In this document: positions 1 through 64,000 of the stretch, one piece after another
Layout of the letters: each line of letters opens with the position of its first letter
How positions within the stretch are numbered: position 1 is the first letter of the stretch
Virus record (IMG/VR): IMGVR_UViG_2529293038_000017
Location: 1 to 64,000 of that record
Length of the DNA: 64,000 nucleotides
DNA from: a virus
Lineage: Duplodnaviria > Heunggongvirae > Uroviricota > Caudoviricetes
Strand: one strand, 5' to 3'
Made by a program: the position numbers and the translations under genes
Notes under the pieces: model-generated
What the model saw: only the letters and a program-made list of their open reading frames with translations
Told to the model about the DNA's origin: nothing
Databases searched by the model: none

Positions 1-19
1 AAACTTAAGGGTTATTGAA

Positions 20-100
20 CATGATCAATTTACCTGTAAATCCATACAGTTCAATACCTTATCAGGTCAAATAGTGATCACTTGATCATTTGATCAAGGT
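20..100. promoter_or_regulatory. Cluster of four GATC (Dam) sites upstream of cra/cre; candidate methylation-sensitive promoter region
   Basis: GATC at 23-26, 76-79, 84-87 and 92-95, seen directly. P1 cre is reported to have a Dam-regulated promoter (from memory). Confidence 0.35.
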
Positions 101-161
101 TGCGCTACGTAAAATCTGCGAAATGTTGGCGGTGTTAGTCCTACAGATTTCGCGTAGCGCA
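101..161. repeat. Near-perfect 17-bp inverted repeat pair (GCGCTACGTAAAATCTG / CAGATTTCGCGTAGCGC) with a 25-bp spacer
   Basis: Arms at 102-118 and 144-160 are reverse complements with 2 mismatches. Position suggests an operator or RNA hairpin upstream of cra. Confidence 0.5.
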
Positions 162-192
162 CTTAGCACCACCAATCAATCAGAGGTGAAAA

Positions 193-414
193 ATGGGATA
201 TTCAGCTGCTAAAGTGTCCACTCATCTTGAGCTTGAGAAAAACCGTGGTTACTGGCGGGCAAAAGGGTTTGAGCGTGATAGTTACCAATTGTCATTATCT
301 CGCGGTGAAGAGAAAATAGAACGCACGCACGGTCGCTGGCGTTTCTATGACGAGAACCATAAACAGGTAAAGGCAGAGACGATCCTGTACACTTTACTTA
401 AAACCATTATCTGA
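193..414 (+). CDS. cra: Cra-like small protein (73 aa) upstream of cre
   Basis: ATG preceded by GAGGTG. Size and position match P1 cra as I recall it. Confidence 0.6.
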   Translation: MGYSAAKVSTHLELEKNRGYWRAKGFERDSYQLSLSRGEEKIERTHGRWRFYDENHKQVKAETILYTLLKTII

Positions 415-421
415 GTGTTAA

Positions 422-1453
422 ATGTCCAATTTACTGACCGTACACCAAAATTTGCCTGCATTACCGGTCGATGCAACGAGTGATGAGGTTCGCAAGAACC
501 TGATGGACATGTTCAGGGATCGCCAGGCGTTTTCTGAGCATACCTGGAAAATGCTTCTGTCCGTTTGCCGGTCGTGGGCGGCATGGTGCAAGTTGAATAA
601 CCGGAAATGGTTTCCCGCAGAACCTGAAGATGTTCGCGATTATCTTCTATATCTTCAGGCGCGCGGTCTGGCAGTAAAAACTATCCAGCAACATTTGGGC
701 CAGCTAAACATGCTTCATCGTCGGTCCGGGCTGCCACGACCAAGTGACAGTAATGCTGTTTCACTGGTCATGCGACGGATCCGAAAAGAAAACGTTGATG
801 CCGGTGAACGTGCAAAACAGGCACTGGCGTTCGAACGCACTGATTTCGACCAGGTTCGTTCACTCATGGAAAATAGCGATCGCTGCCAGGATATACGTAA
901 TCTGGCATTTCTGGGGATTGCTTATAACACCCTATTACGTATAGCCGAAATTGCCAGGATCAGGGTTAAAGATATCTCACGTACTGACGGTGGGAGAATG
1001 TTAATCCATATTGGCAGAACGAAAACGCTGGTTAGCACCGCAGGTGTAGAGAAGGCACTTAGCCTGGGGGTAACTAAACTGGTCGAGCGATGGATTTCTG
1101 TCTCTGGTGTGGCTGATGATCCGAATAACTACTTGTTTTGCCGTGTCAGAAAAAATGGTGTTGCCGCGCCATCTGCCACCAGCCAGCTATCAACTCGCGC
1201 CCTGGAAGGGATTTTTGAAGCAACTCATCGATTGATTTACGGCGCTAAGGATGACTCTGGTCAGAGATACCTGGCCTGGTCTGGACACAGTGCCCGTGTC
1301 GGAGCCGCGCGAGATATGGCCCGCGCCGGAGTTTCAATACCGGAGATCATGCAAGCTGGTGGCTGGACCAACGTAAATATTGTCATGAACTATATCCGTA
1401 ACCTGGATAGTGAAACGGGGGCAATGGTGCGCCTGCTGGAAGATGGCGATTAG
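422..1453 (+). CDS. cre: Cre site-specific tyrosine recombinase (343 aa)
   Basis: Translation MSNLLTVHQNLPALPVDATSDEVRKNLMDMFRDRQAFSEHTWKMLLSVCRSWAAWCKLNNRKWFPAEPEDVRDYLLYLQARGLAVKTIQQHLGQLNMLHRRSGLPRPSDSNAVSLVMRRIRKENVDAGERAKQALAFERTDFDQVRSLMENSDRCQDIRNLAFLGIAYNTLLRIAEIARIRVKDISRTDGGRMLIHIGRTKTLVSTAGVEKALSLGVTKLVERWISVSGVADDPNNYLFCRVRKNGVAAPSATSQLSTRALEGIFEATHRLIYGAKDDSGQRYLAWSGHSARVGAARDMARAGVSIPEIMQAGGWTNVNIVMNYIRNLDSETGAMVRLLEDGD matches the P1 Cre sequence as I remember it. Confidence 0.97.
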   Translation: MSNLLTVHQNLPALPVDATSDEVRKNLMDMFRDRQAFSEHTWKMLLSVCRSWAAWCKLNNRKWFPAEPEDVRDYLLYLQARGLAVKTIQQHLGQLNMLHRRSGLPRPSDSNAVSLVMRRIRKENVDAGERAKQALAFERTDFDQVRSLMENSDRCQDIRNLAFLGIAYNTLLRIAEIARIRVKDISRTDGGRMLIHIGRTKTLVSTAGVEKALSLGVTKLVERWISVSGVADDPNNYLFCRVRKNGVAAPSATSQLSTRALEGIFEATHRLIYGAKDDSGQRYLAWSGHSARVGAARDMARAGVSIPEIMQAGGWTNVNIVMNYIRNLDSETGAMVRLLEDGD

Positions 1454-1470
1454 CCGTTCATTTGCGCTTG

Positions 1471-1487
1471 ATTGCTCTAATTATTTG
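1471..1487. promoter_or_regulatory. C1 repressor operator-like site (ATTGCTCTAATTATTTG)
   Basis: Matches the P1 C1 operator consensus ATTGCTCTAATAAATTT at 15/17 positions, just downstream of the cre stop. Confidence 0.55.
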
Positions 1488-1503
1488 ATATTTATGGTGA
1501 CGC

Positions 1504-1815
1504 ATGCGGAAGGGTTTCAAAATAGACGGAAAATATGTGGTGCTGTCTGTAAGCTCTCAAATTCAGTCACCATCTGTCATTGTCACCGTAAAGTTGAGCG
1601 ATAGGATGCCTGATATCGACTCGATATCTGTTGCGTTCCCCGTTAAAAGCATGCGGAGTGCTGAACATTTTGTGATGAATGCAACGGAGGAGGAAGCGCG
1701 GCGCGGGCTTACTAGAGTGATGGTGGAATTTGGCGAACTCCTGGGTAAGGTAAACAATGCCCTTTCAATCAGTTCAGCAAGATCCAAAGCGTTAACAGCT
1801 TCCATGATGAAATAA
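1504..1815 (+). CDS. Hypothetical protein (103 aa); possible c8-region gene
   Basis: ORF between cre and ref ending directly at a hairpin. No recognisable motif. Confidence 0.3.
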   Translation: MRKGFKIDGKYVVLSVSSQIQSPSVIVTVKLSDRMPDIDSISVAFPVKSMRSAEHFVMNATEEEARRGLTRVMVEFGELLGKVNNALSISSARSKALTASMMK

Positions 1816-1840
1816 AAAAAGCCTGGCAAGGAGCCAGGCT
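1813..1840 (-). terminator. Rho-independent terminator for leftward transcription
   Basis: Stem GCCTGGC/GCCAGGC (1821-1827/1833-1839) followed on the minus strand by a U7 run (plus-strand A7 at 1814-1820). Confidence 0.6.
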
Positions 1841-1946
1841 GCACAAAAGAGCGGGTTTGTATTCCGCATCCAATCAATCAAGAAGGAGTATAGCACACAG
1901 GTACTGAAGTGAAAAAATGTGATTCGCGATTAACAAAATATCTACC

Positions 1947-1974
1947 ATTGCTCTAATTGATTGCTATAATTAAG
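1947..1974. promoter_or_regulatory. Tandem overlapping C1 operators upstream of ref (Op2a/Op2b-like)
   Basis: ATTGCTCTAATTGATTG (1947-1963) overlapping ATTGCTATAATTAAG (1960-1974). P1 ref is C1-controlled (from memory). Confidence 0.65.
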
Positions 1975-2030
1975 CCGCAGTTTTTGTCAACTACGAAGAC
2001 GTTGCCATTACTTAACTCCTTGACATCATT

Positions 2031-2056
2031 GGCGGCCATTAGGCCGCCTTTTTTTT
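2031..2056 (+). terminator. Terminator-like hairpin plus T8 run 5 bp upstream of the ref start codon
   Basis: GGCGGCC-ATTA-GGCCGCC followed by TTTTTTTT. No Shine-Dalgarno between it and the ref ATG. Confidence 0.5.
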
Positions 2057-2061
2057 GCCAT

Positions 2062-2622
2062 ATGAAAACAATCGAACAAAAACTTGAACAGCGCCGCGAG
2101 TGGCAGAAGGCAGCCAGAGAACGAGCGATCGCTCGGCAACGGGAAAAGTTGGCTGACCCCGCTTGGCGAGAATCGCAATATCAGAAAATGCGGGATTCTA
2201 TCGACCGCCGTATCGCTAAACAGAAAGAGCGCCCACCAGCCAGCAAAACGCGGAAAAGTGCGGTAAAGATAAAATCTCGTGGCTTAAAGGGGCGAACATC
2301 GACAGCGGAGGAACGGAGCATCGCCAATGCTCTTGGCGCTCTCCCCTGCATTGCCTGCTACATGCATGGAGTAATATCTGAAGAGGTATCTCTGCACCAT
2401 ATCTCCGGTCGTACCGCGCCGGGTTGTCACAAAAAGCAATTGCCCCTTTGTAGATGGCACCACCAGCATGCAGCACCGGCTGAAGTAAGAGAAAAATACC
2501 CCTGGCTGGTCCCTGTTCATGCCGATGGTGTGGTTGGAGGCAAGAAAGAATTCACCTTGCTGAACAAGTCAGAGATGGAGTTGCTGGCTGACGCCTATGA
2601 GATGGCAAACATCATGCACTAA
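2062..2622 (+). CDS. ref: Ref recombination-enhancement HNH-family endonuclease (186 aa)
   Basis: Starts MKTIEQKLEQRREWQK; C-terminal Cys/His cluster (CIACYMHG...HHISGR...CRWHH). Size and position match P1 ref. Confidence 0.85.
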   Translation: MKTIEQKLEQRREWQKAARERAIARQREKLADPAWRESQYQKMRDSIDRRIAKQKERPPASKTRKSAVKIKSRGLKGRTSTAEERSIANALGALPCIACYMHGVISEEVSLHHISGRTAPGCHKKQLPLCRWHHQHAAPAEVREKYPWLVPVHADGVVGGKKEFTLLNKSEMELLADAYEMANIMH

Positions 2623-2773
2623 TAAATATATTATTTTTAATCTGAAATAATTGACAACTGACAAGTGACTTCAGTCAGAATCATCACACGCCCGGTACGG
2701 ATGGATCCCTTTTCAAATATTCCATGGACGGCACAGTCTGAGTACCGGGCGCTACCTTCAGTTGTATTGCTAA

Positions 2774-2799
2774 GCCGCCGCTGGTGGCTTTTCTTTTTT
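2774..2799 (+). terminator. Rho-independent terminator or attenuator immediately upstream of mat
   Basis: GCCGCCG/CTGGTGGC hairpin followed by TTTTCTTTTTT; an AGGGG Shine-Dalgarno and the mat ATG follow within 12 bp. Confidence 0.5.
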
Positions 2800-2810
2800 G
2801 TAGGGGCGCT

Positions 2811-3452
2811 ATGGATAAGAAAATATGCGTTGTTTCGATGAGCGTCGGCAAACCGGCGTCAATGACTGCTGCATGGATCAACAACGAGCTGATAATGGCT
2901 GAGCGGACCAGCTACCCTGAACGCCGCCGCGATATGGAACTCCAGTTGCTGCGCGAATTGCGTGAGAAAGAGGAAAAAGGTTTTATCGTGCTGGTGGAAG
3001 AGGAAAACAGCTTTATTACCGGTAGAGTTGGCCAGCGTGTAAGGTTGCGCGATCCCTTCATGAACGGCAGGCCGGTACTAATTGAGGCAATGCAGATTTA
3101 TAAGGAGCTGGAACGCCAGAAAGCAATCAAGTTACCGCGCAAGGAATCCGGCAAATACATCCTCCACCAAAGCATCTTCGATTCCGAACACGACAAAAAA
3201 GGCGATGAATTTTTCAACATCAACTGGAGCGAAATAACGACAGAGCATGTTCTGACGTTACTATGTTGCTTTGCGACGGAATACAACAACGTTGCCAGCG
3301 CAGACTACATCAGGGCAATGGCTGGAGAAGTTGAGGCACGCCAGGAACCATCGTTACTAAGCCCTCTGATTAACATAATTCGCGGAACCCAAACGCTGGC
3401 ACAAAAACAGGTGCCTAAGGGAGTATTAACAGGAAAAGGAAATTATCTATAA
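2811..3452 (+). CDS. mat: Mat-like protein (213 aa)
   Basis: ATG at 2811 with AGGGG Shine-Dalgarno (the ORF-track start at 2784 lies inside the terminator). Position matches P1 mat downstream of ref; identity is from synteny only. Confidence 0.5.
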   Translation: MDKKICVVSMSVGKPASMTAAWINNELIMAERTSYPERRRDMELQLLRELREKEEKGFIVLVEEENSFITGRVGQRVRLRDPFMNGRPVLIEAMQIYKELERQKAIKLPRKESGKYILHQSIFDSEHDKKGDEFFNINWSEITTEHVLTLLCCFATEYNNVASADYIRAMAGEVEARQEPSLLSPLINIIRGTQTLAQKQVPKGVLTGKGNYL

Positions 3453-3508
3453 ACGTCAATGCATTAGGGTATACTTCTCCGTAGAACTATAAGTAAATGG
3501 AGTAAGTA

Positions 3509-4333
3509 ATGAGCGAGTATATAGAAATTGCCTATGCAGCAGCTACACATAGGCTGTGCTTTCTTACAGGCACTGGATTTTCAAAGGCTGTTTCTGATGA
3601 TAAAGCCCCAAGTTGGCAATCTTTATTGGAGCAACTGTGCGGTTTATTGAAGGATGGTGACTCACTCAAAGAGGAATTATTTCCTGATGGAAAAGCAAAA
3701 GACCTTAGCCTTGAAGAGGCTGCTCAGGTTATTGCACTAAAATTTATACTTTCGGGGAAAAATATTTACCAGGAGATTGAGAAAATCATAGCCTCAATCG
3801 AACTTGATCCATCAATTGAATATATTCAAGACTTTTTCAAAGAAAACACATTTAAAGTAATTACGACAAATTATGACAAGTTAGCAGAAAAACTGGCTGG
3901 AGAGAATCGAACGTGTACAATCACCCCCGGCCTGCCAATTCCAAAATATAATTGTGAGGTTAAAGTCTACCATGTTCACGGCTCTATAGACTCCCCATCA
4001 GATATGGTTGTTACTAGCGAGGATTATTTCAGATTTATAAATGGTAATTCTTACTTTTCAAATAAACTAAGCACAGTTCTACATGAAAACACTATTGTTA
4101 TTCTTGGCTATTCTCTAAGTGACGCGAACCTCAAGGCGATTATAAATGAATATAAGGTATTTTCACGGGACAACGTAATGTCCTCCAATATTTTCCTTAT
4201 TTCCCGAGGGAAACTATTGCAACCTATTAAAGATTACTATTTTTCCTGCTTTGGGATTAGGGTTATAGATAAAACAGAGGTGTCTGATTTCTTTAGAAAA
4301 CTTAACAAGAAAATTCCAGAAGCAAAAAAATAA
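3509..4333 (+). CDS. SIR2-like (sirtuin-fold, predicted NAD+-consuming) protein, 274 aa; candidate defence effector
   Basis: GGAG Shine-Dalgarno 6 nt before the ATG. Motifs in SIR2-family order: FLTGTGFSKA (Rossmann GxGxS), VITTNYD (catalytic Asn), VYHVHGS (catalytic His). AT-rich relative to flanks. No database search run. Confidence 0.75.
   Translation: MSEYIEIAYAAATHRLCFLTGTGFSKAVSDDKAPSWQSLLEQLCGLLKDGDSLKEELFPDGKAKDLSLEEAAQVIALKFILSGKNIYQEIEKIIASIELDPSIEYIQDFFKENTFKVITTNYDKLAEKLAGENRTCTITPGLPIPKYNCEVKVYHVHGSIDSPSDMVVTSEDYFRFINGNSYFSNKLSTVLHENTIVILGYSLSDANLKAIINEYKVFSRDNVMSSNIFLISRGKLLQPIKDYYFSCFGIRVIDKTEVSDFFRKLNKKIPEAKK
4324..4333 (+). promoter_or_regulatory. Candidate -1 frameshift site: slippery heptamer A_AAA_AAA followed immediately by the TAA stop
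   Basis: Codons GCA AAA AAA TAA; the -1 frame (AAA AAA ATA AAA GAC AAA TTG...) is open into the 4342..4812 ORF. Confidence 0.3.
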
Positions 4334-4341
4334 AAGACAAA

Positions 4342-4812
4342 TTGAGGCACTCAATCAAATCGGTAATAAAAAACGGAAGAGAGTATAAAATAGAGTTCTT
4401 GAAGTTAGAGGATTCTTTTTATCATATCATTTCCTCCATTTCATCATCTGGATATAGCTGGAATGATGAAAAGGTATTAAATGTTTTTTGTGATATAATA
4501 GATAAAAAAATAGATCTTACTAAAGAGTCTGGCGCATGGGAGCAGTATGAACACCTGGCAAAATGGCTTATTTATTTCGGTAGTTTATTTGAAGTAAAAG
4601 GAACCAACTTTGAGAAAAAATACATACATGCGGTTGAACACTCAATGACTTATATGAATAAACCTTACGAAACAGGCTACTCATGGCGAGCATATCTAGC
4701 CTGGAAAACAAAATGGCCTTCACTGACAGCATCTAACCGCTCTCTTATTAAGAGTAAGATGGAAGAAATCCCGCTACAACAGATTCACGATATTATATCT
4801 AAGTTTATATAG
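4342..4812 (+). CDS. Hypothetical partner protein (156 aa), or C-terminal domain of a frameshift fusion with the SIR2-like protein
   Basis: ORF directly downstream of the SIR2-like gene in the -1 frame. The only start is a TTG with no Shine-Dalgarno. AT-rich; no recognisable motifs. Confidence 0.55.
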   Translation: MRHSIKSVIKNGREYKIEFLKLEDSFYHIISSISSSGYSWNDEKVLNVFCDIIDKKIDLTKESGAWEQYEHLAKWLIYFGSLFEVKGTNFEKKYIHAVEHSMTYMNKPYETGYSWRAYLAWKTKWPSLTASNRSLIKSKMEEIPLQQIHDIISKFI

Positions 4813-4820
4813 TATATTTA

Positions 4821-4849
4821 TCTCCGGCCTAATCTCCCTAGGCCGGAGA
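4821..4849. terminator. Strong 11-bp stem hairpin separating the SIR2 cassette from lxc
   Basis: TCTCCGGCCTA (4821-4831) pairs with TAGGCCGGAGA (4839-4849) around a 7-nt loop. Confidence 0.55.
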
Positions 4850-4853
4850 GTTC

Positions 4854-5102
4854 TTAATCAGCATTCAGGAGCAATGCGTTATCTATGATGATCTGCTCCC
4901 ATTCCTCGAATGCCCGGTCGCGGACGCCCTGGGGAACGCTGTTAGTTTTGAAATCGACGACCGTCCGCCATTTCCCGTCCGGACGGTACATGCGCAGAGC
5001 TTTACTTCCCCCTTCCCTGCGCACCTCAACGTTATGCTTGTCAGCAAACTCTTGTAATGCTCGTAGCGTCCCATGCTTTACTGTGTAGTATCGCTTTTTC
5101 AA
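4854..5102 (-). CDS. lxc: Lxc/Bof-like C1 co-repressor modulator (82 aa)
   Basis: 82-aa ORF directly downstream of ulx, overlapping it by 4 bp. Size and synteny match P1 lxc (from memory). Confidence 0.6.
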   Translation of the reverse strand: MKKRYYTVKHGTLRALQEFADKHNVEVRREGGSKALRMYRPDGKWRTVVDFKTNSVPQGVRDRAFEEWEQIIIDNALLLNAD

Positions 5103-5539
5103 GTTTTCTCTCCAGCCTGTGCCAAGGCTTCAACTTCCAAATCGTAAGACTCAAACTCATAGTCCTGGTCGTCAACTTCTTCAGGCACTGGCAGTAAATG
5201 CCAGGCTGAGTATATCTGACCATTATCAAAACGCTCCTGGCTGTAGAGCGTCGCGGCTATGAGTGTTAGCGCCGGGCGGTCATAACGGTAAATTTTGCGA
5301 ACGTCACGGTCAACGAGACGACCGAAATTACCATAACCGCGCTCCAGTAATAATTTTTTAATTTCCGGCCAGTATGGACCATAGCTGCGGTACAGGCGGG
5401 GATTTTTCAGTAATCGCCCGCGTAGCCCTGACAGGAAGAAATCAACGTATTCGTCTTCTGTCTTTCCTAACAACGCTGTACGGAGTACCGCCTCAAGATA
5501 TGTTTTATTCGGTTTTATTGTATCAGATAGTGTGGCCAT
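5099..5539 (-). CDS. ulx: Ulx-like protein (146 aa)
   Basis: Lies between darB and lxc in the same orientation, as P1 ulx does. Confidence 0.6.
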   Translation of the reverse strand: MATLSDTIKPNKTYLEAVLRTALLGKTEDEYVDFFLSGLRGRLLKNPRLYRSYGPYWPEIKKLLLERGYGNFGRLVDRDVRKIYRYDRPALTLIAATLYSQERFDNGQIYSAWHLLPVPEEVDDQDYEFESYDLEVEALAQAGEKT

Positions 5540-5572
5540 ATTATGCGACGCCCGGCGAACCGGGCGCTCCTG

Positions 5573-8500
5573 TTATGCGTATTGTTGGATGACGGCCAGA
5601 ACGTCCGCCACGTTGTGTTTTGTCTCGATAATCCACCAGTTACCCGGGAAATCGCTGTTCTTCGCCTTCGCTGGCAGCCAGCGAGCGCCGAATTTCGCCT
5701 TGATTGCGTCTTTCGCACGGAAAAGAACGCCTTTCATGCCTGAGGCTTCCTGAAGCCCAAATACCTCGCCAGCGGCGAATTTTGGTGCGTACATCATCTT
5801 CAGGTCGGCGGTGGATACGCGATAATTCAGACCAAGAGACTGAGCTATGCTGGTGGCATCACCCTGTATTGATGATAACTCTTCTTGTTTCTCGTTTCTG
5901 GCGGCAATCTCTTCCTCCGTGATGTTGCCAAGGGCCAGGTTTATCCGATCAGCGTCGGCCTGTTTCTCTTCATCGGTGCGCCCGGCAAGAACCGTGTTAA
6001 TTCTCTGCAATATCTCCACATGATTCTTGCGCATGCTGAGCAATTCCGGCGTAACCTCGTTAAGATCCACCAGCCCAAGGATGGCAAGGTCGGAAAACAT
6101 TGATACCAGGTTGTAGGTCATGCGATAGCTGAGTTGACCATAGGCTGATGGCAACTGCACCGCATCCATTTTATAGGCATCCATAAATTTAGAGCCGTCG
6201 TTTACGACATCCGCAATTGCCGGTGTGATTTTTCCTGTGGTGGCGGCCTCCCTGATTGCTGTTACCCACGATTGAGTCAGCGCGGAAACTGCATGATTCA
6301 GATTGGCTTTGCGTTCTGCTGCAATGCGCGCGCTTGCAGCGTCCATTGACTGTTTGATCTCGTCTTTATTGCTGTAAATGCCAATGGTGCCAAACTGTGC
6401 TGTGGTGATCTCATAATCTGACGCCCGGAACTCATTGGTACCGAAAATAGCATTGGTGACTTCAAGTTCAGAATCCCCGTTACGAGTAGCCCCCTGGCTT
6501 GTTTTTTCCGGCATTCTGGCGATCGCATCCGCTATTTTCTCCTGAATTGCTTCAGGGGATAGCGTATCTCCGTATGACGCGATTACATCGCCATAATTGG
6601 AGCCAAACAGTTCAACCAGGAATGTTTCTGCCGAACGGATCTGGCGGTTATTCCCTTCCGACATCATACCAAGCACCCATTTTGCAATTGACGACTTCAG
6701 CGCGCCGTCACGGCGATCCGGGTAAACCGCATGCTTCAGTGGGTCCGTATAGGTACCAACAAAATCGATGCTATAGCCTGACTCTGTAGTCTGAACGCCG
6801 TATGAGTCAGTGATTTTGATCATGCCGCGCTGCTGGAAACGGTAGAAATCGTCACAGGAAATGATGTCGTTAATCCCGGCGATGGAGACGCCACCACTGA
6901 TTTTCTGCATAACAGCATCTTCATCGGGAGTTACATCAACCTGTTTATCCAGCGTCTTCACATCCCAGTTACCCGATTTGGTGCCTTTGAAGGTAAAGAT
7001 GATCTCCACGTCTGCGCGCTGGCTGTCGAAGTCCAGCGACTTAATGCGAACGATATCACCGGCACAATCGTAGTATTGGCCTACACGCCATGAGCGATCG
7101 CCGATAACAAGGAACTCATTCGCATGGTTAACCAGATCAGGATCAACATCCAGAATGCCTTTATTTATTGCATCCTCCACCAGCGGGCGCAGGCGTTTGA
7201 TATCCGTCGCGGCCTTCTGAGTACGGTTCAATAATTTCTCATAGCGGGAGATGGCTTGAGAGATATTAGCCTTGCGCTGAATGGCGCTTTTCAACGACGC
7301 GCGATACTGTGCTAACAACGTACGGTCTGTGTGATGGACGCTACCCCAGCGGGCTTTCCAGTCTGCGTTATCAGCTGCTTTGGCCATTACCGCCTGTTTG
7401 AATTTAGCTACCTCGGCGGTGGTCTTTTCAAGTTCCGCTTTGTTTCGCTCTAATTCAGCGGTAAGTACCTCCACATCCTCGCCAGCTGCGTGCTGCGCCT
7501 TGATGTAGTTCTGAAGGTCGATAGTAGCCTGTTCTTTCTGGCGAGCGCGTTGCGCGGCTTTCGCCTTATCCATTTGAACCTGCATCATTGCCAGACGTTC
7601 GCCATCATCCTTAGCGGTATACATCTGCATTTCGATCATATCGTTGGCGTCGGCGTTCTCCATTTCTGACTTATCTGAACGGAGGATATCGGAGATCCAG
7701 CCTGCTTTACGCTTCAGCGTCTTCAGTCGGTATTCATCGAAAGAACCCTTGCCGCAGTAGTAATGAACGCGAACGCTTGCACGGTTGGAGCCAACTCGGG
7801 CACCGCGACCGTTACGCTGTGCGATACTGGCTGGTGTCCATGGCAACGTCAGATGATGGATGTCAGTCGTTCCTCGATGCAGGTTGATACCCACCTCTGC
7901 CTTTTTGTTGCAGATGATGATCGGAGTCCGGCCCTCCTGGAAGTCTGCTGCAATCTTTTCCAGACCGCCCAACGACATTTCATTTTGCTGCGCGATATAG
8001 GCGTCATACAGAGCCATTTGCTCGTTGTATTTCGCTATCTGTGCATCTGTTGGTTCATCAGGTAACTCTTTCGGCGGTTTAACCGCTTTCAGTTTCTTAC
8101 CGGTTTTACCTGCCTCGGCAACCGTCTGAGCATTCAGGATCCCCACCTTTGAAGGTTCAAGGTTAAGAGCATTGCAGATAATGCGCTTGAGCTTCTGGTG
8201 CTGCGTTTTTTCGTCCGTGAAGATGATTTGCTTACCTTCCGGGAAAAACTCCTTCAGCGTGGCGATCAGCTTCGCGTATTTGGGTGTAACGGGGTGAGTT
8301 ACGGTCTGTTCGTCAATGCCAAACCTGGCCAGGCGCTTATTCACTTCCTGCTCGAACGCTTCCGGAACCTGCAACTGAATAAACTCGCCCTTATCTATCA
8401 GGGAGTATTGCGATTGCTGCGTGATTGAATCATCACTGTCGTCGTCTTCGCTGGTGGCTTGTTTAGGCAAACTGTCCGCCAGCTGCTGCACCGCATCGGC

Positions 8501-11500
8501 GTACTCCGGCAGGAAACGATAGGTGATCCGGCGATAGTACAGGTCCATGTCAGTACATACGCGGTCCATATCCCTGATTATTGAGAAGATCGGACGGGCT
8601 TTCTCGTGCTCAATCACGCCGTCTTCATTAACCGAGGTCGTTACGCCATTGTTGGCTTTTGCTGCCGCTTCCGCCTGCTGACGTAATTCTTCATACGCCG
8701 CCAGTTGTTCTTCAGTAAGTGGTGCATCCTGCTGGTGTTCGTCCAGTTCCGGGATCTCCACGGTATCCTTAACGTCTTCCGCCGTTTTAAGCGTTGTCCA
8801 GCGATGGAATATGCCGCGCAGCGCATCAAGGTTTTCAAAGCCCACCAGCGCCATTTTTTCTTCAACTTCACCGCTGATTTTCTGTACCGTTTCCAGCCTG
8901 GTCTTGCCGAAGAATTTAACGAAGTCATCAGGACCGTAGATCCCCATCTTCTGCCAGTATTCCTTCGGCAGAACATGAGAAAGCATGTTGTATGCATCGA
9001 TCGGGGTGTTAACGACTGGCGTTGCAGTCAGGAGAACCGGTCCGCGCCCGCCATTCTTTTTCATCAGGTACGCGTTTTTGATTGCCATATCTCGCGCCGA
9101 TTGCGCCACCGCGCTGGTGGGCAGATAGGCCAGCTGTGACGATTCGCGACCATTTTTATAGCTATTGCGGTAGTTGTGGCCTTCGTCAGCAATCACGCTG
9201 TCGAAGCCCATATCCTCAAAGTACGGATACTTCTCTGCTTTTTCGGTACCGGTATCTGAATACTCCGACAATACCCGGCGACGCGCCGCCTCTTTGCGAT
9301 GGGAATCGGAGTCCATTGCGCTGGCCACACGCCCGGCAGCAACGAAGTCATAAAGCATGTCTTGTGCATGCTCATCTACGGTGTCATCACGTAGCGGAAT
9401 GCGGGCGTATTGTTCTTTGGTAAACACGACTGCACGGTAATTTGAGTGCGGGATCGCGTTCATCCGCGCCGTGATAGTGGCTTCATCTGCCAGTTTTAGG
9501 GCATCGCGCATAACTGGAGTGCCATCTGCACCAACGACAGGTTTACCGTTCTCATCGAGCACCGGCACCTGGCGAATCTGATCGCCATCCATCAGCACAT
9601 CAAGACCGACGAACAGGTAGTTACTGAATGCCTCTTCACTCAGAAACTCTTTTGCTTCGTAATACCAGTTTTCCAGCACTGATTTAGGCACTACATACGC
9701 AGTACGGGTGGAACGACCGTTCTCATAGTTGAACGCCTCAAGCGCCAGCGCGGTCGTGGTTTTACCCAGCCCGGTACCGAAGCCCAGGATGCCGCGCCCA
9801 TCTTCGGACAGTCGGCGCACCTCGCTATTCTGGTAATCAAATGGCTGTCGCTTACCGCTTAATCCCTTCAACCCAAGCGGATCGCCAGAGTGTTCATACG
9901 GGATATTGCTATTGAACACATCGTTGTATTTGGCAACCAGCTCATCGTAGCGATCGTGCGTCTTGATCCACTTATTGAACTGGTCCTCAAGCAGTGCCAT
10001 CTGCTCACGATAGCCGTTCGCCGTCGCGCTATCTTTGCCACCGATACGCGCACCATTGAGATACTTTTCCAGCTGTGCCGGGAACCCGGTCGCGTTTTCT
10101 CCTGATTTACGGTCCCACTCGTAGCGGATCTCGCCTGTTTCTTTATCCTTGCGCTGGACGACACCGTATCGGTGCCCGACGAACAGGCCATCACCACCGT
10201 GATAGGTGTCAGAAACCATTTCGTCGCCTTCCAGCTGCACTGACTGCACATAGCGCAGATCCGGATAGCCGTTTTCCTGCAAAAACTCCAGAATGACGGA
10301 ACGGTCGAACCAACGGCTATTGAGCTTAAAGCGGATATTCTCTGCTGGCGTCTTGATGCGCTTCTCTTCGATCGCTGCCAGCTGATTAAGGACGTTGTTC
10401 TTTACTGGACCGTCGGGGAGCGTGGCGAGGAATTCCTGTTTTGGAGCCACTATCTCGTTAATGTCGCCGCTGGTGGCGCGGGCGAACGGAACAATCCCGC
10501 CATACGGTGAAACCGCAATGCCAGGGGTGCTGGCCAATAAATTAAGCAACTCGTCATCACTGGCTGGCAGTTCGCCGGTAAACGCAAGGCGGAAATCATC
10601 GAGCTGGATTGGATCGCGAGTGAGATCACTGTAGAGATAACGCAGGGTGTCCTGATAGCTGGTGGAGTCATAACTGGCGCTGGAATCATGCGTAACCAGC
10701 TTTCCTGTCAGCTCGTCAGAAATAGTACCATCCAGCTTAATTGCACCACGGAAAGCAAACCAGGCGCGCGCACCGCTCCCCGATAATTTCGCTATCGGAC
10801 CGCGACCGGGGTTACCAAAACGGTCAATCTCTGCCTGCAAACGGGATACCAGGGAAAGGCGCTGCTGTTCGATTTGTTCAGCACTATGCCCGGCGGCCTT
10901 CATATCCTGATATTCAATTAACATCCGGCCAATCATCGCCCCGCGATACAAGCGTTCACGGTATTTTTCAGGCTGGCTGTTAATCCAGTCCACCAGCTGC
11001 ACCATATCGTCGCTGATTGATGTGGTGTACTTATCGCGGACATTTGCCATCTGGGTAAATGTCATACCGAGACGGCCTTCTGTTGTAGTCAGGTTACGCT
11101 GAAGAGCCTCCCAGCTGTCCGCGCCATAACTGGCAACATCAATCTTCAGCTCCTTCCCGGCATCAGATTCAATCCAGCGACCACCAGCATATTTTTGCCA
11201 TACGCCATTAATCAGGCGCATTTCCCCTTCATCAACAACGTCTGCGGTCGGTGACGGTTCAGCCATATCGAACAAAGACCAGTCGATACGACTTTCGAAA
11301 CGATGAATCAGCTTCGCTTTAAGAGCCTGGTTATCAATCTGCCCGTCGGCACGAACCTCAATACGCCCCTGGAATCCCTTCTCCTGGGTGCCATGAACAA
11401 AACGGCGGCCGTCCTTTTCAAACCACTTGCCAGAAATAAACGTTGGCCAAAGCACATTTGCCGATTCAAGAGTGCCTTCATCCACCAGGGGGATTTTCTC

Positions 11501-12340
11501 AGCCATCTCCGCCGGATGTTTGCGCATCAGCACCACGTCAACGACCGTACTGGTCCCGTTTGCGTCAAAAGTACCGGTAGGCAAGCGGTGGGCACCAAGA
11601 AATTCAGCTTTCCGTGATAGGCGCAGGCGTAACCGCTTCATGTTTGAACCTGAAACAATGGACGGCGGCACAATCACACACATGAATCCGCCTGGCTTTA
11701 TCTTGTCCAGCATGCGGAGCATGAAGTAAGACCCCATATCCGTTTCTTCTGCGTAAGGCTTATCGATGTTGCGTGTGTTATCACGACCGCCGAACGGAAC
11801 GTTACCCACAACATGGTCGAATGAATCGTTAGGCGTGCTTACAGCCAGTTGTTCGAACGGGGAAATCTGTACGCTGTCTTCCGGATGTAACAGCTGGTTT
11901 ATACGACCGGAAACACTGCTGATCTCAGTCGCGGTCATCACCGTACCAACCGGTTTTGTCTCATTAAAAACGCCGGTGCCCGCCGATGGTTCCAGAGTGT
12001 TACCTACGTCCGCGCCATAGAGCTTCATGATCTCCCAGACGCCTTCAGCGATAGGCTTTGGTGTGTAATATTCGGAGACGGACCCGCCAATGCCGCCTTC
12101 ACCAGTGTACCCGGCCAGGATCTGGCGCTGTTCATCTGTCAGTGTCGCGCCGTCCACCAGCGAATTAAGCAAATCTATCGCCTTCTGATTCGCCTCCCGG
12201 CGCAGCCGGTCATAGCTTTTGCCTTCCACCTTTTCCACGCCGTATCTAATCGGCGCTCGATGAGATGTTATTGCCCTAATGTATTTCAATATTTCGCTGA
12301 CACTTGAACAGCGAAACAACCCCATAGATAGCTTGTTCAT
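5573..12340 (-). CDS. darB: DarB antirestriction protein (2255 aa) with N6-adenine methyltransferase and DExH helicase domains
   Basis: Length identical to P1 DarB as remembered. MTase motif HVVGNVPFGG, Walker A GFGTGLGKT, DExH box VIADEGHNYRN. AAGGA Shine-Dalgarno 8 nt before the ATG. Confidence 0.9.
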   Translation of the reverse strand: MNKLSMGLFRCSSVSEILKYIRAITSHRAPIRYGVEKVEGKSYDRLRREANQKAIDLLNSLVDGATLTDEQRQILAGYTGEGGIGGSVSEYYTPKPIAEGVWEIMKLYGADVGNTLEPSAGTGVFNETKPVGTVMTATEISSVSGRINQLLHPEDSVQISPFEQLAVSTPNDSFDHVVGNVPFGGRDNTRNIDKPYAEETDMGSYFMLRMLDKIKPGGFMCVIVPPSIVSGSNMKRLRLRLSRKAEFLGAHRLPTGTFDANGTSTVVDVVLMRKHPAEMAEKIPLVDEGTLESANVLWPTFISGKWFEKDGRRFVHGTQEKGFQGRIEVRADGQIDNQALKAKLIHRFESRIDWSLFDMAEPSPTADVVDEGEMRLINGVWQKYAGGRWIESDAGKELKIDVASYGADSWEALQRNLTTTEGRLGMTFTQMANVRDKYTTSISDDMVQLVDWINSQPEKYRERLYRGAMIGRMLIEYQDMKAAGHSAEQIEQQRLSLVSRLQAEIDRFGNPGRGPIAKLSGSGARAWFAFRGAIKLDGTISDELTGKLVTHDSSASYDSTSYQDTLRYLYSDLTRDPIQLDDFRLAFTGELPASDDELLNLLASTPGIAVSPYGGIVPFARATSGDINEIVAPKQEFLATLPDGPVKNNVLNQLAAIEEKRIKTPAENIRFKLNSRWFDRSVILEFLQENGYPDLRYVQSVQLEGDEMVSDTYHGGDGLFVGHRYGVVQRKDKETGEIRYEWDRKSGENATGFPAQLEKYLNGARIGGKDSATANGYREQMALLEDQFNKWIKTHDRYDELVAKYNDVFNSNIPYEHSGDPLGLKGLSGKRQPFDYQNSEVRRLSEDGRGILGFGTGLGKTTTALALEAFNYENGRSTRTAYVVPKSVLENWYYEAKEFLSEEAFSNYLFVGLDVLMDGDQIRQVPVLDENGKPVVGADGTPVMRDALKLADEATITARMNAIPHSNYRAVVFTKEQYARIPLRDDTVDEHAQDMLYDFVAAGRVASAMDSDSHRKEAARRRVLSEYSDTGTEKAEKYPYFEDMGFDSVIADEGHNYRNSYKNGRESSQLAYLPTSAVAQSARDMAIKNAYLMKKNGGRGPVLLTATPVVNTPIDAYNMLSHVLPKEYWQKMGIYGPDDFVKFFGKTRLETVQKISGEVEEKMALVGFENLDALRGIFHRWTTLKTAEDVKDTVEIPELDEHQQDAPLTEEQLAAYEELRQQAEAAAKANNGVTTSVNEDGVIEHEKARPIFSIIRDMDRVCTDMDLYYRRITYRFLPEYADAVQQLADSLPKQATSEDDDSDDSITQQSQYSLIDKGEFIQLQVPEAFEQEVNKRLARFGIDEQTVTHPVTPKYAKLIATLKEFFPEGKQIIFTDEKTQHQKLKRIICNALNLEPSKVGILNAQTVAEAGKTGKKLKAVKPPKELPDEPTDAQIAKYNEQMALYDAYIAQQNEMSLGGLEKIAADFQEGRTPIIICNKKAEVGINLHRGTTDIHHLTLPWTPASIAQRNGRGARVGSNRASVRVHYYCGKGSFDEYRLKTLKRKAGWISDILRSDKSEMENADANDMIEMQMYTAKDDGERLAMMQVQMDKAKAAQRARQKEQATIDLQNYIKAQHAAGEDVEVLTAELERNKAELEKTTAEVAKFKQAVMAKAADNADWKARWGSVHHTDRTLLAQYRASLKSAIQRKANISQAISRYEKLLNRTQKAATDIKRLRPLVEDAINKGILDVDPDLVNHANEFLVIGDRSWRVGQYYDCAGDIVRIKSLDFDSQRADVEIIFTFKGTKSGNWDVKTLDKQVDVTPDEDAVMQKISGGVSIAGINDIISCDDFYRFQQRGMIKITDSYGVQTTESGYSIDFVGTYTDPLKHAVYPDRRDGALKSSIAKWVLGMMSEGNNRQIRSAETFLVELFGSNYGDVIASYGDTLSPEAIQEKIADAIARMPEKTSQGATRNGDSELEVTNAIFGTNEFRASDYEITTAQFGTIGIYSNKDEIKQSMDAASARIAAERKANLNHAVSALTQSWVTAIREAATTGKITPAIADVVNDGSKFMDAYKMDAVQLPSAYGQLSYRMTYNLVSMFSDLAILGLVDLNEVTPELLSMRKNHVEILQRINTVLAGRTDEEKQADADRINLALGNITEEEIAARNEKQEELSSIQGDATSIAQSLGLNYRVSTADLKMMYAPKFAAGEVFGLQEASGMKGVLFRAKDAIKAKFGARWLPAKAKNSDFPGNWWIIETKHNVADVLAVIQQYA

Positions 12341-12347
12341 TGGTAAT

Positions 12348-12372
12348 CCTTAACAAGTGACTAGTGTTAAAT
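12348..12372. promoter_or_regulatory. Palindromic element TTAACAAGTGACTAGTGTTAA between divergent darB and prt; candidate late-promoter element
   Basis: Perfect palindrome centred on ACTAGT. The core GTCACTTGTT recurs near other operon starts (about 2670, 16088, 50447). Confidence 0.35.
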
Positions 12373-12406
12373 TCCGTTCAAACACGATGCGAATTATTCT
12401 AATTAA

Positions 12407-15137
<2,731 letters not shown>

Positions 15138-15140
15138 CCA

Positions 15141-15170
15141 CCAAAAATAACCCCGGCGGCTGCCGGGGTT
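15141..15170. terminator. Bidirectional rho-independent terminator between pro and the lyz operon
   Basis: AACCCCGGC/GCCGGGGTT stem at 15148-15169, with a U-run on the minus strand. Confidence 0.65.
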
Positions 15171-15181
15171 ATCGTTAACTA

Positions 15182-15442
15182 TTATCGCCTTCGTCTGCGT
15201 GCCATATATTTGCGCACCGCGCGACGTGGGCAATCTGAAGCGGTTTCTTTCTGCTGCATCAATCTTGCAGCCATGCTCAAAAATGTCAGGCACAGCCGAA
15301 GCCCGGCATATAATAGCGGTTCCAGTGGCCACGTCTCATTGAGCACATATACCGCCATGAAAATCGAGTCAAAAACTATCGCCGCCAGCGATAACTTCAT
15401 TGTCGAAAGTCGGCGGAGCTGCCGGAGTTTATTCATTGACAA
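15182..15442 (-). CDS. Small membrane protein (86 aa) downstream of lyz; candidate lysis accessory protein
   Basis: Two hydrophobic segments and an Arg-rich C-terminus. Overlaps the lyz stop and ends just before the terminator, consistent with co-transcription. Confidence 0.45.
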   Translation of the reverse strand: MSMNKLRQLRRLSTMKLSLAAIVFDSIFMAVYVLNETWPLEPLLYAGLRLCLTFLSMAARLMQQKETASDCPRRAVRKYMARRRRR

Positions 15443-15986
15443 GCCCCGTCAGGCAAAGCTGGCGTTCTTCTTCACGGCGAATCTTTAACCCGGGCAGGGG
15501 GACGCCGTTACTGTTCACAAAATCAGGGAGATGGTTACACATATTCACCCATTCCCCTTTCTGCGCCCACTTGTGGATGGACGTTTCGACTCGCATGCCT
15601 CGCGCTTTGCTGTAGTAGGTCCGTAAACTATTGCATCCCATATTGAATGCCGCGCTTGTCATTGCGCTGAAGGCATTATCGGGCATGTCTTTGCCCCGGA
15701 AGTGCTGGTTAATACAGCGTTCAGCGATCAGGATATTCTTTTCCCAATCAGCGGCGATTTGCTGGTCGGTTTTTCGCACGCCAGGCGTTACCCCGTGTGT
15801 ATTACCGATCCCGTCGGTCCATACACCCGCCGGGCACTTGTATGGATCACGTCGGCAACCTTCAGCGTTTCCGATAAGCTCAAGCCCCGCCTGGTTGGTT
15901 CGCACATTGCCATTATCCATCACGATGGTAATCATCATCGCGATAGCGCAAATTGCACCGCCTCCTGCGGCTGTTTTTCCCTTCAT
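15429..15986 (-). CDS. lyz: SAR-type endolysin Lyz (185 aa)
   Basis: Start MKGKTAAGGGAICAIAMMITIV (signal-anchor-release style N-terminus) with GAGG Shine-Dalgarno. 185 aa matches P1 Lyz. Confidence 0.85.
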   Translation of the reverse strand: MKGKTAAGGGAICAIAMMITIVMDNGNVRTNQAGLELIGNAEGCRRDPYKCPAGVWTDGIGNTHGVTPGVRKTDQQIAADWEKNILIAERCINQHFRGKDMPDNAFSAMTSAAFNMGCNSLRTYYSKARGMRVETSIHKWAQKGEWVNMCNHLPDFVNSNGVPLPGLKIRREEERQLCLTGLVNE

Positions 15987-16119
15987 AAAGACCTCATAAG
16001 CGAATTTTTTACGCTCCAGGACAAACACCCATTCACAGCCAATACCGACTGACTCGATCCCTTTAGAAGGCACAGGATAATGCAAATCACTTGTTAGCTA
16101 CGTTTCAAAGATATACATT

Positions 16120-16136
16120 ATTGCTCTAATTAATTT
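16120..16136. promoter_or_regulatory. C1 operator (ATTGCTCTAATTAATTT) upstream of ssb
   Basis: 16/17 match to the C1 operator consensus, about 20 bp upstream of the ssb start. Confidence 0.65.
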
Positions 16137-16155
16137 ATTTTATTAGGTAAGATAA

Positions 16156-16644
16156 GTGGCACAACGCGGTGTAAACAAAGTCATCCTGATTGGTACCCTG
16201 GGGCAAGACCCGGAGATCAGGTATATACCAAATGGCGGAGCGGTCGGAAGACTCAGCATCGCAACGAATGAATCATGGCGCGACAAGCAAACGGGCCAAC
16301 AGAAAGAGCAAACAGAATGGCATAAAGTCGTTTTGTTCGGAAAACTTGCTGAAATTGCGAGTGAGTATTTACGAAAAGGTTCTCAGGTCTACATCGAAGG
16401 GAAACTTAAAACCCGTAAGTGGACAGATGACGCCGGTGTAGAACGTTACACGACGGAAATTATCGTCAGCCAGGGCGGCACCATGCAAATGATCGGCACT
16501 CGTCGTGACGATTCACAGTCCTCAAACGGCTGGGGGCAATCAAACCAACCTCAAAACAACCAGCAATACAGTGGTGGCGGTAAACCTCAGAGCAACGCCA
16601 ATAACGAACCTCCAATGGACTTTGACGACGATATTCCGTTTTGA
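16156..16644 (+). CDS. ssb: Single-stranded DNA-binding protein (162 aa)
   Basis: [30 protein letters not shown]... aligns closely with E. coli SSB, including the acidic C-terminal tail [11 protein letters not shown] start. Confidence 0.95.
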
Positions 16645-16841
16645 ATGAGTAAAAAACGATTGAAAGAAAAGCGGTGGTCCAGACGCCAACAAAAGCACGA
16701 ACTCGCTAAAAAACGCCAAAGTTGGCAATGGCACGCGCTTTTCACGAAAAGAACACCCCGAGATATTGCTTTCGCTGGTGGGAAAACATTCCTGACCCAC
16801 CTGAAGGCGCAATACACCAGGTTTTAAGCAGAGGAAAGACT

Positions 16842-17519
16842 ATGAATAATATGACAACGAAAGAGCTTTTGACGGCACTTCCAAAATACAAAAGCCATAA
16901 AATAGTTCGTGCCTCAAAAATCAAAGATATCGAAATTATCGCCCTAATGGATGTGGTCCTTCTTTGCAACATCGAAGTCGTTGAGCCAGAAGGGGTAAAA
17001 GTCCATGTTGATAAAATGTTTTTGCAAAAACACCGACCAGAAATTGGCGGATATCTGGTCGCTTATGAGGACGGATCTCTGTCCTATTCACCAGAAAAAA
17101 CATTTGAAGAAGGCTTTAGTCGGACTAACGACTTCTTCGAAAATGGGGCATTGCTCAGCATTGAAGGTCACAATGGGGTGACATTCATTACAGCCAGGGA
17201 CGTAACTATTTCTGCTGGCGGTATCGCTACTCTACAAGAAGAAATCGACCTTGAAGCAGCCGACTTTTCTGACGCGCTGATGTGGCTGAAGGATGGCAAG
17301 AAAGTTGCTCGACGCGGGTGGAACGGCGAAAACCAATTCTGCTGGCTGGTTCCTGAAGGACAGTACCCGGCACGAATGGAAGCCATTAAGGGATATTTCC
17401 CCGGCGACCTCGTTCCGTATGGTGCTTATTTCGCCTTAAAAAATGCACAAGGTGTAGTTGTTCCGTGGGTTCCTTCTGTAGGCGACTTACTGGCATGTGA
17501 CTGGTTTGTAGTGGAGTGA
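16842..17519 (+). CDS. Hypothetical protein (225 aa)
   Basis: ATG with GAGGAAAG Shine-Dalgarno. C-terminal Trp/Gly-rich segment (ARRGWNGENQFCWLVPEG...); no confident family assignment. Confidence 0.55.
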   Translation: MNNMTTKELLTALPKYKSHKIVRASKIKDIEIIALMDVVLLCNIEVVEPEGVKVHVDKMFLQKHRPEIGGYLVAYEDGSLSYSPEKTFEEGFSRTNDFFENGALLSIEGHNGVTFITARDVTISAGGIATLQEEIDLEAADFSDALMWLKDGKKVARRGWNGENQFCWLVPEGQYPARMEAIKGYFPGDLVPYGAYFALKNAQGVVVPWVPSVGDLLACDWFVVE

Positions 17520-17525
17520 TTTAAC

Positions 17526-18308
17526 GTGGAAAATACTAAAGCAATTCAATACCGCCTGCGTAATGGTCAGAGTGTCGAAGTGACCATCAATAATGATGGT
17601 GTGCCTGGCGAAAAGGTTTCGATCTCTGATCTGGCTATCGAAAAAACCATCATGTGCCACCTTGGCTTTACTGAAGAAGTGAGCAAAAAGCATGGTGTAG
17701 CAATCTGGAGCGCAATGGATACTGGTATGCGCAGATTCATTACTGCTCGTACCCCAGGGATGACCATGATGGACCTCATGCAGATTGCGCCGCTGTTTGA
17801 ATGTGAGCCTTTAGATGTATTCAGCAATCCAGCTCTCTGCCAGCAGTTATATGGTGAGATGAAACTCGCGGTTACCCCCATTGTGCTGCATGAAGGATCG
17901 CTTGCTGGCGTGTGGAAAGTGGAGCGTATTTCAAGCTACATGCCTTTCCATGTCAACGGCGTAATCACTGGTGAAAATCAACCTGTTTCCGTTATAAAGT
18001 CAGACCTCAAGCGCGCAATTCTTGAAGCAAGTTGTCGAGTTGTCGGCCTGGGCAAACAGTCTTATGTTTCCTTCCCGGCTGGCCCTGAAGGCCCGGCAGA
18101 AATTCTGATTATGGATGCCGATCTGCTCTGGCAAATACAGTTTCTGATTGGCAAAAGCATCATCCGCGCTGAAGAACTCGATCAGTACATTACCTGCACG
18201 ATGACGGATGAAGTCAAAAGTGTGGCTATAGCCAATGCCCGGAACCTATGTCGTGCTGCATTAACAGAACTGCAAGAAAACACCACGGAAGAGGTGGAAA
18301 GTGATTAA
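17526..18308 (+). CDS. Hypothetical protein (260 aa)
   Basis: GTG start 7 bp after the upstream stop; uninterrupted ORF in the same operon. Confidence 0.55.
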   Translation: MENTKAIQYRLRNGQSVEVTINNDGVPGEKVSISDLAIEKTIMCHLGFTEEVSKKHGVAIWSAMDTGMRRFITARTPGMTMMDLMQIAPLFECEPLDVFSNPALCQQLYGEMKLAVTPIVLHEGSLAGVWKVERISSYMPFHVNGVITGENQPVSVIKSDLKRAILEASCRVVGLGKQSYVSFPAGPEGPAEILIMDADLLWQIQFLIGKSIIRAEELDQYITCTMTDEVKSVAIANARNLCRAALTELQENTTEEVESD

Positions 18309-19395
18309 TCGTATACAGAATGAATCTGCCTGGTTAGCACTGATAGAACGGTATAAAGACAATTGGGAACTGGCAGCAAAAGAGTTACTTGATATTGAGT
18401 TAACACCTCATCAAGCAAAAATTATTAACGCGATAAAGAACACCGGAGCCAAAGTCACTGCCACCACACCACATGGTATTGGGGAAACCTCTATTGTGGC
18501 AGTGATTAGCATCCTGCAAACAATACTGTATTCGTGTTCCCGTACAGTGGTTGTTTCTCCTGCGATTAACGATAGTCGAAAAACAATAATTGACTATATG
18601 TTCCGTTATTGGGAGCGAGTTACCCAAAAACACCCTTTTCTTGGCAATTATTTCAGAATACACCCTGACAAAGGGTTGGTGCATATCAGTGAAACATGGG
18701 GATGCGTCTATATAACCTATTGTCTGAATAACGAAGAGTCTCTGGCTGGTTTTACTGGACCGCACGATCTTTTCATCGTTATTAACTCGGCGGAAATCAG
18801 CGATCGCGCTCATGCAGTGATAACTGGCAATTTAACCAATTATGACTCGCGCCTGCTGTTGCTGTCGAAACCATCGGAACGCGAGAAAGGGTACTTTTAT
18901 GATTCGCATCACCGGTTGGCCCATAGTAAAAACAATCCTGCTGGTTTTTTCACGGCGATAACTCTAAACACAGAGGATTCACCTCTCGTTTCTGAAGCAT
19001 ATCTTGAATTCAAAGCCAAAGAGTTTGGTGGGCGCAATAGCGATGAATATCGCCGATTGATCTTGGGGAAATTCCCCGGGATTCGGGAGTTGATGGAAAA
19101 GTCATCTGTTCCCCGTAATATGCACTTCACAATGACTGACGGTAGTAAATGGGTAGTGCCTACGATCGTGATCGCCAAACACCATGCGAAACATCACGCT
19201 CAAAAACACAACTCCAGCACATTAGACTGGCTGAAGGCCTATACAATACCGTTATTCTCGGCAAACCATAACGCTATAACTGAATGGGCTAAACAAATCC
19301 CCTGGCAGGATGTGGCTGAAGAGGCATTTGTCGAAAAACCACCAAGAGATTTGCACGAGCACTGTTGGCTGACATCAGAAAAAAGCTTCTCGTGA
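18301..19395 (+). CDS. Hypothetical protein (364 aa) with degenerate P-loop-like motif
   Basis: GTG start overlapping the upstream stop. TPHGIGETS resembles a Walker A with Glu replacing Lys; LFIVINSAE is Walker-B-like. AT-rich. Confidence 0.55.
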   Translation: MINRIQNESAWLALIERYKDNWELAAKELLDIELTPHQAKIINAIKNTGAKVTATTPHGIGETSIVAVISILQTILYSCSRTVVVSPAINDSRKTIIDYMFRYWERVTQKHPFLGNYFRIHPDKGLVHISETWGCVYITYCLNNEESLAGFTGPHDLFIVINSAEISDRAHAVITGNLTNYDSRLLLLSKPSEREKGYFYDSHHRLAHSKNNPAGFFTAITLNTEDSPLVSEAYLEFKAKEFGGRNSDEYRRLILGKFPGIRELMEKSSVPRNMHFTMTDGSKWVVPTIVIAKHHAKHHAQKHNSSTLDWLKAYTIPLFSANHNAITEWAKQIPWQDVAEEAFVEKPPRDLHEHCWLTSEKSFS

Positions 19396-19398
19396 GGT

Positions 19399-19426
19399 AA
19401 AAATCCCGCCGATTGGCGGGATTTCT
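19399..19426. terminator. Bidirectional rho-independent terminator
   Basis: AAATCCCGCC-GATT-GGCGGGATTT with T-rich flanks on both strands, between convergent genes. Confidence 0.7.
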
Positions 19427-19738
19427 TCAATATACGATCTGGTCTACATGATCACCAAAATCATCGTCGTCGTCGTCCTCATCGCCACCATCTACTGCTG
19501 GCCAATCAACAAACCAGCCAGCGTAAAGATGTAGCGTTCGGAGAACATCACTTGCGGGAGCATCAAGGGTGTTAACGAATCCCATATAGCTATTGGGATT
19601 TGCCCCAGCTATGGCTTCAGCGATCATGTCCTCGGTAATGTCACCGGAAATAATGCTTAAACGCCCGGAAACTTCTTCATTATCATCAAATTCGATAATG
19701 GCATCTCCGCCTAATGGCGCTGCGATTTTAATCTGCAT
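19427..19738 (-). CDS. Small acidic protein (103 aa) downstream of ddrB
   Basis: ORF ending with an Asp-rich tail (DGGDEDDDDDD), overlapping the ddrB stop. Confidence 0.5.
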   Translation of the reverse strand: MQIKIAAPLGGDAIIEFDDNEEVSGRLSIISGDITEDMIAEAIAGANPNSYMGFVNTLDAPASDVLRTLHLYAGWFVDWPAVDGGDEDDDDDDFGDHVDQIVY

Positions 19739-22715
19739 TATTTAGCTCCTTTGCCACACCTAATAACAGTTCCAGCAATCCGTCACCATTCATCAGTGAT
19801 GCGGCAGCGGCCTCTTTGTCATGATACAATTGAAGAGCCATAGAGAATACTTCCGTTGCTGACGTTTTGGAAATAGTCGGTGATTTCTGCCGAATTTTCC
19901 CGGTGTTACTTACTGAGGCTGGCGGGTATACCTTCGCCATATAAATATTACTCAATCGAGATCTGAAGCACCATTCAGGCTTGCCACGCCCACCGATATT
20001 GACGAAAGATGGCTTATCCCCTTCAACATTGGCCTTCAGGAATGACCGGGCTTTCTCTAACAAACCAGGGTTACTGTACTCAAGATGATGACCCAGCTCG
20101 TGCCACAGTGCACTTGCATTTTCATCGTTCAAATTGACAGCAACAACACCATTAAGATTTGCATATGCCCTTCCCTGGTGGTGAACTACCTTTGATAAGG
20201 TCGATATTTTCCCGCCGGTCAGGCGATAAATATCAGCAAGTTCCTTGCGCAGGTCTATCCCACCATTCTGTCCAGCGCGGACTTCTTCCACTTCTTCTGT
20301 GATAAAAGAGTCGGCCCACTCAAGAGCTTTTTCTTCAGATACGGATGAGTTTGCGATCGCACTGTTCATGGCAGATAACACTTTCTCGTGGACCGAACCC
20401 ATACTTCGCTGATTCATTTGCCAGCGTATCTGCGGGTTATATGAGAATCGCTTAAGTAGTTGGTCAAGCTGCTCAAGTTCTTCTTCACTGACATACTTTT
20501 TAGCCTCACCAATAATGCCAGGGAGAATATTGCCGTTAGGATTAAACGCTCGCGAAAGGAAGAGTTTCAGCGCCCCCATGCCCTCCGATGCTTCAATATC
20601 ACCAATAACCCGGTTAACAATGGCCGCACTCTTCGGATTAGCATCCGCCAACGCTCTGGCTACGATTTGCAGGGACGATACGACCTCACGCTGCATATCA
20701 GTCCTGATCTCATCAATAAACTCTGGCGTTATGCCGTGCTCTTTAAGAATATCCCGGCCTTCCGCCGTTACCCCATCGATATCACCGACATGTTTATTAA
20801 CACGACTTTGCAATGCCTTAAATGCCTTCAGAATTCCACGGGCATCATCCGCTTTACTAACGGCCTTCCTGAATGCTGGCAAGAAGTCTGAGTTAACCTC
20901 ATTTTGTTGATCGGCCCACTGAATGGAGGCTTCTTTCATCTCGTCCAGAGTCAGATCACCCAACGCGGTATGGTCTGTGAATATGAGCGACAACCTCTGA
21001 ACCATTTCTGCCAATGGTGATGCCGAATGCGCCGCGCTAAGGAATGCTTTCACCCTGGTTGGGCGAATGGAAAACCAGTCAATAGCTGGTGGCATATCTC
21101 CGTTTTTTATCGCCTGCGCTATCTCGTCAAAGCCATCGCGCCCAAGGGAGGATGCGTGATTTAACAAGCCGCGAAGTAACGAATTGCTGATACCGAATAA
21201 TCGGCACCATTTTTTCACGTCGGCAACAGGCATTCGAACAAAATGCGCAAGCACTTGTACAAGCTGTTCATCCTGGGGATCTGTGCGGGAAAGCAGCCTG
21301 ATCAGATGAATAATGTCTTTGATGCCGGATGCCCGATGTAATAGCAAACTGGTATACGGAGCAACACCGTTGTAACTACCGCCGGAAACGGACTCGAAAA
21401 GACCGCCGGATATCCCTTGCATGCCTTCGTTTTCCAGTTCCTGAGACACCTGGCGAAGGATATCCTGTAACGACACATCGCCGCCGCCAAACATATCCCC
21501 CAGCGCCTGGCCCTGGTGCTGTAACTCATCATTGATACGTTGAGCCATCAACTTAAAGGCGGTGGCCATACGCTTCGCGCTACGGTTATTCGCGACGATG
21601 AACAACGCGAGTGCTTTCACTTCCGGGGCCGTTTCGCTGAACATATCCCCCTGAGCAATAACATCGGTAATATGCTGGCCTGACTCCTTCGATTGCCTTA
21701 CCAGGTCTACCGCATCTTTCAATGCCTCCAGCGCCTTTTTATCGAGGCTATCCGCTGTCTCAATGCCATCAACAATAGTTGTCACAGCCTGCTTGTGCGC
21801 TTCTCCTGATAAAGCCTGCATCTGGACAAAATCATTGGCTGCCGCATTAAGCGCCGTCAGAACATTACGCATATCCGGATCAGGTTCTTCTGCAACCATC
21901 CTTACCAGGCGCGCATCCTTATATGCCTTGGCAAAGATCGCGTTTTGTATACGGTCTACAAGTTGCCGTGTTGGTCGCCCATCTTCAGTTACAAGGCCAG
22001 CCGCCTGTGTGGCACCAACTTGCGTCATAAATCCGCGAATAAACGCGTCATTACTGCGGCTAAGCAGATCTCCGCTTTCTGACGGGTTAAAAAGCGCCAT
22101 CATCGCCGGTGTTATGCTGTCGGCATCAACAAAAGCTTTTTCACTGGCTGCCATTTCCTGAAGATCAGAAATATTTGAGTCCTTGGCAAACTGAACGCGG
22201 TCAACCTTAGTTAACCGGCGGCGCACCAGTACCGGAGCCGTCATTGATTCAACCTTTTCAGGAGGTATGCCGAATTCGGTCGCATGTTCAATCAGGTACT
22301 CACGATACCGATCCGCATTGCCGTCCTGATAGGCTTTGATGATCCCCATGGTCCGTCCATTACCTGACTCAACGGCATTGTCCTCACCAATTATCGGCGC
22401 ACCATGGCTGGATAAACCGGAATCAGTAAGCTGAGCTGGCCGCAAATCTTTGGATATCTGGTTAACCTGAAGAAGGCTGGATGCGCGGGTCCGGTCGCGC
22501 GGCTGAAGTTCCTGGGGATAGTCAGGATTAATTTTCCCATCCAGAGTATTGGATACCAAAAGAGCTGAGGCATCGACGATATCAAACGCTGTTTTTACCT
22601 CGTCTCCCTTCGCTGTCACCACATACGAAACCCGCCCATAATCGGGCAGGTTCTTTAGCAGCTCGATCAGCGTTTCTATGCTGGTGGCCATTACCACCTG
22701 ATCGCTTAAGCTCAT
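19728..22715 (-). CDS. ddrB: DdrB-like antirestriction-system component (995 aa)
   Basis: Large ORF after ddrA in the darA operon. Contains an HExxH motif (WHELGHHLEY) near the C-terminus. Confidence 0.75.
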   Translation of the reverse strand: MSLSDQVVMATSIETLIELLKNLPDYGRVSYVVTAKGDEVKTAFDIVDASALLVSNTLDGKINPDYPQELQPRDRTRASSLLQVNQISKDLRPAQLTDSGLSSHGAPIIGEDNAVESGNGRTMGIIKAYQDGNADRYREYLIEHATEFGIPPEKVESMTAPVLVRRRLTKVDRVQFAKDSNISDLQEMAASEKAFVDADSITPAMMALFNPSESGDLLSRSNDAFIRGFMTQVGATQAAGLVTEDGRPTRQLVDRIQNAIFAKAYKDARLVRMVAEEPDPDMRNVLTALNAAANDFVQMQALSGEAHKQAVTTIVDGIETADSLDKKALEALKDAVDLVRQSKESGQHITDVIAQGDMFSETAPEVKALALFIVANNRSAKRMATAFKLMAQRINDELQHQGQALGDMFGGGDVSLQDILRQVSQELENEGMQGISGGLFESVSGGSYNGVAPYTSLLLHRASGIKDIIHLIRLLSRTDPQDEQLVQVLAHFVRMPVADVKKWCRLFGISNSLLRGLLNHASSLGRDGFDEIAQAIKNGDMPPAIDWFSIRPTRVKAFLSAAHSASPLAEMVQRLSLIFTDHTALGDLTLDEMKEASIQWADQQNEVNSDFLPAFRKAVSKADDARGILKAFKALQSRVNKHVGDIDGVTAEGRDILKEHGITPEFIDEIRTDMQREVVSSLQIVARALADANPKSAAIVNRVIGDIEASEGMGALKLFLSRAFNPNGNILPGIIGEAKKYVSEEELEQLDQLLKRFSYNPQIRWQMNQRSMGSVHEKVLSAMNSAIANSSVSEEKALEWADSFITEEVEEVRAGQNGGIDLRKELADIYRLTGGKISTLSKVVHHQGRAYANLNGVVAVNLNDENASALWHELGHHLEYSNPGLLEKARSFLKANVEGDKPSFVNIGGRGKPEWCFRSRLSNIYMAKVYPPASVSNTGKIRQKSPTISKTSATEVFSMALQLYHDKEAAAASLMNGDGLLELLLGVAKELNNAD

Positions 22716-22727
22716 CCCTGTTACGCC

Positions 22728-23093
22728 TTATGCTGCCTCTTTAATGTTGGCGGCTATCCATGCCGCCGTGTGCTGTTTAACCTGGTCCAGGTCGATGTAT
22801 GTGCCAACATATTGACTCAAATCCTGCAAGGTACCGATAAATGCATCGGTGCTCTGATCGACGAATTTATCAGCCAGGAAATCAGCAACCAGTTTTGGCA
22901 CACCATCATGTACCGAAGGTTGTTTTTCCTCGCCACTACTGCCGCCGGACACACCGTACCCCATCTGTTGCATGATCTGGTCAATTTCATCGCTGATATC
23001 CAGCAACTCCATGCCACTCGCGGTAGCCGCTTTGGACATCAGAGCATCCAACTTATCGCTGAGATCCATTAACTCAATAGCTGATAGTGTCAT
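22728..23093 (-). CDS. ddrA: DdrA-like protein (121 aa)
   Basis: Position between darA and ddrB; overlaps the darA stop. Confidence 0.65.
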   Translation of the reverse strand: MTLSAIELMDLSDKLDALMSKAATASGMELLDISDEIDQIMQQMGYGVSGGSSGEEKQPSVHDGVPKLVADFLADKFVDQSTDAFIGTLQDLSQYVGTYIDLDQVKQHTAAWIAANIKEAA

Positions 23094-25009
23094 GCCGCTA
23101 CCCCCGCTTTCTGGATTGCTACCAACAGATCAGCCAGGTGGCGAGCTGCGCCGTTAACCAGCTCTTCGTTTTCCTCAAAACGTCCGGCAGCCTGAAGGGC
23201 TGCAATCGCTTCCCGGACATTGCCCCGGGCGTTACGGATCTCCGCCATGTCAGTGCTTTGTATATCCATCACGTTATTGAGATATTCAATGGCTTTATTA
23301 GCCTCTGCATCTGCTTCGCTAACCGTTTCATCAGGCTGTGCCGGGGCCGGTTCTGGCTGAGTAATCTCACCGACTTCGGCCTGCAATGCATTGATCATGC
23401 TCTGCACCATTTTCTCGGTGCCAGCGCCCCCAGGAAACGCAATATTGGGGAAAGTTTTTTGAAACTGAGTTTTCAGCATTACGCGGAACTCGTCTGGTGA
23501 GCTGGTGGCCAGCTCCAGAGCTTTTTGTGCATATTTGCCAAACGGACCATTAGTAAGTGTCTTCGCCAGGAAGTCGAAAGAATCCTCGCGAGGCAATAAC
23601 TTCAGGTCGTACTCACTCATTTGCTGATCAGAAAGCGGGGTATCGTAAGTAGCAATGCCGTAGCGTGCATATTCATAATACGGGTCACCTTCATCAGGGC
23701 GCGGCAGAATTGCTTTGTTACCTTCAGGTATTGCGCCAGGGGCCGCCGGACGCATTTGCAGGGCATATCGATATGCACCTACAGAGACTTCTGGTTCAGG
23801 CGAAGAGCTACCGGTATCCTCCGCTGGTTCAGGTTCGACGTTTTCCGGTTTATGTTCTTCTGGTTGGACCAGGTATTCCGATACATTACCCGCTTTATAG
23901 GCTTTAAACAGCTTGCCGATCGCATCTGCCATGTCCACACCCTGTATGGATTTAGCCTTGATCATGTATACGCTGCCATCCGGATCGGTTAACTGGATAT
24001 ACCCTTCGCCGCCCCCAATGAATTGCTTCATTGATGCACCATTACTGAGCGTCACTTCCCCGTCCATATGCATACGATTTTTGATACTGGCAAGGCGATC
24101 CGTCAGCGCGCGAGAGTGCCCACCAGTCATCCCCGCTGGAGCAATGGTATCGCGCCCACCAGTGCGATTGAGCTGATTAATCTCCGTCTGCAAACGCTCA
24201 TTCTCTTCATAAAGAGAATCCGCTTCCGATGCAACAGCGTTAATTTTCTGCTCCAGATCTGCCTTCTGCCCTTCTACCGCTGCCACCTGATCCGCGAGGT
24301 CGCTCATGGCATCCTCTTTCTGGTCACTGTCAGCCTGTAGTTGGGTTATTTCATCAACAAGGGCTTTTTTCTTCTTCTGCGCACGCTGGAATTTTGCCGA
24401 GTTTTTCTCTGCAAGGTTGGCAAGTTTCATGGTGACCTGCGCCAGCGTCATATCACGTCCACTCATCGGAGCAACGGTGTGAGTAACGTCTTTTTTATTC
24501 AGTAAGAACTGGAAAGCAACCAGCGTATCGCTATTGGTGATCCGGTTTTCCGCTGTCGGGCTATGAAACAGAATGCTGATAGTCTGACCATCACTGAGCG
24601 GAATAATGGCTGGCAAGACCGGCAGCCCGTTAACGTTACGTGCCCGGCCAATTTCAGCGCCGCCGATCGCGCGCGCGCCGCTCTGGGCCACATCCCCCGT
24701 TTTATCACTCCCCGCAGAGATTCCGGTACCATTCAGCTTCTGGTTCAATGCCCGGACAAATGCCTGCATGGTCCGGTGTAACTGCAAACGAGTAGAACTA
24801 ATCGCCTCCAGTAAATCCGTAGCACACCAGTGGATCGGCGTGTCATAGAAGAACGTAGCCTCGATTTCCTCCAGGGTGTTGGATTCCGTCATCAGATAGC
24901 GGTCCTCACCGGCCATTAATGCGCGATATTCATCATCAGTCACTGGCGGGGGAAGCACGTCAAGCCCAGGCTTGATCGTCACCCCTTTATTGATATTGAA
25001 CTGTTCCAT
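23090..25009 (-). CDS. darA: DarA antirestriction head protein (639 aa)
   Basis: AGGAAA Shine-Dalgarno. Size and order (hdf-darA-ddrA-ddrB) match the P1 dar operon as recalled. Confidence 0.75.
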   Translation of the reverse strand: MEQFNINKGVTIKPGLDVLPPPVTDDEYRALMAGEDRYLMTESNTLEEIEATFFYDTPIHWCATDLLEAISSTRLQLHRTMQAFVRALNQKLNGTGISAGSDKTGDVAQSGARAIGGAEIGRARNVNGLPVLPAIIPLSDGQTISILFHSPTAENRITNSDTLVAFQFLLNKKDVTHTVAPMSGRDMTLAQVTMKLANLAEKNSAKFQRAQKKKKALVDEITQLQADSDQKEDAMSDLADQVAAVEGQKADLEQKINAVASEADSLYEENERLQTEINQLNRTGGRDTIAPAGMTGGHSRALTDRLASIKNRMHMDGEVTLSNGASMKQFIGGGEGYIQLTDPDGSVYMIKAKSIQGVDMADAIGKLFKAYKAGNVSEYLVQPEEHKPENVEPEPAEDTGSSSPEPEVSVGAYRYALQMRPAAPGAIPEGNKAILPRPDEGDPYYEYARYGIATYDTPLSDQQMSEYDLKLLPREDSFDFLAKTLTNGPFGKYAQKALELATSSPDEFRVMLKTQFQKTFPNIAFPGGAGTEKMVQSMINALQAEVGEITQPEPAPAQPDETVSEADAEANKAIEYLNNVMDIQSTDMAEIRNARGNVREAIAALQAAGRFEENEELVNGAARHLADLLVAIQKAGVAA

Positions 25010-25010
25010 G

Positions 25011-25622
25011 TTAATTTCCTGCTTTCAGTTGCTTAAGACGGCGTTTGAGTTCGCCATTTCGGGCCTTTTCGTTATTGAGTCGGCCTGTCTCCTTATCCAG
25101 CTTCGCTCGCAAATCAGTGATCTGCTGTTGATTGAAAGACACCGAGTTCTGCGCTGATTTATAAGCGGCAACCACCTGAGCATTCCGCTGTTTTGCCTCT
25201 TGCAGGCGCTGAAAGTTGGATTTTACTGCCGGTTTCTTGTCTACCGGATTGGCAACACGTTTCGCTTTGGCGATCAGTGATTTCTGGAATTTTGCGGAGT
25301 TTTTGCGGGCCGCTTGCCCCATGACGGTACCAAGCGTCTTGATATCCGGCGATTGAGCGTTAGGAATAGCTTTTCCATTCAGCCTCACAGACGATATATC
25401 GCCAGTATCGTTTACCTGTATGGCAAGAATTTGTCCGTCGTTAAGAACCAGCTTTGCGGTTTTAACTTTAACGCCATCTTTCGTTGTTGCGCGGTTGCTG
25501 GAGTCAACCTCAATTACCGTAACACCGGTTTTATTGATCGCCGCGATAAGGGATTTCAGCCCCTTTTCATTAACCTGGTCAAAATCGACCGTTGCATACT
25601 TATTTTTCGTCATCTGACACAT
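25011..25622 (-). CDS. hdf: Hdf-like protein (203 aa)
   Basis: Position immediately upstream of darA. Confidence 0.6.
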   Translation of the reverse strand: MCQMTKNKYATVDFDQVNEKGLKSLIAAINKTGVTVIEVDSSNRATTKDGVKVKTAKLVLNDGQILAIQVNDTGDISSVRLNGKAIPNAQSPDIKTLGTVMGQAARKNSAKFQKSLIAKAKRVANPVDKKPAVKSNFQRLQEAKQRNAQVVAAYKSAQNSVSFNQQQITDLRAKLDKETGRLNNEKARNGELKRRLKQLKAGN

Positions 25623-26043
25623 CCTGTGCGAGATTTATTACGTAACTTCTGCGGATTTGCTGAGTAACAGGGAAAATCCGATACAACGGGTTAATGAACG
25701 AGTCGCCATGCGTAACCATGACGTTGAAATGCCACAGTCGCTCTCCTTTACCCATATATTCAGTGGGTATGTACAACCATTCACTGTTTTCGCCCTGTTC
25801 AGCCGACGTCAAACAACGTTGTTCGCCTTCAATCACTGTCGTCGGCTTCTGAACATCGCGGATCCAATATCTGACCGTTGCGCCGCGCAAAAACGGGAAT
25901 TTAGACCGGTATTTGAACGGCACCCGGATGAAACCCGGTTTAATTTCCACATCACCAAGTTCTAAATGCGTGATGTCCTTGCGTTTTAGCAAATAGCGAT
26001 CGGCTAAGGCTAACGCAAGAACGCATACACCCCAGCCAATCAT
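25600..26043 (-). CDS. lydB: LydB-like protein (147 aa) with hydrophobic N-terminus
   Basis: N-terminal hydrophobic segment MIGWGVCVLALALA. Size and position after the holin-like gene match P1 lydB (from memory). Confidence 0.5.
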   Translation of the reverse strand: MIGWGVCVLALALADRYLLKRKDITHLELGDVEIKPGFIRVPFKYRSKFPFLRGATVRYWIRDVQKPTTVIEGEQRCLTSAEQGENSEWLYIPTEYMGKGERLWHFNVMVTHGDSFINPLYRIFPVTQQIRRSYVINLAQDVSDDEK

Positions 26044-26369
26044 TTCCCGCCTCCCTTTTTCACCAAACTTGTAAGAACATTCAGAATGCTATCGATATTC
26101 ACTCGTTTCATCCCTGAAATCACCTCATGACCGTTATTGCTGGCTATCGTTACCATTAAGTACGTAATTGATAACTCCCAGCCCTCGTGTTGCCCCAATA
26201 GGTACGCCACCGCGCCAGCTGTCACTGCAACAAAGATCTCCGTAACCAATCCCAACAAATTGCCAGACTGGCGACCGTCTCGGACATCCATCAGGAACGT
26301 GCCTATCCCACCAATTACTGAAAGCAGGAGCGCAATAGCAACTGGAGCTAATTCCTGTGTGTCAAGCAC
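26040..26369 (-). CDS. lydA: Holin-like membrane protein (109 aa), LydA-like
   Basis: Multiple hydrophobic helices (VAIALLLSVIGGIGTFL, IFVAVTAGAVAYLLG). Position at the head of the dar operon. Confidence 0.5.
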   Translation of the reverse strand: MLDTQELAPVAIALLLSVIGGIGTFLMDVRDGRQSGNLLGLVTEIFVAVTAGAVAYLLGQHEGWELSITYLMVTIASNNGHEVISGMKRVNIDSILNVLTSLVKKGGGK

Positions 26370-26443
26370 AAGTTCCCTCCTACGTTGTCAGGAGGTAATG
26401 GTATGCAAAGTAACTTCTCAACCGGTTATGTTGCATAAGAGAC

Positions 26444-26707
26444 TTACCTATTCAACCGACTTTTGGAACCTTCAATAATAAGCCTGCTATTGGCGCTGAA
26501 AATAAGAACCATGCAGCTCTGAAGGCTTTCATTCATATCCTTATATTCCGCGAGATACATGCCAATAAAGCCAGCAAGTACGGCGGAAATACATTCGGCC
26601 AGCAATTTCTTGCATGAAGACTCGTAACGGTTTTCACATAGCCCACTCAAATACGAATACACCCCACCAAGAAGGGATAACATCACGATATGTACATAAA
26701 ATGTCAT
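26444..26707 (-). CDS. Small membrane protein (87 aa)
   Basis: Hydrophobic segments; upstream of the lydA-like gene. Confidence 0.4.
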   Translation of the reverse strand: MTFYVHIVMLSLLGGVYSYLSGLCENRYESSCKKLLAECISAVLAGFIGMYLAEYKDMNESLQSCMVLIFSANSRLIIEGSKSRLNR

Positions 26708-27142
26708 TTTTTACCTATACAACAGTAAGTTGAACAACATCTGAGAACGGTATGCACTTTGTGATTTCCACACACACTGGTTTTGTTAATTAAAACCTGT
26801 AGCTTGCAATAAATAACGATAGTGGGCAGAAAATATGCTAATAGGCTATGTACGCATATAGACAAATGAACAAAACACAGCTATGCAGTGAAAAGCACTT
26901 GAAAGCGCAGGATGTGAGCTAATTTTTGCGAATAAGGCGAGCAGCAAAAAGGCTGGGCACCCTGGGTTAAAAAAGGTTCTGCGTATGCTTTCCAGAGGTG
27001 ATACCCTAGTCTCGGGCTAGGGACAACATTTCGAGGACAGTTTTCATTAGCGGTCAGCAGGCGCTAGATACATCGAATTGATGTGCCGCGCGATAAATGT
27101 ACCTATTCTATCAAGATAAATTACACCGACGCGGCATTAGAA

Positions 27143-27712
27143 TTACAGCTCAGATTGAGTTTGGCGCTTCTCTACAGGATGATAACGATAAATCGTCGAT
27201 ACACCGATATCGTAAATAATTGCCAACTGTTTCCTGCTGTAGCCATTTTCGATCAACCTCGCTATTTGCTCATGTTGTTCTTTTGTCAACTTCGGGCGAC
27301 GTCCGCCAATGCGTCCCTGTTCGCGTGCAGCTGCCAGTCCGGCCAGTGTTCTCTCAACAATTAATTCACGTTCCATTTCTGCTAAAGCCCCCATGACGTG
27401 AAAAAAGAAACGCCCCATGGGTGTTGATGTGTCAATACTGTCTGTCAGACTACGGAAATTAACACCTTTTTCCCGCAACTCCTCTATAAGCGTGATAAGG
27501 TGTTTCATACTTCTGCCAAGCCTATCCAGCTTCCAGACAACCAGCGTATCTCCTTCTGATAACGTTCTGAGCAGCTTTTTCAAGCCTGGTCTGGCTGACT
27601 TTGTTCCGCTTATTTTATCTTCAAAAATCAGTTCACATCCTGCGCAGTTCAGTGCATTTCTTTGTAAATCTGTGTTTTGGTCATTTGTTGACACACGAAT
27701 GTAGCCAATTTG
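27143..27712 (-). CDS. cin: Cin serine DNA invertase (about 186 aa)
   Basis: MQIGYIRVSTNDQNTDLQ... resolvase/invertase N-terminal catalytic motif and C-terminal HTH (GYSRKQLAIIYDIGVSTIYRY). Adjacent to the invertible segment. Confidence 0.9.
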   Translation of the reverse strand, partial: QIGYIRVSTNDQNTDLQRNALNCAGCELIFEDKISGTKSARPGLKKLLRTLSEGDTLVVWKLDRLGRSMKHLITLIEELREKGVNFRSLTDSIDTSTPMGRFFFHVMGALAEMERELIVERTLAGLAAAREQGRIGGRRPKLTKEQHEQIARLIENGYSRKQLAIIYDIGVSTIYRYHPVEKRQTQSEL

Positions 27713-27769
27713 CATGAAAAACAACCTCTTTGTTTAGTTAAAAATACATCGTTGGTATAGGTAGGGATT

Positions 27770-27795
27770 AAGACTAAAACGTTGGTTTGGGAGAA
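27770..27795. promoter_or_regulatory. cix-like recombination site (AAGACTAAAACG-TT-GGTTTGGGAGAA)
   Basis: Resembles the Gin/Cin crossover-site pattern (AAACC-NN-GGTTT core); sits at the junction where the Sv and Sv' reading frames diverge. Confidence 0.55.
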
Positions 27796-28284
27796 GGCTC
27801 TGCATTACCTGTTGGTGTCCCTGTTCCGTGGCCTTCAGCCACTCCGCCAACAGGCTGGCTGAAATGCAACGGTGCGGCTTTTTCTGCTGAAGAATACCCG
27901 GAACTGGCAAAGGCTTACCCGACAAATAAATTGCCTGATTTACGTGGTGAGTTCATTCGTGGCTGGGATGACGGGCGCGGGATTGATCCAGGTCGCTCTA
28001 TTTTAAGCGAGCAAGGATATGCAACGGAGGATCATGCTCACGGATTACCGTCAAAATCAACCGTAGCAACTGACAGCTCAATTAATTTCTACTTTGACGA
28101 GGCATGGGCTACTAGTGGTAATACGGGAGTTATCAGATGGGGGAACACAAGCGATGCAGGATTGCCAGCCCCTAATTATGGAACTTTTAAAACATATAAA
28201 CAGTCCGTAGCTAATTTAGGTACTGCTGGCTTAGAAACCCGCCCTCGTAATATTGCATTTAATTATATTGTGAGGGCGGATTAA
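27787..28284 (+). CDS. Alternative tail-fibre variable C-terminal segment (Sv'-like, 165 codons), silent in this orientation
   Basis: Open frame beginning at the cix site with no independent start signal. N-terminal 33 residues nearly identical to an internal stretch of the S protein. Confidence 0.6.
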   Translation: MGEGSALPVGVPVPWPSATPPTGWLKCNGAAFSAEEYPELAKAYPTNKLPDLRGEFIRGWDDGRGIDPGRSILSEQGYATEDHAHGLPSKSTVATDSSINFYFDEAWATSGNTGVIRWGNTSDAGLPAPNYGTFKTYKQSVANLGTAGLETRPRNIAFNYIVRAD

Positions 28285-28289
28285 TTATA

Positions 28290-28901
28290 TCAACTGGCTG
28301 TAGAAAGTTGTTTTTCAGGCCAGTTGAGATCTGGTGCCGTGGTTAAATCCATCGCGTTCAGCTCGTCTATATAATCTAGCACGGAGTTAAGCTGCGTGGT
28401 TTCTGCCTGCGTCAACTTCCGTCCAGCCCGTAATTTCAACTGAATCAGACTAATGGAATCCATCGCAGTATCAATCAATGACTGACGTTTTGTTTCTGCT
28501 GCCTCTACAGCTGCACTATGTTGAGCCTCAGTATCAACCACCCATTTCTCTCCATCCCATTTGTCGTATGGTGTTAGCGGGGCGATAGTGGTTGTATTTT
28601 CCGGATAGTCACCCAACACCGTGATTTCTTCGGGATTCCCTGTGTCAATGCTATAGACAGTTTCGCCACGATGATCTGGCACATACTCCCATGAACTTAA
28701 ATCCTCTGAACGGAGAATCGCATAACCTGCTTTATGTGAGCCTGGAGCATCCAAACAAGAATGTGCCGGAATACCAACGCCAACAGCAAGATATTCAGTT
28801 GATGCAGAAATATATTCCCGATTACCACCATCATAGTTATAAACGATAATGTTTCCTGCCTGTATGGCTATAAGTTCGCTATTTAATATCGCATTATCCA
28901 T
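28290..28901 (-). CDS. U: Tail-fibre assembly chaperone (U/Tfa-like, 203 aa)
   Basis: Directly downstream of S; C-terminal region resembles Tfa-family chaperones. Confidence 0.7.
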   Translation of the reverse strand: MDNAILNSELIAIQAGNIIVYNYDGGNREYISASTEYLAVGVGIPAHSCLDAPGSHKAGYAILRSEDLSSWEYVPDHRGETVYSIDTGNPEEITVLGDYPENTTTIAPLTPYDKWDGEKWVVDTEAQHSAAVEAAETKRQSLIDTAMDSISLIQLKLRAGRKLTQAETTQLNSVLDYIDELNAMDLTTAPDLNWPEKQLSTAS

Positions 28902-30580
28902 TATGCTGCTCTCACAATATAATTGAAGGCAATGTTACGTGGGCGGGTTTCATTCCCCCCAGATAACTCCGTTCTGTATTGACTGGTAAATTTACCATTA
29001 ATCGCTCCTTCTTGGACGGCGTTATCTGTCGACAACAGGCTATCCCCCCCTCTGTCATTTGGCACCAATACCGTGTTATCCCACGCGTCCCATGACCGAA
29101 TATTATGATAATGACTTCCTGTTAACCACCCCTGTATGCTTAAGATGACCCTTCCCGCATCCACACCTCGCCCATCATCCCAACCACGGATAAACTCACC
29201 GCGTAAATCAGGTAATTTTAACGTTGGGTAAACCTTTGCCAGATTTGGGTACTTTTCAGAAGAAAATGCTGCTCCGTTACATTTCAGCCACCCCGTTGGT
29301 GGTGTGGCTGAGGGCCATGGAACAGGTACACCAACGGGCAGCGCCGAGCCTTCCCCTAAACCAAGGTAATTAAGAACGCTCTGAATACTGGGCTTACTAA
29401 GAATTGCACGTCCAACACTTGTCAGTGCAGTTAACGCGGCACGATCAACCCCTGTGAAATAAGGGAGTTTATCTGCTGCGGTAGCTAGTGCCGCTAGAGC
29501 AGTGAGCGTAGCGTCTGCCGCTTGCTTTCCATTAGCCAAATCATATGCAGCCTTGACAGCTTTCGGTGTAGCGGCCAGCACTTCAGACGTGCTGTTAGTG
29601 GCACTACTGAGCTGAGTGATGCCTTTCGCTGTCAATGAAGCTGTTGGCACACCAGTAATCTGATTCCAGGGATGTGTATGACTGGATGGTGCCTTTCCGG
29701 CTGCTAGATCGTATGCAGCTTTAACCGCTTTTGGCGTTGCAGCTAATGTTTCAGAAGTGCTGTTGGTGTCGCTACTGAGCTGAACTATCCCTTTTTGTGT
29801 CGTGGTTGCATCCTGGGCTGTATACTTCCCGTTAGCCAGGTCATATGCAGCCTTGACAGCTTTCGGTGTGGCGGCCAGCACTTCAGACGTGCTGTTAGTG
29901 GCACTACTGAGCTGAACTAATCCCTTTTGCGTTGTGCTTGCATCCTGCGCCGTATACTTGCTTTTCGCCAGATCGTAGGCTTTTTTAACTGCCAGCGAAC
30001 TCGCAGCAACATCACTTCTGGTACTGGTTACAGAGTCTGAAATATCAATGCCGATCGTGCGGTTGATACGCTCGGATGTATCAATCATCTCTTGAGTAAT
30101 GGTAGATACGCCAGCAGGGATATTCACCGTACAAACCAGCAGTTCCCCATCACCTAACTGATATGAATCGGTATAGGTTCTGGCAACAAATTCAGCTGCA
30201 TGAATATGTGACGCGGTATTCACCTGATAGGTATCTTCTCCAAGAAGGTATCTTCCCTTCAGCACAATTGCATATTTCTTGCCTGCGTTAAGTGCAAGAG
30301 AGATATCCTTACGATGCTGAATAGTTACCTGGTAGAATTCACCAATATCCACTGACGCCGCGCCAGCGGTTTTATCTCCATCCACTGAGGTGATTAACAG
30401 GTTCATCCCACCGCCAGGCTTAGGCAAGAAACCAGCATAAAATCCCGGGTCAACAATTCCCCTGAATTTTCGGTTTAGAGCGGCTGACAGATATGGTTCG
30501 TGGTATTGCACATCAGCCACCAGAGCCAACGACTCGGGTGATGGGTAAGTAACCGATGTAACAACTGTAACGTCATTCAT
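28901..30580 (-). CDS. S: Tail fibre protein S (about 559 aa)
   Basis: ATG at 30580 with AAGGA Shine-Dalgarno, 12 bp after the R stop. Internal 45-aa tandem repeats; C-terminal part lies inside the invertible segment. Confidence 0.75.
   Translation of the reverse strand: MNDVTVVTSVTYPSPESLALVADVQYHEPYLSAALNRKFRGIVDPGFYAGFLPKPGGGMNLLITSVDGDKTAGAASVDIGEFYQVTIQHRKDISLALNAGKKYAIVLKGRYLLGEDTYQVNTASHIHAAEFVARTYTDSYQLGDGELLVCTVNIPAGVSTITQEMIDTSERINRTIGIDISDSVTSTRSDVAASSLAVKKAYDLAKSKYTAQDASTTQKGLVQLSSATNSTSEVLAATPKAVKAAYDLANGKYTAQDATTTQKGIVQLSSDTNSTSETLAATPKAVKAAYDLAAGKAPSSHTHPWNQITGVPTASLTAKGITQLSSATNSTSEVLAATPKAVKAAYDLANGKQAADATLTALAALATAADKLPYFTGVDRAALTALTSVGRAILSKPSIQSVLNYLGLGEGSALPVGVPVPWPSATPPTGWLKCNGAAFSSEKYPNLAKVYPTLKLPDLRGEFIRGWDDGRGVDAGRVILSIQGWLTGSHYHNIRSWDAWDNTVLVPNDRGGDSLLSTDNAVQEGAINGKFTSQYRTELSGGNETRPRNIAFNYIVRAA
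29341..29366. promoter_or_regulatory. cix-like recombination site inside S (TTCCCCTAAACC-AA-GGTAATTAAGAA)
   Basis: Inverted relative to the site at 27770-27795; marks the constant/variable junction of S. Confidence 0.5.
29510..29990. repeat. Tandem repeats of about 150 bp within the tail-fibre gene (three copies)
   Basis: Identical 80-bp cores at 29541-29620 and 29841-29920, with a diverged middle copy. Encode the repeated peptide TAQDA.TTQKG.VQLSS.TNSTSE.LAATPKAVKAAYDLA. Confidence 0.8.
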
Positions 30581-30591
30581 CAAGCATATCC

Positions 30592-31026
30592 TTATGCTGT
30601 AGTCGAGTTTATGGCCATAACTGCGGTATATGTTTTGCCCACATACAGCGAGTCTTCCTGGACACAAATAATGGCGATTGGCTTATTCTCGTTATCCAGA
30701 ACAACCAGAGTGTTGAATGGGTAGTTTTTCCCTTCCTGCAACTGACTTTGATCAAGGTCCATTCGGACAGTAATTATCCCGCCTGAGTAGGTTGGGACGA
30801 GGTTGATGGTGCAAAATTGACTGGTCAGTTCTGCCAGATCGAAAGCCTTTGGCAGTTCTCCAATCTCATAAGTGCCATCTCCTTTCTTAGTAACCAGTGA
30901 ACTGGTACCGAAAACGGCCTTGCTGATTAAAAATCGAGAGCCTTTGTTAATGGACGATTCAGCGCGCCGCTGATAGTAATAGTCCAACAACTGACTCTTA
31001 TAGAGGTTTGTTGAGACGTCAGACAT
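30592..31026 (-). CDS. R: Tail-fibre/baseplate-associated protein (R-like, 144 aa)
   Basis: Immediately upstream of S in the same operon. Confidence 0.55.
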   Translation of the reverse strand: MSDVSTNLYKSQLLDYYYQRRAESSINKGSRFLISKAVFGTSSLVTKKGDGTYEIGELPKAFDLAELTSQFCTINLVPTYSGGIITVRMDLDQSQLQEGKNYPFNTLVVLDNENKPIAIICVQEDSLYVGKTYTAVMAINSTTA

Positions 31027-31104
31027 GATTTTCCCTAATCAATGTTGTGAAGCCTCATTGTAAGATAAGTAACTTGTCACCCCGCCCTGCGGACGGGGTG
31101 ATTG

Positions 31105-31944
31105 TCACGCATCGCTATCCAACAGCAAATCATCTGCGCGGGTGCGATCAAACGTAGGCGTTGCTTTCACAATAGTGCCGCCCGGCGTTGCAGTGATCGG
31201 GGCGTTAATCGACGTAACTTCAGTAAGCGAAGTTGTATCCGAAGTTTCAAACCAGCAGAATGCTTTTTCGGTATCAGAAATCTCATTCAAAGTGATCATG
31301 TCGGCCTGTTCATTTACAACAACCGACAAATAGAGCGTAAGCCCATCAAACACTATATGCAGTGGCAGTAGAGGCTTTACGAACTGATTAAACTTTCTGA
31401 GAATTTCTTCTGTAATTGCGGACTGATCTATCGTTCCAGTAATACCCATTGTCCGGGCCAGGTCGTTTATGGGAATACTGATCATTCCTCTGGAAGTCAG
31501 AAACATCTCGCCGAATGTGCCGCCGGTGGTTTCCAGTGTGCTTTCTGGAATCAGGACCGTGCCATAGGGATGACGTTCAAAGTCCACCGGAGCATATATT
31601 GGATCCCATAAAACCGATATACCGTTAAATTCGCGATAAATTGTCTGGTTTATAGGGCGTTCAGTACCCTTAAAATGGATCTCATCAAACCGCTGTTGTA
31701 ACAACATCGGAACGGAAGATGAATTCGACGTTCTGATAGTAAAAAACTGGCCAAGTTCATTTGTCCTAGTCTCCAGATCCTCCTTGCTCATGGAGAAAAT
31801 AGACTTCCGGTTGGTAATTCGCTCCAACCATGGGTCAACAAAGGTGTCCATCATTGACTGAACCAAATCAGCCAATGATTTATAAAGTAATGACTTTTGC
31901 TTAGCTGATGTAAGCCGGTTATTAAACCAGGAACGCTGCATCAC
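31105..31944 (-). CDS. Baseplate-associated protein (279 aa)
   Basis: Tail-operon position; stop overlaps the upstream baseplate gene. Confidence 0.55.
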   Translation of the reverse strand: MMQRSWFNNRLTSAKQKSLLYKSLADLVQSMMDTFVDPWLERITNRKSIFSMSKEDLETRTNELGQFFTIRTSNSSSVPMLLQQRFDEIHFKGTERPINQTIYREFNGISVLWDPIYAPVDFERHPYGTVLIPESTLETTGGTFGEMFLTSRGMISIPINDLARTMGITGTIDQSAITEEILRKFNQFVKPLLPLHIVFDGLTLYLSVVVNEQADMITLNEISDTEKAFCWFETSDTTSLTEVTSINAPITATPGGTIVKATPTFDRTRADDLLLDSDA

Positions 31945-33374
31945 TCCTCCTCATACGAAATATTAAAGGTGGAGTTTTCTGTATCCAGATAAACGAAATC
32001 GTAAAAGCCGTTGGACTCATTCCACTCGACAAATTCCAGATAAAAGTCGCGGAAATAACCCAGCGTTTCGATAAATGCCCAAACGTCTTTTTTCTTGATT
32101 AGGATGTACTTGCCGACACGGTTCGGATCAAAGAAAGTTGAGTCACGCCCAAATTTTGTTTCCAGTGCCGACTTCAGCTCATCAGTCACGTTCTCAATGG
32201 TCAGGCTTGCCGATATCCGCCCAGTGATAGTGATCTTAAAGGGGAGTTTTCTGACCTCTTTATACGAGAATTTCTTGTTCAACTCATTCGGCACCTTCTT
32301 AAAGGCAGCCAGGATCACTTCTTCAAGCTCTGACTGGCTTTTGTTTGGATGCCATCCTGAAATAAATATCTTATTGATATTCCGAACATTATAAGCACCA
32401 TCTAATTTCTCTTGCTGGCCTTCGCCCCATGCCTTTACCCAGGACAGTCCCGGGATGTTACGCACCAAAAAATACGTATAGTCCCCGCCCCATACGACCT
32501 GATCATCATAGGCAAGGTAATATTGTGCACGATTACGTGTGATCTCCGTTGTTTCGGCATCGGTACCTGCGGTTATGGGTGTCGTTGTCTTAACTGAAAT
32601 CAAATTAGCTAAATTAGCCGCAGAATCGACAGGCGTCAGGTTTTGGCCAGCAACCAGGGTTATATCTCCGTTGGTGCACCATACCTTAAGTGTAATGGTC
32701 GAGCCTTCTGGCGGTATTTGCCCAATTAGCCCATCACCGAATCGAACCCCCAACTGCTCGGATGGCTTATAAAACTCAACGTAGACCTGGCTTTTACTAC
32801 CGGCTAACCGGAACATAGTGCTGGAAGACCACTGCGTGGTCTTACCATCGGTCGTCACGAATACTTCCAGCTTATAGCAGACAGCAGTGAGAGCCTTTGA
32901 TAACACGACTTCCAGAAATTCTTTGGCTGCCGTAACGGTATATGTCACCTCCTGGATTTCCAACTGTGCCACTTCTACCGTACCGGTGCCGTCAACCAAC
33001 CTGCATACATCCATAGTCATGTAAGGGTACTGGTCGTCAGATATTAAAGGCATATTTTTGGGGATTACCGCTGGGGCATCTTCACTTGTGGCGGTGATCT
33101 CAATCATCCCCGATGACGGTGTTGGCTTGGTACCAACGTAACTATTCGTTTCTGCCGCTGCCAGGATAGAGGAACGCCGCGTCGCGGTCGATATAAAGCC
33201 TTCAGCCAGCGCCGCATCGGCATACTGAAAGCACCTGTAGACAATCTGGGTAATAAACAATGTCAGCATCGAGACAAATTGAGAGCCGACAAACTTCGAC
33301 CAGAATGAATCTTTCTCGACAAGCTCTTCAAACTCTGCACGAATACTGTCTTTAGTCGGTGTTGTTTTACTCAT
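31941..33374 (-). CDS. Baseplate protein (477 aa), bplA-like
   Basis: Size and position within the tail/baseplate operon; translationally coupled to neighbours. Confidence 0.6.
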   Translation of the reverse strand: MSKTTPTKDSIRAEFEELVEKDSFWSKFVGSQFVSMLTLFITQIVYRCFQYADAALAEGFISTATRRSSILAAAETNSYVGTKPTPSSGMIEITATSEDAPAVIPKNMPLISDDQYPYMTMDVCRLVDGTGTVEVAQLEIQEVTYTVTAAKEFLEVVLSKALTAVCYKLEVFVTTDGKTTQWSSSTMFRLAGSKSQVYVEFYKPSEQLGVRFGDGLIGQIPPEGSTITLKVWCTNGDITLVAGQNLTPVDSAANLANLISVKTTTPITAGTDAETTEITRNRAQYYLAYDDQVVWGGDYTYFLVRNIPGLSWVKAWGEGQQEKLDGAYNVRNINKIFISGWHPNKSQSELEEVILAAFKKVPNELNKKFSYKEVRKLPFKITITGRISASLTIENVTDELKSALETKFGRDSTFFDPNRVGKYILIKKKDVWAFIETLGYFRDFYLEFVEWNESNGFYDFVYLDTENSTFNISYEEE

Positions 33375-33730
33375 AGCACCACGTCCTGTGTGATAGTTAT
33401 ATCCCTGATACGAATGGATATTTTCAACTTATCAAAAGCATCTCCCTCGGCTACTGACAAGCCAGAAATCGGTATGTCAGGTAAATCTACCGTCAGTTTT
33501 TGCAACAGCATTGCCTCAACCGCAATTTGAACATGCGACAAGTTGGTCGGTTCGTGTTTAAACTGCGGTAAAACATTGCCCCATGACGGATCTCCGTATA
33601 CCTCACCCTGATAAGTGTTTAGCCACTCATATAAACGAGCGCCCCAGGCCTCCTCCTGGGACTCATACGTTTTTACGCCGGATAACTCCAGCGTCAGCAA
33701 AGGATCAATTTCGTTATTGTTGGCCATCAA
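33371..33730 (-). CDS. Small baseplate protein (119 aa), gpW/gp25-like
   Basis: Size and position immediately downstream of the Sit-like gene. Confidence 0.5.
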   Translation of the reverse strand: MMANNNEIDPLLTLELSGVKTYESQEEAWGARLYEWLNTYQGEVYGDPSWGNVLPQFKHEPTNLSHVQIAVEAMLLQKLTVDLPDIPISGLSVAEGDAFDKLKISIRIRDITITQDVVL

Positions 33731-36717
33731 TCAACTCTCGCGTAGTCATTCATCAACGGATCATCAATTGACAGTGGTACCGTGCGCATAACGCCCGGCT
33801 GAGGCGTGCTGACCTTTACGACAGTTCCCTGGCCTTTCGCCGAGTCTTTGGTGTGCTCTTCAATCCTGGCAAGCAATGAGGTCATCTGCGCAAACAGCCG
33901 CTTCGTTTCACCATCAAGTGAAACGGTATTATCAGCCAACTGCATTGTCGGCTTGGCACCGGAACCGCCAAGGTCACTAATAACCTGCCCGTCTATCTGC
34001 ATACGACCGGTTGGTTGCTGCAAATCGTTGGCGGCAGTCGTCACCTGGGACGTGGAGGCTGGTTCAGGCGCATTATTTTTCCGCATCCCCGGCGAGTTGC
34101 GGAGTTTATCGAATAGTCCATCAATCCCCATTTGTGCGCCGAGATGGTCAAAGTAACTTGAGTTGTTGGCCACCGGACGCGCCTCTTCAACTGGCATCGG
34201 AGTATCAACATACACATTGCCAGCTGCTGTTGCGGTCCCCTTCTCTCGTGCACGTTCTTCTAGCGTTCCCTGAACGACTTCCCGACGCATCCCCCGGCCA
34301 TTCATGAATTTGTTGACCAGATCGTTAACGCCAACAGCATTGCCGATTTTGTCGACCAGACCGCCTTTCTCAAACGGGCTATCACCAGGGGTAAACGCCA
34401 GGCCAGTATACTGATCGATAACAGCGTTATCAGGCAGTGGTCCCCTCACTCCATATTGCGCCCCACCCTGTGCTCCTGCTCCAGGTGTATAGATTTCACC
34501 ACCTAAATAGCGAGCACGATGAGTATTGACCTTGATCGCGTACTCACGGTTTTCTTTCGATAAGTCACCGGTGCCTTTTTTCCACTTATTAATAGTGCCA
34601 AACCCAGCATTATATGCAGTGATGGCCTCGTTTAAGTCTCCATTGGCTTGCTTAAGATACTTGCTCATGAGAAGAGCCGCAGCTTCTGCCGATTTCACAG
34701 GATCAAACGATTCACCTTCAGCTAAGCCAGTCTCTTCACGAGCAATCCCCGTGAACTGAAACATCCCCAGAGCACCGGTTTGGGATTTTGCATACGGATT
34801 ACCACCAGATTCAGTTGCAGCAATCGCGTAAAGAGTGCCTTCTGGAAGACCGTATTTATTCTCTAGTTCGGCAAAATACGGAGCCAACTTATCGAGATTT
34901 GCCTTACCTTCAGCGCCAAGACTTCCGACTTTTACATCTAAGTTGCCATTGTTGTAAGTATCCGCAGCTTTCTGAATGTCATTCCTGGTGCCAGTGGTAT
35001 TAAGCGACGATGATGACGAGCTATTTTGACCAATAGCTTTATCAATTTTCTGCAACGCGCTATTGCCCGTTTCTACGGCATTTGCATTGATAATCTGATT
35101 GGCAGTTTGTTTAACTGTTTTATTGCTATCTTTCGCTGTGTCCAGTGCCGCATTTATCACGCGGGTAGCAATATTACTCTGTTTGGCATCGGATTCAGTT
35201 TTAGAATCAGACGTCTCCTGGTGGCTATTAACCGGAGCTTTTAACTCCGGAGTGATTTCTTTCGCATTAGCCTCGCCGATCGGATTGGGTATTTTTGATA
35301 CAATCATTGCCGCAGGGGTATTTTTAACGGCATCAACCGCTGCATCTAATGCTTTACCAGGTAAATTTTTAACCCCATCCCAAATATTACCAGCCGCCTC
35401 TTTAATGTGTTTCCCTGGGTTCTTAATGAAATCAATTGCACTATCAATTGCATCACTGAAAACCTGTTTCAGGTTATCAACAGTAAAGAAGTCTTTGATG
35501 GCATCCAGCTTTTCAAGCAGCTTATTAGATGTATCGCTAAACCATGCTGAAACAGCATCACCAATCTTTGCTGTGTAATCTTCGAACTTGGTAGAAATGG
35601 TGTCGCCAAGGTTAGAAATATATGTTTCTAAGTTGGTAATCCCACTATCAATGGCCTGGGCAATACTTTCCGTCGAAAATGATTGCAACATATTGCCGAT
35701 ATCCTCAAATCCAAGTGATTTGAGAACCTCACCAATGGCGCTGCTAATACCAGATACCAGTCCCCCCATATCAAGAACATTGGCTAACGTATAAGCGGCT
35801 TTTTGCTGGAATGATGGCTCTTGTCCTGATTTAAGCCCAAACGCTCGACGTTGCGCTTCTGTATCATTCCAACCGGTTACCGCATCATAAATACCTCCAG
35901 CCACTGTGCCGACTAAGGGAATTGCGCGTAACGCCCCTTTACCAACTGCCTTTAATCCAAATTTACCTGCTGCCCGGGCAGCCAAATCTCCACCTTCATG
36001 GGCGATAGTCTTCTTGCCACCACCGCGTAGCATTCCTACAAGTTTCTTTGCCCCCAGAGCGCCAAAAGCGAGTGCTCCAGCTTTTTTCAGCATGCCACGC
36101 CCCATTAACAACGACGCGACGCCACCGGCCCCCTTCCCTAACAGGCTAAATAGTTTGGACAGCAAGCCGCCCTTCTTTTTCCCGGTGTTTTTGGCTATCT
36201 GATCAAGGGCGCTGAGAATCTTGTCATTGCCCTCTTTAATTTCGCTGGTCTGCTCCTGAAGTTCCTGAACCGTCCGTTTTTGGGTGTTAACCTGAACGAC
36301 ATCGGCACTATTTTGCGATTTACGCCTAAAAAAACCTTTTCTACGGCTGTTATCGTCATTGCCACGAATCACATCGGCAATAGACTTTCTGGCGCCATTA
36401 AGCGATCCACCAACTTCTTTTGATATCCCGCCAAGCTCCTTCCCTGCTGCCCACAATGGACCAGCAACGGCATAACCTAACGCATCGACGGCACGAGTCT
36501 CTGAAGGGTTACCTATGCCTTCAGCTACTTTTGACAGTTTTTTTAATAAACCTGATTCAGCATTTAGACGCTCATCATCCTCTTTGCGCCTGGCCTTTTC
36601 AGCACGTTCAGCACGGGCATCTTCCGCTGCGGCCTTACTCCCTGACTTTCCAATAAAACGACCACGCGCATCGCGTTGGTTTTGGCTTTTTTGCGCACCG
36701 CCTTTTTGATCGAACAT
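33727..36717 (-). CDS. sit: Sit-like tape-measure / structural injection transglycosylase (996 aa as annotated)
   Basis: Lytic transglycosylase motif (AIAATESGGNPYAKSQTGALGMFQF), Gly/Ala/Lys-rich low-complexity regions, no Shine-Dalgarno at the annotated ATG. Confidence 0.75.
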   Translation of the reverse strand: MFDQKGGAQKSQNQRDARGRFIGKSGSKAAAEDARAERAEKARRKEDDERLNAESGLLKKLSKVAEGIGNPSETRAVDALGYAVAGPLWAAGKELGGISKEVGGSLNGARKSIADVIRGNDDNSRRKGFFRRKSQNSADVVQVNTQKRTVQELQEQTSEIKEGNDKILSALDQIAKNTGKKKGGLLSKLFSLLGKGAGGVASLLMGRGMLKKAGALAFGALGAKKLVGMLRGGGKKTIAHEGGDLAARAAGKFGLKAVGKGALRAIPLVGTVAGGIYDAVTGWNDTEAQRRAFGLKSGQEPSFQQKAAYTLANVLDMGGLVSGISSAIGEVLKSLGFEDIGNMLQSFSTESIAQAIDSGITNLETYISNLGDTISTKFEDYTAKIGDAVSAWFSDTSNKLLEKLDAIKDFFTVDNLKQVFSDAIDSAIDFIKNPGKHIKEAAGNIWDGVKNLPGKALDAAVDAVKNTPAAMIVSKIPNPIGEANAKEITPELKAPVNSHQETSDSKTESDAKQSNIATRVINAALDTAKDSNKTVKQTANQIINANAVETGNSALQKIDKAIGQNSSSSSSLNTTGTRNDIQKAADTYNNGNLDVKVGSLGAEGKANLDKLAPYFAELENKYGLPEGTLYAIAATESGGNPYAKSQTGALGMFQFTGIAREETGLAEGESFDPVKSAEAAALLMSKYLKQANGDLNEAITAYNAGFGTINKWKKGTGDLSKENREYAIKVNTHRARYLGGEIYTPGAGAQGGAQYGVRGPLPDNAVIDQYTGLAFTPGDSPFEKGGLVDKIGNAVGVNDLVNKFMNGRGMRREVVQGTLEERAREKGTATAAGNVYVDTPMPVEEARPVANNSSYFDHLGAQMGIDGLFDKLRNSPGMRKNNAPEPASTSQVTTAANDLQQPTGRMQIDGQVISDLGGSGAKPTMQLADNTVSLDGETKRLFAQMTSLLARIEEHTKDSAKGQGTVVKVSTPQPGVMRTVPLSIDDPLMNDYARVD

Positions 36718-36755
36718 TTCGCGAGCGTGTTCGGCTGCTTCGGTCCGTTGTGCCT

Positions 36756-37415
36756 TTATATCCTCTGATATAGCCTTCCTGCGTCTTTTTTACCCTTTGG
36801 TGTAGTTGATTTGGCCTGCTGTTCCTGTTGAGCAATGCCCTCCTGAACTACACGAGAAACGTCCCCTAAATTAAGCCGTTTCATTGCGTCAACAATAGGG
36901 TCTACTGATGGCGCATTGGCCACAAAGTCTGGCCGGGAATTTTCGATTGTTCGATTTAATGCCGACACACTGCGAGATACTGGGTCAACCGTTGCAACGC
37001 GTTCCCCTTTCAAATCACGAGCGAGTTTGACCGTTTCTAACCGCTGTGCTTTAACATCCTCTGTTATTGCCTCTCTTCGTCTATTTGGGGGATTGTGCGC
37101 TGTTGGTGCAGCCTGCTGTTCACGGTTAGTGACTTTGTCCTCCCGTATACGAGAAACGTCCCCTAAATTAAGCCGTTTCATTGCGTCAACAATAGAGTCC
37201 ACTGATGGCACATTGGTCACAAAGTCAGGACGTGAATTTTCGATTGTGCGATTTAATGCCGACACACTGCGAGAGACAGGATCAACAGTTGCAACTCGTT
37301 CCCCTTTCAAATCTTCAACAGCTTCCCGAATACCTGCAAGCTCTTCCAGCTCTTTCGCGCTGGCGGTTTCAACTGTCCTTATAACATCGTCAATATTGGC
37401 GTTTTTTCTTTCCAT
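36756..37415 (-). CDS. Repeat-containing protein (219 aa) upstream of sit; possibly the N-terminal part of a frameshift-split sit gene
   Basis: Carries two copies of an approximately 80-aa repeat. Ends 38 bp upstream of the sit ATG in another frame; an A6 run lies at its 3' end. Confidence 0.55.
   Translation of the reverse strand: MERKNANIDDVIRTVETASAKELEELAGIREAVEDLKGERVATVDPVSRSVSALNRTIENSRPDFVTNVPSVDSIVDAMKRLNLGDVSRIREDKVTNREQQAAPTAHNPPNRRREAITEDVKAQRLETVKLARDLKGERVATVDPVSRSVSALNRTIENSRPDFVANAPSVDPIVDAMKRLNLGDVSRVVQEGIAQQEQQAKSTTPKGKKDAGRLYQRI
36810..37400. repeat. Tandem duplication, two copies of about 298 bp
   Basis: Copy cores 36851-37016 and 37149-37313 are about 90% identical. Confidence 0.8.
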
Positions 37416-37496
37416 GATCTTATCGCCTACCGTTTCGGTTTAAGTTTTTCTTCCAGTTTCTCCAACAGGAAAAACGCATAGGATTCAGTAAGCCTT

Positions 37497-38378
37497 TCAG
37501 CGTCCTGAATCGGTATACCCCCATACAAAACCAGGTTGGACACTAAGGTCTGATAGCTTTTCAATCCCCACCTGTGGAATGAAGTCGGTAGCCCGAAAGG
37601 GCACCCACAGACGGGTATACGCACCCTCTGTGGACTCCTTTGTATCCTGGTTTGGGCATTTGTGCGGCGGGAGACGAAGACGCATTTCGCCTTTATCGAT
37701 GTAGCACGGTAAACCATGTTCGAGCTTTTCATTAGCCAGCCGGATGTGTGCCGCCAGCTTCATAAATTCAGTATCAATGGCCATCCGTTTGATCGTTTCA
37801 TAACGACGCTCAGCCTGCTCTTCACGAGTACCGCTAACATCGTTATAAAGTTCACACTGATAAGCGAATTCCCAAAAACGCAAATCAACGATCGCTTCTT
37901 TGAATTCCGCGTCGTCTTCAGGTGGCAATGCTGCTCGGCGCATCTCCAGCATTTCCATTGCCCAACCATCAAGCGGCACGATACGCCATTGATAAGGCAC
38001 GCCCTCTACAGACACCTCAATATCGTCAATGAACGGTTCCACTTCCAGGACCTGGATATCTTCAGCCAGAGCATTCATATCGCAATCGTAATAATGCTCT
38101 TTACCGCAATGTTTACAGGTGTAGGTAAATGTCTCGATCGGTGTTTCGCGGGAGCCAGTAAATATCCACCATAACGCGGTAATCCGGTCCTGTGCCGTCC
38201 ATTTCAGTGGATCATGTTTCGCAGCTTCAGCCAGCAAGGCTTTTAAATACGCTGTTGTCTGCTGTTCTTGTTCCTCCGGTGTTATCGAGTTGAAACGCAT
38301 CGCATCAGCAATATTTGGCTGACGGAACTGGATTAATTCAGTTGGCCGCGATGGTAGCGGGAAAAGGGGTAAAAGCAT
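37497..38378 (-). CDS. Hypothetical tail-region protein (293 aa) with CxxC...C motif
   Basis: ATG at 38378 with AAGGAG Shine-Dalgarno; CKHCGKEHYYDC motif. Confidence 0.55.
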   Translation of the reverse strand: MLLPLFPLPSRPTELIQFRQPNIADAMRFNSITPEEQEQQTTAYLKALLAEAAKHDPLKWTAQDRITALWWIFTGSRETPIETFTYTCKHCGKEHYYDCDMNALAEDIQVLEVEPFIDDIEVSVEGVPYQWRIVPLDGWAMEMLEMRRAALPPEDDAEFKEAIVDLRFWEFAYQCELYNDVSGTREEQAERRYETIKRMAIDTEFMKLAAHIRLANEKLEHGLPCYIDKGEMRLRLPPHKCPNQDTKESTEGAYTRLWVPFRATDFIPQVGIEKLSDLSVQPGFVWGYTDSGR

Positions 38379-38392
38379 CCTTGCTCCTTAAT

Positions 38393-39004
38393 TTAAAGAG
38401 AAAAACTAAAGCCCAGAAGGGAAGCCAAAGAACTTGAGGATTGGTTAAACGTGCTGTGCAATGCGAAGGTCATTGGGAATGACTTAAATTCCGTGACCTG
38501 ATCCCGCGCATAGGTGACATCGCCGGTAGTAACCGGGAATACCGTCATCTCATTTTCCAGTTTGGTTAAACCGGAAGACAGCAACCGATAAATACGCACA
38601 TTGAGCAAATATTTAGACGGTATATTCCCAGTACCGTCCGGATTGATCACCCGACTTTTTGCCGTCTTAAACCAGTCCAAAACGAGGCCATCAACGGTAT
38701 CCCTGACCATCATTGTTATCTGCCCAGGCGAACGCTCCGTTGGTTGAAGGATATTCCCTCCGCCGATTTTAATCGTTTCATATTCGATGCTGTAATCGTG
38801 GTAGGTAATATCTTTGGCAAAGAAGTCTGCCCCCTCCAGTCCATCAACTTCGACAGAGAACTGCCATCCTTGCGCGAACAACATTTTGTTCATGATGATT
38901 GACGTCAGCTTACCAACTTCCCGCTCACCAACGCCGGAGCCAAATAATGTCGTCGTTAATGCCGAAGATACATAAGACTTTACTGAAGCAACATTAAGCC
39001 CCAT
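38393..39004 (-). CDS. Tail tube-like protein (203 aa)
   Basis: GAGGGAG Shine-Dalgarno. Size and position consistent with a tail tube gene; assignment is tentative. Confidence 0.5.
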   Translation of the reverse strand: MGLNVASVKSYVSSALTTTLFGSGVGEREVGKLTSIIMNKMLFAQGWQFSVEVDGLEGADFFAKDITYHDYSIEYETIKIGGGNILQPTERSPGQITMMVRDTVDGLVLDWFKTAKSRVINPDGTGNIPSKYLLNVRIYRLLSSGLTKLENEMTVFPVTTGDVTYARDQVTEFKSFPMTFALHSTFNQSSSSLASLLGFSFSL

Positions 39005-39014
39005 ATCAGCTCCC

Positions 39015-39605
<591 letters not shown>

Positions 39606-39639
39606 TTAACCGATTCTACGAGTAGTCATTTGTGACAGG

Positions 39640-40116
39640 TTATTTTGCGCGCTTCAGGCAGCCATCTTCAGGTGCCGCGTTGAAAAGCTCTGCGGCCTTA
39701 CGTAGCGTAAATGTTGCGATTTTTTTTCCGTCTACGTATGCATCGAATGTTTTAACTTCCATATCAGGGGTATCTGACCAAAAACCATACCAGTAACTAT
39801 CACCCACAGAGGAACCGATAGAACTGATAGGATATTCATCATCACCAACTTTCAGCGTTATTTGTTCTTTTTTAGCATCAAATGACTCACCGCCAGGTTC
39901 TGTTTTCATGAGAGTGAGTAGTCGTGTTCCTACTTGATTGGGATCCGTATTATTAAATCCAACATCGCACTCAAATGTAAGCGTATAATTATCTTTGCTG
40001 GAAACAGCATAAGAGCGAACGCCATGAGTCTCGCTGGTGGACCATTTGCTTACATTTGCCATTGATGAAAACGGAGTAAGCAAAGCAAGAATTAGAAAAT
40101 ATCGTTTGATGCGCAT
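39640..40116 (-). CDS. Secreted protein (158 aa) with signal peptide, sim-region-like
   Basis: N-terminus MRIKRYFLILALLTPFSSMA is a typical Sec signal peptide. Confidence 0.55.
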   Translation of the reverse strand: MRIKRYFLILALLTPFSSMANVSKWSTSETHGVRSYAVSSKDNYTLTFECDVGFNNTDPNQVGTRLLTLMKTEPGGESFDAKKEQITLKVGDDEYPISSIGSSVGDSYWYGFWSDTPDMEVKTFDAYVDGKKIATFTLRKAAELFNAAPEDGCLKRAK

Positions 40117-40167
40117 TAATTTATCTCCTTTGGATATTAATATTTTAATTAGTTAACCACCATATAT

Positions 40168-40815
40168 TCACCATTCATAGGGTAAATTAAGCGCTTTTAA
40201 ACCTTGCTGGAAAGTATTAAGAGAGCCGTTTTTTTGTTGTTCCATTTTTTCGCGTGCAGCTTTCTCATACTGCTCCATCCGTTGGTTATACTCTTGCAAT
40301 TCCTCCGGGGAGAGGTTTCCCATTGGGGAGTTTGTACCCGGCCCCCTGGCCCGTTCTTCAAGCGTACCCTGAACGTTTTGATGGCGCATTCCCGGGGCGT
40401 TTCTGATTGAATCAATGCCATTTCTTCCAACGTCTTCTTTATTAACGGCATTGCTCGCCACCAGTACGCCCCAGCTAGGGATAGCAAAATCAGGAGCGGT
40501 TTCGCATGCCTTTACCATATAATCGAAAGAGCTTCGATTGATCTCGTTTGCGTCGGGATTTAATAGGCGAGAATATTGATATTTAGCATTTTCGTTGGTT
40601 GCGACTTTATACAGTTCTTGCTGCACCATCGCTTCAGAAAGTTTAAGGCGTTTCATATCTGATAGTAACTTCTTGCGCATGGATTCGTCTTGACTGACAG
40701 CAAAACCGTAAACGTGCCCAAGGTATTTCGTATAATCGGTACAAATCTCCTTTACGCTTGATGCTGCATTAACAGTCCCAGCCATAAATAATAACGGTAG
40801 TAATAGTTTTCTCAT
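40168..40815 (-). CDS. Secreted protein (215 aa) with signal peptide, SimC-like superinfection-exclusion candidate
   Basis: ATG at 40815 with GGTGAGG Shine-Dalgarno; signal peptide MRKLLLPLLFMAGTVNAASS. Confidence 0.55.
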   Translation of the reverse strand: MRKLLLPLLFMAGTVNAASSVKEICTDYTKYLGHVYGFAVSQDESMRKKLLSDMKRLKLSEAMVQQELYKVATNENAKYQYSRLLNPDANEINRSSFDYMVKACETAPDFAIPSWGVLVASNAVNKEDVGRNGIDSIRNAPGMRHQNVQGTLEERARGPGTNSPMGNLSPEELQEYNQRMEQYEKAAREKMEQQKNGSLNTFQQGLKALNLPYEW

Positions 40816-40910
40816 TATAACCTCACCTGCCTTATAACTCATTTAGGGTACATATTTTCGCCTTTAAAAAAAGAGGTTATTAGATCCAATTGTGTATTTA
40901 TTAAGCATAT

Positions 40911-40927
40911 AATGCTCTAATAAATTT
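40911..40927. promoter_or_regulatory. C1 operator (AATGCTCTAATAAATTT), Op51-like, controlling the immI operon
   Basis: 16/17 match to the operator consensus upstream of the c4-icd-ant region. Confidence 0.65.
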
Positions 40928-41094
40928 GTATTTTTAAGTCGCGAATGCTATCTTTTCGCATCATATTGACCTTTTAATCGTTCAGGCTTATAGTTCCGCC
41001 GTCGTAGCAAATTCTGCGACCGGGTTTAGCAGCCTGAATGATTGTGCGGACAGCCGCAGATATCCGATATTGCGGTATTTTTGTGTCCGTAAAA

Positions 41095-41180
41095 CCGCGT
41101 TACGCCCAAATTATGGTGGGGCGTGATGGGGAGGCTTCGGCCTGCTGGTTTCACAATCGCCAGTCTGCTAACCCCGTCAC
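41095..41180 (+). ncRNA. c4: Putative c4 antisense RNA region
   Basis: Upstream of icd/ant. Contains CACAATC and TCTGCTAA, complementary to motifs (GATTGTG, TTTAGCAGC) that occur twice nearby at about 41016-41040 and 41186-41222. Boundaries are approximate. Confidence 0.35.
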
Positions 41181-41241
41181 GTCCTGCCACCTGTTTAGCA
41201 GCGGGTAGCAGGTTGTTAAACCTGATTGTGAGGCCGTAACT

Positions 41242-41463
41242 ATGGTTAATGCCAATCCTTGCGCACGCCAAGAATTCATCTGGCGTTTCTATTCCTGTAA
41301 AAAACACCACTATCACTTCGTTATCGCAGCAACTGAAGACGAAGCACGCTCTCAATTGCCTGATGGCCCCTGCATTTTTACTGCCCGTTTTTCAACTAAC
41401 TCGCGCAATTCACTTAGTTACTGGAACCTCCCCTTCTCTGCCGACGTTCAGGGGGTTTTATGA
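41242..41463 (+). CDS. icd: Icd-like protein (73 aa)
   Basis: 73-aa ORF whose TGA overlaps the ant ATG (ATGA), as in P1 icd-ant. Confidence 0.6.
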   Translation: MVNANPCARQEFIWRFYSCKKHHYHFVIAATEDEARSQLPDGPCIFTARFSTNSRNSLSYWNLPFSADVQGVL

Positions 41464-42497
41464 AAAAACCTCTCGTCACCCGTAATGACATAGCCGAAGC
41501 GATCGCCCTGCATACTGCCTGTATGCCGACACGGGAGATCCCCGGCGCAATTGCCAACTATTTCATGATAACCAGACGTTTTTATACCCGAACAGATAAG
41601 GCTGTGATCAACAGGCTACTGATAGCCGAGATCAGGGATTATTTGATTGAACAAGGACGTCTACGTTACGCAACAGTGGCAGCAGAAATGAGAAAGGAGG
41701 CACATATAATGACCGGTAATAATTTGAATGTTGAAAAACCAGCACCTGTTACGTCAGCTACGCCAGCACCAGCCGTGAATATTATCCCCAACACCGGAGA
41801 CACAATCGACAGCCTGACACTGTTAAAGATGGTCAATGAAGCGCGTAAGTTATGTGGGGAACCAGAGGTTCGGAACAACAAATTCATCGAAAAAATACTC
41901 GATGAGCTTGATGGTGAGCACTACACAAAAAGTGTAGTGGAAAAAATGAACAAAACATCAATGCTTGTCATAACCATGACTTTCAAACAAGCCCTGCGAG
42001 TCGCCGCGCGCGAGTCAAAAGCGGTCCGCCGTTCGCTGATCGACAAACTGGAAGAATTACAGCAGGCAAACTCCCCTACCCCATCGATCCCCCAGACATT
42101 ACCAGAAGCCCTACGCCTGGCTGCCGAGTTAGCAGAACAGAAAATGCAGTTGGAACAACAGCTGGTGGCCGCAGCCCCTAAAGTCGATTTTGCCGACCGG
42201 GTATCAGTGGCCAATGGAATCCTGATCGGGAACTTTGCAAAGGTCGTTGGACTTAAGCAAAACGCTCTTTTCTCATGGTTGCGCCAGAATGGCATTCTCA
42301 TGGCTTTTGGAGCGCGCAAAAACGTACCGCGCCAACAGTACATCAACGCCGGGTATTTCACTGTGAAAGAAGTGGTGCTGGATGATGAAAATGGCTACCA
42401 GATACGGCTGACGCCCCAATTAACGGGTAAAGGCCAGCAGTGGTTAACTCGCAAGCTACTTGATGCTGGTTTGTTAAAACCAGTAGCAATAGGTTAA
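41460..42497 (+). CDS. ant: Antirepressor Ant (345 aa) with KilAC-type C-terminal domain
   Basis: Position in immI; C-terminal about 150 aa paralogous to the KilA C-terminus (PEALRLAAELAEQK...GKGQQWL). Confidence 0.7.
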   Translation: MKKPLVTRNDIAEAIALHTACMPTREIPGAIANYFMITRRFYTRTDKAVINRLLIAEIRDYLIEQGRLRYATVAAEMRKEAHIMTGNNLNVEKPAPVTSATPAPAVNIIPNTGDTIDSLTLLKMVNEARKLCGEPEVRNNKFIEKILDELDGEHYTKSVVEKMNKTSMLVITMTFKQALRVAARESKAVRRSLIDKLEELQQANSPTPSIPQTLPEALRLAAELAEQKMQLEQQLVAAAPKVDFADRVSVANGILIGNFAKVVGLKQNALFSWLRQNGILMAFGARKNVPRQQYINAGYFTVKEVVLDDENGYQIRLTPQLTGKGQQWLTRKLLDAGLLKPVAIG

Positions 42498-42504
42498 CAA
42501 AAGA

Positions 42505-42535
42505 AAAAACCTGCCAGCAAACTGGCAGGTTTCTG
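42505..42535. terminator. Rho-independent terminator after ant
   Basis: AACCTGCCAG-CAAA-CTGGCAGGTT stem at 42508-42531. Confidence 0.6.
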
Positions 42536-42574
42536 AGCAGATCGACCAACCCGATCTGGATCGAGTTAGAAAAA

Positions 42575-42591
42575 TTTGCTCTAATAAATTT
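42575..42591. promoter_or_regulatory. C1 operator (TTTGCTCTAATAAATTT), Op53-like, upstream of kilA
   Basis: 16/17 consensus match about 70 bp upstream of kilA. Confidence 0.65.
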
Positions 42592-42660
42592 CGTTTTCTA
42601 AGTGCAAAGAATCACCATTTCGAGCTGGTGATTGAAGGTTGATGCAAATTTGGAGAAAAA

Positions 42661-43461
42661 ATGCAACAAACATTCAATGCGGATATGAATATATCAAACC
42701 TTCATCAAAATGTCGATCCTTCAACCACTCTGCCTGTTATTTGTGGTGTTGAAATTACGACCGACCGAGCTGGCCGTTACAACCTTAATGCTCTACACAG
42801 AGCGAGCGGACTCGGTGCCCATAAAGCGCCAGCTCAATGGCTAAGAACGCTGTCAGCTAAACAGCTCATCGAAGAGCTTGAAAAAGAAACTATGCAGAAT
42901 TGCATAGTTTCGTTCGAAGGCCGTGGCGGCGGCACTTTTGCCCATGAATTGCTCGCAGTGGAGTACGCAGGCTGGATTTCTCCCGCGTTTCGGCTGAAGG
43001 TAAACCAGACATTTATCGACTATCGAGCCGGAAGATTACAACCTGCTATTCCGAAGAGCCTCCCAGAAGCTCTCCGTTTGGCTGCTGACCTGGCAGAGCA
43101 AAAGCAACGGCTGGAGCAAAAAATGCTGATGGATGCACCTAAAGTCGAATTCGCCGAACGCGTTGCTACCGCCAGCGGGGTTCTAATCGGCAACTATGCC
43201 AAAGTGCTCGGCCTGGGCCAAAACTATCTCTTCACCTGGTTGCGTGATAACGGAATTCTGATCGCAACCGGTGAACGCAGGAACGTCCCCAAACAAGAAT
43301 ACATATCCCGTGGGTATTTCACCCTTAAAGAAACCGTGATCGATACAAGCAATGGAAGCAGGATTTCTTTCACGACTCGTATAACCGGCAAAGGTCAGCA
43401 GTGGCTGATGAAGCGATTGCTTGATGCTGGTGTGCTGGTACCTGTCGCGGCAACGCGCTAA
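42661..43461 (+). CDS. kilA: KilA (266 aa) with KilA-N and KilAC domains
   Basis: TGGAG Shine-Dalgarno. 266 aa as in P1 KilA; C-terminus paralogous to Ant. Confidence 0.7.
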   Translation: MQQTFNADMNISNLHQNVDPSTTLPVICGVEITTDRAGRYNLNALHRASGLGAHKAPAQWLRTLSAKQLIEELEKETMQNCIVSFEGRGGGTFAHELLAVEYAGWISPAFRLKVNQTFIDYRAGRLQPAIPKSLPEALRLAADLAEQKQRLEQKMLMDAPKVEFAERVATASGVLIGNYAKVLGLGQNYLFTWLRDNGILIATGERRNVPKQEYISRGYFTLKETVIDTSNGSRISFTTRITGKGQQWLMKRLLDAGVLVPVAATR

Positions 43462-43490
43462 CAGACGTAGTAAGAACCACCAGCATTGTA

Positions 43491-44069
43491 ATGCTGGCTA
43501 AAGTCACTTTCCTGAGCTGTATAACGATGAGCGATTTTACTTTTTCTGGCTATGAATTGGCCTGCTTTGTAACACACTCCGGTCTATCCCGTAGCGCCGG
43601 GCATATCCTGTCGCAATGTGCAAATCTCGCGGCAACAACCAGTGAATACTTCATTCACAAGCCTCACCGCCTGATCGCGGCAGAAACTGGTTATAGCCAA
43701 TCAACCGTCGTTCGTGCATTCCGTGAAGCTGTAAACAAAGGAATTCTGTCTGTAGAGATTGTTATCGGCGATCACCGTGAACGTCGCGCTAACCTGTACC
43801 GGTTTACACCATCCTTTTTGGCCTTCGCACAACAAGCCAAAAATGCGCTGATTGAAAGCAAATTAAAGATCTCTTCAGCGGCAACCAAGGTTAAAGCTGT
43901 TCTCGCTAAGACATTGGCTTTATTTAATTTTTTATCCACACCCCCATGTCAAAATGATACCCCCTCCCCCTGTCAGGATGACGTGGCAATAAAGAATAAG
44001 AAGTCACAAGTTAAAAAACAAAAAGATCAGTTTCCGGCGGTGCCGGAACGACCAGACTCAAAAAATTGA
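43491..44069 (+). CDS. RepL-like lytic replication protein candidate (192 aa) with HTH
   Basis: Follows kilA as repL does in P1; HTH-like segment YSQSTVVRAFREAVNKGIL. Shorter than I recall for P1 RepL, so the call is tentative. Confidence 0.45.
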   Translation: MLAKVTFLSCITMSDFTFSGYELACFVTHSGLSRSAGHILSQCANLAATTSEYFIHKPHRLIAAETGYSQSTVVRAFREAVNKGILSVEIVIGDHRERRANLYRFTPSFLAFAQQAKNALIESKLKISSAATKVKAVLAKTLALFNFLSTPPCQNDTPSPCQDDVAIKNKKSQVKKQKDQFPAVPERPDSKN

Positions 44070-44335
44070 CTTCATGGATCGCTGAGGCAAAAGCAAAGGC
44101 TGACAATCTGCGGTTATCCAAAAAACGCGCTCAAAAACATGAGTTCAAGCAGAAAGTAGAGGCGGCAGCGCGGAAATATGCTTACCTGAAGAACAAGCGT
44201 TCTCCTGATATTGGCGGGGTATCAAACTTCGATAATCTGCCGCATTGCATGACGGTAAACGAAGCTCTTAATGCGGTTTTAGCCAAAAATAAAGATAACG
44301 AACAATGGGGTATACCGGCAGGATTCAGAGGGTGA
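44066..44335 (+). CDS. Hypothetical basic protein (89 aa)
   Basis: ORF overlapping the upstream stop. Confidence 0.4.
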   Translation: MTSWIAEAKAKADNLRLSKKRAQKHEFKQKVEAAARKYAYLKNKRSPDIGGVSNFDNLPHCMTVNEALNAVLAKNKDNEQWGIPAGFRG

Positions 44336-44631
44336 TAGATTGCTCTAATCTGGAGTCACCTGGCGTTTTCAGTTTGAGGTCGGAGATGCAATCTGATTTT
44401 TTACAGTTAGCAATCGCTTTTGCAGGATATGTTTGTATTGGCTTCTGTGTATACATGATCAGCCGAAAAATGCTTGTCGATATCGACCGCAAAGAACAAG
44501 CAGAGAAGATCTTAGTATGGATTTTCTTTGGCGCGGTCTGGCCATTAGGGATCATGTTTGCTGCAACATTTCTTCTGATGTGGATATTCACCCTTCCAGG
44601 TGATTTCTATAGAAAAAAAGCCAGACATTGA
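44305..44631 (+). CDS. Small membrane protein (108 aa)
   Basis: Two hydrophobic helices. Contains a partial operator-like ATTGCTCTAAT at 44338-44348. Confidence 0.4.
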   Translation: MGYTGRIQRVIDCSNLESPGVFSLRSEMQSDFLQLAIAFAGYVCIGFCVYMISRKMLVDIDRKEQAEKILVWIFFGAVWPLGIMFAATFLLMWIFTLPGDFYRKKARH

Positions 44632-44739
44632 TACAATCGTTGCGGGTGCTTGAGGCTATCTGCTTCAGGCATTACCCGAAAAGCAGATAGAAGAAAGCCC
44701 CAGATAACATTACGCGTCCTGCAAGACGCTTAACATTAA

Positions 44740-44810
44740 TCTGAGGCCATATCTATGCTTAGCATACGTAGATTAGCCTCTTACCGACCAAAAGGTCAAG
44801 GAGAAGCAGG
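44740..44810 (-). ncRNA. sok: Putative Sok-like antisense RNA (location approximate)
   Basis: Inferred from hok/sok architecture only; no promoter or terminator mapped. Confidence 0.25.
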
Positions 44811-44961
44811 CTATGAAGCAGCAAAAAGCGATGTTAATCGCTCTGATCGTCATCTGTTTAACCGTCATTGTGACGGCACTGGTAACGAGGAAAGACCTCT
44901 GCGAGGTACGAATCCGAACCAGCCAGACGGAGGTCACTGTCTTCACAGCCTACGAATCTGA
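44755..44961 (+). CDS. mok: Mok-like overlapping reading frame (68 codons)
   Basis: ORF overlapping hok in another frame, as in hok/mok/sok loci. Confidence 0.5.
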   Translation: MLSIRRLASYRPKGQGEAGYEAAKSDVNRSDRHLFNRHCDGTGNEERPLRGTNPNQPDGGHCLHSLRI

Positions 44962-44968
44962 AAGGTAA
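44813..44968 (+). CDS. hok: Hok/Gef-family type I toxin (51 aa)
   Basis: Manual translation MKQQKAMLIALIVICLTVIVTALVTRKDLCEVRIRTSQTEVTVFTAYESER with AAGGAG Shine-Dalgarno; closely resembles E. coli Hok/Gef peptides. Below the ORF-track length cutoff. Confidence 0.85.
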   Translation: MKQQKAMLIALIVICLTVIVTALVTRKDLCEVRIRTSQTEVTVFTAYESER

Positions 44969-45043
44969 GAGACCTGGCGGGGAGAGATCTCCGCCACTCT
45001 TCGTGTGTCAGGTATCCTCAATGCACCCTTTCCTCTCCAAATA

Positions 45044-45067
45044 AAAAAGCTCCCGAAGGAGCTTTAA
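45044..45067. terminator. Rho-independent terminator (bidirectional)
   Basis: AAAGCTCC-CGAA-GGAGCTTT stem with U-runs on both strands. Confidence 0.7.
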
Positions 45068-45084
45068 AATACAAGGGATTACTA

Positions 45085-45594
45085 TTAATCCCACTCAATC
45101 CAGTTGTAGACGATACGAAGTGACGGGCGCACAGCGGCAGTCACATCTTCGGTACTAAAGTCGATTGCATCACTGTAGATTTTGCAGTCCAACATTTCAA
45201 TTGTTGTAGCAGCTTTTGTCACAGCGTTAACCCCGGAAGATTTGGATTCAGGGGTAGCAGCCATCGTGATATCAACATAGTCCTTCGCCGCAATGCGATC
45301 CTTGATGAACTGAAGAATATCGCCTTCGATAGTCTCCACGCACTGGACCTGGATTTCCCCAGAGTTTCGAATTGGTCCGTGCTGGTTGAACTTCACACCA
45401 TTCGGACCATAGTCCTCCACATCCTCGCGGGTCATTTCAGGAATTTGCGACGTGCGAACCAGTACGCTGATATCTTCATGGCCTGCAAAAGTGAGCTGGA
45501 ATTCAGAAGATACCAGTCGTTCGCCTTTGGCCGCGTTGGCAGTATAGCGGCCCTTAATAAATTTACGGTTTCCCTTAGTGTTATTGTGCCCCAT
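45085..45594 (-). CDS. Virion structural protein candidate (169 aa)
   Basis: First gene of the leftward late cluster ending at the terminator. Confidence 0.5.
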   Translation of the reverse strand: MGHNNTKGNRKFIKGRYTANAAKGERLVSSEFQLTFAGHEDISVLVRTSQIPEMTREDVEDYGPNGVKFNQHGPIRNSGEIQVQCVETIEGDILQFIKDRIAAKDYVDITMAATPESKSSGVNAVTKAATTIEMLDCKIYSDAIDFSTEDVTAAVRPSLRIVYNWIEWD

Positions 45595-45605
45595 ATAAAA
45601 TCCTT

Positions 45606-46187
45606 TTACTGGAACGCCCGAACAATATCGGAGCTGTTATATATCGAAGAACCGGTCAACTGGAGGTTGACGGTGTTTTTCAGGAAATGCCCATTGCTGT
45701 CCCTGGGCGCATCGAGATCGAAACTTATGTCCTGGATAGCGACATCAATGATGTTGATCCGGCGACCAATGTTTAGCGTCACACGCTCCGGGATTCGACC
45801 ACCAATACTGGCATCTTTAAGTTCCGGGCTAATCATCGCTGACAATGCGGCGATAGCGCCTGAAACCTCCATGAATGGGTCAAACAAAGCGATGAAAGTT
45901 ACTGGCAGCGTGAAAGTCGGCGGTGTTCCCCCCTCCCAAACCATTAAGCTGTTCCAACGGGCCACCGACGTTGTTTCAGTACCAACCTGCGCAAAACCAC
46001 TGAAAGCACCAGCAACAGACCCCATGGACATACCGGTAAACGGCGCTTCCCAATTCTGGGCCATGTTCATTGCCGCCCCCTGGCTGATATATCCGGTAAC
46101 CTGGTACTGAGAGTTCGTTAAAGTAACTTTCAGAAATGGTGATACACCGTCAGCCTGGCTGTAAACCCCATAAGGTATAGGTGCCAT
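45606..46187 (-). CDS. Virion structural protein candidate (193 aa)
   Basis: Uninterrupted ORF within the structural cluster. Confidence 0.5.
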   Translation of the reverse strand: MAPIPYGVYSQADGVSPFLKVTLTNSQYQVTGYISQGAAMNMAQNWEAPFTGMSMGSVAGAFSGFAQVGTETTSVARWNSLMVWEGGTPPTFTLPVTFIALFDPFMEVSGAIAALSAMISPELKDASIGGRIPERVTLNIGRRINIIDVAIQDISFDLDAPRDSNGHFLKNTVNLQLTGSSIYNSSDIVRAFQ

Positions 46188-46222
46188 TCAAGTTAAAGGC
46201 CGGAGTTCTCCGGCCTCCTCCT

Positions 46223-47038
46223 TTAGCCAAGGCGCTTACGGCGCAGTTTCATTGACTTTTTGCGGGCAAGTTTTGCCGCGCCGGTCTGGGCTTTTCGACG
46301 CGCTTTTTTCAGCGCCGATTTTTGAGCCGCAGTCAGACGTTTTTTACGCAGGCGTTTACGGATGAGTTTGATCTCACCGTTACGAACAACCTTCTTAAAT
46401 GCTTCAGTCAGCATTTCATCAGAAGTGCCAGCAACAACAAACGCCGCTTCCAGTTCGTCGCGGTCGTCGCTATCTAAACCAGCGATAGAGGCACCAACAT
46501 CAGCAGCAGCGTCGTCGTCTTCATCGTCAGCCAGTGCTTCGATCAGGTCATCATCTACACCGCATGCTGCGAGGAAGTCAGCAACATTTGCCCATGCTTC
46601 GTTATAGGCATCGTCCTGTTCTTCTGTAACTTCGGAGTCGTCGTCATCAGAGATACCAGCGATAGCCTGAACGAAACCATCAAGGGAGTCGAAAGTCAGA
46701 TCACCGCTATCAGCCCAGGAGAAAACGGCGTCGGCCGCATCACTCAACGCATTCTGCATAGCACTTCGATTTGCAGCTTCCAGAATCATCTGGTGCGCCT
46801 GTTCGACGGTCCATTCTTTACCGTCTTTCCCTTCCAGGATTTGCTCTGGAGCCGGGGCAGATGGAACGTTATCGTTAGTCTGTGCCGCCGGTTCCGGATT
46901 ATTATTAATAACCGGATCTGTTGGCGGTTCGGCGCTTGCTCGGGCAGACTCCATCAGCTGCACAGGATCAGAGTTCAAAGCGAAACGGGACAGTCCATTC
47001 CCCAAAAATGCCCCGGATTGAAAAAAGTTTTTGCTCAT
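46223..47038 (-). CDS. Acidic protein with basic C-terminal tail (271 aa); scaffold or internal protein candidate
   Basis: Asp/Glu-rich centre and Lys/Arg-rich C-terminus (KKRLTAAQKSALKKARRK...). Confidence 0.5.
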   Translation of the reverse strand: MSKNFFQSGAFLGNGLSRFALNSDPVQLMESARASAEPPTDPVINNNPEPAAQTNDNVPSAPAPEQILEGKDGKEWTVEQAHQMILEAANRSAMQNALSDAADAVFSWADSGDLTFDSLDGFVQAIAGISDDDDSEVTEEQDDAYNEAWANVADFLAACGVDDDLIEALADDEDDDAAADVGASIAGLDSDDRDELEAAFVVAGTSDEMLTEAFKKVVRNGEIKLIRKRLRKKRLTAAQKSALKKARRKAQTGAAKLARKKSMKLRRKRLG

Positions 47039-47047
47039 TGTATTCCC

Positions 47048-48637
47048 TTACTTAATAAGCAGCGGTACGCCCTGGATACGACGGGCTACGCCAGTCGGGC
47101 AGCAGGCCCAGACTACTTCCCATTTATCGAATTCCGCCTGCGTAACTTTCAGCACATACGGTTCTGTACCGTCAGCATCGGGATCACGAGGAGCCACCAG
47201 AGCGCCGGAGGCGACAAAGCGATCTAAAAGTTTGGTCATCCCTTTAGTCAGGCCAGCCGCAGTAATACCGTCCGGGCTATGCTTCATCTGTCGGGCTAAC
47301 TGGACAAAGAAACGACTGATTGCATTCATCAGGGATGGGACGTGCTGGAAGTGCAGATAGTTATCCTGCGTGCAGCAAGTTAAAGCATCGTCGATGATCA
47401 TCTGGCCAGAGGTGCCAACAGATACTTTATTGAGACGGCCCTTGACCATTGCTTCTTCGTCCGGGGTATCTTCCGGATACAGCGGTTGAATTGACGCACG
47501 AGCAATGACGGCACGTTCTTCACCAGCCGGTGAGTAATGCCAACCGCCGACATCAGAGTTTTTCTTGACGCCACGAGCTTTCGCCGCATACGCCGCGCCA
47601 GACAGACCGAAGACCACACGGGATTGGGTCCATTTGTCTTTGCAGGAGAACGGGTAGTGATAGACAGAACAGCTTACATAATCGGTACCAAGTAAACCGG
47701 TACCCTCAACAGCTGTTAGTGCTTCTGCGTACCTTAATGTCGGTTTGACATCAAAGAAGCCATCAATCAGGCGATCTGCACAGATTTTACCTAATGCGGT
47801 GATAGCCGCATTGTCATAGCAGCCCAGGCCAAGAACAGCGGTGTACATGTACGGCGCATTATTCAGCACTTTAACCGCACGCAGGTAAGCAGCGGTTGAG
47901 ATTTTCGACTGATCGCCATTGGTACCGCCAGTGAATGCCACCGATTTTTTATTTGTTACTTTCGCTGTAGAAATCAGCTCTTCATTAACAACCGCACGCA
48001 GATATTTAGAACGGGCTTCCAGAGCCGTAGGCAGATAACACAAGCGGCCCATGTCATCTTTCGCTTCTTCCGCCAAAGACACAGTGTGTGTCTCCAGGGT
48101 CGTTACCACACCGAGCGAAGTCGTCTGGGTCAGTTTTAAGAGGAAGCGTTCATTACCCGCGCTGTCCGCTGTTGCCGTTTCGATGGTTAACTCACGGGTA
48201 GGTGAAATACACGGATCACCATCATCAACGTAGATAGCAAAGGCTTCGCCGCTATCAAGTTCAATTTCAGAACCGTATGGCAACGCACTGTTAGCCGGTT
48301 CGCCTGATTCATCGAACATAATAATCGGGAACTTCGCATCATCCGGAACAGCACGGACAACATAACCAGACGTTTGCTGAATAGCTTCGTACACATGGCG
48401 AATTGGTTCAAACTGTGAGCCGGAAGACGGCTTCAGCGGTTCGCCAAGAACATCTTCGTAATTGGACTCAGTAACCGCAAGAACAGTAAACGGCTTGCCA
48501 CGCGCAAATACGCCAATACCAGCCCACAAGCTGCTATTTAATGCAACACCGGTAGATAACGTCGCATCGGCATTGATCGGGCTAACCGCGACGCCGGATG
48601 CATTACCTAATGACTGTTGAATTGAATATTGAGACAT
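47048..48637 (-). CDS. Tail sheath protein candidate (529 aa)
   Basis: Size and position next to the major capsid gene; P1 gene 22 (sheath) precedes gene 23 (from memory). Confidence 0.55.
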   Translation of the reverse strand: MSQYSIQQSLGNASGVAVSPINADATLSTGVALNSSLWAGIGVFARGKPFTVLAVTESNYEDVLGEPLKPSSGSQFEPIRHVYEAIQQTSGYVVRAVPDDAKFPIIMFDESGEPANSALPYGSEIELDSGEAFAIYVDDGDPCISPTRELTIETATADSAGNERFLLKLTQTTSLGVVTTLETHTVSLAEEAKDDMGRLCYLPTALEARSKYLRAVVNEELISTAKVTNKKSVAFTGGTNGDQSKISTAAYLRAVKVLNNAPYMYTAVLGLGCYDNAAITALGKICADRLIDGFFDVKPTLRYAEALTAVEGTGLLGTDYVSCSVYHYPFSCKDKWTQSRVVFGLSGAAYAAKARGVKKNSDVGGWHYSPAGEERAVIARASIQPLYPEDTPDEEAMVKGRLNKVSVGTSGQMIIDDALTCCTQDNYLHFQHVPSLMNAISRFFVQLARQMKHSPDGITAAGLTKGMTKLLDRFVASGALVAPRDPDADGTEPYVLKVTQAEFDKWEVVWACCPTGVARRIQGVPLLIK

Positions 48638-48697
48638 AACTTTCCCTGTTATGCGCCCCGCGCGGGGGCGCTATGTTAAACGGAGAGCTTCCCCTGA

Positions 48698-50425
48698 TTA
48701 CTCAGAGTCACCAGCATCAATCGTGTTACCGGTCAGGAAGTTAATTCCGCCATTTTTTGCCATAGTCAGAGTTACACGGGTGAAGTAGTCAGCACCGTTG
48801 CGTGGATGCATATCGTTGATAGCCGAACCCCACAGAGTGGTTCGGTTGACTAGTGCCGGGGTGGTCGGATGCTGGAATGGGACAGCCGGGACTGCATCAC
48901 CAGTTACGAAGCCCGCTTTGCCCGGATTTTCATCACGGACGTAGCACAGCACATCCATTGGGCTGAACTGGATACCGTCGGCGGTCAGGTTCGTACAAAT
49001 ACCTTCTGGTACTTCGAACACTTTGACGTTGCCGAACAGAGTGCCAATGTAGTGGACGTATGGGGTCTGGATGTAATCTTCTGCTGGCAGGAAGAAATCC
49101 TTCGGCAATTGTTTGAAGAAAGATGCCGCATCAGCACCGGCATACATCCCCATCGCACCAGAAGATTTAACACGCTCAATAATACCGCGATATACCGTCT
49201 GGAATTTGCCTCGAATGATGGTTGCCCACACATCAAAGGTCTGGTTAGCTGGTAGTGCAATATCAAAGGAGTCGGTCGCAAGAGTTCGCCAAATCATGAT
49301 ACGAAGACGAAGCATATCTTGCTCATGGGACAGGTATTCCTTCAGGGTGCGGAACTGTAGGGAGCCAAGATCCAGACCAAATTCACGCTGTGCTTCATAC
49401 GCCGCCTGTACCGTGTGCTCAGCCGCGATGACGAACTGGTTTGGGAACAGGGTGTAACTCTTCATTTCGTGGTTGATAAGTGGGATCAGCTCAGGAGCTG
49501 CTTCTATATTGATCTCCGCCTCAATGGCGATCTCAGTGCCTTTATCCGGCGCTTTGGAGAACGACAGGGCAATCTGACCAACGTTGTAATTCAAAGAGCA
49601 AGTAACAGTGATTTGTTCGCCTGCTTTGTTATTGAATGTGTGAAGCAGAGTACCGGAGCCGTTATCAACAACAGACTTAATACGGTTAACGTAGATGTTT
49701 GTGCGACCTTTGCGAATCGGGACATTCTGACCTTCGACATCTTCCATCTTGAAGGTTGCAGTTTTGCTGGTGCCGTCGGAGCTTGCAACCAGCACATAGC
49801 GGCGGCGCAACTGGCTGTACACGCCAACGGATTGCATGTCCAGAACATCACCAATAGCATAGGAGCCAAAAGAAGAACCCGCTACGTTAAAGATTTCATA
49901 GATTTCGGACTTGTCACGCGTAACCGGAATGAATGTACACGCATCAGCGGTAGCTGCCCCCAACTGAACAGGCAGGATCATCGCCAAGAATAAAGGCAGA
50001 CGCATAACCCCGTCAGAAACACTCATCATCTCTGCCGCGACTGATTCCAGCATCGCTTTATTGGTGGCGTCCATGCTATTGCGGGTGGACTCAATCAGGC
50101 AGTTTTCCAGCGTCTGATGGCAGGAGGCCAGAATTTCCGGACGTGGCATAGATTTATGTGTTGCGGCGTAGTCAGCCAGTGCACTTGCCCACGCTGTAGC
50201 GATTTGAGCGGTGGCATTATCAGAGATACCCGCAAAAATTGGGTCTTTACGTGCAGCTTCAAGGATAGATGCGGCACGCGCGGCATCATCTTTAATGAAT
50301 TGGTTATCAGTACCGAACTGCGCAGTGCTTGCCCAGCCAAGCACAGCTTTAGAGCGTTTTGCGATATCTGCAATACGATTCTGGTATTCGCGTAAGTTAC
50401 TCAATTTACTCTTCCTTAAACACAA
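48698..50425 (-). CDS. Major capsid protein candidate (about 568-575 aa)
   Basis: Large ORF adjacent to parS, as P1 gene 23 is. Start uncertain: TTG at 50425 or TTG at 50404 with AGGAAG Shine-Dalgarno. Confidence 0.55.
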   Translation of the reverse strand: MCLRKSKLSNLREYQNRIADIAKRSKAVLGWASTAQFGTDNQFIKDDAARAASILEAARKDPIFAGISDNATAQIATAWASALADYAATHKSMPRPEILASCHQTLENCLIESTRNSMDATNKAMLESVAAEMMSVSDGVMRLPLFLAMILPVQLGAATADACTFIPVTRDKSEIYEIFNVAGSSFGSYAIGDVLDMQSVGVYSQLRRRYVLVASSDGTSKTATFKMEDVEGQNVPIRKGRTNIYVNRIKSVVDNGSGTLLHTFNNKAGEQITVTCSLNYNVGQIALSFSKAPDKGTEIAIEAEINIEAAPELIPLINHEMKSYTLFPNQFVIAAEHTVQAAYEAQREFGLDLGSLQFRTLKEYLSHEQDMLRLRIMIWRTLATDSFDIALPANQTFDVWATIIRGKFQTVYRGIIERVKSSGAMGMYAGADAASFFKQLPKDFFLPAEDYIQTPYVHYIGTLFGNVKVFEVPEGICTNLTADGIQFSPMDVLCYVRDENPGKAGFVTGDAVPAVPFQHPTTPALVNRTTLWGSAINDMHPRNGADYFTRVTLTMAKNGGINFLTGNTIDAGDSE

Positions 50426-50539
50426 GGCACTTGTGTGAATCCCTTTTCGGAAGAGATTTTATTGAAAGTCACTTGTTGACTTTCTCGTGACAAGCAATTT
50501 TTTTATTTTTTTCGGGAGTAGGGGAGGAAGGTAAAATCC

Positions 50540-50628
50540 AAGGTGAAATCGTGGCGATTTCACCTTGAAATTTTAGAGTGATTTACTTTAAAAACAGTAG
50601 GTTAATAGTGAAATTTGAATGGCGAAAG
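50540..50628. promoter_or_regulatory. parS: parS partition site
   Basis: Heptamer boxes GTGAAAT/ATTTCAC and hexamer TGGCGA (50543-50563 and 50608-50625) around an AT-rich spacer, directly downstream of parB. Confidence 0.8.
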
Positions 50629-50629
50629 T

Positions 50630-51631
50630 TTAAGGCTTCGGCTTTTTATCGAGGCTCTTTCTAAGGATATGCCCAATCATCCTGTCGAGTTCTTCCTGTA
50701 GCTCTTTTGAAAGTCGATTAAACTCATAAGAAAATGCACGGCCTTTCACGCGCTTCCTTGCAAAGCGATCCTTGTCCTCAAATTTCCATAATTCAGTAAC
50801 TACGGACTTATCTTTAGAACCTTTATCCGTGAGTAGTGAGGCTTCCTTTGTTATCAAGCGCAGGATTTTATTTTTAACTTCATCTTCGGCCATTTCTTCA
50901 ATGGATAAGATGTCGTTTATTTCCGGGGATATGTTTTGAATAAGCTGATCAAACTCTAAATTCTTGTTCCCCATTTCGTCGCCAACAGCACAAAGCGTTT
51001 TGTAGTCCGAAAAGGTTAATTCCGACTGCACAGGGAAAAGGGCGACTAATTCTTCCGGAGCACTCGCTGCCTGGAGAGCACGCGTGACTTTCGCCTGAGA
51101 CAGCCCTTCCTTGGCTGCAATATCCTTCTGACTCATCCCATCATTTTTCATTCGCATCAAACGCAGACCTATTTCTCGAATGCTGTGCTGCAATGCTGTC
51201 TGAACGTCTTTCGCTAAATTTTGCGCTTCCTGAACGCTGATCTCCTGGTCCGTGACTAAAACCCGCAACCCTACGTTCTCTAAGATGGCAGAAGCTCGAC
51301 GCCGGGAACCATCCAAAATTTCAATTTTCCCTGTAGCCCGTCTAACACCTATTGCAGGGTAAAATTGCTGATGCTTAATAGTGCTTCGGATACTTTTTAA
51401 TGATTTTGGCGTAAGAGATGCCTGGTCACGCCCGTTGTTATGCTGATCAACAAAGGTATCGCTTTCTACCTGGTTCGGAGGTATTACCTCTTCAATAAAT
51501 GTGGCCTGGCGACCAGTTGATAACTTGAATACCTGCTCGACTCGATCGCCAGAGGCTGAAGAACTATCAAATCCGCTTAATATTGAAGGATTAAGGGTTC
51601 GCCCAATTGTTGGTCTGTTTTTCTTTGACAT
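50630..51631 (-). CDS. parB: ParB partition protein (333 aa)
   Basis: Length matches P1 ParB; HTH region; lies between parA and parS. Confidence 0.85.
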   Translation of the reverse strand: MSKKNRPTIGRTLNPSILSGFDSSSASGDRVEQVFKLSTGRQATFIEEVIPPNQVESDTFVDQHNNGRDQASLTPKSLKSIRSTIKHQQFYPAIGVRRATGKIEILDGSRRRASAILENVGLRVLVTDQEISVQEAQNLAKDVQTALQHSIREIGLRLMRMKNDGMSQKDIAAKEGLSQAKVTRALQAASAPEELVALFPVQSELTFSDYKTLCAVGDEMGNKNLEFDQLIQNISPEINDILSIEEMAEDEVKNKILRLITKEASLLTDKGSKDKSVVTELWKFEDKDRFARKRVKGRAFSYEFNRLSKELQEELDRMIGHILRKSLDKKPKP

Positions 51632-51647
51632 GGGGGTTTCTTACTCC

Positions 51648-52844
51648 TCAGTTAGATCTGATAAATTCAATACGGTCAAAAACTGCTTTAGCAAAATCTT
51701 CCGCGGCAATTCGCGCGTTCTTCAATGCATCAGCACTACCAACATACGTTGCCGGGTTAGCTGAAATAACAGTGTCAAAAGACTCGCCGCAACGTTCAAA
51801 ACCGTCAAGGCGAGGGAGGACGACATCGAGCATATCCCCACCGAACACTTCTTTAGCCAAGCTATGGCAATACTTATGATCTGCCTTGTTACTCAACTTG
51901 GACATAAAACCAATGTTAGTCGCAAGCTGGCACTCGCAGCCTTCATCCGAAATGAGTTTCACCAACTCAGGAAGGCGGGCAACGTATTTAAGCGATGAGT
52001 GGAAATCGACAGTTGCTGGCGGCAGAGGTGTAAACAGTATATTGGCCGAGGCCAAAGCATTTTTCAGGAAGGCGTCAAGGTGAGGACCACTATCAACGAG
52101 GATAAAGTCATAATCGCTCTTCAGCTTATCAATCACATTTTCTTTCAGGACAGCATGGATGTTCTGACCCGGTAGATGCTCATTGCACAGCTCTCTCCAA
52201 TCGGATGCAATAAAGGCATCGTCAATCGACGCAGGCATAACGTCAACCCCAGGTACAACAGAAGGAACAATAAACTCCTCTAACAGCTCTTCACGGCTTA
52301 CATTCTGCAACATAGCCTGTGCAGATGTTGCGTTTACGATACCAATAGAGTGTTTATGGCTTAAAAACATCGTTGCTGAAGATTGCGGATCAAGGTCAAT
52401 AACCAGAATCCTTAAATCTTCCATCAGAAGATGAGGGTGGGCACGCATTGCATGCGCCAGAGAAACCGTCGATACAGTTTTTGACACACCGCCTTTAAGA
52501 TTGGAGATGAAAATCACATACGCTTCGCTGTAGCGATCCCGGTATTTTGGCACTCCGCGATGTTCATATATGTCAATGATGTTCTGAATTGACATCGCAT
52601 ATTTCATTGAAGAGCCAGCAGGGCGTTTATCGAAAACATAGCCCTTTTCTTCCATTTCACTTACGGCATAGTCAACGTTCGCTCGAGTCAGTAGAGGCAA
52701 TTTTGCCAGTGCCGCTTTCGCATAGACCTGGTAAAACTCGTTCGCGTGTAGCTCATCCTTTTGCAACTGTACTTGTTCAGTCAGAACATTGAGCATTCTG
52801 TTTGCTCTTTGAGCAACCTTGTGAAGCTGGCTGGAATCACTCAT
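51648..52844 (-). CDS. parA: ParA partition ATPase (398 aa)
   Basis: Deviant Walker A KGGVSKT and ParA-type N-terminal DNA-binding extension; 398 aa as in P1 ParA. Confidence 0.9.
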   Translation of the reverse strand: MSDSSQLHKVAQRANRMLNVLTEQVQLQKDELHANEFYQVYAKAALAKLPLLTRANVDYAVSEMEEKGYVFDKRPAGSSMKYAMSIQNIIDIYEHRGVPKYRDRYSEAYVIFISNLKGGVSKTVSTVSLAHAMRAHPHLLMEDLRILVIDLDPQSSATMFLSHKHSIGIVNATSAQAMLQNVSREELLEEFIVPSVVPGVDVMPASIDDAFIASDWRELCNEHLPGQNIHAVLKENVIDKLKSDYDFILVDSGPHLDAFLKNALASANILFTPLPPATVDFHSSLKYVARLPELVKLISDEGCECQLATNIGFMSKLSNKADHKYCHSLAKEVFGGDMLDVVLPRLDGFERCGESFDTVISANPATYVGSADALKNARIAAEDFAKAVFDRIEFIRSN

Positions 52845-52849
52845 CGAAA

Positions 52850-52950
52850 GTCATCCTTTATGCTGTATTTTTGAATTTAATTAAAAATGCTGCATAAAAT
52901 AATAATGTATGCGTAGATGCTTGTACATAGCATTCTCTGCATGTTTACTC
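52850..52950. promoter_or_regulatory. par operon promoter/operator region
   Basis: AT-rich region with imperfect inverted repeats (TGCATAAAATAATAATGTATGC) directly upstream of parA. Confidence 0.4.
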
Positions 52951-53104
52951 CTTTGCCAAGTGTGTCACAACATGCTTTGGCATCCTCCACGTATAAAGGA
53001 CGCGGATTTCTTCTATGTTCAGGTTGTAGCCTGAATCATTTTGGTGATTTCCTGCTTCAACGGGCAGCCAGGCTTCACTCTCTATCAACTGGTGAGAACG
53101 GCTT

Positions 53105-53400
53105 GCCCGGCAGCTTCGATGTGTGCTGGAGGGAGAATAAAAGTCTAAGATGTGCGATAGAGGGAAGTCGCATTGAATTATGTGCTGTGGAGGGATCGCT
53201 GGTATCAAATATGTGTGCTGGAGGGAAAGACAGAGAATTACATGTGCGCTGGAGGGAAAAACTGATGGACAGATGTGTGCTGGAGGGAAAGTCTGGGCAA
53301 ACTGCGGGGCGTCCCCCTCCAGCGCACATCAAAAACAGGAAATTGGACAAGCCTTCCCGGCAGCACACATTTTTTGAATGCAGCTGCCCTCCAGCACACA
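53105..53400. repeat. incA: incA iteron array (about nine RepA-binding repeats)
   Basis: Repeated GATGTGTGCTGGAGGGAAA-like units in both orientations, downstream of repA. Confidence 0.85.
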
Positions 53401-53401
53401 C

Positions 53402-54262
53402 TTATTCGGGGAGTTTCAGCTTTGGATTGCGAGAATGGACGATTACAAAACTTTCCCGGCCTTTCTTCTCTATTGAACAGTCGAGATAGCCGATTGTTTT
53501 AAGCTGTTCTATCGCTTTCTTAATGATACGGTTTTGCTCGCCAACAGCTGACTGCAAAGCCAGGCGCTCACGGATTCGCGCGAACGATAGCGGCAACGGG
53601 TTCTGCGGAAGGCTTTCGATGAAAGTGTAAATGGCTTGTGCAGCTTCTTTCTTCGGAAGGGCACGCAAGGCGTGGTGTTGCAACAGAACGCGATAATCAA
53701 GCTGGAACAGCTCCCACAACTTCGAATCAGCCTCCAGCTCTATCAGATCAAGGTCAGCATCAAAACGCCCGACCTTCAGCAGACCAGTCTGATAGCCGCC
53801 TTTAGCATCTTTTCCGCGCTTAAAAGCGATACCCTTGTTACGCAAGCGTCCAAGTGATTCATGAATGGTTAAACGCAGTTTCGCATCCAGACGTTTTGAG
53901 GGGAAACCACAGGCTTTAGCGAATTCCTGAAACGATAACTGGATGGTGTTTGAGGACAAGCCGTATTTGCTGAACGCGTAGATGACACCGATCCACGTTT
54001 TGAAATCAGTATCCATATCGAGTCGAGGACCGGTGATTTTAATATCATCGTAACCCTCGGCTTTAGCTATCTCCAGCTGGGAAAACGCTTTGGTGGCATC
54101 AATCTCTTTACTTTCTCCTTTGCTCTTTGATGGCTTCGGCACGAATACCCCCAAGCGCATCAACGCTACAGGCTGCACAGTGTTGTTTGAATTAACTGTT
54201 AGTTCTTTTGCCTTACTTTCAATGTCTGCGTAAAGAATATCGGAGATAAATGATTGATTCAT
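53402..54262 (-). CDS. repA: RepA plasmid replication initiator (286 aa)
   Basis: MNQSFISDILYADIESKAKELT...; 286 aa; flanked by iteron arrays as in the P1 R replicon. Confidence 0.92.
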   Translation of the reverse strand: MNQSFISDILYADIESKAKELTVNSNNTVQPVALMRLGVFVPKPSKSKGESKEIDATKAFSQLEIAKAEGYDDIKITGPRLDMDTDFKTWIGVIYAFSKYGLSSNTIQLSFQEFAKACGFPSKRLDAKLRLTIHESLGRLRNKGIAFKRGKDAKGGYQTGLLKVGRFDADLDLIELEADSKLWELFQLDYRVLLQHHALRALPKKEAAQAIYTFIESLPQNPLPLSFARIRERLALQSAVGEQNRIIKKAIEQLKTIGYLDCSIEKKGRESFVIVHSRNPKLKLPE

Positions 54263-54309
54263 ATTACTTTTTCCGAATTGTGTGGATAGTTTTTATAAGT
54301 GGTGATAAC

Positions 54310-54545
54310 TACCCAGGCTTTCCCGTCAGCACACATCCTATATCCCGCCAGCACACATTAGCAACCCGTCAGCACACATTTTTATCCCTCCAGCACACAT
54401 CGTTTTCCCTCCAGCACACATCGCGATACACTTCTAAGCCAGACGTGGCGCGGCCTGCAACGATCAGGGATCTATATGGATCTAATTGGGATCTGTATGG
54501 ACCTGATTATTGGATCTACCCAGTGGATAATGTGGATAAGTGAAA
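54310..54545. promoter_or_regulatory. oriR: oriR plasmid origin (incC iterons, GATC heptamer cluster, tandem DnaA boxes)
   Basis: Five CAGCACACAT-containing iterons (54320-54425), five GATC sites (54462-54520), and DnaA boxes TGGATAA TGTGGATAAG (54521-54540). Confidence 0.85.
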
Positions 54546-54588
54546 AACCGGCCACTGAGGACCGATTTCTGTGAAGAGTTGAAGCGAA

Positions 54589-54990
54589 TTAGTTGTCGTT
54601 TTCCGTACCTACTTCTTCGATCAACAAACTACTTGTATAGATGCGTAACGTATCACCTTTGTAGAGGAATTGATAACCAACACCTCCTATGGCAGGGAGG
54701 TCGGGGAACATTTCAGAAGCAACCCCAGAGCAAATCACGGCGATACAGTCATCCCGCTGTACATCCTTACGCTCTGTACTCAAAGTTTGCTCTTCCCCGA
54801 TTGCCTTTGTCATCTCCTCATCTTCGTACGCAACAGGGATATATTCAATCGCATCAGGCGTTTTGATACCCAGTTCTTCAGCAATCTCGAACGCCTGTTT
54901 AAATTGATCTGACCCAGGATATCCAACGGTAATACTCTCAATTTCGAACAAAGAAGTAGCGTTGTTTATTTCTTGTTTAACCGCAAACAT
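54589..54990 (-). CDS. Hypothetical protein (133 aa), upf-like
   Basis: ORF adjacent to oriR; acidic. Confidence 0.5.
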   Translation of the reverse strand: MFAVKQEINNATSLFEIESITVGYPGSDQFKQAFEIAEELGIKTPDAIEYIPVAYEDEEMTKAIGEEQTLSTERKDVQRDDCIAVICSGVASEMFPDLPAIGGVGYQFLYKGDTLRIYTSSLLIEEVGTENDN

Positions 54991-55060
54991 GTTGTTTGTC
55001 CTTAGTGGCTTCCTGCCAAAGTAAAGTCATGAGTGTTGATATTACGATTTCTACAGTTGA

Positions 55061-55420
55061 TTAAATCTGCTCGCTGAGCTTTTGCTTCAGCAGATAACCT
55101 TCCAGCGGCCAGATTTTCTCAATGGCGTTCTTACGGGCCACCTTACGGCCAATCTCCGCGTCGAAATTTTCAGGGCTGGCACAGGCGCTTTCCCCGGTAA
55201 CAATGAATCCATTGCACAGCACCAAGACACAGATGGTCAGGCTACGCGTAGAGGGATGAACAGACAGCACCTCACGAACGCCTTCGTGCGCAGCGCGAAT
55301 GCCGTCAAAAGCTGTGAAATAATGCTCTTCGGCAATCACACTCTCGATGTGATCAGGAGTCAGGCGTGGTGCTGTTTTGCCTTTGGCCAGAATCTCTTTT
55401 TCAATTTCCATATCGGACAT
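55061..55420 (-). CDS. Hypothetical protein (119 aa)
   Basis: Uninterrupted ORF in the leftward operon. Confidence 0.45.
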   Translation of the reverse strand: MSDMEIEKEILAKGKTAPRLTPDHIESVIAEEHYFTAFDGIRAAHEGVREVLSVHPSTRSLTICVLVLCNGFIVTGESACASPENFDAEIGRKVARKNAIEKIWPLEGYLLKQKLSEQI

Positions 55421-55431
55421 AGTTTTTCCTT

Positions 55432-55683
55432 TTAGTTACCGCTGATAGCACGGTTGTAATCATTAACGTTGCGATTCTTCCTGTTAATCCCCTTCAGCAT
55501 CGTTTCTGTATCGAGGATATACGCTGGCAGATCATCAAAATATTCACTGCTAAACTCTGGCATTCTGCACATAAATGCACTTTTGGGGGCAGGGTGGTTA
55601 ACCTTTGTCGGCGTCGGCGTTAAATTCGCTGATCGACTCCCGGAGCAACCGCTGAGTGTCAGCAGGAATGCGCTGGCGAACAT
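55432..55683 (-). CDS. Putative lipoprotein (mlp-like)
   Basis: Signal peptide with lipobox MFASAFLLTLSGC. Start chosen at the internal Met; the longer ORF reaches 55764. Confidence 0.45.
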   Translation of the reverse strand: MFASAFLLTLSGCSGSRSANLTPTPTKVNHPAPKSAFMCRMPEFSSEYFDDLPAYILDTETMLKGINRKNRNVNDYNRAISGN

Positions 55684-56020
55684 TACCCGCCGCAACCAGT
55701 TGTTTCTGAACTTCAGCTTTTCGTTCCATTTGCCTGTCAGCATATTTGGCTTGTTCTGATTCATTTTTCACTTCCTGGCTGTGAAAATGTTGCTCTGCTT
55801 TGTTCATCGTCTCAATGGTCTGGTTAAGATCCATTATTGACTTATCACGTTCCTTAACAGCCTGATCAAGACTGCCAATTTTCTCCATGGCTTGCTTTAG
55901 CTGATGACGTTCCCATGCAAACCCAGCACCAACAAGTGCGCAAATCAGAACAAGAACACCAGTAGCAGCAAGTTTCTCCTTCAAAGACAAAGCTGTTTTT
56001 AACGTAGAAAAGAATGACAT
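55598..56020 (-). CDS. Membrane-anchored coiled-coil protein (ppfA-like)
   Basis: N-terminal TM segment ATGVLVLICALVGAGFAW; overlaps the lipoprotein ORF in another frame. Confidence 0.4.
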   Translation of the reverse strand: MSFFSTLKTALSLKEKLAATGVLVLICALVGAGFAWERHQLKQAMEKIGSLDQAVKERDKSIMDLNQTIETMNKAEQHFHSQEVKNESEQAKYADRQMERKAEVQKQLVAAGNVRQRIPADTQRLLRESISEFNADADKG

Positions 56021-56059
56021 GTCTTCCTCCTGAAGAAAAATTATCAATGAAGTCCTTTG

Positions 56060-56848
56060 TTACTGTGCCGCTTTGTTTAATTCATCAAGAACAGAATCAG
56101 GAACCAAAGCGGCAACTGCGCTGGCTGTGCTGACCTTATTTGCTGATGCTTCCGCAAGCGCGGTACCGATAGCATGGTTATAAGCAGTTATGGCTACGTT
56201 GGCGCTTTCATTCGCTCGTTCATACTGCTGTTGTAACGCAGTTGTGGGCGCTGTTGTCTGGTTGAAAACAACCCCAAACTGTTCAGTTGCTACTTTCAGA
56301 GATTCAATTTGCTCTTCTGTTAGTGCTGGTGGGGGAGTGGCAGTGCCGCCGCCTGAACCAGAGCCTGACGAGCTTCCTGAGCCAGTGTTAAGGGTCTGGT
56401 TAATCTCCCCCATAGCAGCGACTAAACTTGATGTATTAAGCGCGTTTACAGCGTCCTCAAGCGATTTAGTAATAGTCACATCACCAATGGCAATAGAGAT
56501 CGGCAGTTCTGATACTTCTCGCTCATTAGCACGACAGTAAACATCCCAACCAATATCGAGTTGAAGGAGCATTGACAGATCAGCATAACCAGCCAACAGG
56601 TCCGCGTGCTTAGTTGCCAGTTCTCCAATGTTCGTTAAGCCGGTTGTGGTTGTTCTGATCGTTGAAACATAGCTGGTAATAGTGTCGGGATAGACAATTG
56701 TATCCAGAATTAATCCGGTCAATTCTTCTGCAAGCAGTTTTGCTGTGTTAGCACTGTTTCGTGCCGATGTTATGGCACCAGGTGTTTTCATCCCACCGGC
56801 GGCGGCCAATTTTTTATATGCGGATAACTGGTAGTCTTTTTCCAGCAT
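56060..56848 (-). CDS. Hypothetical protein (262 aa) with Gly/Ser-rich linker, upfB-like
   Basis: ATG at 56848 with AGGAGAT Shine-Dalgarno. Confidence 0.5.
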   Translation of the reverse strand: MLEKDYQLSAYKKLAAAGGMKTPGAITSARNSANTAKLLAEELTGLILDTIVYPDTITSYVSTIRTTTTGLTNIGELATKHADLLAGYADLSMLLQLDIGWDVYCRANEREVSELPISIAIGDVTITKSLEDAVNALNTSSLVAAMGEINQTLNTGSGSSSGSGSGGGTATPPPALTEEQIESLKVATEQFGVVFNQTTAPTTALQQQYERANESANVAITAYNHAIGTALAEASANKVSTASAVAALVPDSVLDELNKAAQ

Positions 56849-56856
56849 GATATCTC

Positions 56857-57141
56857 CTAACTTACCTGAACCAGGCCGTCTCCGGACGCTACGGTAGATC
56901 CGCATGAAACAGGGTCACCAACGCATACGATCCCTTTACCATTGACGGTAAACCATGCCCTGGTTGATATAGCTTGCCCACCGTGCGTACTGTTTCCATC
57001 GGTATGCTGTGCATATTGCTTACCATCAACTAACACTTCGACTCCGTTGACTTTAAGTAGTGGTTCACTCTCTACAGGAGGCCTGGATGGGAATCCTCCG
57101 TGCCCCGAACAAATGCTGTCTTTTGTTGCAATACTTGCCAC
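56857..57141 (-). CDS. PAAR-like small protein (94 aa)
   Basis: Repeated SGHGG/STHGG and CVGDPVSCG motifs reminiscent of PAAR-repeat proteins. GTG start. Confidence 0.45.
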   Translation of the reverse strand: MASIATKDSICSGHGGFPSRPPVESEPLLKVNGVEVLVDGKQYAQHTDGNSTHGGQAISTRAWFTVNGKGIVCVGDPVSCGSTVASGDGLVQVS

Positions 57142-57221
57142 GTCATCACCAATTATTTGCTCTGGTTTTCGTTATTTTAACTTAGGTTACTTGTGGTCTA
57201 TATGGTGTTAACTATTGCATG

Positions 57222-57238
57222 ATTGCTCTAATAAATAT
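57222..57238. promoter_or_regulatory. C1 operator (ATTGCTCTAATAAATAT), Op68-like, upstream of uhr/hrdC/dmt
   Basis: 16/17 consensus match. Confidence 0.65.
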
Positions 57239-57309
57239 TGTTTTTTATGTCGTGTTTTCGGTACCATTCAGCCATCGCCCTTCAATGGGTATTTGTTTGG
57301 AGTCGTCAG

Positions 57310-57594
57310 ATGCAGATGGAGCTAATAAGCCGCAAAGAGTTCGATAGCCGTGTAACCAGCGGTGAACTCGACAACTTGCAGGCTATCAAGGTGAAAGAAG
57401 GCTTTTGCCTCATTGGGAATCAGAGCGGAACAAATCGCGTTTTTATGCTTCGCCGTACGGATTTGAAGCCATTTGTCTGGAAGAACGAAATTGGTCCCAG
57501 CTCATACGCTCAAACTAGGGGGTGCCTCAACCTGGCCTTTTTCTACAAAAACGAGCTTTCTGTGGTTGATATTCAAGGGTTACAACATGTTTAA
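57310..57594 (+). CDS. uhr: Uhr-like small protein
   Basis: ORF immediately upstream of hrdC; start uncertain (track start 57238). Confidence 0.4.
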
Positions 57595-58492
57595 GCACTG
57601 GAAAAACATTACTATTTATAAACTTTCTCGTGAAGCGGATCTGACCGACTTAGAAGATAAAAAGAAAATGATCCTTTTCACGCCATGCGGTAGTCAGGAT
57701 ATGGCCAAGTTCGGTTTTGTATCTCCATTTGGTGATAATTCCGAAGTTATCGCTATGCATGGAAATGGTTTTATCCTTGTTGAAGCAAAGCGCGAAACAA
57801 AAATCCTTCCCCCGCCGGTTATCCAGCGAGCTATTCAAGAAAAAATTGAAAAACTCGAGCAAGAACAAGCGCGTAAACTGAAGAAAACAGAGAAGGACTC
57901 CCTGAAAGACGAAGTTCTGCATTCTCTTCTGCCACGGGCTTTTTCAAAGTTTTCTGTTATCCAGGCGATCTACGACGGTTCAACTAAACGTATCTATATC
58001 AATGCCAGCGCGCGGCAGGCAGAGGATATGCTCGCGCTTATGCGTAAATCTCTGGGTTCTCTTCCTGTTGTTCCCCTAAGTGTTGAAAATCCCATTGAAT
58101 TAACGCTGACCGACTGGGTACGTGATGGTAGTGCTCCACAGGGATTTCAAATGGGGGATGCGGCAGAACTTAAGGCAGTGCTTGAGGATGGCGGTATTGC
58201 CCGAGTGAAAAAGCAGGATTTGGGAAGCGATGAAATTTCCACACACCTGGAAGCTGGCAAGCTCGTTACTAAGTTGGCACTCGACTGGCAGAACCGCATT
58301 AAATTTACACTGGACCATAACTTCAGCCTTACCAGCGTCAAATTTGCGGATGAATTGCTTGAGCAGAACTCTGATATTGATAGTGAAGATGTTGCGCAGC
58401 GACTGGACGCAGATTTCTTCCTGTTGACCAGTGAAATTTCGTGCCTGGTTGATGCTCTGGTAAATGCCCTTGGTGGAGAGGCTAAGCAGTGA
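57587..58492 (+). CDS. hrdC: RdgC-family recombination-associated protein (HrdC, 301 aa)
   Basis: Aligns along its length with E. coli RdgC ([15 protein letters not shown]..., [22 protein letters not shown]..., [11 protein letters not shown]...). Confidence 0.9.
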
Positions 58493-60507
58493 AAGAGCTG
58501 TGCTATGGATCTGTTTGCAGTGGAATTGAAGCCGCGAGTATTGCCTGGGAACCGTTGGGTATGCGTCCGGCGTGGTTTGCTGAAATCGAGCCTTTTCCAT
58601 CTGCCGTTCTTGCGCACCGCTGGCCCCATGTCGCCAACCTTGGCGACATGACAAAACTTGCCAAAAAAGTCCTGGCTGGGGAAATCGAATCCCCTGATGT
58701 GCTCGTCGGGGGTACGCCTTGTCAGGCATTCAGTATCGCGGGCTTACGTGGTGGGCTTGATGATGAACGCGGCGCGCTAACTTTGAAGTATGTGGAGCTT
58801 GCAAATGCAATTGACGACAAACGGTCTGAGTCCTTCCTCAAACCGACAGTTATCGTCTGGGAAAATGTCCCAGGAGTCCTGTCATCGGCAGATAACGCCT
58901 TCGGATGTTTCCTTGCCGGATTGGCTGGAGAAGATGCGCCATTTGAACCAGGTGATCGACCTGAATCAGGAAAAAGTAACGCGTTCTGGCGGTGGGATGG
59001 CAAAACCGGTTGCCATGCTCCAAAGTGGCCGCAGTGTGGTTGTATTTATGGACCGCAGCGAAAGGTGGCCTGGAGAATCCTTGATGCCCAATACTTCGGA
59101 GTGGCACAACGACGCCGACGCGTGTTTGTTGTCGCAAGTGCTCGAACAGACCTCGATCCCGCAACGGTACTTTTTGAGTTCGAAGGCGTGCGCCGGAATA
59201 TTGCGCCGAGCAGAGGCGAGGGGAAGGAAACTACCAGATATACTTCAAACATCGCTATCAGATCTTGCGATGATACAAACATAGTTGCCATGGCACATGG
59301 GCAAGGAGGGGCTGAGATAAAAACCGATAATTCGGCACCAACTTTGACATGTAACCATGAAGCACCAATTGTATTGCTCGTCGACGGTAGAATGCGCCGT
59401 CTTATCCCTGTCGAATGTGAAAGGCTGCAAGGTTTTCCTGATGGACATACATTGATCCCTACGGAAAAGCGTAAAAAAGTTTCTTCAGATGAACTGGCAT
59501 ACCTTCGCAAAAACTATCCTGATTTGAGCGAAGAAGAGGCCGCGATGCTTGCAGCTGACGGACCGCGTTACAAAGCGATCGGCAATAGTATGGCGATACC
59601 AGTAATGCGCTGGATTGGCGATCGGATTGCCAAGGCTGCATGTCGGCAGAAGGAAGGGAGTGAAACAAAAGAGCGAAAAGTTAAACCAGCGGCAGAATTC
59701 GAACGGTCCATATTCAAATGGGCTGGTGGAAAATTTGGTGTTCTGGAACAAATCTTTCGCTATTTGCCAGAAGGGAAGCGCCTGATTGAGCCTTTCGTTG
59801 GTGGCGGAGCTGTCTTCATGAATGCCGGATACCAGGAAAATCTGCTAAATGATGTGAATGCTGACCTGATTAACTTTTACAAGACTCTGCAACGCGAGGC
59901 GCATTCACTTATCACTCTGGCACATCGTTTCTTCCAGGACTACAACACGCAGGAAGGATACCTGGCAGTACGGAATGCGTTTAACAAACAAGTCTATGAT
60001 GATTTACATCGCGCAGCGGCGTTTTTGTTCCTGAACCGACATTGTTTTAACGGATTGACGCGTTACAACCAAGCCGGTGAGTTCAATGTCGGTTATGGGA
60101 AGTATAAAACTCCGTATTTCCCATTGCAGGAGATGGAAGCCTTCCTTGGTGCGGAAGGGCGTTCTGAGTTTGTATGTGGTGATTTTGCTGCGGTGATTGA
60201 AGCTGCCGGAGAAGGAGATGTCATCTTTTGCGATCCGCCGTATGAACCGCTCCCAAATACAGAGGGATTCACGAACTATTCCGGTCATGACTTTAAGTTT
60301 GAAGAGCAAAAACGCCTGGCGTCTCTGTTGACGGATGCTCATCGCCGAGGTGCAAAGGTTCTCATTACTAACAGTGGCGCGCCAAACATCAGAGAACTTT
60401 ATCAGGACAGTGGCTTCAGAGTGGAACCTCTTTTTGCCAGACGTTCTGTGTCTTGTAAGGGGGACACTCGAGGTGTTGCTCATGACGTTATAGCAATATT
60501 GCTCTAA
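58489..60507 (+). CDS. dmt: Bifunctional DNA methyltransferase Dmt: N-terminal C5-cytosine MTase fused to C-terminal Dam-like N6-adenine MTase (672 aa)
   Basis: GTG start overlapping the hrdC stop. m5C motifs [12 protein letters not shown] and WENVPGV; Dam-like motifs [19 protein letters not shown] and DPPY. Confidence 0.9.
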
Positions 60508-60514
60508 TAAATTT
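60498..60514. promoter_or_regulatory. C1 operator (ATTGCTCTAATAAATTT), Op72-like
   Basis: Perfect 17/17 consensus, overlapping the dmt stop codon. Confidence 0.7.
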
Positions 60515-60691
60515 ATTAGTGTAATATCGCCTCAATGAATCGTGATTTATAGAGCGATTTAGCTGTTAGCCGCGACAGGCGCGGCGGCAAGTATGGCGGG
60601 GTAGTGACTCCTTCCCCCTCATGACGCCGAGTTGCCAGGTTGACCATACGCCTAAGTGGCAACACCGAAGTGCGTTACGAGCTTCCAGTTT

Positions 60692-60717
60692 GCCCATCTT
60701 CGGGTGGGCGTTTTTTT
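60692..60717 (+). terminator. Rho-independent terminator
   Basis: GCCCATC-TTCG-GGTGGGC followed by G and a T7 run. Confidence 0.75.
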
Positions 60718-61182
60718 CAGGGTTTTCGTCATGGTTAGCGACTTTGCGGCGGTTTAGAAACTGACCATTAAAGTAAATGCAAACGATGATCTGATGATGG
60801 TAGCGGCCTAAGAAGCCAGACGCCACGGGGTATGAGTCGTCCCCCGTCAAAAAATCGACCGCAGAGTGTCCCCGTCTGTGTATTAGGGAACGGGGAGGCA
60901 CAACAGGTAAGGGCGCTGGTGTGATTAACCAGATGAACGAGAAGGGGCCATCTGTTGGTCAGCGTCCTTTCCTGTTGCGTCTTCTTTTCAGCGTAACAGC
61001 GGTGCTTAACAGCACTTTGGGTACAGTTCCACGAATTTACGGGTATATCCCGTCATGCTGAAAGCGCTAATCACGCTGGAAGCCAGGGTTATGCATCCCC
61101 TGTTACCGAATTGCAGCCAGGGCGCGGTGCGCCGAAAAGCATACGGAGGTGGAAGCCCTCGCCGGAGACGTACCCGGCAAGT

Positions 61183-61258
61183 GATGGTGTAGCTCAGCGG
61201 TTAGAGCGGTTGACTGTTAATCAACGGGTCGATGGTTCAAATCCATCCACCATCGCCA
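61183..61258 (+). tRNA. tRNA-Asn (anticodon GTT)
   Basis: Manual cloverleaf: acceptor GATGGTG/CACCATC, D-arm GCTC-AGCGGTTA-GAGC, anticodon arm GTTGA-CTGTTAA-TCAAC, T-arm GATGG-TTCAAAT-CCATC, encoded CCA. Confidence 0.9.
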
Positions 61259-61260
61259 AT

Positions 61261-61336
61261 GCCGGTTTAGCTCAGTTGGTAGAGCGCCTGCCTTGTAAGC
61301 AGGATGTCAGCGGTTCGAGTCCGTTAATCGGCACCA
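61261..61336 (+). tRNA. tRNA-Thr (anticodon TGT)
   Basis: Manual cloverleaf: acceptor GCCGGTT/AATCGGC, anticodon arm CCTGC-CTTGTAA-GCAGG, T-arm AGCGG-TTCGAGT-CCGTT, encoded CCA. Confidence 0.9.
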
Positions 61337-61340
61337 GCAC

Positions 61341-61447
61341 AACAGGTAAGGGTATTTTGCGACGTCGGAGATCGCCGAGCTTGGCAGAGGGTTCGAATCC
61401 CTACGAAGTACCCTTACCGTTGTGATGAATGCGCAGGCTGATGCGCG
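61341..61447 (+). repeat. Hairpin module a: tRNA-like pseudo-element with canonical T-arm
   Basis: 10-bp stem GGTAAGGGTA/TACCCTTACC enclosing GGTTCGAATCC, followed by conserved tail GTGATGAATGCGCAGGCTGATGCGC. No full cloverleaf could be folded. Confidence 0.5.
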
Positions 61448-61549
61448 AAAGACATTGCAGCTATTGCGGAAAAGAGCTGTTCGGCGGGGCAATTAAACGC
61501 CCGTGAGAGTCTGAAATAACCGCAAGCCGGAGATCAGCACCGGTCATCA

Positions 61550-61632
61550 CAACACAACAGGTAAGGGCATTCTCCCTTATGGGGCTTGGCTTAAATGCAT
61601 CGAGTGCTCTTACCGTTGTGATGAAGTGCAGC
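61550..61632 (+). repeat. Hairpin module b
   Basis: Stem CAACAGGTAAGGGCATTC / GAGTGCTCTTACCGTTG, then tail TGATGAAGTGCAGC. Confidence 0.5.
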
Positions 61633-61759
61633 TCTTTGAAGCAACCAGAAGATAAGCATCTGGCTTCACAACATAAACCGCAGGAACGACCAATAAACGG
61701 TAGTCCGTATGGAGAACACCCCGTTGAGGAAGAGGCCTGGCCGGAACCGTAACCGGCAC

Positions 61760-61877
61760 TACAACGTTGAGAACACTGGCGTAACGGGGTCATATCCCAA
61801 TCTACGAATAAATGTTGCGTTGCAGCGTGACAACCAGTGTTCTCAACATTGTGGTGAATGCACAGGCTGATGTGCCG
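61760..61877 (+). repeat. Hairpin module c
   Basis: 18-bp stem CAACGTTGAGAACACTGG / CCAGTGTTCTCAACATTG. Tail hairpin GCACA-GGCTGA-TGTGC shows compensatory changes relative to module a. Confidence 0.5.
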
Positions 61878-62035
61878 CAACTACAGTAGTGCGCGCTTTG
61901 CGGGGCTTGCTACAACCCTGTGTCGGAGTTCAGCACCGACCATCACAGTTTGATTCTCTGGCATGAGCATAACGCTGAAATAAGTCCAGCCTGGTGCGGC
62001 CCGATCACCCGCCGTTAGCTCCACGAAACGGAGCA

Positions 62036-62138
62036 CGTAACAGGTAAGAGCATTCTCCTGTAACGGGTTCATATCCCAATCTACAGGTCCACCAAGAATG
62101 CTCTTTCCGTTGCGGTGAATGCGGCTAAGCGCACGCGG
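62036..62138 (+). repeat. Hairpin module d
   Basis: Stem AACAGGTAAGAGCATTC / GAATGCTCTTTCCGTTG enclosing GGGTTCATATCCCAATCTACAGG, then tail GGTGAATGCGGC. Confidence 0.5.
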
Positions 62139-62264
62139 GGAAATGGTTATATCAGTCCATTCATTTCTCCTTGTTTCCCCGTCCACGGTGGATAACCAGC
62201 CAAAGGACACCGGGAGGCACCCGGCACCGCAGCTTTTTTATTCGTTAAATAATGGAGTGAGAGG

Positions 62265-64000
<1,736 letters not shown>

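Follow-up and report, generated by a model that had tools for sequence, protein, structure and literature searches.

A probable DSR2-like SIR2 gene in the res/mod slot of a P1-like phage-plasmid, split by a poly(A) frameshift

The present analysis indicates that the segment between mat and lxc in the window (the whole 64,000-nucleotide stretch analysed, from IMG/VR record IMGVR_UViG_2529293038_000017) is likely to carry one gene for a 434-aa protein, in which a PF13289 SIR2 domain is followed by a helix and a solenoid. This gene occupies the slot of res/mod in P1, is most likely OFF because of an A7 tract and in its intact form would encode a DSR2-like NADase. The original prediction had described two AT-rich ORFs of 274 and 156 aa between mat and a hairpin, and had read them as a two-gene cassette. 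The lengths and the low GC content of the ORFs are borne out, but the cassette is one gene: judged by sequence comparison, ORF1 and ORF2 are the two halves of a single frame of 434 codons.

ORF1 (3509-4333, + strand, 274 aa) comprises codons 1-274 and the complete SIR2 domain of the SIRim type. The C-terminal remainder of the gene (4330-4812, + strand, codons 275-434) lies in the -1 frame relative to ORF1 and encodes the rest of a linker helix together with an all-helical alpha-solenoid C-terminal domain. ORF2 (4342-4812, + strand, 156 aa) is the portion of this frame that follows an in-frame TTG. In a PHROG profile search both ORFs were found to fall on one 434-position profile, phrog_7567, ORF1 on positions 1-274 and ORF2 on positions 279-434. 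NZ_CP023961.1 has a single 434-aa CDS here (WP_000006034.1), and over the entire 1401-bp interval (3453-4853) the window differs from it by exactly one missing A, which turns A8 into A7. The resulting frameshift creates a premature TAA that ends ORF1 after codon 274. Loss of one A from the A8 tract therefore halts translation after residue 274 and leaves the C-terminal domain as an orphan frame without a ribosome-binding site. No Shine-Dalgarno sequence was found upstream of the TTG of ORF2, and gene callers choose another, shorter start. What had been taken for a 156-aa partner protein is thus the C-terminal domain of the same protein, severed by a -1 frameshift in poly(A).

A genuine two-gene system, with a 274-aa SIR2 effector and a separately translated 156-aa partner, is exceedingly improbable. 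Two ORFs are seen in the window, some RefSeq records have two CDSs annotated in the interval, and a 156-aa family, phrog_35181, came up in the PHROG search. However, the RefSeq records with two CDSs have the same A7 frameshift, and the ORFs are fused in most P1-like plasmids as well as in 65 of 68 species loci, where the intact single ORF measures about 419-464 codons, mostly 432-438. Moreover, the shorter C-domain entries in the database are fragments that retain the end of the SIR2 domain, and in the AlphaFold model of the 434-aa protein (pLDDT 81.8, pTM 0.79) the break falls within a continuous helix, residues 258-288. A total of 665 homologues was obtained, and among the best 120 listed nearly all are 431-465 aa long with a query coverage of at least 94%.

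The SIR2-family identity that had been proposed from three motifs was confirmed by several comparisons. The GTGFS loop (residues 21-25, 3569-3583), TTNYD (residues 119-123, 3863-3877, with the Asn121 codon at 3869-3871) and HGS (residues 157-159, 3977-3985, with the His157 codon at 3977-3979) can be read directly from the sequence, and G21-T-G-F-S25, N121 and H157 are invariant across 30 homologues. In the profile-HMM search suggested earlier for PF13289 and PF02146, it was PF13289 (SIR2_2) and not PF02146 that matched ORF1, with E=8.9e-23 and 81.4 bits against a gathering cut-off of 24.5. The PADLOC profiles PDC-S25, ThsA, LmuA, Dsr1 and Dsr2 matched on the SIR2 core, and Foldseek gave DSR2, KomC and ThsA as the nearest solved folds. 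By family profile, residues 14-257 align with residues 40-273 of DSR2, N121 corresponding to N133 and H157 to H171.

Immune SIR2 (SIRim) proteins are distinguished by the absence of a zinc-binding Cys tetrad and by at least seven strands in the Rossmann sheet (Bonhomme et al.). The cysteines of the 434-aa protein (C17, C44, C136, C149, C247 and C328) include no CxxC pair and no such tetrad, and its model has seven beta-strands, so that sequence and model agree with both features. The domain is accordingly assigned to the immune (PF13289, "SIRim") branch. It is very improbable that the protein is instead a housekeeping sirtuin without a role in defence. The PGAP/RefSeq product name, "NAD-dependent protein deacylase", would suggest this, but the Pfam match is to SIR2_2 and not to the classical SIR2 family, the zinc tetrad and any CxxC pair are absent, the seven-stranded model resembles immune SIR2 proteins, and the patchy distribution, the carriage on mobile elements and the low GC content all point elsewhere. 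The annotation of this locus is hence misleading in two ways, as "two genes" and as "protein deacylase".

The frameshift site is a homopolymer of seven A residues (4324-4330, + strand), which is A8 in intact alleles and which forms an A_AAA_AAA heptamer in the frame of ORF1. With the C-terminal domain encoded by ORF2 cut off, and with the gene intact in 65 of the 68 loci, the copy in the window is most likely a disabled allele. It was previously pictured as a working compact module; it is probably switched OFF, though some activity may persist in the SIR2 domain of the truncated 274-aa product.

The A7 length could in principle be a sequencing or assembly artefact, the source of the window being really A8, and homopolymer errors are common. 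NZ_CP028125, for example, combines A7 with two more homopolymer deletions that resemble read errors. Such an error is very unlikely for the window, which has no second indel relative to intact copies and differs from the copy L001 at the A7 tract only. An index of public assemblies lists precisely this 274-aa product in 82 blocks, and the 24 contigs examined among them derive from several NCBI and Logan assemblies that are independent of one another. One contig (AIFB01000032.1 of GCA_000249195.2) shows 100% identity with the window from mat to ulx, a length of 2756 bp, A7 included.

Among related plasmids the tract was found with lengths of A7, A8, A9 and A12, and also in an interrupted form. 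Most alleles have the in-frame A8, including 13 of 13 IMG/VR contigs. The A7 form occurs on at least four cargo haplotypes, of which three have an A8 twin with an identical cargo sequence; for the fourth (L002) there is a close relative with A8, L023. For the A9 and A12 alleles the annotation records a frameshift. Comparison of these alleles identifies the A-tract as a hotspot at which slippage mutations recur in natural populations. That frameshifts keep arising at one tract suggests either a cost of carriage or switched expression, which is relevant to the way in which mobile elements weigh immunity against lytic growth.

Seven A residues in the frame of ORF1 also make a perfect X_XXY_YYZ heptamer, and a -1 shift on it would give exactly the 434-aa protein. 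Programmed -1 frameshifting or transcriptional slippage could then allow the A7 allele to make the 274-aa product together with some full-length protein, as in dnaX. We hold this to be quite unlikely, since RNA folding gave no stimulatory structure downstream (z -0.96), no Rfam frameshift element was found, and PGAP calls the variants frameshifted pseudogenes. In addition, most alleles have the in-frame A8, so the gene was not ancestrally expressed by frameshifting.

It could also be possible that the locus is a phase-variable contingency gene of immunity, in which A8 would be kept as an ON/OFF switch working in both directions, letting a lineage silence a costly NADase and later re-activate it. 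The tract does present one feature of a contingency locus, being a hypermutable coding repeat with ON and OFF lengths in natural populations: A7, A8, A9 and A12 alleles exist, and several haplotypes with identical A8 twins carry A7. The downstream frame shows no secondary decay, and the tract lies in the linker, the least conserved segment of the protein (35% identity), where Lys codons are tolerated. On the other hand, recurrent one-way loss at a mutational hotspot fits the same data, and an 8-nt run switches slowly in mismatch-repair-proficient E. coli. The tract is, moreover, missing from a sister allele of this slot that shares 59% identity, and interrupted in a 93% allele. Phase variation is for these reasons a somewhat unlikely explanation. 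Its wider form is unlikely: here the linker poly(A) would be a contingency switch, making the gene a phase-variable abortive infection gene on phage-plasmids, and the family a phylum-spanning single-protein sensor-effector with a trigger of its own.

For the intact allele, NADase abortive infection is, as we infer, the best reading. The protein is probably a compact, self-contained NADase abortive-infection protein similar to DSR2, an assignment that draws on its SIR2 domain, which is homologous to solved relatives with about 16-20% identity. By analogy with DSR2, the SIR2 domain would be kept inactive by the C-terminal helical domain until a phage-derived cue sets it free. Hydrolysis of NAD+ by Asn121 and His157 would follow and abort the infection of a cell that carries the P1-like plasmid. 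The genomic context of the family includes the P1 res/mod slot, a prophage integrase as neighbour and scattered defence genes nearby. P1-like phage-plasmids spread resistance genes and serve as transducing tools. If the protein is indeed an autonomous NADase defence, it would be among the smallest SIR2 sensor-effectors, as 434 aa is less than half the length of DSR1 or DSR2; its small size and its lack of partners would in that case make it a convenient model for the SIR2 off-state and its triggering.

According to the model, the N-terminal SIR2 domain is followed by the long linker helix and a C-terminal alpha-solenoid of about 130 aa. The C-terminal domain shows a mean identity of 52% among homologues, with W344, Q346, Y347, W353, S392, W393, Y396, W399, W403, N410 and R411 invariant. 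ORF2 alone gave no match in Pfam, NCBIfam or PADLOC, and the viral structure library BFVD gave no significant match. When ORF2 was compared by phmmer with 1.84 billion representatives, no fusion of the C-domain to other effectors was seen; it was found only in the architecture of SIR2 plus solenoid. As the domain is fairly conserved and is not shuffled between proteins, which is less typical of a fast-evolving phage sensor, it could be an oligomerisation or regulatory domain rather than the sensor of the phage.

It had been noted before that the locus resembles no named system, and this holds: PADLOC-DB v2 and NCBIfam gave no full match, the PADLOC run returning SIR2-core matches only. One close relative in design is DSR2 of Bacillus subtilis, which is also a single polypeptide with an N-terminal PF13289-type SIR2 NADase domain, carrying the catalytic pair N133/H171, followed by helical repeats, and which is the best structural match in the PDB (E about 2e-10). 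DSR2 has, however, about 1000 aa and shares only about 15-16% identity with the present protein. Its large C-terminal HEAT-like domain, which binds the phage tail-tube protein, has no equivalent here. The NCBIfam model NF041819 scored 30.6 bits against a cut-off of 1400 and on the SIR2 core only, the Dsr2 equivalog model being about 1000-1200 aa long, and the PADLOC Dsr2 profile was matched at positions 120-241 of 1222 only. Membership in DSR2 proper was rejected on this basis.

ThsA of type I Thoeris shares the SIR2 NADase core (PADLOC E=4e-18, with ThsA matches in the PDB) and a similar overall size, but it carries a SLOG (STALD) ligand-binding domain where the present protein has an alpha-solenoid and no SLOG. 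Thoeris further depends on a ThsB/TIR partner, and none is conserved here: the C-domain has no Pfam or PADLOC match, no TIR gene lies in the slot, and a ThsB gene adjoins the SIR2 gene in only 1 of 61 loci, 1 of 119 neighbours being ThsB-like. SIR2-HerA (Nezha), SIR2-pAgo (SPARSA) and Lamassu-SIR2 were likewise rejected, no HerA, pAgo/APAZ or LmuB/SMC partner being present in the flanks, which are mat and lxc, or recurrent in the 68 loci. The earlier statement that TIR, HerA, pAgo and SLOG partners are lacking was therefore correct.

PDC-S25 is a candidate system. It gave the best PADLOC match (E=1.1e-25) and is, with phrog_2695, a single-gene SIR2 candidate like the present one. The match is nevertheless confined to the SIR2 core, where residues 100-235 align with positions 127-264 of a 517-position profile, and the PDC-S25 and phrog_2695 profiles, about 520-530 positions long, have other flanking regions. 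Membership in PDC-S25 calls for a near full-length match to its profiles of 517-528 positions, and the protein was not placed there. KomC of Kongming is a small SIR2 NADase of closely similar fold but of about 264-278 aa and without the C-terminal solenoid, and it depends on KomA, KomB and a deoxyinosine-nucleotide signal; the 434-aa family is not flanked by genes of this kind. Sole-Sir2, about 440 aa long and likewise standalone, has a Sir2 domain like that of DSR2; it converts NAD+ to ADPR in vitro, and E. coli was protected against T2 and T4 by one of its close homologues (10.1101/2024.12.27.630466). Compared by description, it has the opposite domain order, with the Sir2 domain C-terminal and an unrelated N-terminal part, and its founding members lie inside type I-C cas operons (10.1101/2024.12.27.630466). 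The Sir2 homologue reported by Vassallo et al. 2022 is unlikely to be this protein, as no PADLOC "PD-" model was matched. A literature search on the gene at the P1 slot, on WP_000006034 and on PDC-S25 returned nothing relevant.

Intact homologues of about 434 aa occur as standalone genes in many bacterial phyla, in Proteobacteria and beyond. Carriage on P1-like phage-plasmids was seen in 133 of 5426 complete E. coli genomes (about 2.5%). The INPHARED phage collection gave no megablast match to the cargo, which is present instead in plasmid and E. coli collections. No conserved partner gene emerged: no neighbour family is common to more than 3 of 68 loci, and among 119 immediate neighbours any one Pfam family is represented 4 times at most. 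One chromosomal homologue in E. coli lies directly after a lambdoid prophage integrase, and defence genes are scattered among the neighbours of the homologues. The defence-island signal is modest, since many neighbours of the distant homologues are housekeeping genes.

The left boundary of the slot is the conserved gene mat (maturation control; 2811-3452, + strand), which corresponds to P1 mat and is annotated in NZ_CP023961.1 and RCS47, and the right boundary is the conserved lxc (modulator of C1; 4854-5102, - strand). The cargo starts one base past the stop codon of mat and ends one base before the stop codon of lxc, and comparison of the boundaries places the insertion precisely between the two. 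The leader of the SIR2 gene (3453-3508, + strand) measures 56 nt and contains a GGAG Shine-Dalgarno sequence (3498-3501), 7 nt before the ATG. A promoter scan found no good sigma-70 consensus in 3453-3508, and we infer that the gene is expressed by read-through from the mat promoters. The hairpin at 4821-4849, called strong in the original prediction, has a GC-rich 11-bp stem (dG -20.8 kcal/mol, z -4.84) and probably serves as a terminator between the SIR2 gene and lxc, which run towards each other. It arrived with the cargo, other cargos of the same slot bearing different hairpins.

The suggestion that the gene stands in the res/mod slot of P1 is supported by the reference P1 genome, in which mat (2716-3468) and lxc (9750-9998, - strand) enclose res, regulatory features labelled mod, and IS5. 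EcoP1I res/mod shares with the present gene the mat-lxc slot and a presumed role in the lysogen, the exclusion of other phages, but it is an unrelated type III restriction-modification system, lies on the opposite strand and takes about 6 kb against the 1.4 kb here. In other P1-like elements the slot holds a RelA/SpoT-family cargo or is empty, and it is known as a region of low GC that varies among P1-like phage-plasmids (PMC9603915). In the window the cargo has a GC content of 0.32-0.39 against 0.48-0.53 in the flanks, and positions 4001-5000 form the kilobase of lowest GC in the window.

By gene order (ORF map and annotated relatives) the window is a P1-like phage-plasmid. cre (422-1453) is followed by c8, ref and mat, which ends at 3452 directly left of the cargo (3453-4853); to the right lie lxc (4854-5102), ulx (5099-5539) and darB (5573-12340), all on the minus strand. 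The cargo contains two plus-strand ORFs: ORF1 (3509-4333, 274 aa), with an ATG start and GGAG upstream, and ORF2 (4342-4812, 156 aa), with a TTG start and no Shine-Dalgarno sequence ahead of it. The cargo is AT-rich, as originally noted (GC 0.32-0.39 vs 0.48-0.53 in the flanks), no other kilobase of the 64-kb window being as low in GC as one that falls within it, and the hairpin at 4821-4849 was confirmed (stem 11 bp, dG -20.8 kcal/mol, z -4.84). A promoter scan found no sigma-70 consensus in the 56-nt leader, so expression of the SIR2 gene may rely on transcripts that start at the mat promoters and read through. For mat itself, the ORF called mechanically begins at GTG 2784 (222 aa, with 2784-2810 extra), as against 2811-3452 (213 aa) for the RefSeq equivalent.

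ORF1 and ORF2 had been read as a two-gene cassette. What was observed stands, but the two ORFs of this supposed novel SIR2 system are parts of one gene split by a frameshift. In the 434-position profile phrog_7567, ORF1 matches positions 1-274 (E=3e-185) and ORF2 positions 279-434 (E=5e-96). In the entire 1401-bp interval one base differs between the window and NZ_CP023961.1, where a run of eight A's (A8) stands in place of the seven (A7) at 4324-4330 and the CDS encodes 434 aa (WP_000006034.1). The A8 reading is ...PEAKK-IKDK-LRHS..., which gives 274 + 4 + 156 = 434 residues. In PLSDB 124 plasmids carry the cargo, most of them with one "SIR2 family protein" annotated there. When 5.8 billion proteins were searched, 665 homologues emerged; nearly all of the best 120 listed are 431-465 aa long, with query coverage of at least 94% and identity of 54-61%, and their sources, where named, are Vibrio, Halomonas, Pseudomonas, Pantoea and other genera. 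Apparent C-domain-only database entries retain the end of the SIR2 domain and are therefore fragments. One-genome-per-species data contain 181 stretches encoding a relative, and a single unbroken ORF, about 419-464 codons long and in most cases 432-438, is present in 65 of the 68 near-full-length species loci examined. The three others (GTDB loci L038, L080 and L088) lack an intact ORF, the match length in two of them not being a multiple of three, which indicates that the family is occasionally pseudogenised outside P1-like elements too. An AlphaFold2 model of an intact homologue (P0001, differing from the window's reconstructed protein solely by V190I; pLDDT 81.8, pTM 0.79) shows a seven-stranded Rossmann domain at residues 1-257, an uninterrupted helix at 258-288 which spans the break at 274/275, and an all-helical domain running to residue 418.

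At the N-terminus lies a SIR2 domain of the immune type. The three predicted motifs are present (GTGFS at residues 21-25, TTNYD at 119-123, HGS at 157-159), and the profile search bore out family membership through Pfam SIR2_2 (PF13289, E=8.9e-23), the classical SIR2 family being absent from the Pfam matches of this domain. PADLOC matched the SIR2 cores of PDC-S25, ThsA, LmuA, Dsr2 and Dsr1. In the family profile residues 14-257 align with DSR2 40-273, placing N121 on the catalytic N133 and H157 on H171, and the best Foldseek hit was DSR2 (E about 2e-10), with KomC and ThsA next. A Cys tetrad is absent and the modelled sheet is seven-stranded, two features by which the "SIRim" branch is recognised. 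On this evidence the RefSeq product name, "NAD-dependent protein deacylase", is probably wrong.

The frameshift is a natural polymorphism of a hypermutable poly(A) tract. A8 was found in 13 of 13 IMG/VR contigs with the site, and the match length corresponds to A8 in 54 of the 60 top-ranking E. coli records; among the exceptions, RM12579 and RM10386 have A7. The run is A9 in NZ_JBWLLS010000002, flagged "frameshifted" by PGAP, and in a 93% allele it is broken by a C. ETEC4073 (NZ_CP122664.1), also "frameshifted" according to PGAP, has its frame broken in another way at this hotspot (equivalent to window 4324-4335): loss of a T has fused the A-run and the following TAAAA to A12. The exact 274-aa product occurs on 54 contigs in a cluster look-up and is indexed in 82 public-collection blocks, among them several independent NCBI and Logan assemblies, and GCA_000249195.2 (AIFB01000032.1) agrees with the window at 100% identity across 2756 bp. 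When 21 loci were tabulated by haplotype, A7 turned up on at least four versions of the cargo, three of which have an A8 twin of otherwise identical cargo sequence: the window and L112 pair with L001, L017 and L025, L108 with L015, and L113 and L114 with L019. The divergent A7 allele L002 has a close A8 relative, L023. Recurrent slippage at the A-tract is the most parsimonious explanation, and since the frame downstream carries no further damage, the events would be recent. NZ_CP028125.1 has A7 plus two single-base deletions, in a C5 and a T6 run (equivalent to window 3924 and 4484), which are probably assembly read errors and not biological.

Programmed frameshifting might let the A7 allele make the 434-aa product: its A-run is a perfect A_AAA_AAA heptamer, on which a -1 shift would restore that product. 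However, there is no stimulatory structure downstream (z -0.96) and no Rfam element, and the majority state is in-frame A8, making programmed frameshifting unlikely. Low-level transcriptional slippage may occur on the A7 allele.

The placement in the P1 res/mod slot was correct. In reference P1 (NC_005856) mat, annotated longer at 2716-3468, is followed by res (3544-6456, minus strand), then regulatory features labelled mod, IS5 among them, and lxc (9750-9998). The slot is already known as variable in P1-like phage-plasmids, res-mod being "highly variable region 1" and tied to low GC in a survey (PMC9603915). It is empty in RCS47, where 39 bp (1998-2036) separate mat from lxc, and in vB_EcoM-673R5 (2091-3190) it holds a RelA/SpoT-family gene and a hypothetical gene; a RelA/SpoT-family gene lies under the match in SJ46 too. 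Junctions are exact in the window, RCS47 and 673R5, the cargo starting after the mat stop and ending at the lxc stop, and in the junction alignment each has its own GC-rich hairpin. Of the matching records in complete E. coli genomes, about 62 match the cargo over the first ~140 nt only. The one fetched (NZ_CP043288.1, 3057-4364) carries a second SIR2 allele class in the slot, of 435 aa and 59% identity, with DNA-level similarity confined to those ~140 nt and a domain junction that lacks the poly(A) tract.

The gene is a member of a widespread family of standalone SIR2 plus solenoid proteins, mobile and loosely defence-associated. No neighbouring family is common to more than 3 of 68 loci, those cases being closely related species, and the commonest Pfam family among 119 immediate neighbours occurs four times. 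PADLOC found scattered defence neighbours (type I REase, dGTPase, AbiD, AbiU, HamB, GajB, PD-T7-1, PD-T7-5 and one ThsB); housekeeping genes make up many of the other neighbours. On E. coli chromosomes (8001-9311 in L007-L010) a homologue of 436 aa with 56% identity lies directly downstream of the integrase at a lambdoid prophage end, another typical mobile-element cargo site. Matches occur in 133 of 5426 complete E. coli genomes and are almost all plasmid-borne.

As had been suspected, no named system in PADLOC-DB v2 or NCBIfam is matched over its full length. It scores 30.6 bits against the DSR2 cut-off of 1400 and is less than half as long; unlike Thoeris it has no SLOG domain and its gene no ThsB partner; the partner genes of SIR2-HerA, pAgo and Lamassu types are missing, and the PDC-S25 match is restricted to the SIR2 core. 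"Sole-Sir2" is a standalone NADase of ~440 aa, a homologue of which protects against T2 and T4 (preprint, bioRxiv 10.1101/2024.12.27.630466), and may be the same family, although by its description the domain order is opposite. Domain architecture, catalytic residues, standalone status and mobile-element context are established, and the gene is classed as a putative single-protein SIR2 NADase defence. The intact protein would most likely act as a miniature DSR2, in which the C-terminal solenoid and linker would hold the SIR2 domain inactive until a phage-derived cue lifts the inhibition; NAD+ would next be hydrolysed through N121 and H157, and infection of the lysogen would be aborted.

Elsewhere in the window, tRNA-Asn(GTT) and tRNA-Thr(TGT) lie side by side on the plus strand (61183-61336), and a similar cluster is presumably carried by P1.

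Follow-up and report, generated by a model that had tools for sequence, protein, structure and literature searches.

Does a slippery heptamer that is followed at once by a stop codon and by a second open frame represent a programmed frameshift site, or is it the trace of a single gene that has lost one base? The question is raised by a SIR2 gene in the window, the whole stretch of 64,000 nucleotides analysed here. The window is contig AIFB01000032.1 of assembly GCA_000249195.2. The first open reading frame (ORF1, 3509..4333, plus strand) starts at ATG 3509, which direct reading of the sequence places 6 nt downstream of a Shine-Dalgarno motif GGAG (3499..3502, plus strand), and encodes a complete SIR2 (PF13289) NADase-type domain. 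Its final codons are GCA (4322-4324), AAA, AAA and TAA (4331-4333), and the sequence from 4316 to 4350 is CCAGAAGCAAAAAAATAAAAGACAAATTGAGGCAC. The exact A7 tract (4324..4330, plus strand) is read in the 0 frame as A_AAA_AAA, whereas the −1 frame stays open between 4306 and 4812 and leads into the second frame, ORF2 (4342..4812). A slippery heptamer of the form X_XXY_YYZ in the 0 frame and an overlapping open −1 frame are thus both present. The only in-frame starts of ORF2 before 4500 are TTG 4342 and TTG 4399, both without a Shine-Dalgarno sequence. No terminator-like site was found between the ORF1 stop (4333) and the end of ORF2, and a terminator-like hairpin of 11 pairs, 7 of them G-C, lies at 4821..4849 (plus strand), beyond the 3′ end of the whole gene. 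The preliminary description of this locus, which had noted the terminal codons with the heptamer, the open −1 frame and the TTG starts of ORF2, was accurate on all of these points; the −1 fusion, which it had put at approximately 431 aa, is 434 aa long.

The A7 tract is by itself unremarkable because the 64-kb window holds 13 A/T runs of at least 7 bases. Furthermore, the conjunction of heptamer, stop codon and open −1 frame follows from the loss of one A from an A8 tract within a single gene, and a chance test is therefore inapplicable. In intact relatives the same position carries A8 (GCA AAA AAA ATA) within one CDS of 1305 nt that encodes the 434-aa protein WP_000006034.1. The site of the one-nucleotide deletion is identified by alignment to six relatives (L001-L006), by span lengths and by IMG/VR contigs. 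A8 was counted in about 60 of 65 complete E. coli records; among the 60 of these 65 that were listed, the span across the tract is 92 nt (A8) in 56, 91 nt in 3 and 93 nt in 1; the PLSDB plasmids give a similar picture (A8 in about 60 of 64), and all 13 IMG/VR contigs have A8. In the INPHARED phage collection no copy of the gene was found, and the lxc flank alone was matched. Close relatives mostly have A8, with a share of about 92-100% in the curated sets. When the window is aligned with the relative L001, the missing A is the sole difference inside the gene, and the translation of the window gene, either repaired or slipped by −1, is identical to WP_000006034.1. Read against the intact gene, ORF1 consists of codons 1-274 of 434 plus a premature TAA (4331..4333, plus strand), the bases of which straddle the codons ATA AAA in A8 alleles. 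Codons 275-434 and the stop follow in the −1 frame (4330..4812, plus strand) and encode the second half of a linker helix and a HEAT-like alpha-helical domain. The A7 sequence is A8 minus one A and most likely represents an ordinary frameshift allele of the kind that recurs in nature, rather than a programmed site that has evolved for frameshifting.

The SIR2 gene is cargo of a P1-like phage-plasmid. It lies between mat (maturation control; 2811..3452, plus strand; annotated from relatives, with coordinates transferred by alignment), which forms the left border of a variable slot, and lxc (modulator; 4854..5102, minus strand), which forms the right border and is followed by ulx (5099-5539) and darB (5573-12340, 2255 aa). 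Between mat and lxc, P1-like phage-plasmids have an exchange site for single-gene defence cargo. In addition to the SIR2 gene, the contents seen in this slot are a version of it with 59% identity, carried by another P1-like element, and a RelA/SpoT-family gene in phage SJ46, which we regard as CapRel. CapRelSJ46 (PMC9712102) is likewise a single polypeptide from the mat-lxc slot, in which a toxic enzyme at the N terminus is joined to a domain for regulation or sensing at the C terminus; however, it acts by tRNA pyrophosphorylation rather than by the NAD+ hydrolysis presumed here, and the two proteins have no sequence similarity.

The distant homologues are uniform on this point. The preliminary description had envisaged that homologues might consistently show two independent genes, and the comparison of cassettes instead returned single fused proteins in all 119 of those listed, with an identity of 54-61% and with 90-100% of the fused query covered. 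Nearly all of these 119 are 431-444 aa long (the exceptions are 405, 423 and 454-465 aa), and their hosts include Vibrio, Halomonas, Xenorhabdus, Klebsiella, Pseudomonas and other genera. The alignments are collinear through the junction, where K273-K274 is unconserved, and the A-run is missing in all three homologues checked at the DNA level. Because the distant homologues are unsplit, the in-frame gene is taken to be the ancestral state. In an AlphaFold (AF2) model of the protein (pLDDT 86, pTM 0.83), a helix of residues 258-289 spans residues 274/275 and joins a DSR2/ThsA-like SIR2 NADase domain to the HEAT-like helical domain; the model shows that the break falls inside one continuous predicted helix.

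It is highly improbable that this locus is an evolved programmed −1 frameshift of the dnaX/IS type that makes a 274-aa SIR2 protein and a 434-aa fusion in a set proportion. What speaks for such a site is the perfect 0-frame A_AAA_AAA with its adjoining stop, the open −1 frame and the absence of an independent ORF2 start, together with the fact that this motif is employed by IS elements (PMC4066793). The heptamer belongs to the same class as the dnaX/IS sites (A_AAA_AAG or A_AAA_AAA; PMC4066793, PMC5009743), is likewise read by tRNA-Lys, and likewise opens a −1 frame that lengthens the product. However, those sites possess stimulators, a Shine-Dalgarno-like sequence about 10 nt 5′ of the heptamer and/or a stable stem-loop or pseudoknot 5-9 nt 3′ of it, and none was found here. 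No GGAG/AGGA-like motif occurs within 20 nt 5′ of the heptamer. The 6-bp hairpin AUUGAG-GCA-CUCAAU (4341..4355, plus strand), 10 nt 3′ of the heptamer, is weak (dG −3.4 kcal/mol, z −1.0, with 31 of 200 shuffles folding equally well) and is no credible stimulator, the 90-nt fold 3′ of the heptamer is insignificant (z −0.96), and an Rfam scan of 3300-5200 at E values up to 1 gave no match and no frameshift element. Moreover, the heptamer and the two-frame arrangement are unconserved: the nearest relatives have A8 in frame, the distant homologues lack the run, and the 119 listed are single ORFs. The flanks are identical in A8 alleles, in which a shift is unnecessary. On the comparative data, programmed frameshifting is largely refuted. 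The central proposal of the preliminary description, a two-product system based on frameshifting at A_AAA_AAA, does not stand against the A8 majority, the unsplit homologues without the run and the lack of stimulators or of an Rfam element; its mechanistic remark remains sound as chemistry, in that ribosomes shift readily on A_AAA_AAA and the two ORFs would be joined by a −1 slip. The A7 site is a mutation scar rather than a signal. We attach very little probability to a functional split, in which ORF2 is made by termination-reinitiation at TTG 4342, 8 nt past the stop, and its product then targets the SIR2 domain in trans, as in a toxin-antitoxin pair whose members are unfused. The stop and TTG 4342 are close together, ORF2 is intact in all A7 loci sampled, and the N-terminal toxin and C-terminal antitoxin halves of CapRelSJ46, from the same P1 slot, do act in trans if expressed apart (PMC9712102). 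However, the TTG start is without a Shine-Dalgarno sequence, the cut falls midway in the predicted continuous helix, none of the 120 homologues listed is split, and gene callers recover only a 137-aa ORF that begins at TTG 4399 and is without the first part of the domain.

The remaining alternatives concern the history of the tract and not its decoding. In a homopolymer under-call, the strain would truly have A8 and the contig would be wrong by one base, and a suspicion of this kind is not without grounds. The same 64 kb contain two further gene-splitting one-base deletions at A/T runs, in repL (at about 44013) and in a sit-like ORF (36785), both of which are intact in three relatives. Indel errors are also evident in some public records whose tract length is unusual, such as pRM10386-1, where further single bases are missing from C and T runs of the SIR2 gene and darB. 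In addition, the flanking haplotype of the window is represented by its own record (L026) only, with no independent second record, and a look-up of the sit fragment found it in no other record. A one-off sequencing artefact was at first favoured for the three gene-splitting deletions and was dropped as the main explanation in view of the recurrence of the truncated SIR2 product and of the repL truncation in other assemblies. The exact 274-aa product occurs on at least 54 contigs of unrelated assemblies (82 index blocks), and Logan assemblies of public sequencing runs account for 6 of the 10 places shown for it; the runs behind the Logan contigs include ERR1204176, SRR21970586 and SRR19347594. 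Since the same truncation recurs in so many independent assemblies, a mutation is a better explanation than a sequencing error. Furthermore, the repL truncation of the window is found on 9 contigs from other assemblies, and some at least of the homopolymer differences of the window are therefore real; its sequence agrees with the relatives at about 120 other runs of at least 5 bases. We conclude that the A7 allele is probably real and that an under-call in this particular contig is improbable. The other alternative put forward in the preliminary description, a single gene split by a homopolymer-length error or by mutation, is thus borne out, with mutation as the favoured cause.

The A7 allele occurs on at least five mat/lxc flanking haplotypes and on two SIR2 alleles that are about 3% apart, where the flanks of A8 alleles are those sampled from RefSeq and PLSDB records. 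A9 shares a haplotype with three A7 loci, and a T-deletion variant also exists. Since A7 is found on at least five haplotypes and is accompanied by A9 and T-deletion variants, we infer that the A8 run is a hot spot for slipped-strand indels. Repeated mutation and the recombinational spread of one A7 segment are not cleanly separable here because the gene is almost invariant within allele 1. The A7 lineages differ at 4 variable sites, of which 3 are synonymous and 1 is D320N, and the ORF2 frame is still open in 10 of 10 sampled A7 loci, with no secondary lesions; such undecayed alleles fit a recent origin and also continued use. The locus also has one attribute of a contingency locus, namely, a coding simple-sequence tract with natural ON (A8) and OFF (A7, A9, T-deletion) lengths on several haplotypes. 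A phase-variable or "savior indel" switch, in which A8 is ON, A7 and A9 are OFF or very low, and selection exploits the trickle obtained from A7 by −1 slippage, is nevertheless unlikely. The ON and OFF lengths do coexist, with A7 widespread and A9 on an A7-bearing haplotype, the tract is kept in both of the divergent alleles, the OFF alleles are without further decay, and a −1 slip restores the exact wild-type protein. There are also precedents in A8/A7 switching with leaky decoding in phage resistance (PMC3441752) and in a savior indel with compensatory frameshifting (PMC5009743). However, a tract of eight is short by the standard of contingency loci in enterobacteria with proficient mismatch repair, the curated sets are about 92-100% A8, and the tract is missing from homologues at 55-60% identity, the same-slot P1 version included, so the family as a whole does not conserve it. 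The data are explained just as well by neutral losses that recur, and the haplotypes demonstrate no A7-to-A8 reversion. It is an unlikely extension that the A8 tract serves as a tuning device, with A7 removing most of a costly NADase and slippage leaving a trickle of wild-type protein, which would provide a low, non-toxic and revertible defence; the wide distribution of undecayed A7 alleles over several plasmid backbones would then be due to selection and not to neutral loss.

The reading that we prefer, and consider likely, is that the two ORFs are the halves of one 434-aa SIR2 gene, split by an A8-to-A7 change into a recurrent allele, possibly with adventitious leakiness. In the window one A of A8 is missing, which brings TAA into frame after codon 274 and leaves codons 275-434 in the −1 frame. 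The main product of A7 would then be a 274-aa SIR2 domain without the C-terminal domain, and the allele would be a recurrent natural loss-of-function, or strongly hypomorphic, version of a dispensable defence gene. A small full-length fraction may still be supplied, either by ribosomes that slip −1 on A_AAA_AAA before they reach the stop or through an extra A inserted by RNA polymerase; such a trickle would be leakiness and no evolved recoding signal. Low-level leaky rescue of the A7 allele appears plausible because the product of a −1 slip at A7 would be identical to the wild-type protein. In the literature, A_AAA_AAA without stimulators gives more than 0.1% frameshifting (PMC4066793), and C_AAA_AAA under overexpression gives 25-60% (PMC1851650). 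A close parallel comes from natural isolates of V. cholerae, in which the wbeL* tract and the manA A9 tracts (PMC3441752) affect phage-interaction genes through homopolymer frameshifts. In wbeL*, as here, a coding poly-A of 8 drops one A and the protein is cut short, and non-standard decoding preserves a slight residual function that is abolished by recoding of the tract (PMC3441752). However, wbeL is a receptor-biosynthesis gene, whereas the present gene is defence cargo of a plasmid-prophage.

The domain content of the intact protein is consistent with such a defence role. The N-terminal part matches Pfam SIR2_2 (PF13289; E 1.6e-23) and, over residues 7-257, the profile of the DSR2/ThsA SIR2 domain (E 1e-11), and Foldseek and profile matches include DSR2, ThsA and KomC. 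The catalytic motifs TTNYD (N121/D123) and VHG (H157) are kept invariant in the homologue alignments and align with the catalytic motifs of DSR2 and ThsA, with H157 opposite DSR2 H171. Membership in a named system is not obtained. The PADLOC matches cover the SIR2 part only, with PDC-S25, ThsA, LmuA and Dsr2 all within residues 20-253 and the ThsA matches restricted to residues 117-236, and the NCBIfam scores for Dsr2 (29.9 bits) and Dsr1 (21.6 bits) are far below the equivalog cut-off of 1400. The C-terminal half, a short module of HEAT-like type and about 150 aa, matches no known sensor in sequence and has nothing credible in Pfam (an OTU match at E 0.08 was disregarded) and no PADLOC match; thus, no ThsA-type sensor domain is detected. 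Thoeris ThsA has a TIR partner in addition to such a sensor domain, and neither was found here, where the C-terminal domain is HEAT-like and no TIR gene lies alongside, the neighbours being mat and lxc. The resemblance to DSR2 is closer, given that both proteins have a homologous SIR2 domain with the shared Asn/Asp/His motifs followed by a helical repeat region and occur in prophage or defence contexts; however, DSR2 has about 1000 aa or more, compared with 434 aa here. A literature search for WP_000006034 found no experimental paper. Judging from the domains and the location of the gene, we infer a role in defence. By analogy with these systems, the intact protein may act as an NAD+-depleting abortive-infection effector, in which the C-terminal helical repeat would sense or regulate.

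The locus should accordingly be annotated as one frameshifted 434-aa gene for a SIR2-plus-helical-repeat protein, and neither as a SIR2 gene with an orphan ORF nor as a recoding system. The RefSeq annotation pipeline PGAP already labels the equivalent A7, A9 and T-deletion versions "frameshifted". The SIR2-HEAT protein is a widespread, uncharacterised and compact relative of the DSR2-type NADase effectors. Its A8 run is a probable natural inactivation hot spot, and the exact restoration of the product of A7 that a −1 slip would bring makes this gene a simple system for leaky expression of a defence gene.

The first open reading frame of the SIR2 locus (ORF1, 3509..4333) has an ATG start, preceded by the Shine-Dalgarno sequence GGAG at 3499-3502 on the plus strand, and encodes 274 aa with the terminal codons GCA AAA AAA TAA. 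The run of adenines at its end is exactly seven residues long (A7, 4324-4330) and is read A_AAA_AAA in the 0 frame, and the -1 frame has no stop from 4306 through to 4812, where the downstream frame (ORF2) ends. Direct reading of the sequence thus bears out the slippery heptamer, the adjoining stop and the open -1 frame of the preliminary description. Its remark that the second ORF has only TTG starts also holds: before 4500, the only in-frame starts of the -1 ORF are TTG 4342 and TTG 4399, neither with a Shine-Dalgarno sequence. The open -1 frame allows the fusion product that had been proposed, with a predicted length of 434 aa and not approximately 431 aa.

Related plasmids carry at the same place a single CDS of 1305 nt that encodes 434 aa (WP_000006034.1) and is annotated as 'SIR2 family NAD-dependent protein deacylase'. 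Inside the SIR2 gene, the sole difference between the window and the compared locus L001 is A7 versus A8, and the window translated with a -1 slip is exactly WP_000006034.1. Because the relatives with A8 are unsplit and the slip product is this protein, we consider, on these sequence comparisons, that the alternative reading offered previously is right, namely, that ORF1 and ORF2 are one gene split by a mutation in the homopolymer. Sixty of the 65 complete E. coli records with a 91-nt stretch were listed; among these 60, the span is 92 nt (A8) in 56, 91 nt in three and 93 nt in one. The four odd-length records have A7 in two (pRM10386-1 and p12579_1), A9 in one and a loss of the T after the run in one. 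All four bear the PGAP label 'frameshifted'; public annotation thus already handles equivalent alleles in this way. The same picture is seen in PLSDB (A7 in three of 64 records), and A8 is present in all 13 IMG/VR contigs that include the flanks. The RefSeq record of pRM10386-1 (NZ_CP028125.1) also lacks single bases of C and T runs within the SIR2 gene (window 3924, 4484), and one base in darB (6490), that are present in the window and the other relatives. These losses look like sequencing indel errors; therefore, odd tract lengths in single records should be read with caution.

The matches listed for the fused protein comprise a cluster representative of 434 aa that is identical to it (827 member sequences) and 119 more homologues with 54-61% identity and 90-100% coverage of the query, from Vibrio, Halomonas, Xenorhabdus, Pseudoalteromonas, Marinobacter, Klebsiella, Pantoea, Pseudomonas, Delftia and other genera. 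Almost all have lengths of 431-444 aa (exceptions: 405, 423 and 454-465 aa), and conservation is strong in the C-terminal part (W344, Q346, W353, S379, G390, W393, N410 and R411). A comparison with homologous cassettes might have revealed two genes; instead, the homologues listed are single proteins, mostly of ~434 aa, collinear through the ORF1/ORF2 junction. Lys-Lys 273-274 is not conserved in these alignments, and at the DNA level the A run is absent from the junction in three diverged versions, including a 59%-identical gene of another P1-like element. Neither the heptamer nor the two-frame arrangement is therefore conserved in the family.

No SD-like sequence was found upstream of the heptamer. 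Downstream of it, the sole structure is a 6-bp hairpin (dG -3.4 kcal/mol, z -1.0), and the fold of the 90 nt that follow has a z of -0.96. The locus matches no Rfam family, and the only strong terminator-like hairpin (4821-4849) follows ORF2. A8 alleles, which need no shift, also have these flanks. With no stimulator, no conserved arrangement and relatives that are in frame at A8, the programmed -1 frameshift suggested earlier is not supported. The A7 allele plausibly still makes the full-length protein at a low level, by analogy with precedents from other sequences. In E. coli, A_AAA_AAA without stimulators yields more than 0.1% -1 frameshifting against a background of ~0.05% (PMC4066793), and C_AAA_AAA in an overexpression vector yields 25-60% (PMC1851650). 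Runs of AAAAAAA also favour slippage during transcription (PMC4066793, PMC5009743), and the A8-to-A7 allele of V. cholerae wbeL has a residual function that is lost on recoding of the tract (PMC3441752). Reinitiation at TTG 4342 could conceivably yield ORF2 as a separate product, but this is unlikely given the poor start and a cut predicted to fall inside a helix.

Comparison with three relatives shows that the window lacks a single base at each of three A/T runs and that each loss splits an otherwise intact gene (SIR2, repL and a sit-like gene); an assembly error in this one contig might produce such a pattern. However, at least 54 contigs (82 index blocks) carry the exact 274-aa truncated product; the ten places shown divide into six Logan assemblies built from public sequencing runs and four NCBI draft assemblies, and the downstream ORF is called separately in all ten. 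The repL gene (Pfam Phage_P1_RepL; 43491-44335, plus strand), which is unbroken (282 codons) in three related plasmids, is divided into ORFs of 192 aa and 89 aa by a one-base deletion in an A run near 44013. Its 192-aa truncated product is also found on nine contigs from other assemblies, so the deletion is a real lineage mutation; the split suggests that lytic replication of the plasmid-prophage may be impaired. These two sets of contigs indicate that the A7 allele exists in nature, and approximately 120 other runs of at least five bases agree with the relatives. We therefore regard an error in this contig as improbable, with a small residual chance because no independent record shares its flanking haplotype. 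The third break, next to a T run at 36785, divides the sit-like 1230-codon ORF (33727-37415, minus strand; annotated in relatives as a transglycosylase SLT domain protein) into ORFs of 996 aa and 219 aa; because the 219-aa fragment is in no other record, error and private mutation cannot be told apart here. Four A runs in intergenic or unassigned sequence (40866-40872, 42504-42509, 60849-60854 and 1814-1820) are one base shorter than in at least one relative, with no effect on long ORFs seen.

In a 2.7-kb alignment of 21 loci for haplotype comparison, the mat/lxc flanks that accompany A7 fall into at least five different haplotypes; A7 is also found with either variant of a synonymous site within the SIR2 gene and on a second SIR2 allele diverged by ~3%. 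The haplotype of the A9 record is common to three A7 loci. Together, the A7, A9 and T-deletion variants indicate an indel hot spot. Because the gene is nearly invariant within allele 1, recombinational spread of one A7 segment is not fully separable from repeated mutation. The ten sampled A7 loci have four variable sites, three of them synonymous, and no second lesion; such undecayed loci fit a recent origin and discriminate no further. We favour the view that the A8/A7 tract is merely a hot spot of decay and doubt that it serves as a switch or attenuator.

AlphaFold gives a confident model of the fused protein (114 aligned sequences; pLDDT 86, pTM 0.83), in which a SIR2 domain occupies residues 1-257, the C-terminal domain is all-helical and helix 258-289 is continuous over the break at 274/275. 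The SIR2 domain matches DSR2, ThsA and KomC (Foldseek E ~1e-11; profile E 1e-11, residues 7-257). It has invariant TTNYD and VHG motifs, and its H157 pairs in the alignment with the catalytic H171 of DSR2. With scores of 29.9 bits for DSR2 and 21.6 bits for DSR1, where the cut-offs are 1400, the protein is an equivalog of neither. Thoeris is likewise ruled out, there being no TIR neighbour and the ThsA matches being confined to the SIR2 part.

The window belongs to a P1-like phage-plasmid with the gene order cre (422-1453), cra, ref, mat (2811-3452), the SIR2 locus, lxc (4854-5102, minus strand), ulx and darB (5573-12340, 2255 aa). By the coordinates of loci L026 and L034, it corresponds to positions 1-64000 of contig AIFB01000032.1 (assembly GCA_000249195.2). 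P1-like elements swap single-gene cargo at the mat-lxc interval (window 3453-4853). The interval contains the present SIR2-HEAT gene here, the SIR2 version of 59% identity in another P1-like contig (L018 5001-6308) and, in phage SJ46 (L020 4842-5963), a RelA/SpoT-family gene that we take to be CapRelSJ46, a characterised defence of SJ46 in which toxin and antitoxin are fused (PMC9712102). In E. coli chromosomes, a homologue of 436 aa with 56% identity follows closely after a prophage integrase, beside the narP-ccm region (L014-L017 5001-6311), which is another mobile, single-gene context for the SIR2-HEAT family. The content of the slot in SJ46 and the homologue adjoining the integrase thus support a defence role by location, and we infer that the 434-aa protein is a compact, single-gene, NAD+-depleting defence candidate.

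What the first reader, a model, noticed from the sequence alone, without database searches (positions are those of the whole stretch)
27770..29366. Unusually compact invertible tail-fibre segment with diverged inverted repeats and a single chaperone gene
cix-like sites at 27770-27795 and 29341-29366 bracket about 1.6 kb. I recall the P1 C-segment as about 4.2 kb with 0.6-kb inverted repeats and two chaperone genes (U and U'). Here the inverted flanks are only about 80% identical beyond the shared peptide LGEGSALPVGVPVPWPSATPPTGWLKCNGAAFS, and the alternative fibre tip (Sv', 27787..28284) ends 5 bp from the stop of the only chaperone gene. After inversion that chaperone would be convergent with S. 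This raises the question of whether both fibre variants use one chaperone and whether the switch is still active.
Basis: partly seen in the sequence, partly recalled or inferred. Interest (0 to 1): 0.45.

Follow-up and report, generated by a model that had tools for sequence, protein, structure and literature searches.

The report
Minimal two-tip tail-fibre inversion switch
This is a small DNA-flipping switch of a known type (Min of plasmid p15B, Pin of prophage e14) on a P1-like phage-plasmid; it swaps the tip of the tail fibre between two versions, it is very probably still working, and having only one helper (chaperone) gene is normal for its family.

Summary
A serine invertase gene (27143-27715, -) sits beside a 1.58-kb segment bounded by two inverted 26-bp crossover sites. 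The left site is 27770-27795. The right site is 29351-29376, not 29341-29366 as reported. The segment holds a silent fibre tip Sv' (+), one chaperone gene U (-) and the expressed tip Sv (-). Sv' ends 5 bp from the U stop codon.

The interpretation needs correcting. This is not a shrunken P1 C-segment. It is a Min/Pin-type module that replaced Cin and the C-segment, and a dead cin 5' stub remains at 26835-27011. The invertase is 82% identical to e14 PinE, U is 78% identical to TfaE, and Sv' is 87% identical to StfE.

Related P1-like plasmids carry 2 to at least 9 tip cassettes and always one U. The core Sv-U -><- Sv' is conserved. The window is the minimal two-cassette form, and at least two other assemblies share it.

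The predicted inverted product, Sc-Sv' of 572 aa, exists residue-for-residue in public assemblies, with U convergent. Among complete E. coli genomes, 22 carry the Sc-Sv junction and 20 carry Sc-Sv'. The switch is therefore very likely active.

TfaE-like chaperones follow 16 different tip types, so one generalist chaperone is plausible. How U is expressed in the Sv' state remains unresolved.

The parts
26835..27011 (+). Dead 5' stub of a P1-type cin gene (59 codons, two in-frame stops). It marks the left edge of the substitution.
   Evidence: It is 83% aa identical to P1 Cin residues 1-59. Its translation is MLIGYVRI*TNEQNTAMQ*K.... P1 collinearity at 90.7% ends at 27011.
27143..27715 (-). Serine DNA invertase of Min/Pin type, 190 aa. 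It is transcribed away from the invertible segment.
   Evidence: Pfam Resolvase N-terminal domain (2e-51) plus HTH_7. It is 82% identical to e14 PinE and 74% to P1 Cin. It is identical to the invertase of plasmids whose cassettes are visibly rearranged.
27626..27697 (-). Homologue of the P1 recombinational (Fis) enhancer, inside the 5' part of the invertase gene.
   Evidence: 58 of 72 nt match the annotated P1 enhancer. Its function is inferred, not tested.
27770..27795 (-). Left crossover site, with core TT/AA at 27782-27783.
   Evidence: The stretch 27782-27797, TTGGTTTGGGAGAAGG, is identical to the e14 P-segment repeat shown experimentally to be inverted by Pin enzymes (PMC12529663).
27784..28284 (+). 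Sv', the silent alternative fibre tip (cassette type T2). It has a collar domain, a variable knob and the shared C-terminus.
   Evidence: Pfam Collar 1e-15. It is 87% identical to the variable part of e14 StfE. PDB sequence matches to T4 gp37 and gp12 tips. pN/pS is about 0.1.
28290..28901 (-). U, the only tail-fibre assembly chaperone (TfaE-like, 203 aa). Its ATG overlaps the S stop codon (TAATG).
   Evidence: Pfam Caudo_TAP 3e-30, and Caudo_TAP_N in the precomputed hits. It is 78% identical to e14 TfaE.
28901..29363 (-). Sv, the currently expressed fibre tip (cassette type T1).
   Evidence: It is the tip directly upstream of U in 27 surveyed loci.
29351..29376 (+). Right crossover site, with core AA at 29363-29364.
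   Evidence: The same Sc-side half-site, GGTAATTAAGAA, is joined to different cassette half-sites in sibling plasmids.
29364..30580 (-). Sc, the constant N-terminal part of tail-fibre gene S. It contains three 132-nt repeats.
   Evidence: Pfam Phage_fiber_2 repeats. It is 96% identical to P1 from 29834 onward.
30592..31026 (-). R, the first gene of the R-S-U late operon.
   Evidence: Pfam Phage_P1_tail_fiber_R.
31057..31075 (-). P1-type late promoter LPs (AAGTTACTT N4 TACAAT), which drives R-S-U.
   Evidence: It is an exact match to the motif taken from the annotated P1 LPs and LPdar promoters.
28234..28285 (.). Inner inverted repeat. Its partner is 28900-28951. Both arms encode the shared tip C-terminus ETRPRNIAFNYIVRA.
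   Evidence: 52 nt, 85%. The motif is shared by all the 20-odd intact cassette types.

Best explanation
The region is a working, two-state, site-specific inversion switch of the Min/Pin branch of the serine DNA-invertase family. It is carried by a P1-like phage-plasmid.

How it works:
- The invertase binds the two inverted 26-bp sites, which share the same AA core.
- Together with an enhancer in the 5' part of its own gene, it flips the 1581-bp segment.
- In the state seen here, the late promoter LPs transcribes R, then S (Sc fused to tip Sv), then the translationally coupled chaperone U.
- In the other state, Sc is fused in frame to tip Sv', giving a 572-aa fibre with a different receptor-binding knob. 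U then lies on the opposite strand, convergent with S.

The single TfaE-like chaperone is a generalist. It serves both tips, probably through the C-terminal peptide (RPRNIAFNYIVRA) that all tips of this family share.

The element is the minimal, two-cassette form of the p15B-type Min array. The module entered a P1-like backbone by replacing Cin and the C-segment.

Shown here: the anatomy, the in-frame fusion, the homologies, and the existence of both states in nature.
Inferred: enhancer function, chaperone sharing, and how U is expressed in the Sv' state.
For: Anatomy and domains.

Family assignment:
- The invertase is 82% identical to PinE and 74% to Cin. U is 78% identical to TfaE. Sv' is 87% identical to StfE.
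- The invertase gene reads away from the segment, as pinE does in e14. P1 cin reads toward its segment.
- The left-site repeat is identical to the e14 repeat that Pin enzymes invert experimentally.

Substitution: P1 collinearity breaks at 27011 and resumes at 29834, with a cin stub left behind.

Activity:
- The exact 572-aa Sc-Sv' fusion is in public data (WP_096836584.1). It is on 4 contigs, each with U convergent at 5 bp.
- The exact 559-aa Sc-Sv protein is carried by at least 3 contigs (a fourth returned place did not translate to the query).
- Among 5426 complete E. coli genomes, 22 carry the Sc|Sv junction and 20 carry Sc|Sv'.
- Two plasmids from isolates labelled as the same strain have equal length and an invertase identical to the window's. 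Their six cassettes are in different order and orientation, with half-sites re-assorted at the AA core.

Family rule: arrays of 2 to at least 9 cassettes always have one U, with the core Sv-U -><- Sv' conserved and a gap of 5 bp in 19 cases and 6 bp in 13.

Generalist chaperone:
- 16 tip types are directly followed by a TfaE-like chaperone somewhere. This includes the Sv' type in e14 and in loci L055, L061 and L071.
- Chaperones that follow unrelated tips are up to 96-98% identical.
- All the 20-odd intact tip types share the C-terminal motif.

Sv' is under purifying selection, with pN/pS about 0.1.
Against: - No inversion was observed in this molecule itself. All evidence for activity is comparative.
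- No P1-type late promoter can drive U after inversion.
- The sigma-70 scan gave only one weak candidate upstream of U, inside Sv at 29242-29215, and found fewer matches than in shuffled sequence.
- In every locus surveyed, U starts inside the stop codon of the tip upstream. This suggests it normally depends on translation of that tip, which would not happen in the Sv' state.
- Chaperones covary mildly with tip type. N-domain identity is 94.5% within a tip type and 87.8% between types, so some specificity cannot be excluded.
- The enhancer match lies in coding sequence, so it could reflect protein conservation alone.
Confidence: 0.72

Rival explanations
1. The switch flips, but the Sv' state is a dead end. 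U is not transcribed from the late operon in that state, so Sc-Sv' fibres misfold and the phage is non-infectious or fibre-less. The two-cassette element would then be an ON/OFF switch, or simply a crippled deletion derivative of a larger array.
For: - U is convergent with S in the Sv' state, and no late promoter points toward it.
- The U start overlaps the upstream tip's stop codon in all 76 cases.
- Sv' is the one cassette that can never be placed upstream of U, because no crossover site lies between them.
- The prophage state puts no selection on orientation. This would explain the 22:20 split.
Against: - The Sv' cassette is intact, and this exact 165-aa protein occurs on about 980 contigs.
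- Its pN/pS is about 0.1.
- The Sv-U -><- Sv' core, with its 5-6-bp spacing, is conserved across two diverged subgroups of arrays. That is hard to explain for a useless cassette.
- The same tip type is used with a TfaE chaperone in e14 and other prophages.
Confidence: 0.17
2. The switch is frozen. The element is a relic fixed in the Sv orientation and no longer inverts, for example because two sites with diverged repeats and a nearby enhancer are insufficient.
For: - The inverted repeats are only 78% identical.
- Only one orientation is seen in the window.
- The two other two-cassette assemblies found, L003 and L089, are in the same orientation.
Against: - The invertase is intact and identical to that of plasmids with rearranged arrays.
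- Both sites have the same core. Their inner half-sites, TTCTCCCAAACC and TTCCCCTAAACC, both occur among the sites of those arrays.
- The exact Sc-Sv' fusion exists elsewhere.
- Serine invertases need only the 26-bp sites, not long homology. This last point rests on established knowledge of the Hin/Gin/Cin family, not on a tool result.
Confidence: 0.08
3. It is a shrunken derivative of the P1 Cin C-segment that lost U' and most of Sv and Sv' by deletion. This is the frame the first reader implied.
For: - The backbone is P1-like.
- The position between the lyd genes and S is the same as in P1.
Against: - The tips, chaperone and invertase are e14/Pin-like, not P1/Mu-like. No DNA similarity to P1 exists between 27012 and 29833, apart from a 70% match of the invertase gene in the opposite orientation and weak matches within the Sc repeats.
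- A separate dead cin stub is still present next to the new invertase gene.
Confidence: 0.03

Closest known systems
Min multiple-inversion system of plasmid p15B (Sandmeier, Iida, Arber 1990-1992; the papers were not readable here, so their details are from memory; a P1-like plasmid whose region is 99% identical to p15B min is described in PMC5786510)
   Same: - The same P1-like backbone position.
- An invertase identical to that of multi-cassette Min-type arrays.
- The same cassette family and the same site half-sequences.
- A single TfaE-like chaperone gene.
- The conserved core Sv-U -><- Sv'.
   Different: - There are only two crossover sites and two tips, so two states. p15B has six sites and 240 isomers (from memory).
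- Because the only alternative is Sv', this element has no alternative state in which the chaperone lies downstream of S.
Pin / P segment of cryptic prophage e14 (E. coli K-12)
   Same: - The invertase is 82% identical and oriented the same way.
- Segment size is similar, 1.58 kb here against 1.8 kb.
- The crossover repeat TTGGTTTGGGAGAAGG is identical.
- The StfE-type tip (87%) and TfaE-type chaperone (78%) are shared.
   Different: - e14 has two chaperones, tfaP and tfaE, each behind its own tip.
- In e14 the StfE-type tip is followed by tfaE. Here that tip faces the chaperone head-on, and the chaperone follows a different tip.
This is read directly from the sequence.
Cin / C-segment of phage P1 (and Gin / G-segment of Mu)
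   Same: - The same logic: a constant 5' part of S is fused to alternative 3' parts by a serine invertase with an enhancer in its gene.
- The same operon, R-S-U, under the late promoter LPs.
   Different: - P1 has a 4256-bp segment, 636-nt repeats at 98% identity, long Mu-like tips and two chaperones U/U'. Its cin reads toward the segment and overlaps cixL.
- None of these features holds here.
Phage Mu Tfa-fibre complex (North et al. 2019, Nat Microbiol; from memory, cited in PMC9881135)
   Same: The chaperone has two domains, Caudo_TAP_N plus Caudo_TAP, and is thought to bind the fibre C-terminus and start trimer folding there.
   Different: - No sequence-level PDB match was found for U.
- Binding of U to the shared C-terminal peptide is inferred, not shown.

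Membership tests
Serine DNA-invertase switch (Hin/Gin/Cin/Pin/Min, 'Din' family) | Small serine recombinase with a resolvase catalytic domain, a C-terminal HTH and the catalytic Ser near residue 10 | tested here: met
   Pfam Resolvase 2e-51 and HTH_7 3e-15. The N-terminus MQIGYIRVSTNDQ aligns with Cin and PinE.
Serine DNA-invertase switch (Hin/Gin/Cin/Pin/Min, 'Din' family) | Two 26-bp quasi-palindromic crossover sites in inverted orientation with an identical 2-bp core | tested here: met
   The sites are 27770-27795 and 29351-29376, both with core AA. They are the only two in the 64 kb.
Serine DNA-invertase switch (Hin/Gin/Cin/Pin/Min, 'Din' family) | Fis-dependent recombinational enhancer in cis | tested here: inconclusive
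   58 of 72 nt match the annotated P1 enhancer at the equivalent place in the gene. The match is in coding sequence, and Fis binding is not testable here.
Serine DNA-invertase switch (Hin/Gin/Cin/Pin/Min, 'Din' family) | The segment is actually found in both orientations | tested here: met
   This was tested across isolates, not within one culture. The exact Sc-Sv and exact Sc-Sv' proteins are both in public assemblies. The junction count is 22 versus 20 genomes. Sibling plasmids are rearranged.
p15B Min multiple-inversion array | Several (six) crossover sites giving overlapping invertible segments | tested here: not met
   Only two sites and two cassettes are present. The element is therefore a minimal relative, not a multiple-inversion array.
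p15B Min multiple-inversion array | Min-type invertase, short collar-type tip cassettes and one TfaE-like chaperone in the core Sv-U -><- Sv' | tested here: met
   The invertase is identical to that of six-site arrays. The cassettes are types T1 and T2, and the core is conserved.
P1 Cin C-segment | About 4.2-kb segment, about 0.6-kb near-perfect inverted repeats, two chaperones U and U', cin reading into cixL | tested here: not met
   P1 itself has 4256 bp, 636 nt at 98%, U plus U', and cin overlapping cixL. The window has 1581 bp, 230 nt at 78%, one chaperone and the invertase in the opposite orientation.
e14 Pin P segment | Two tip-plus-chaperone units facing each other (stfP-tfaP -><- tfaE-stfE) | tested here: not met
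   e14 has tfaP and tfaE. The window has no second chaperone.
Caudo_TAP tail-fibre assembly chaperones | Conserved Tfa C-terminal domain, with the gene immediately downstream of a fibre gene | tested here: met
   PF02413 3e-30. The ATG overlaps the S stop codon.

The most novel reading that the evidence does not exclude
In this family the chaperone is uncoupled from the fibre it serves. One generalist TfaE-like chaperone supplies all tips, including Sv', which can never be co-transcribed with it. In the Sv' state, U would then have to come from one of two sources:
- a promoter independent of the late fibre operon; or
- sister genome copies in the other orientation, acting in trans.

The second source is conceivable because no terminator-like site was found between the late R-S-U operon and the invertase gene, so late transcripts may run in the sense direction into it. 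That could trigger a burst of inversion during lytic replication and produce bursts with mixed fibres.
Probability: 0.25. Interest if true: 0.5.

Novelty: new member of a known kind. Interest (0 to 1): 0.22.

Why it matters
The finding mainly corrects a classification. P1-like phage-plasmids carry at least three different fibre-switch designs:
- the P1 C-segment;
- an e14-like segment with two chaperones;
- Min arrays with one chaperone.

This element is the simplest form of the third. With only two states, it is a clean natural test bed for two practical questions in engineering phage host range:
- Can one TfaE-type chaperone fold many unrelated tips that share a short C-terminal peptide?
- Does that chaperone need to be encoded downstream of the fibre gene?

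The finding does not reveal a new mechanism.

Tried and rejected
- **Original p15B papers.** I tried to read PMC53420, PMC206102 and PMC329034, and also the P1 genome paper PMC523184. None is held. Statements about p15B therefore rest on memory and on PMC5786510.
- **A P1-type late promoter that could drive U after inversion.** None was found in or next to the segment.
- **Sigma-70 promoter scan.** It gave 2 hits against 7 expected from shuffles, so it is uninformative.
- **A second chaperone.** tblastn gave one weak hit at 39240-39437 (E 0.004-0.05), inside a 188-aa ORF with no Pfam family. I rejected it.
- **PDB sequence search for U.** No match.
- **A chaperone sequence shared identically between different tip types.** None in this sample; the best pairs are 96-98% identical.
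- **Direct BLAST of the two strain-405 plasmids to get clean breakpoints.** The alignments bleed through the conserved cassette N-termini. I used site half-sequence bookkeeping instead.
- **A two-cassette array in the inverted state.** The phage record vB_EcoM-813R1 looked like one, but it is an e14-like two-chaperone layout. I did not find a two-cassette array in the Sv' state. The Sc-Sv' contigs either have three cassettes or end inside the array.
Full report
**1. What is in the sequence**

Reading leftward on the minus strand, the genes run as follows.
- R is at 30592-31026.
- The tail-fibre gene S is at 28901-30580 (559 aa from the ATG, MNDV...).
- A 203-aa tail-fibre assembly gene, U, is at 28290-28901. 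Its ATG overlaps the S stop codon (TAATG).
- On the plus strand, a 165-aa promoterless fibre tip, Sv', is at 27787-28284. It ends 5 bp from the U stop codon.
- A 190-aa serine recombinase gene is at 27143-27715 on the minus strand.

Pfam confirms these identities.
- The recombinase has Resolvase and HTH_7 domains.
- Both tips have Collar domains.
- U matches Caudo_TAP.
- The constant part of S has Phage_fiber_2 repeats.

The repeat finder reports a 230-nt inverted repeat of 78% complementarity at 27779-28008 / 29138-29367. It also reports an inner 52-nt repeat at 85% that encodes the shared tip C-terminus.

**2. The crossover sites**

Its minus strand reads TTCTCCCAAACC AA CGTTTTAGTCTT.
- The right site is 29351-29376 (TTCCCCTAAACC AA GGTAATTAAGAA). 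This is 10 bp to the right of the reported coordinates.
- The two sites are inverted and share the AA core. They are the only such sites in the 64 kb.
- The cores are at 27782-27783 and 29363-29364, so the segment is 1581 bp.
- Simulated inversion keeps the reading frame. It gives Sc-Sv' of 572 aa, with U now convergent to S.
- In register from the crossover, the two arms are 82% identical over the first 100 nt, although the encoded peptide there is identical. They are 75% identical over the next 125 nt and unrelated after that. The arms have therefore evolved apart at synonymous positions and are not being homogenised.

**3. It is not a reduced P1 C-segment**

The backbone is P1-like.
- a 4256-bp segment;
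- 636-nt repeats at 98%;
- both U and U';
- cin reading into cixL.

The window is collinear with P1 only up to 27011 (90.7%) and again from 29834 (95.8%). At the left breakpoint lies a dead stub of cin, 59 codons with two in-frame stops, at 26835-27011 on the plus strand.

The 2.8 kb in between is e14-like.
- The invertase is 82% identical to PinE and 74% to Cin.
- U is 78% identical to TfaE.
- Sv' is 87% identical to the variable part of StfE.
- The invertase gene points away from the segment, as pinE does.
- The stretch 27782-27797, TTGGTTTGGGAGAAGG, is identical to the e14 P-segment repeat. That repeat is inverted experimentally by PinE, PinQ and PinR (PMC12529663).

This matches what I remember of Sandmeier, Iida and Arber (1992). 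They concluded that the p15B Min region is a Pin-like substitution into a P1-like genome. I could not read those papers here.

**4. The family**

I collected 93 loci, including the window region. I mapped the invertase, the chaperone, Sc, R and every tip cassette in them.

Tip cassettes:
- There are more than 20 cassette types.
- All the intact ones share about 64 N-terminal residues (the collar) and the C-terminal motif RPRNIAFNYIVRA. Their middles are unrelated.

Min-type arrays in P1-like elements:
- They have 2 to at least 9 cassettes and always exactly one chaperone gene.
- The core Sv(T1)-U -><- Sv'(T2) is conserved. The gap between the convergent stop codons is 5 bp in 19 cases and 6 bp in 13.
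- In a second subgroup, whose chaperone is about 83% identical, the convergent cassette is type T0.
- The window, pToe51-2 (NZ_CP069092.1, L003) and AIFB01000032.1 (L089) are the minimal two-cassette form.
- PMC5786510 lists one tfaE and one pin in a plasmid region that is 99% identical to p15B min.

Other prophages, and at least one P1-like phage (vB_EcoM-813R1), use the classical e14-like layout with two chaperones.

So the single chaperone and the short diverged repeats are family traits, not oddities of this element.

**5. Is the switch active?**

I could not observe inversion in this molecule. The indirect evidence is strong.
- *Both products exist.* The simulated 572-aa Sc-Sv' protein is present, residue for residue, in public data (WP_096836584.1 and others). 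It is on four contigs, each with U convergent 5 bp away. The exact 559-aa Sc-Sv protein is carried by at least three contigs; a fourth returned place did not translate to the query.
- *Both junctions are common.* Junction-specific queries against 5426 complete E. coli genomes find Sc joined to Sv in 22 genomes and Sc joined to Sv' in 20.
- *Sibling plasmids are rearranged.* Two plasmids from isolates labelled as the same strain (405) have identical length, 96,237 bp, and an invertase identical to the window's. Their six cassettes are in different order and orientation. The cassette-side and flank-side half-sites have re-assorted at the AA core.
- *The parts are intact.* The invertase is intact. 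Both of the window's inner half-site variants occur among the sites of those active arrays. A homologue of the P1 enhancer, 58 of 72 nt, lies at 27626-27697, which is 73-145 bp from the left site.

I put the probability that this element still inverts at about 0.85.

**6. One chaperone for both tips?**

Comparative evidence favours it.
- Sixteen different tip types are directly followed by a TfaE-like chaperone somewhere. This includes the Sv' type in e14 and in L055, L061 and L071.
- Chaperones that follow unrelated tips are up to 96-98% identical.
- There is mild covariation: N-domain identity is 94.5% within a tip type and 87.8% between types.
- All intact tips share the C-terminal peptide. 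From memory of North et al. 2019 on Mu, that is where Tfa proteins act.
- Sv' looks functional: pN/pS is about 0.1, on few substitutions. This exact 165-aa protein is on about 980 contigs.

**7. The open problem**

In multi-cassette arrays, any cassette except Sv' can be brought upstream of Sv-U by two inversions, so U stays in the operon. This follows from the site layout. Sv' cannot, because no site lies between it and U. In the two-cassette window, the only alternative state therefore puts U on the wrong strand.

I found no way for U to be expressed from the late operon in that state.
- The only P1-type late promoters nearby are LPs (31057-31075) and LPdar (26398-26416). Both point leftward.
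- The sigma-70 scan is uninformative.
- U always starts inside the stop codon of the tip upstream.

Three readings remain open:
- U has an unrecognised promoter;
- U is supplied in trans by genome copies in the other orientation;
- the Sv' state is defective.

The trans reading has one supporting observation. No terminator-like site was found between the late operon and the invertase gene, and transcripts would enter that gene in the sense direction. In P1 the geometry is the opposite. This is speculation, not a result.

**8. Verdict**

- The thing itself is a new member of a long-known kind: a minimal Min/Pin-type tail-fibre switch on a P1-like phage-plasmid.
- Its supposedly unusual features are normal for that family, and it is very probably active.
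- The one question that remains open is how the chaperone is supplied in the Sv' state. It applies to the whole Min family and needs experiments.
- Interest is low to moderate.

Noticed in passing
window 26835-27011 (+): A pseudogene stub of a P1-type cin gene: 59 codons, two in-frame stops, 83% aa identity to P1 Cin. It lies next to the functional Pin-like invertase gene. It is a fossil of the replacement of Cin and the C-segment by a Min/Pin module, and the same stub is present in the related Min-type P1-like plasmid loci in which the invertase flank was captured.
   Followed up: yes
window 27143-28290 (- strand), relative to the late operon that starts at 31057-31075: No terminator-like site was found between the R-S-U late operon and the invertase gene, and both are on the same strand. 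Late transcription could therefore read in the sense direction into the invertase gene. In P1, cin is antisense to that read-through. This hints at possible late induction of inversion.
   Followed up: partly
window 29525-29956 (Sc): There are three tandem 132-nt repeats (64-77% identity) encoding Phage_fiber_2 units. Relatives differ widely in repeat number, and annotated S gene lengths in the loci examined range from 1680 to about 2900 nt. The fibre shaft length therefore also varies between otherwise near-identical plasmids.
   Followed up: partly
L097 (ON470617.2, Escherichia phage vB_EcoM-813R1) 2442-5000: This P1-like phage carries an e14-like fibre switch with a 200-aa TfaE-type chaperone (80% DNA identity to the window's U) and about 830 bp of other sequence before Sc. 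It is a third switch architecture on the same backbone. The invertase is annotated as two fragments (Hin1 and Hin2), probably because of a sequencing frameshift.
   Followed up: partly
L086, L087, L088 (contigs carrying the exact Sc-Sv' fusion): Three of the four contigs end inside or just past the Sv cassette. This is what short-read assemblers do when a repeat or a mixed-orientation segment is present. It is consistent with heterogeneity within those samples, but it is not proof.
   Followed up: no
window 39015-39581 (-): A 188-aa ORF with no Pfam family has a weak similarity (32-39% over about 55-65 aa, E 0.004-0.05) to the N-terminal part of U and TfaE. It is probably chance.
   Followed up: partly
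window 27775-27777 compared with e14 (L093 about 5615-5656): In e14, a short leader ORF (MPFACYFFIFINV...) reads from the pin side into the invertible segment. It gives the StfE/StfE2 proteins reported to block phage T2 adsorption (PMC12529663). In the window that frame is closed by a TAA three codons before the crossover, so the invertase-proximal cassette has no such leader.
   Followed up: partly

Follow-up and report, generated by a model that had tools for sequence, protein, structure and literature searches.

A one-base deletion at an A-run splits the tape-measure gene sit of a P1-like phage-plasmid, with a candidate +1 frameshift site one gene upstream in pmgB

The sit locus

We analyzed a 64,000-nt stretch of DNA (positions 1 to 64,000 of IMG/VR record IMGVR_UViG_2529293038_000017), referred to here as the window, which is a P1-like (Punavirus) phage-plasmid. 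It carries a member of the Sit family whose copy is disrupted, with the following features:

33727..37415, minus strand: sit, the P1-family tail tape-measure protein/structural injection transglycosylase; long two-repeat allele with a 1-nt deletion here
36756..37415, minus strand: 5' fragment of sit, a 219-aa ORF; residues 1-209 (through GKK) are authentic Sit N-terminus and the last 10 are out of frame
33727..36717, minus strand: 3' fragment of sit, a 996-aa ORF that begins at an internal ATG without a Shine-Dalgarno, its frame open from 36789
36786..36791, minus strand: A6 run with one base missing, based on alignments to relatives and allele counts
37102..37313, minus strand: core of repeat copy 1, the extra copy relative to P1 and P7
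36805..37016, minus strand: core of repeat copy 2, based on alignment to copy 1

The window sit is 96-97.5% identical at the nucleotide level to the annotated sit of JL22, P7 and P1, and the gene is a single CDS in the annotated records of these phages and of other relatives. The Sit-family match runs end to end across both window ORFs, with positions 1-134 of the phrog_2533 profile (length 1130) falling on the 219-aa ORF and positions 135-1130 on the 996-aa ORF. An SLT domain (Pfam PF01464, E = 7.5e-27) was found at residues 614-723 of the 996-aa ORF (~34549-34878), in the C-terminal third, and ORF order compared with the P1, P7 and JL22 annotation places sit between pmgB and pmgA-bplA, within the tail/baseplate operon. 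The Sit proteins of P1 (YP_006507.1, 1140 aa), P7 and JL22 (1130 aa) are tape-measure proteins with an SLT domain, which the window gene resembles in operon position, N-terminus, helical body and SLT domain; it differs from them by one more 99-aa N-terminal unit and by the 1-nt deletion that splits the ORF. A family trait, one uninterrupted ORF of ~1120-1250 codons, is therefore missing from the window sit, which is split at 36786-36791. The gene is required for plaque formation (PMC10695390).

A missing base at the A-run

The first-pass annotation, made from the letters alone, had described a 219-codon and a 996-codon ORF separated by 38 bp and had suggested that they represent one gene broken at an A-run. 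Both ORFs are present on the minus strand at that spacing, and the upstream one does read ...GGT AAA AAA GAC... (GGT at 36794-36792, A6 at 36791-36786) before stopping at a TAA (36758-36756) 10 codons past the run. The downstream ORF lies in the -1 frame of the upstream ORF; this frame is open from 36789 and closed just ahead of it by a TAA at 36792-36790. The reported lack of a Shine-Dalgarno also holds, as no GGAG, GAGG or AGGA occurs within the 20 nt (AGCAGCCGAACACGCTCGCGAA) that precede the ATG at 36717.

Comparison with relatives located the lesion precisely. The window reads GGTAAAAAAGACGC at the break, the closest relatives have A7 (AAAAAAAGACGC; AAA AAA AGA), and in P1, P7, JL22 and phi456 an A6 run precedes a C (AAA AAA CGA; AAAAAACGACGC in P1 and P7). 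Clean relatives have one more base exactly there together with a single ORF, as seen in P1, P7, JL22, phi456, NZ_CP027199 and NZ_CP020522, and the sit ORF is uninterrupted at every clean locus holding the whole gene. Inserting one A in silico yields a 1229-aa Sit that is identical to that of NZ_CP027199 over residues 1-459. As for the expectation that the two ORFs less one repeat copy would come close to P1 Sit, 1229 aa minus 99 aa gives 1130 aa, the length of Sit in P7 and JL22; P1 Sit has 1140 aa.

Across the 2.3-kb 5' part of sit, the nearest relative differs by only 5 mismatches and one gap, the A-run itself. The sit of NZ_CP027199, 99.7% identical to that of the window over the first 2.3 kb, has A7 instead of A6 plus a 51-nt (17-aa) insertion further downstream. 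The deleted form was not found in 72,556 plasmids, 5,426 E. coli genomes, IMG/VR, metagenome contigs or GTDB species-representative genome contigs. None of 184 plasmid and 223 E. coli records matched a 101-nt query over the break without a gap, the best matches all spanning 102 nt, and the exact deleted 27-mer had 0 matches in IMG/VR, metagenome contigs and species-representative genome contigs; the intact form occurs in 30 IMG/VR contigs. Four substitutions in the window sit are absent from ~30 relatives and 3 of the 4 fall at third codon positions, indicating a gene without further decay.

The N-terminal repeat

A tandem duplication of 298 bp at about 90% identity had also been noted in the upstream ORF. 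The duplication is real, but it repeats every 297 nt, an in-frame unit of 99 codons, and the high identity does not extend over the whole unit: a conserved core of 180-212 nt aligns ungapped at 84-88% (37313-37102 versus 37016-36805) and the remainder of the unit has diverged. After frame repair, 70 of 99 residues are alike between copies. The 297-nt repeat was recovered by repeat search and alignment; Tandem Repeats Finder reported no repeat in 33000-38500.

In clean assemblies, Sit is 1120-1142 aa long with one 99-aa unit and 1225-1249 aa long with two. The long form is encoded by phi456 (WNL49372.1, 1231 aa) and by E. coli plasmids such as NZ_CP027199 (WP_100728219.1, 1246 aa), both of which share the two-copy repeat with the window and have an uninterrupted gene. 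The repeat is a length allele of the tape-measure N-terminus; it is common, keeps the reading frame, is intact elsewhere and has no bearing on the break. With ~99 additional residues, the two-copy unit offers a simple test of whether the N-terminal region counts toward tail length.

Origin of the split

A similar lesion was found on the opposite strand, 7 kb from the one in sit:

43491..44335, plus strand: repL, lytic replication initiator; an A7 to A6 change at 44013-44018 breaks it into ORFs of 192 aa and 89 aa

Intact RepL in relatives is 281 aa long. None of 518 complete E. coli genome records and none of 21 phage records carry the repL A7 to A6 change, and its one other carrier is a 97%-identical draft contig that has a further T5 to T4 loss. 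This second loss of the same kind favors an artifact as the source of the sit split. The record is not grossly error-ridden, since 9 of 13 A/T runs of at least 7 nt have the reference length when aligned to NZ_CP027199. Of the 4 that differ, 2 intergenic A-runs (40866 and 42504) are polymorphic in other sequences; these 2 are ordinary population polymorphisms and not further evidence of error. A globally error-ridden assembly was not supported. A frame change in mat near 2810 was also discarded as an error candidate, its G4/G5 allele being shared with other sequences. As a separate observation, which speaks against an artifact, P1-like plasmids often have genuinely inactivated structural or lytic genes, examples being sit or pmgB disrupted by an IS and a repL that has been lost (PMC6906374).

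Because the lesion appears in no related sequence, the split is an ordinary mutation or a sequencing error rather than a programmed frameshift. Mutation or sequencing error was one of the three explanations offered originally, and it is the one that the extra base in all clean relatives and the absence of the deleted form from every searched collection support. Our main reading, to which we assign a probability of roughly 60%, is that sit is one gene and that the base was lost without any program, most likely as a homopolymer under-call in the sequence record. In the record, a single base is gone at the 3' edge of the homopolymer (A7 to A6 relative to the closest relatives), so that translation from the true start at 37415 meets a TAA after 219 codons. 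The other 1020 codons lie in the -1 frame, where ORF finding does not catch them until an internal ATG. What we observed directly is the lesion, the lack of it elsewhere and the single intact ORF of relatives; the choice of error over mutation is our inference.

A close second, and the less probable of the two, is a real and very recent replication-slippage mutation that left the prophage-plasmid tail-defective and persisting only as a plasmid; it would then have no functional tape-measure protein and, given the repL lesion, no lytic replication. The lesion type belongs to the classic slippage spectrum, lytic and structural functions are frequently lost in P1-like plasmids (PMC6906374), and loss of a gene essential for plaque formation would be tolerated, though not selected, in the plasmid lifestyle. 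The few substitutions peculiar to the window lineage also indicate that it has diverged to some real extent. However, the sit and repL lesions occur in no complete-genome record, a real event would require two identical-type losses in two essential lytic genes, and no other decay (nonsense mutations, IS elements or deletions) was found in sit and repL. Moreover, the repL lesion recurs only in an older draft contig, which has lost a base at another homopolymer as well. A genuine pair of genes, one for an N-terminal protein of 219 aa and one for a 996-aa transglycosylase with its own start, is barely credible and already contradicted by comparative data, because the relatives all encode one ORF and do not share the two-ORF layout. 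RefSeq does start the long allele of NZ_CP020522 at the ATG equivalent to 36717, but the record retains an uninterrupted 1246-aa ORF. Neither a Shine-Dalgarno nor a promoter-like site precedes ATG 36717, the 219-aa ORF ends in 10 out-of-frame codons that have no counterpart in any Sit, and Sit in P1 virions is listed at 120.6 kDa (PMC9024508).

Recoding at the A-run, programmed or adventitious, could restore full-length Sit from the split gene through a -1 slip of tRNA-Lys on AAA (36788-36786) or an extra A added by RNA polymerase, and we consider this very improbable. In favor of recoding, the open stretch of the -1 frame begins within the run, one tRNA slipping on A6 would re-pair perfectly, and the slip and the added A alike would regenerate the parental peptide GKKRRRK exactly; 'savior' correction of indels by frameshifting is known (PMC5009743). 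Against this, the allele was found nowhere else and the arrangement is not conserved. With a zero frame of GGU AAA AAA GAC, the efficient A AAA AAG heptamer is offset by one and out of phase; no slippery heptamer X XXY YYZ is in phase, the in-phase reading being U AAA AAA, which mismatches in the P site. The letters AAAAAAG and an open -1 frame are shared with dnaX- and IS-type -1 sites, but unlike those sites the A-run is out of phase, not conserved and without stimulators. The next zero-frame codon, GAC, is common. Upstream, an AAGGG is just 1-2 nt away from the run, a spacing that favors +1 over -1 shifts (cf. prfB, dnaX), and no stimulatory structure was evident in the fold of 36690-36800 (-18.3 kcal/mol, z = +0.64 versus shuffles). 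Efficient transcriptional slippage in E. coli requires A/T runs of ~9 or more, and 6 A fall short of this. Recoding here would yield a trace of product at best.

The split matters only for annotation and quality control: both ORFs should be annotated as one disrupted or repairable sit, and repL likewise. Whether the element is inducible as a phage should not be judged before both A-runs have been re-sequenced.

A candidate +1 frameshift site in pmgB

The earlier suggestion of slippage as seen for tail chaperones was not supported at the sit A-run, but a candidate for it, in the +1 direction, lies one gene upstream:

37497..38378, minus strand: pmgB, proposed tape-measure chaperone, directly upstream of sit; frame-0 product of 293 aa
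37593..37598, minus strand: TTT CGG, candidate +1 frameshift site at pmgB codons 261-262
37427..37597, minus strand: pmgB extension in the +1 frame, 56 codons followed by a stop (FGLPTSFHRWGLK...EKLEEKLKPKR)

The extension takes up the 81-nt pmgB-sit 'spacer', stopping 11 nt short of the sit ATG. At the codon level, TTT CGG does not vary in any of 14 lineages, whereas 2-5 synonymous codons are found for each of the other 29 degenerate residues that are invariant. In a 105-nt gapless alignment of 12 sequences, no 6-nt block other than TTT CGG is fully invariant. Together with its flanking context, TTT CGG is kept in 82 of 83 close relatives. Downstream of the site, the +1 frame stays open for 53-59 codons in all 14 lineages and, at loci where a next long ORF was found, ends between 4 nt inside and 15 nt before it. 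The extension peptides align without gaps and share a conserved NL.LYG..P motif; differences past the frame-0 stop number 1071/781/1562 by codon position. In most lineages, pmgB is followed directly by sit or a sit homolog, with an extra ORF or a gap between them in L049/L136 and L050. The signal is kept in P1-like elements from Escherichia, Cronobacter, Pantoea, Citrobacter, Buttiauxella, Serratia, Xenorhabdus, Chimaeribacter and Aeromonas.

The required shift is +1, the -1 frame at the site closing within 2-18 codons, and in 3 lineages a +1-frame stop precedes the site by 1-2 codons. A separate start for the +1 ORF was rejected because no ATG, GTG or TTG lies upstream in frame in 5 lineages. 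A -2 slip on a G5 run (GTATGGGGGTAT, ~37517-37527) was dropped as well: frame 0 stops upstream of the run in divergent homologs, and the invariant element is TTT CGG. No conserved RNA structure was found near the site.

Judging from these conservation patterns, it is likely that pmgB contains a programmed frameshift of the tail-chaperone type, with a +1 shift at UUU CGG (37598-37593). During a pause with CGG in the A site, peptidyl-tRNA-Phe would exchange its pairing with UUU for one with UUC. The predicted product is a 316-aa PmgB that contains the junction peptide LWVPFGLPTSFHR and whose alternative tail, conserved and 55 residues long, is encoded by the 81-nt 'spacer'. The signal is unannotated in every P1-family record examined and not mentioned in the searchable literature, although prior notice in Xu et al. 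2004 is possible.

Several properties of pmgB recall lambda G/GT. It adjoins the tape-measure gene on the upstream side, its deletion abolishes tails while the protein is undetected in virions (PMC9024508), and a conserved alternative-frame C-terminal extension behind an invariant shift hexamer ends at the tape-measure start. Unlike in lambda, the shift would be +1 at UUU CGG and not -1 at X XXY YYZ, which resembles the CUU AGG logic of Ty1; a -2 variant (Mu) and +1 variants of the tail-chaperone frameshift are known in other phages (PMC5009743). If the prediction is true, the signal represents P1's missing counterpart of the lambda G/GT frameshift and exemplifies a Ty1-like +1 site in bacteria; pmgB complementation constructs would then have to contain the downstream 'spacer'. 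PmgB shows weak fold similarity to tail assembly chaperones; a Foldseek search of the PmgB model against the PDB returned no match. PmgB (~270-300 aa) is larger than typical tail chaperones, and its two predicted products differ by tails of 9-36 aa versus 52-58 aa after Phe-261, with no long T domain as in G/GT.

The break in sit

The sequence does show a split in sit, but an unremarkable one: a one-base homopolymer loss breaks this familiar gene, here in its known long allele. The DNA belongs to a P1-like (Punavirus) phage-plasmid, and positions 33700-37500 of the window share 96-97.5% identity with sit and its surroundings in phages JL22, P7, RCS47 and P1. Sit is the P1 tape-measure protein, mainly helical in its N-terminal two-thirds and carrying an SLT domain, and is found in P1 virions, where it is listed at 120.6 kDa (PMC9024508); CRISPRi knock-down of the gene abolishes plaque formation (PMC10695390). 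The records of P1 (1140 aa), P7 and JL22 (1130 aa each) hold sit as one CDS between pmgB and pmgA. In the window the gene is divided as follows:

36756-37415, minus strand, 219-aa ORF (positions 1-134 of the phrog_2533 profile)
33727-36717, minus strand, 996-aa ORF (profile positions 135-1130, head to tail with the former; contains the SLT domain)

The first-pass annotation had described these two ORFs, the 38-bp gap between them, the GGT AAA AAA GAC context of the A-run, the lack of a Shine-Dalgarno before the 996-aa ORF and an open -1 frame, all of which we confirmed in the sequence. The window has GGTAAAAAAGACGC at 36786-36791; P1, P7, JL22 and phi456 have GGTAAAAAACGACGC, and the closest relatives have GGTAAAAAAAGACGC, where the run is A7 and codon AGA stands in place of CGA (arginine either way). 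The window's run is thus one base short at its 3' edge (A7 to A6 compared with its nearest kin). Plasmid NZ_CP027199, the nearest relative, differs from the window's sit by 5 mismatches in 2.3 kb, a comparison that revealed no further lesion. With one A put back, the window encodes a Sit of 1229 aa whose residues 1-459 are the same as in the NZ_CP027199 protein. Three of the four sit substitutions missing from ~30 relatives lie at third codon positions; judged from these sequences, the gene is under purifying selection or was until very recently.

The loss is unique to this record. A 101-nt query across the break matched 184 records from plasmids and 223 from E. coli, never without a gap, the best matches all spanning 102 nt, and the exact 27-mer with the deletion had no match in IMG/VR, metagenome contigs or species-representative genome contigs; the intact form occurs in 30 IMG/VR contigs. 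Among the related loci examined, sit is uninterrupted in every clean assembly that covers it completely, the exceptions being three visibly noisy assemblies with many gaps. Many single-base gaps, with sit in several ORFs, were seen in related loci L005, L006, L009 and L023 (vB_EcoM-673R5, vB_EcoM-813R1, CP088429.1 and one IMG/VR contig), which look like uncorrected long-read assemblies and are unfit as evidence for a split gene.

Length alleles of sit

The tandem duplication reported in the first pass stands, although its period is 297 nt, in frame, rather than 298 bp, and the ~90% identity gives way to 84-88% between copies over a core of 180-212 nt, with a diverged linker. After frame repair the two units match at 70 of 99 residues. 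Compared with P1, P7 and JL22, the duplication is a clean 297-nt insertion; the same two-copy form is found in phi456, with an intact 1231-aa Sit, and in plasmids NZ_CP027199 and NZ_CP020522, with an intact 1246-aa ORF. Across the related loci, one-copy (1120-1142 aa) and two-copy (1225-1249 aa) alleles are both common. The two-copy repeat is therefore a normal allele and, since both forms are uninterrupted in clean whole-gene assemblies, it is unconnected with the break.

The 99-aa N-terminal unit (window 36805-37313) is thus polymorphic, in one or two copies, and a 51-nt (17-aa) indel lies further downstream among P1-like elements. If the N-terminal region is part of the ruler, these length alleles predict different tail lengths. 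The current RefSeq annotation of NZ_CP020522.1 (L010; 3431-7171) begins the intact long-allele sit at an internal ATG (residue 234), the same one that starts the window's 996-aa ORF, as other RefSeq records likewise do. The N-terminal coding part, ~700 nt that are open and conserved, thereby goes without annotation; the full 1246-aa CDS is present in the older PLSDB annotation of those plasmids.

Error, mutation or recoding

Of the explanations proposed in the first pass, a two-gene arrangement fails on the relatives, named beforehand as the arbiter, which lack the two-ORF layout; nothing resembling a promoter was found ahead of the internal ATG that opens the 996-aa ORF. Because the layout is not shared, there is likewise no support for a maintained recoding site, and programmed slippage is further contradicted by a heptamer out of phase and by the lack of downstream structure (fold -18.3 kcal/mol, z = +0.64). 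A AAA AAG is an efficient bacterial -1 heptamer; its letters are present in sit, out of phase with the incoming GGU AAA AAA GAC. In principle GKKRRRK could be regenerated if one tRNA slipped or if transcription added an A, but such adventitious leakiness is very improbable.

A frameshift mutation or sequencing error, the remaining proposal, is upheld. When reference ORFs were compared with the window, just one other gene was broken like sit, falling into 192-aa and 89-aa ORFs:

43491-44335, plus strand, repL (lytic replication initiator), A7-to-A6 loss in the A-run at 44013-44018

Neither the 518 records of complete E. coli genomes nor the 21 phage records show this repL loss. It is carried by L042, an IMG/VR draft contig only ~97% identical to the window that has an additional T5-to-T4 loss, and the profile lengths of PHROGs families phrog_8046 and phrog_7057 fit the two halves. 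Identical homopolymer losses in two essential lytic genes, unseen in finished genomes and with no other decay, lead us to favour, with a probability of about 0.58, a sequencing under-call. The serious rival, with a substantial minority chance, is a genuine slippage mutation of recent date: P1-like plasmids do shed lytic functions (PMC6906374), and the window is not error-ridden, with 9 of 13 long A/T runs at reference length and two intergenic A-run differences that are ordinary polymorphisms. Those two runs (40866-40872 and 42504-42509) are one base short of NZ_CP027199, and other P1-like sequences include examples of either length. In mat (~2790-2832), where the start region is shifted, NZ_CP027199 has G4 just as the window does, versus G5 in phi456; this is a population allele, not window-specific.

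A candidate +1 frameshift in pmgB

Read in the +1 frame of pmgB, the 81-nt 'spacer' that runs from that gene's stop (37497) to the ATG of sit (37415) has the look of coding sequence:

37427-37598, minus strand, candidate pmgB frameshift site and extension (homologous sites at related loci L046-L050 and L134-L144)

We gathered pmgB homologues (36-76% protein identity) from Cronobacter, Pantoea, Citrobacter, Buttiauxella, Serratia, Xenorhabdus, Chimaeribacter, Aeromonas and others. All 14 lineages compared use the very codons TTT CGG for Phe261-Arg262, and a gapless alignment of 105 nt has no other 6-nt block without variation. Each of the 29 other invariant residues with degenerate codons is encoded by 2-5 synonymous codons. 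Frame 0 ends 8-35 codons past CGG at variable positions, with unrelated tails. The +1 frame is open for 53-59 codons from the site in every lineage, and where a next long ORF was found, it ends between 15 nt ahead of that ORF and 4 nt within it, and its peptides align without gaps (common pattern FG[ILV]..[ST]F...W..[IL][IV].NL.LYG..P......L.EK). Past the frame-0 stop, differences at codon positions 1, 2 and 3 number 1071, 781 and 1562, the third varying most. Separate initiation of the +1 ORF was excluded by missing start codons (no upstream ATG, GTG or TTG in 5 of 14 lineages) and by +1-frame stops just 1-2 codons before TTC in 3 of 14; together these confine the shift to a ~10-codon window. 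The Xenorhabdus bovienii record gives its homologue a 943-nt range (3n+1), which fits a +1 join.

From this conservation, pmgB likely carries a tail-chaperone-type +1 programmed frameshift at TTT CGG. With the A site awaiting CGG, a codon read by a minor tRNA in E. coli, peptidyl-tRNA-Phe would slip off UUU and onto UUC, which overlaps it, in a logic resembling CUU AGG of Ty1. The alignment of pmgB sequences revealed no conserved RNA structure at the site. Tail chaperone genes are known with frameshifts of -1, -2 and +1 (PMC5009743). Our literature search found no paper tying pmgB to a frameshift, and an earlier notice in Xu et al. 2004 is possible. The extension lacks annotation in P1, P7, JL22, SJ46 and those RefSeq plasmid records that we examined; in phi456 and JK004 the annotation of the 'spacer' is limited to a small separate ORF.

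PmgB homologues also share invariant C88, C91, H95 and C241, the first three in a C-x2-C-x3-H context (window 37497-38378; residues 88-100 and 241), which suggests a candidate metal-binding site; such a site would be unusual for a tail assembly chaperone.
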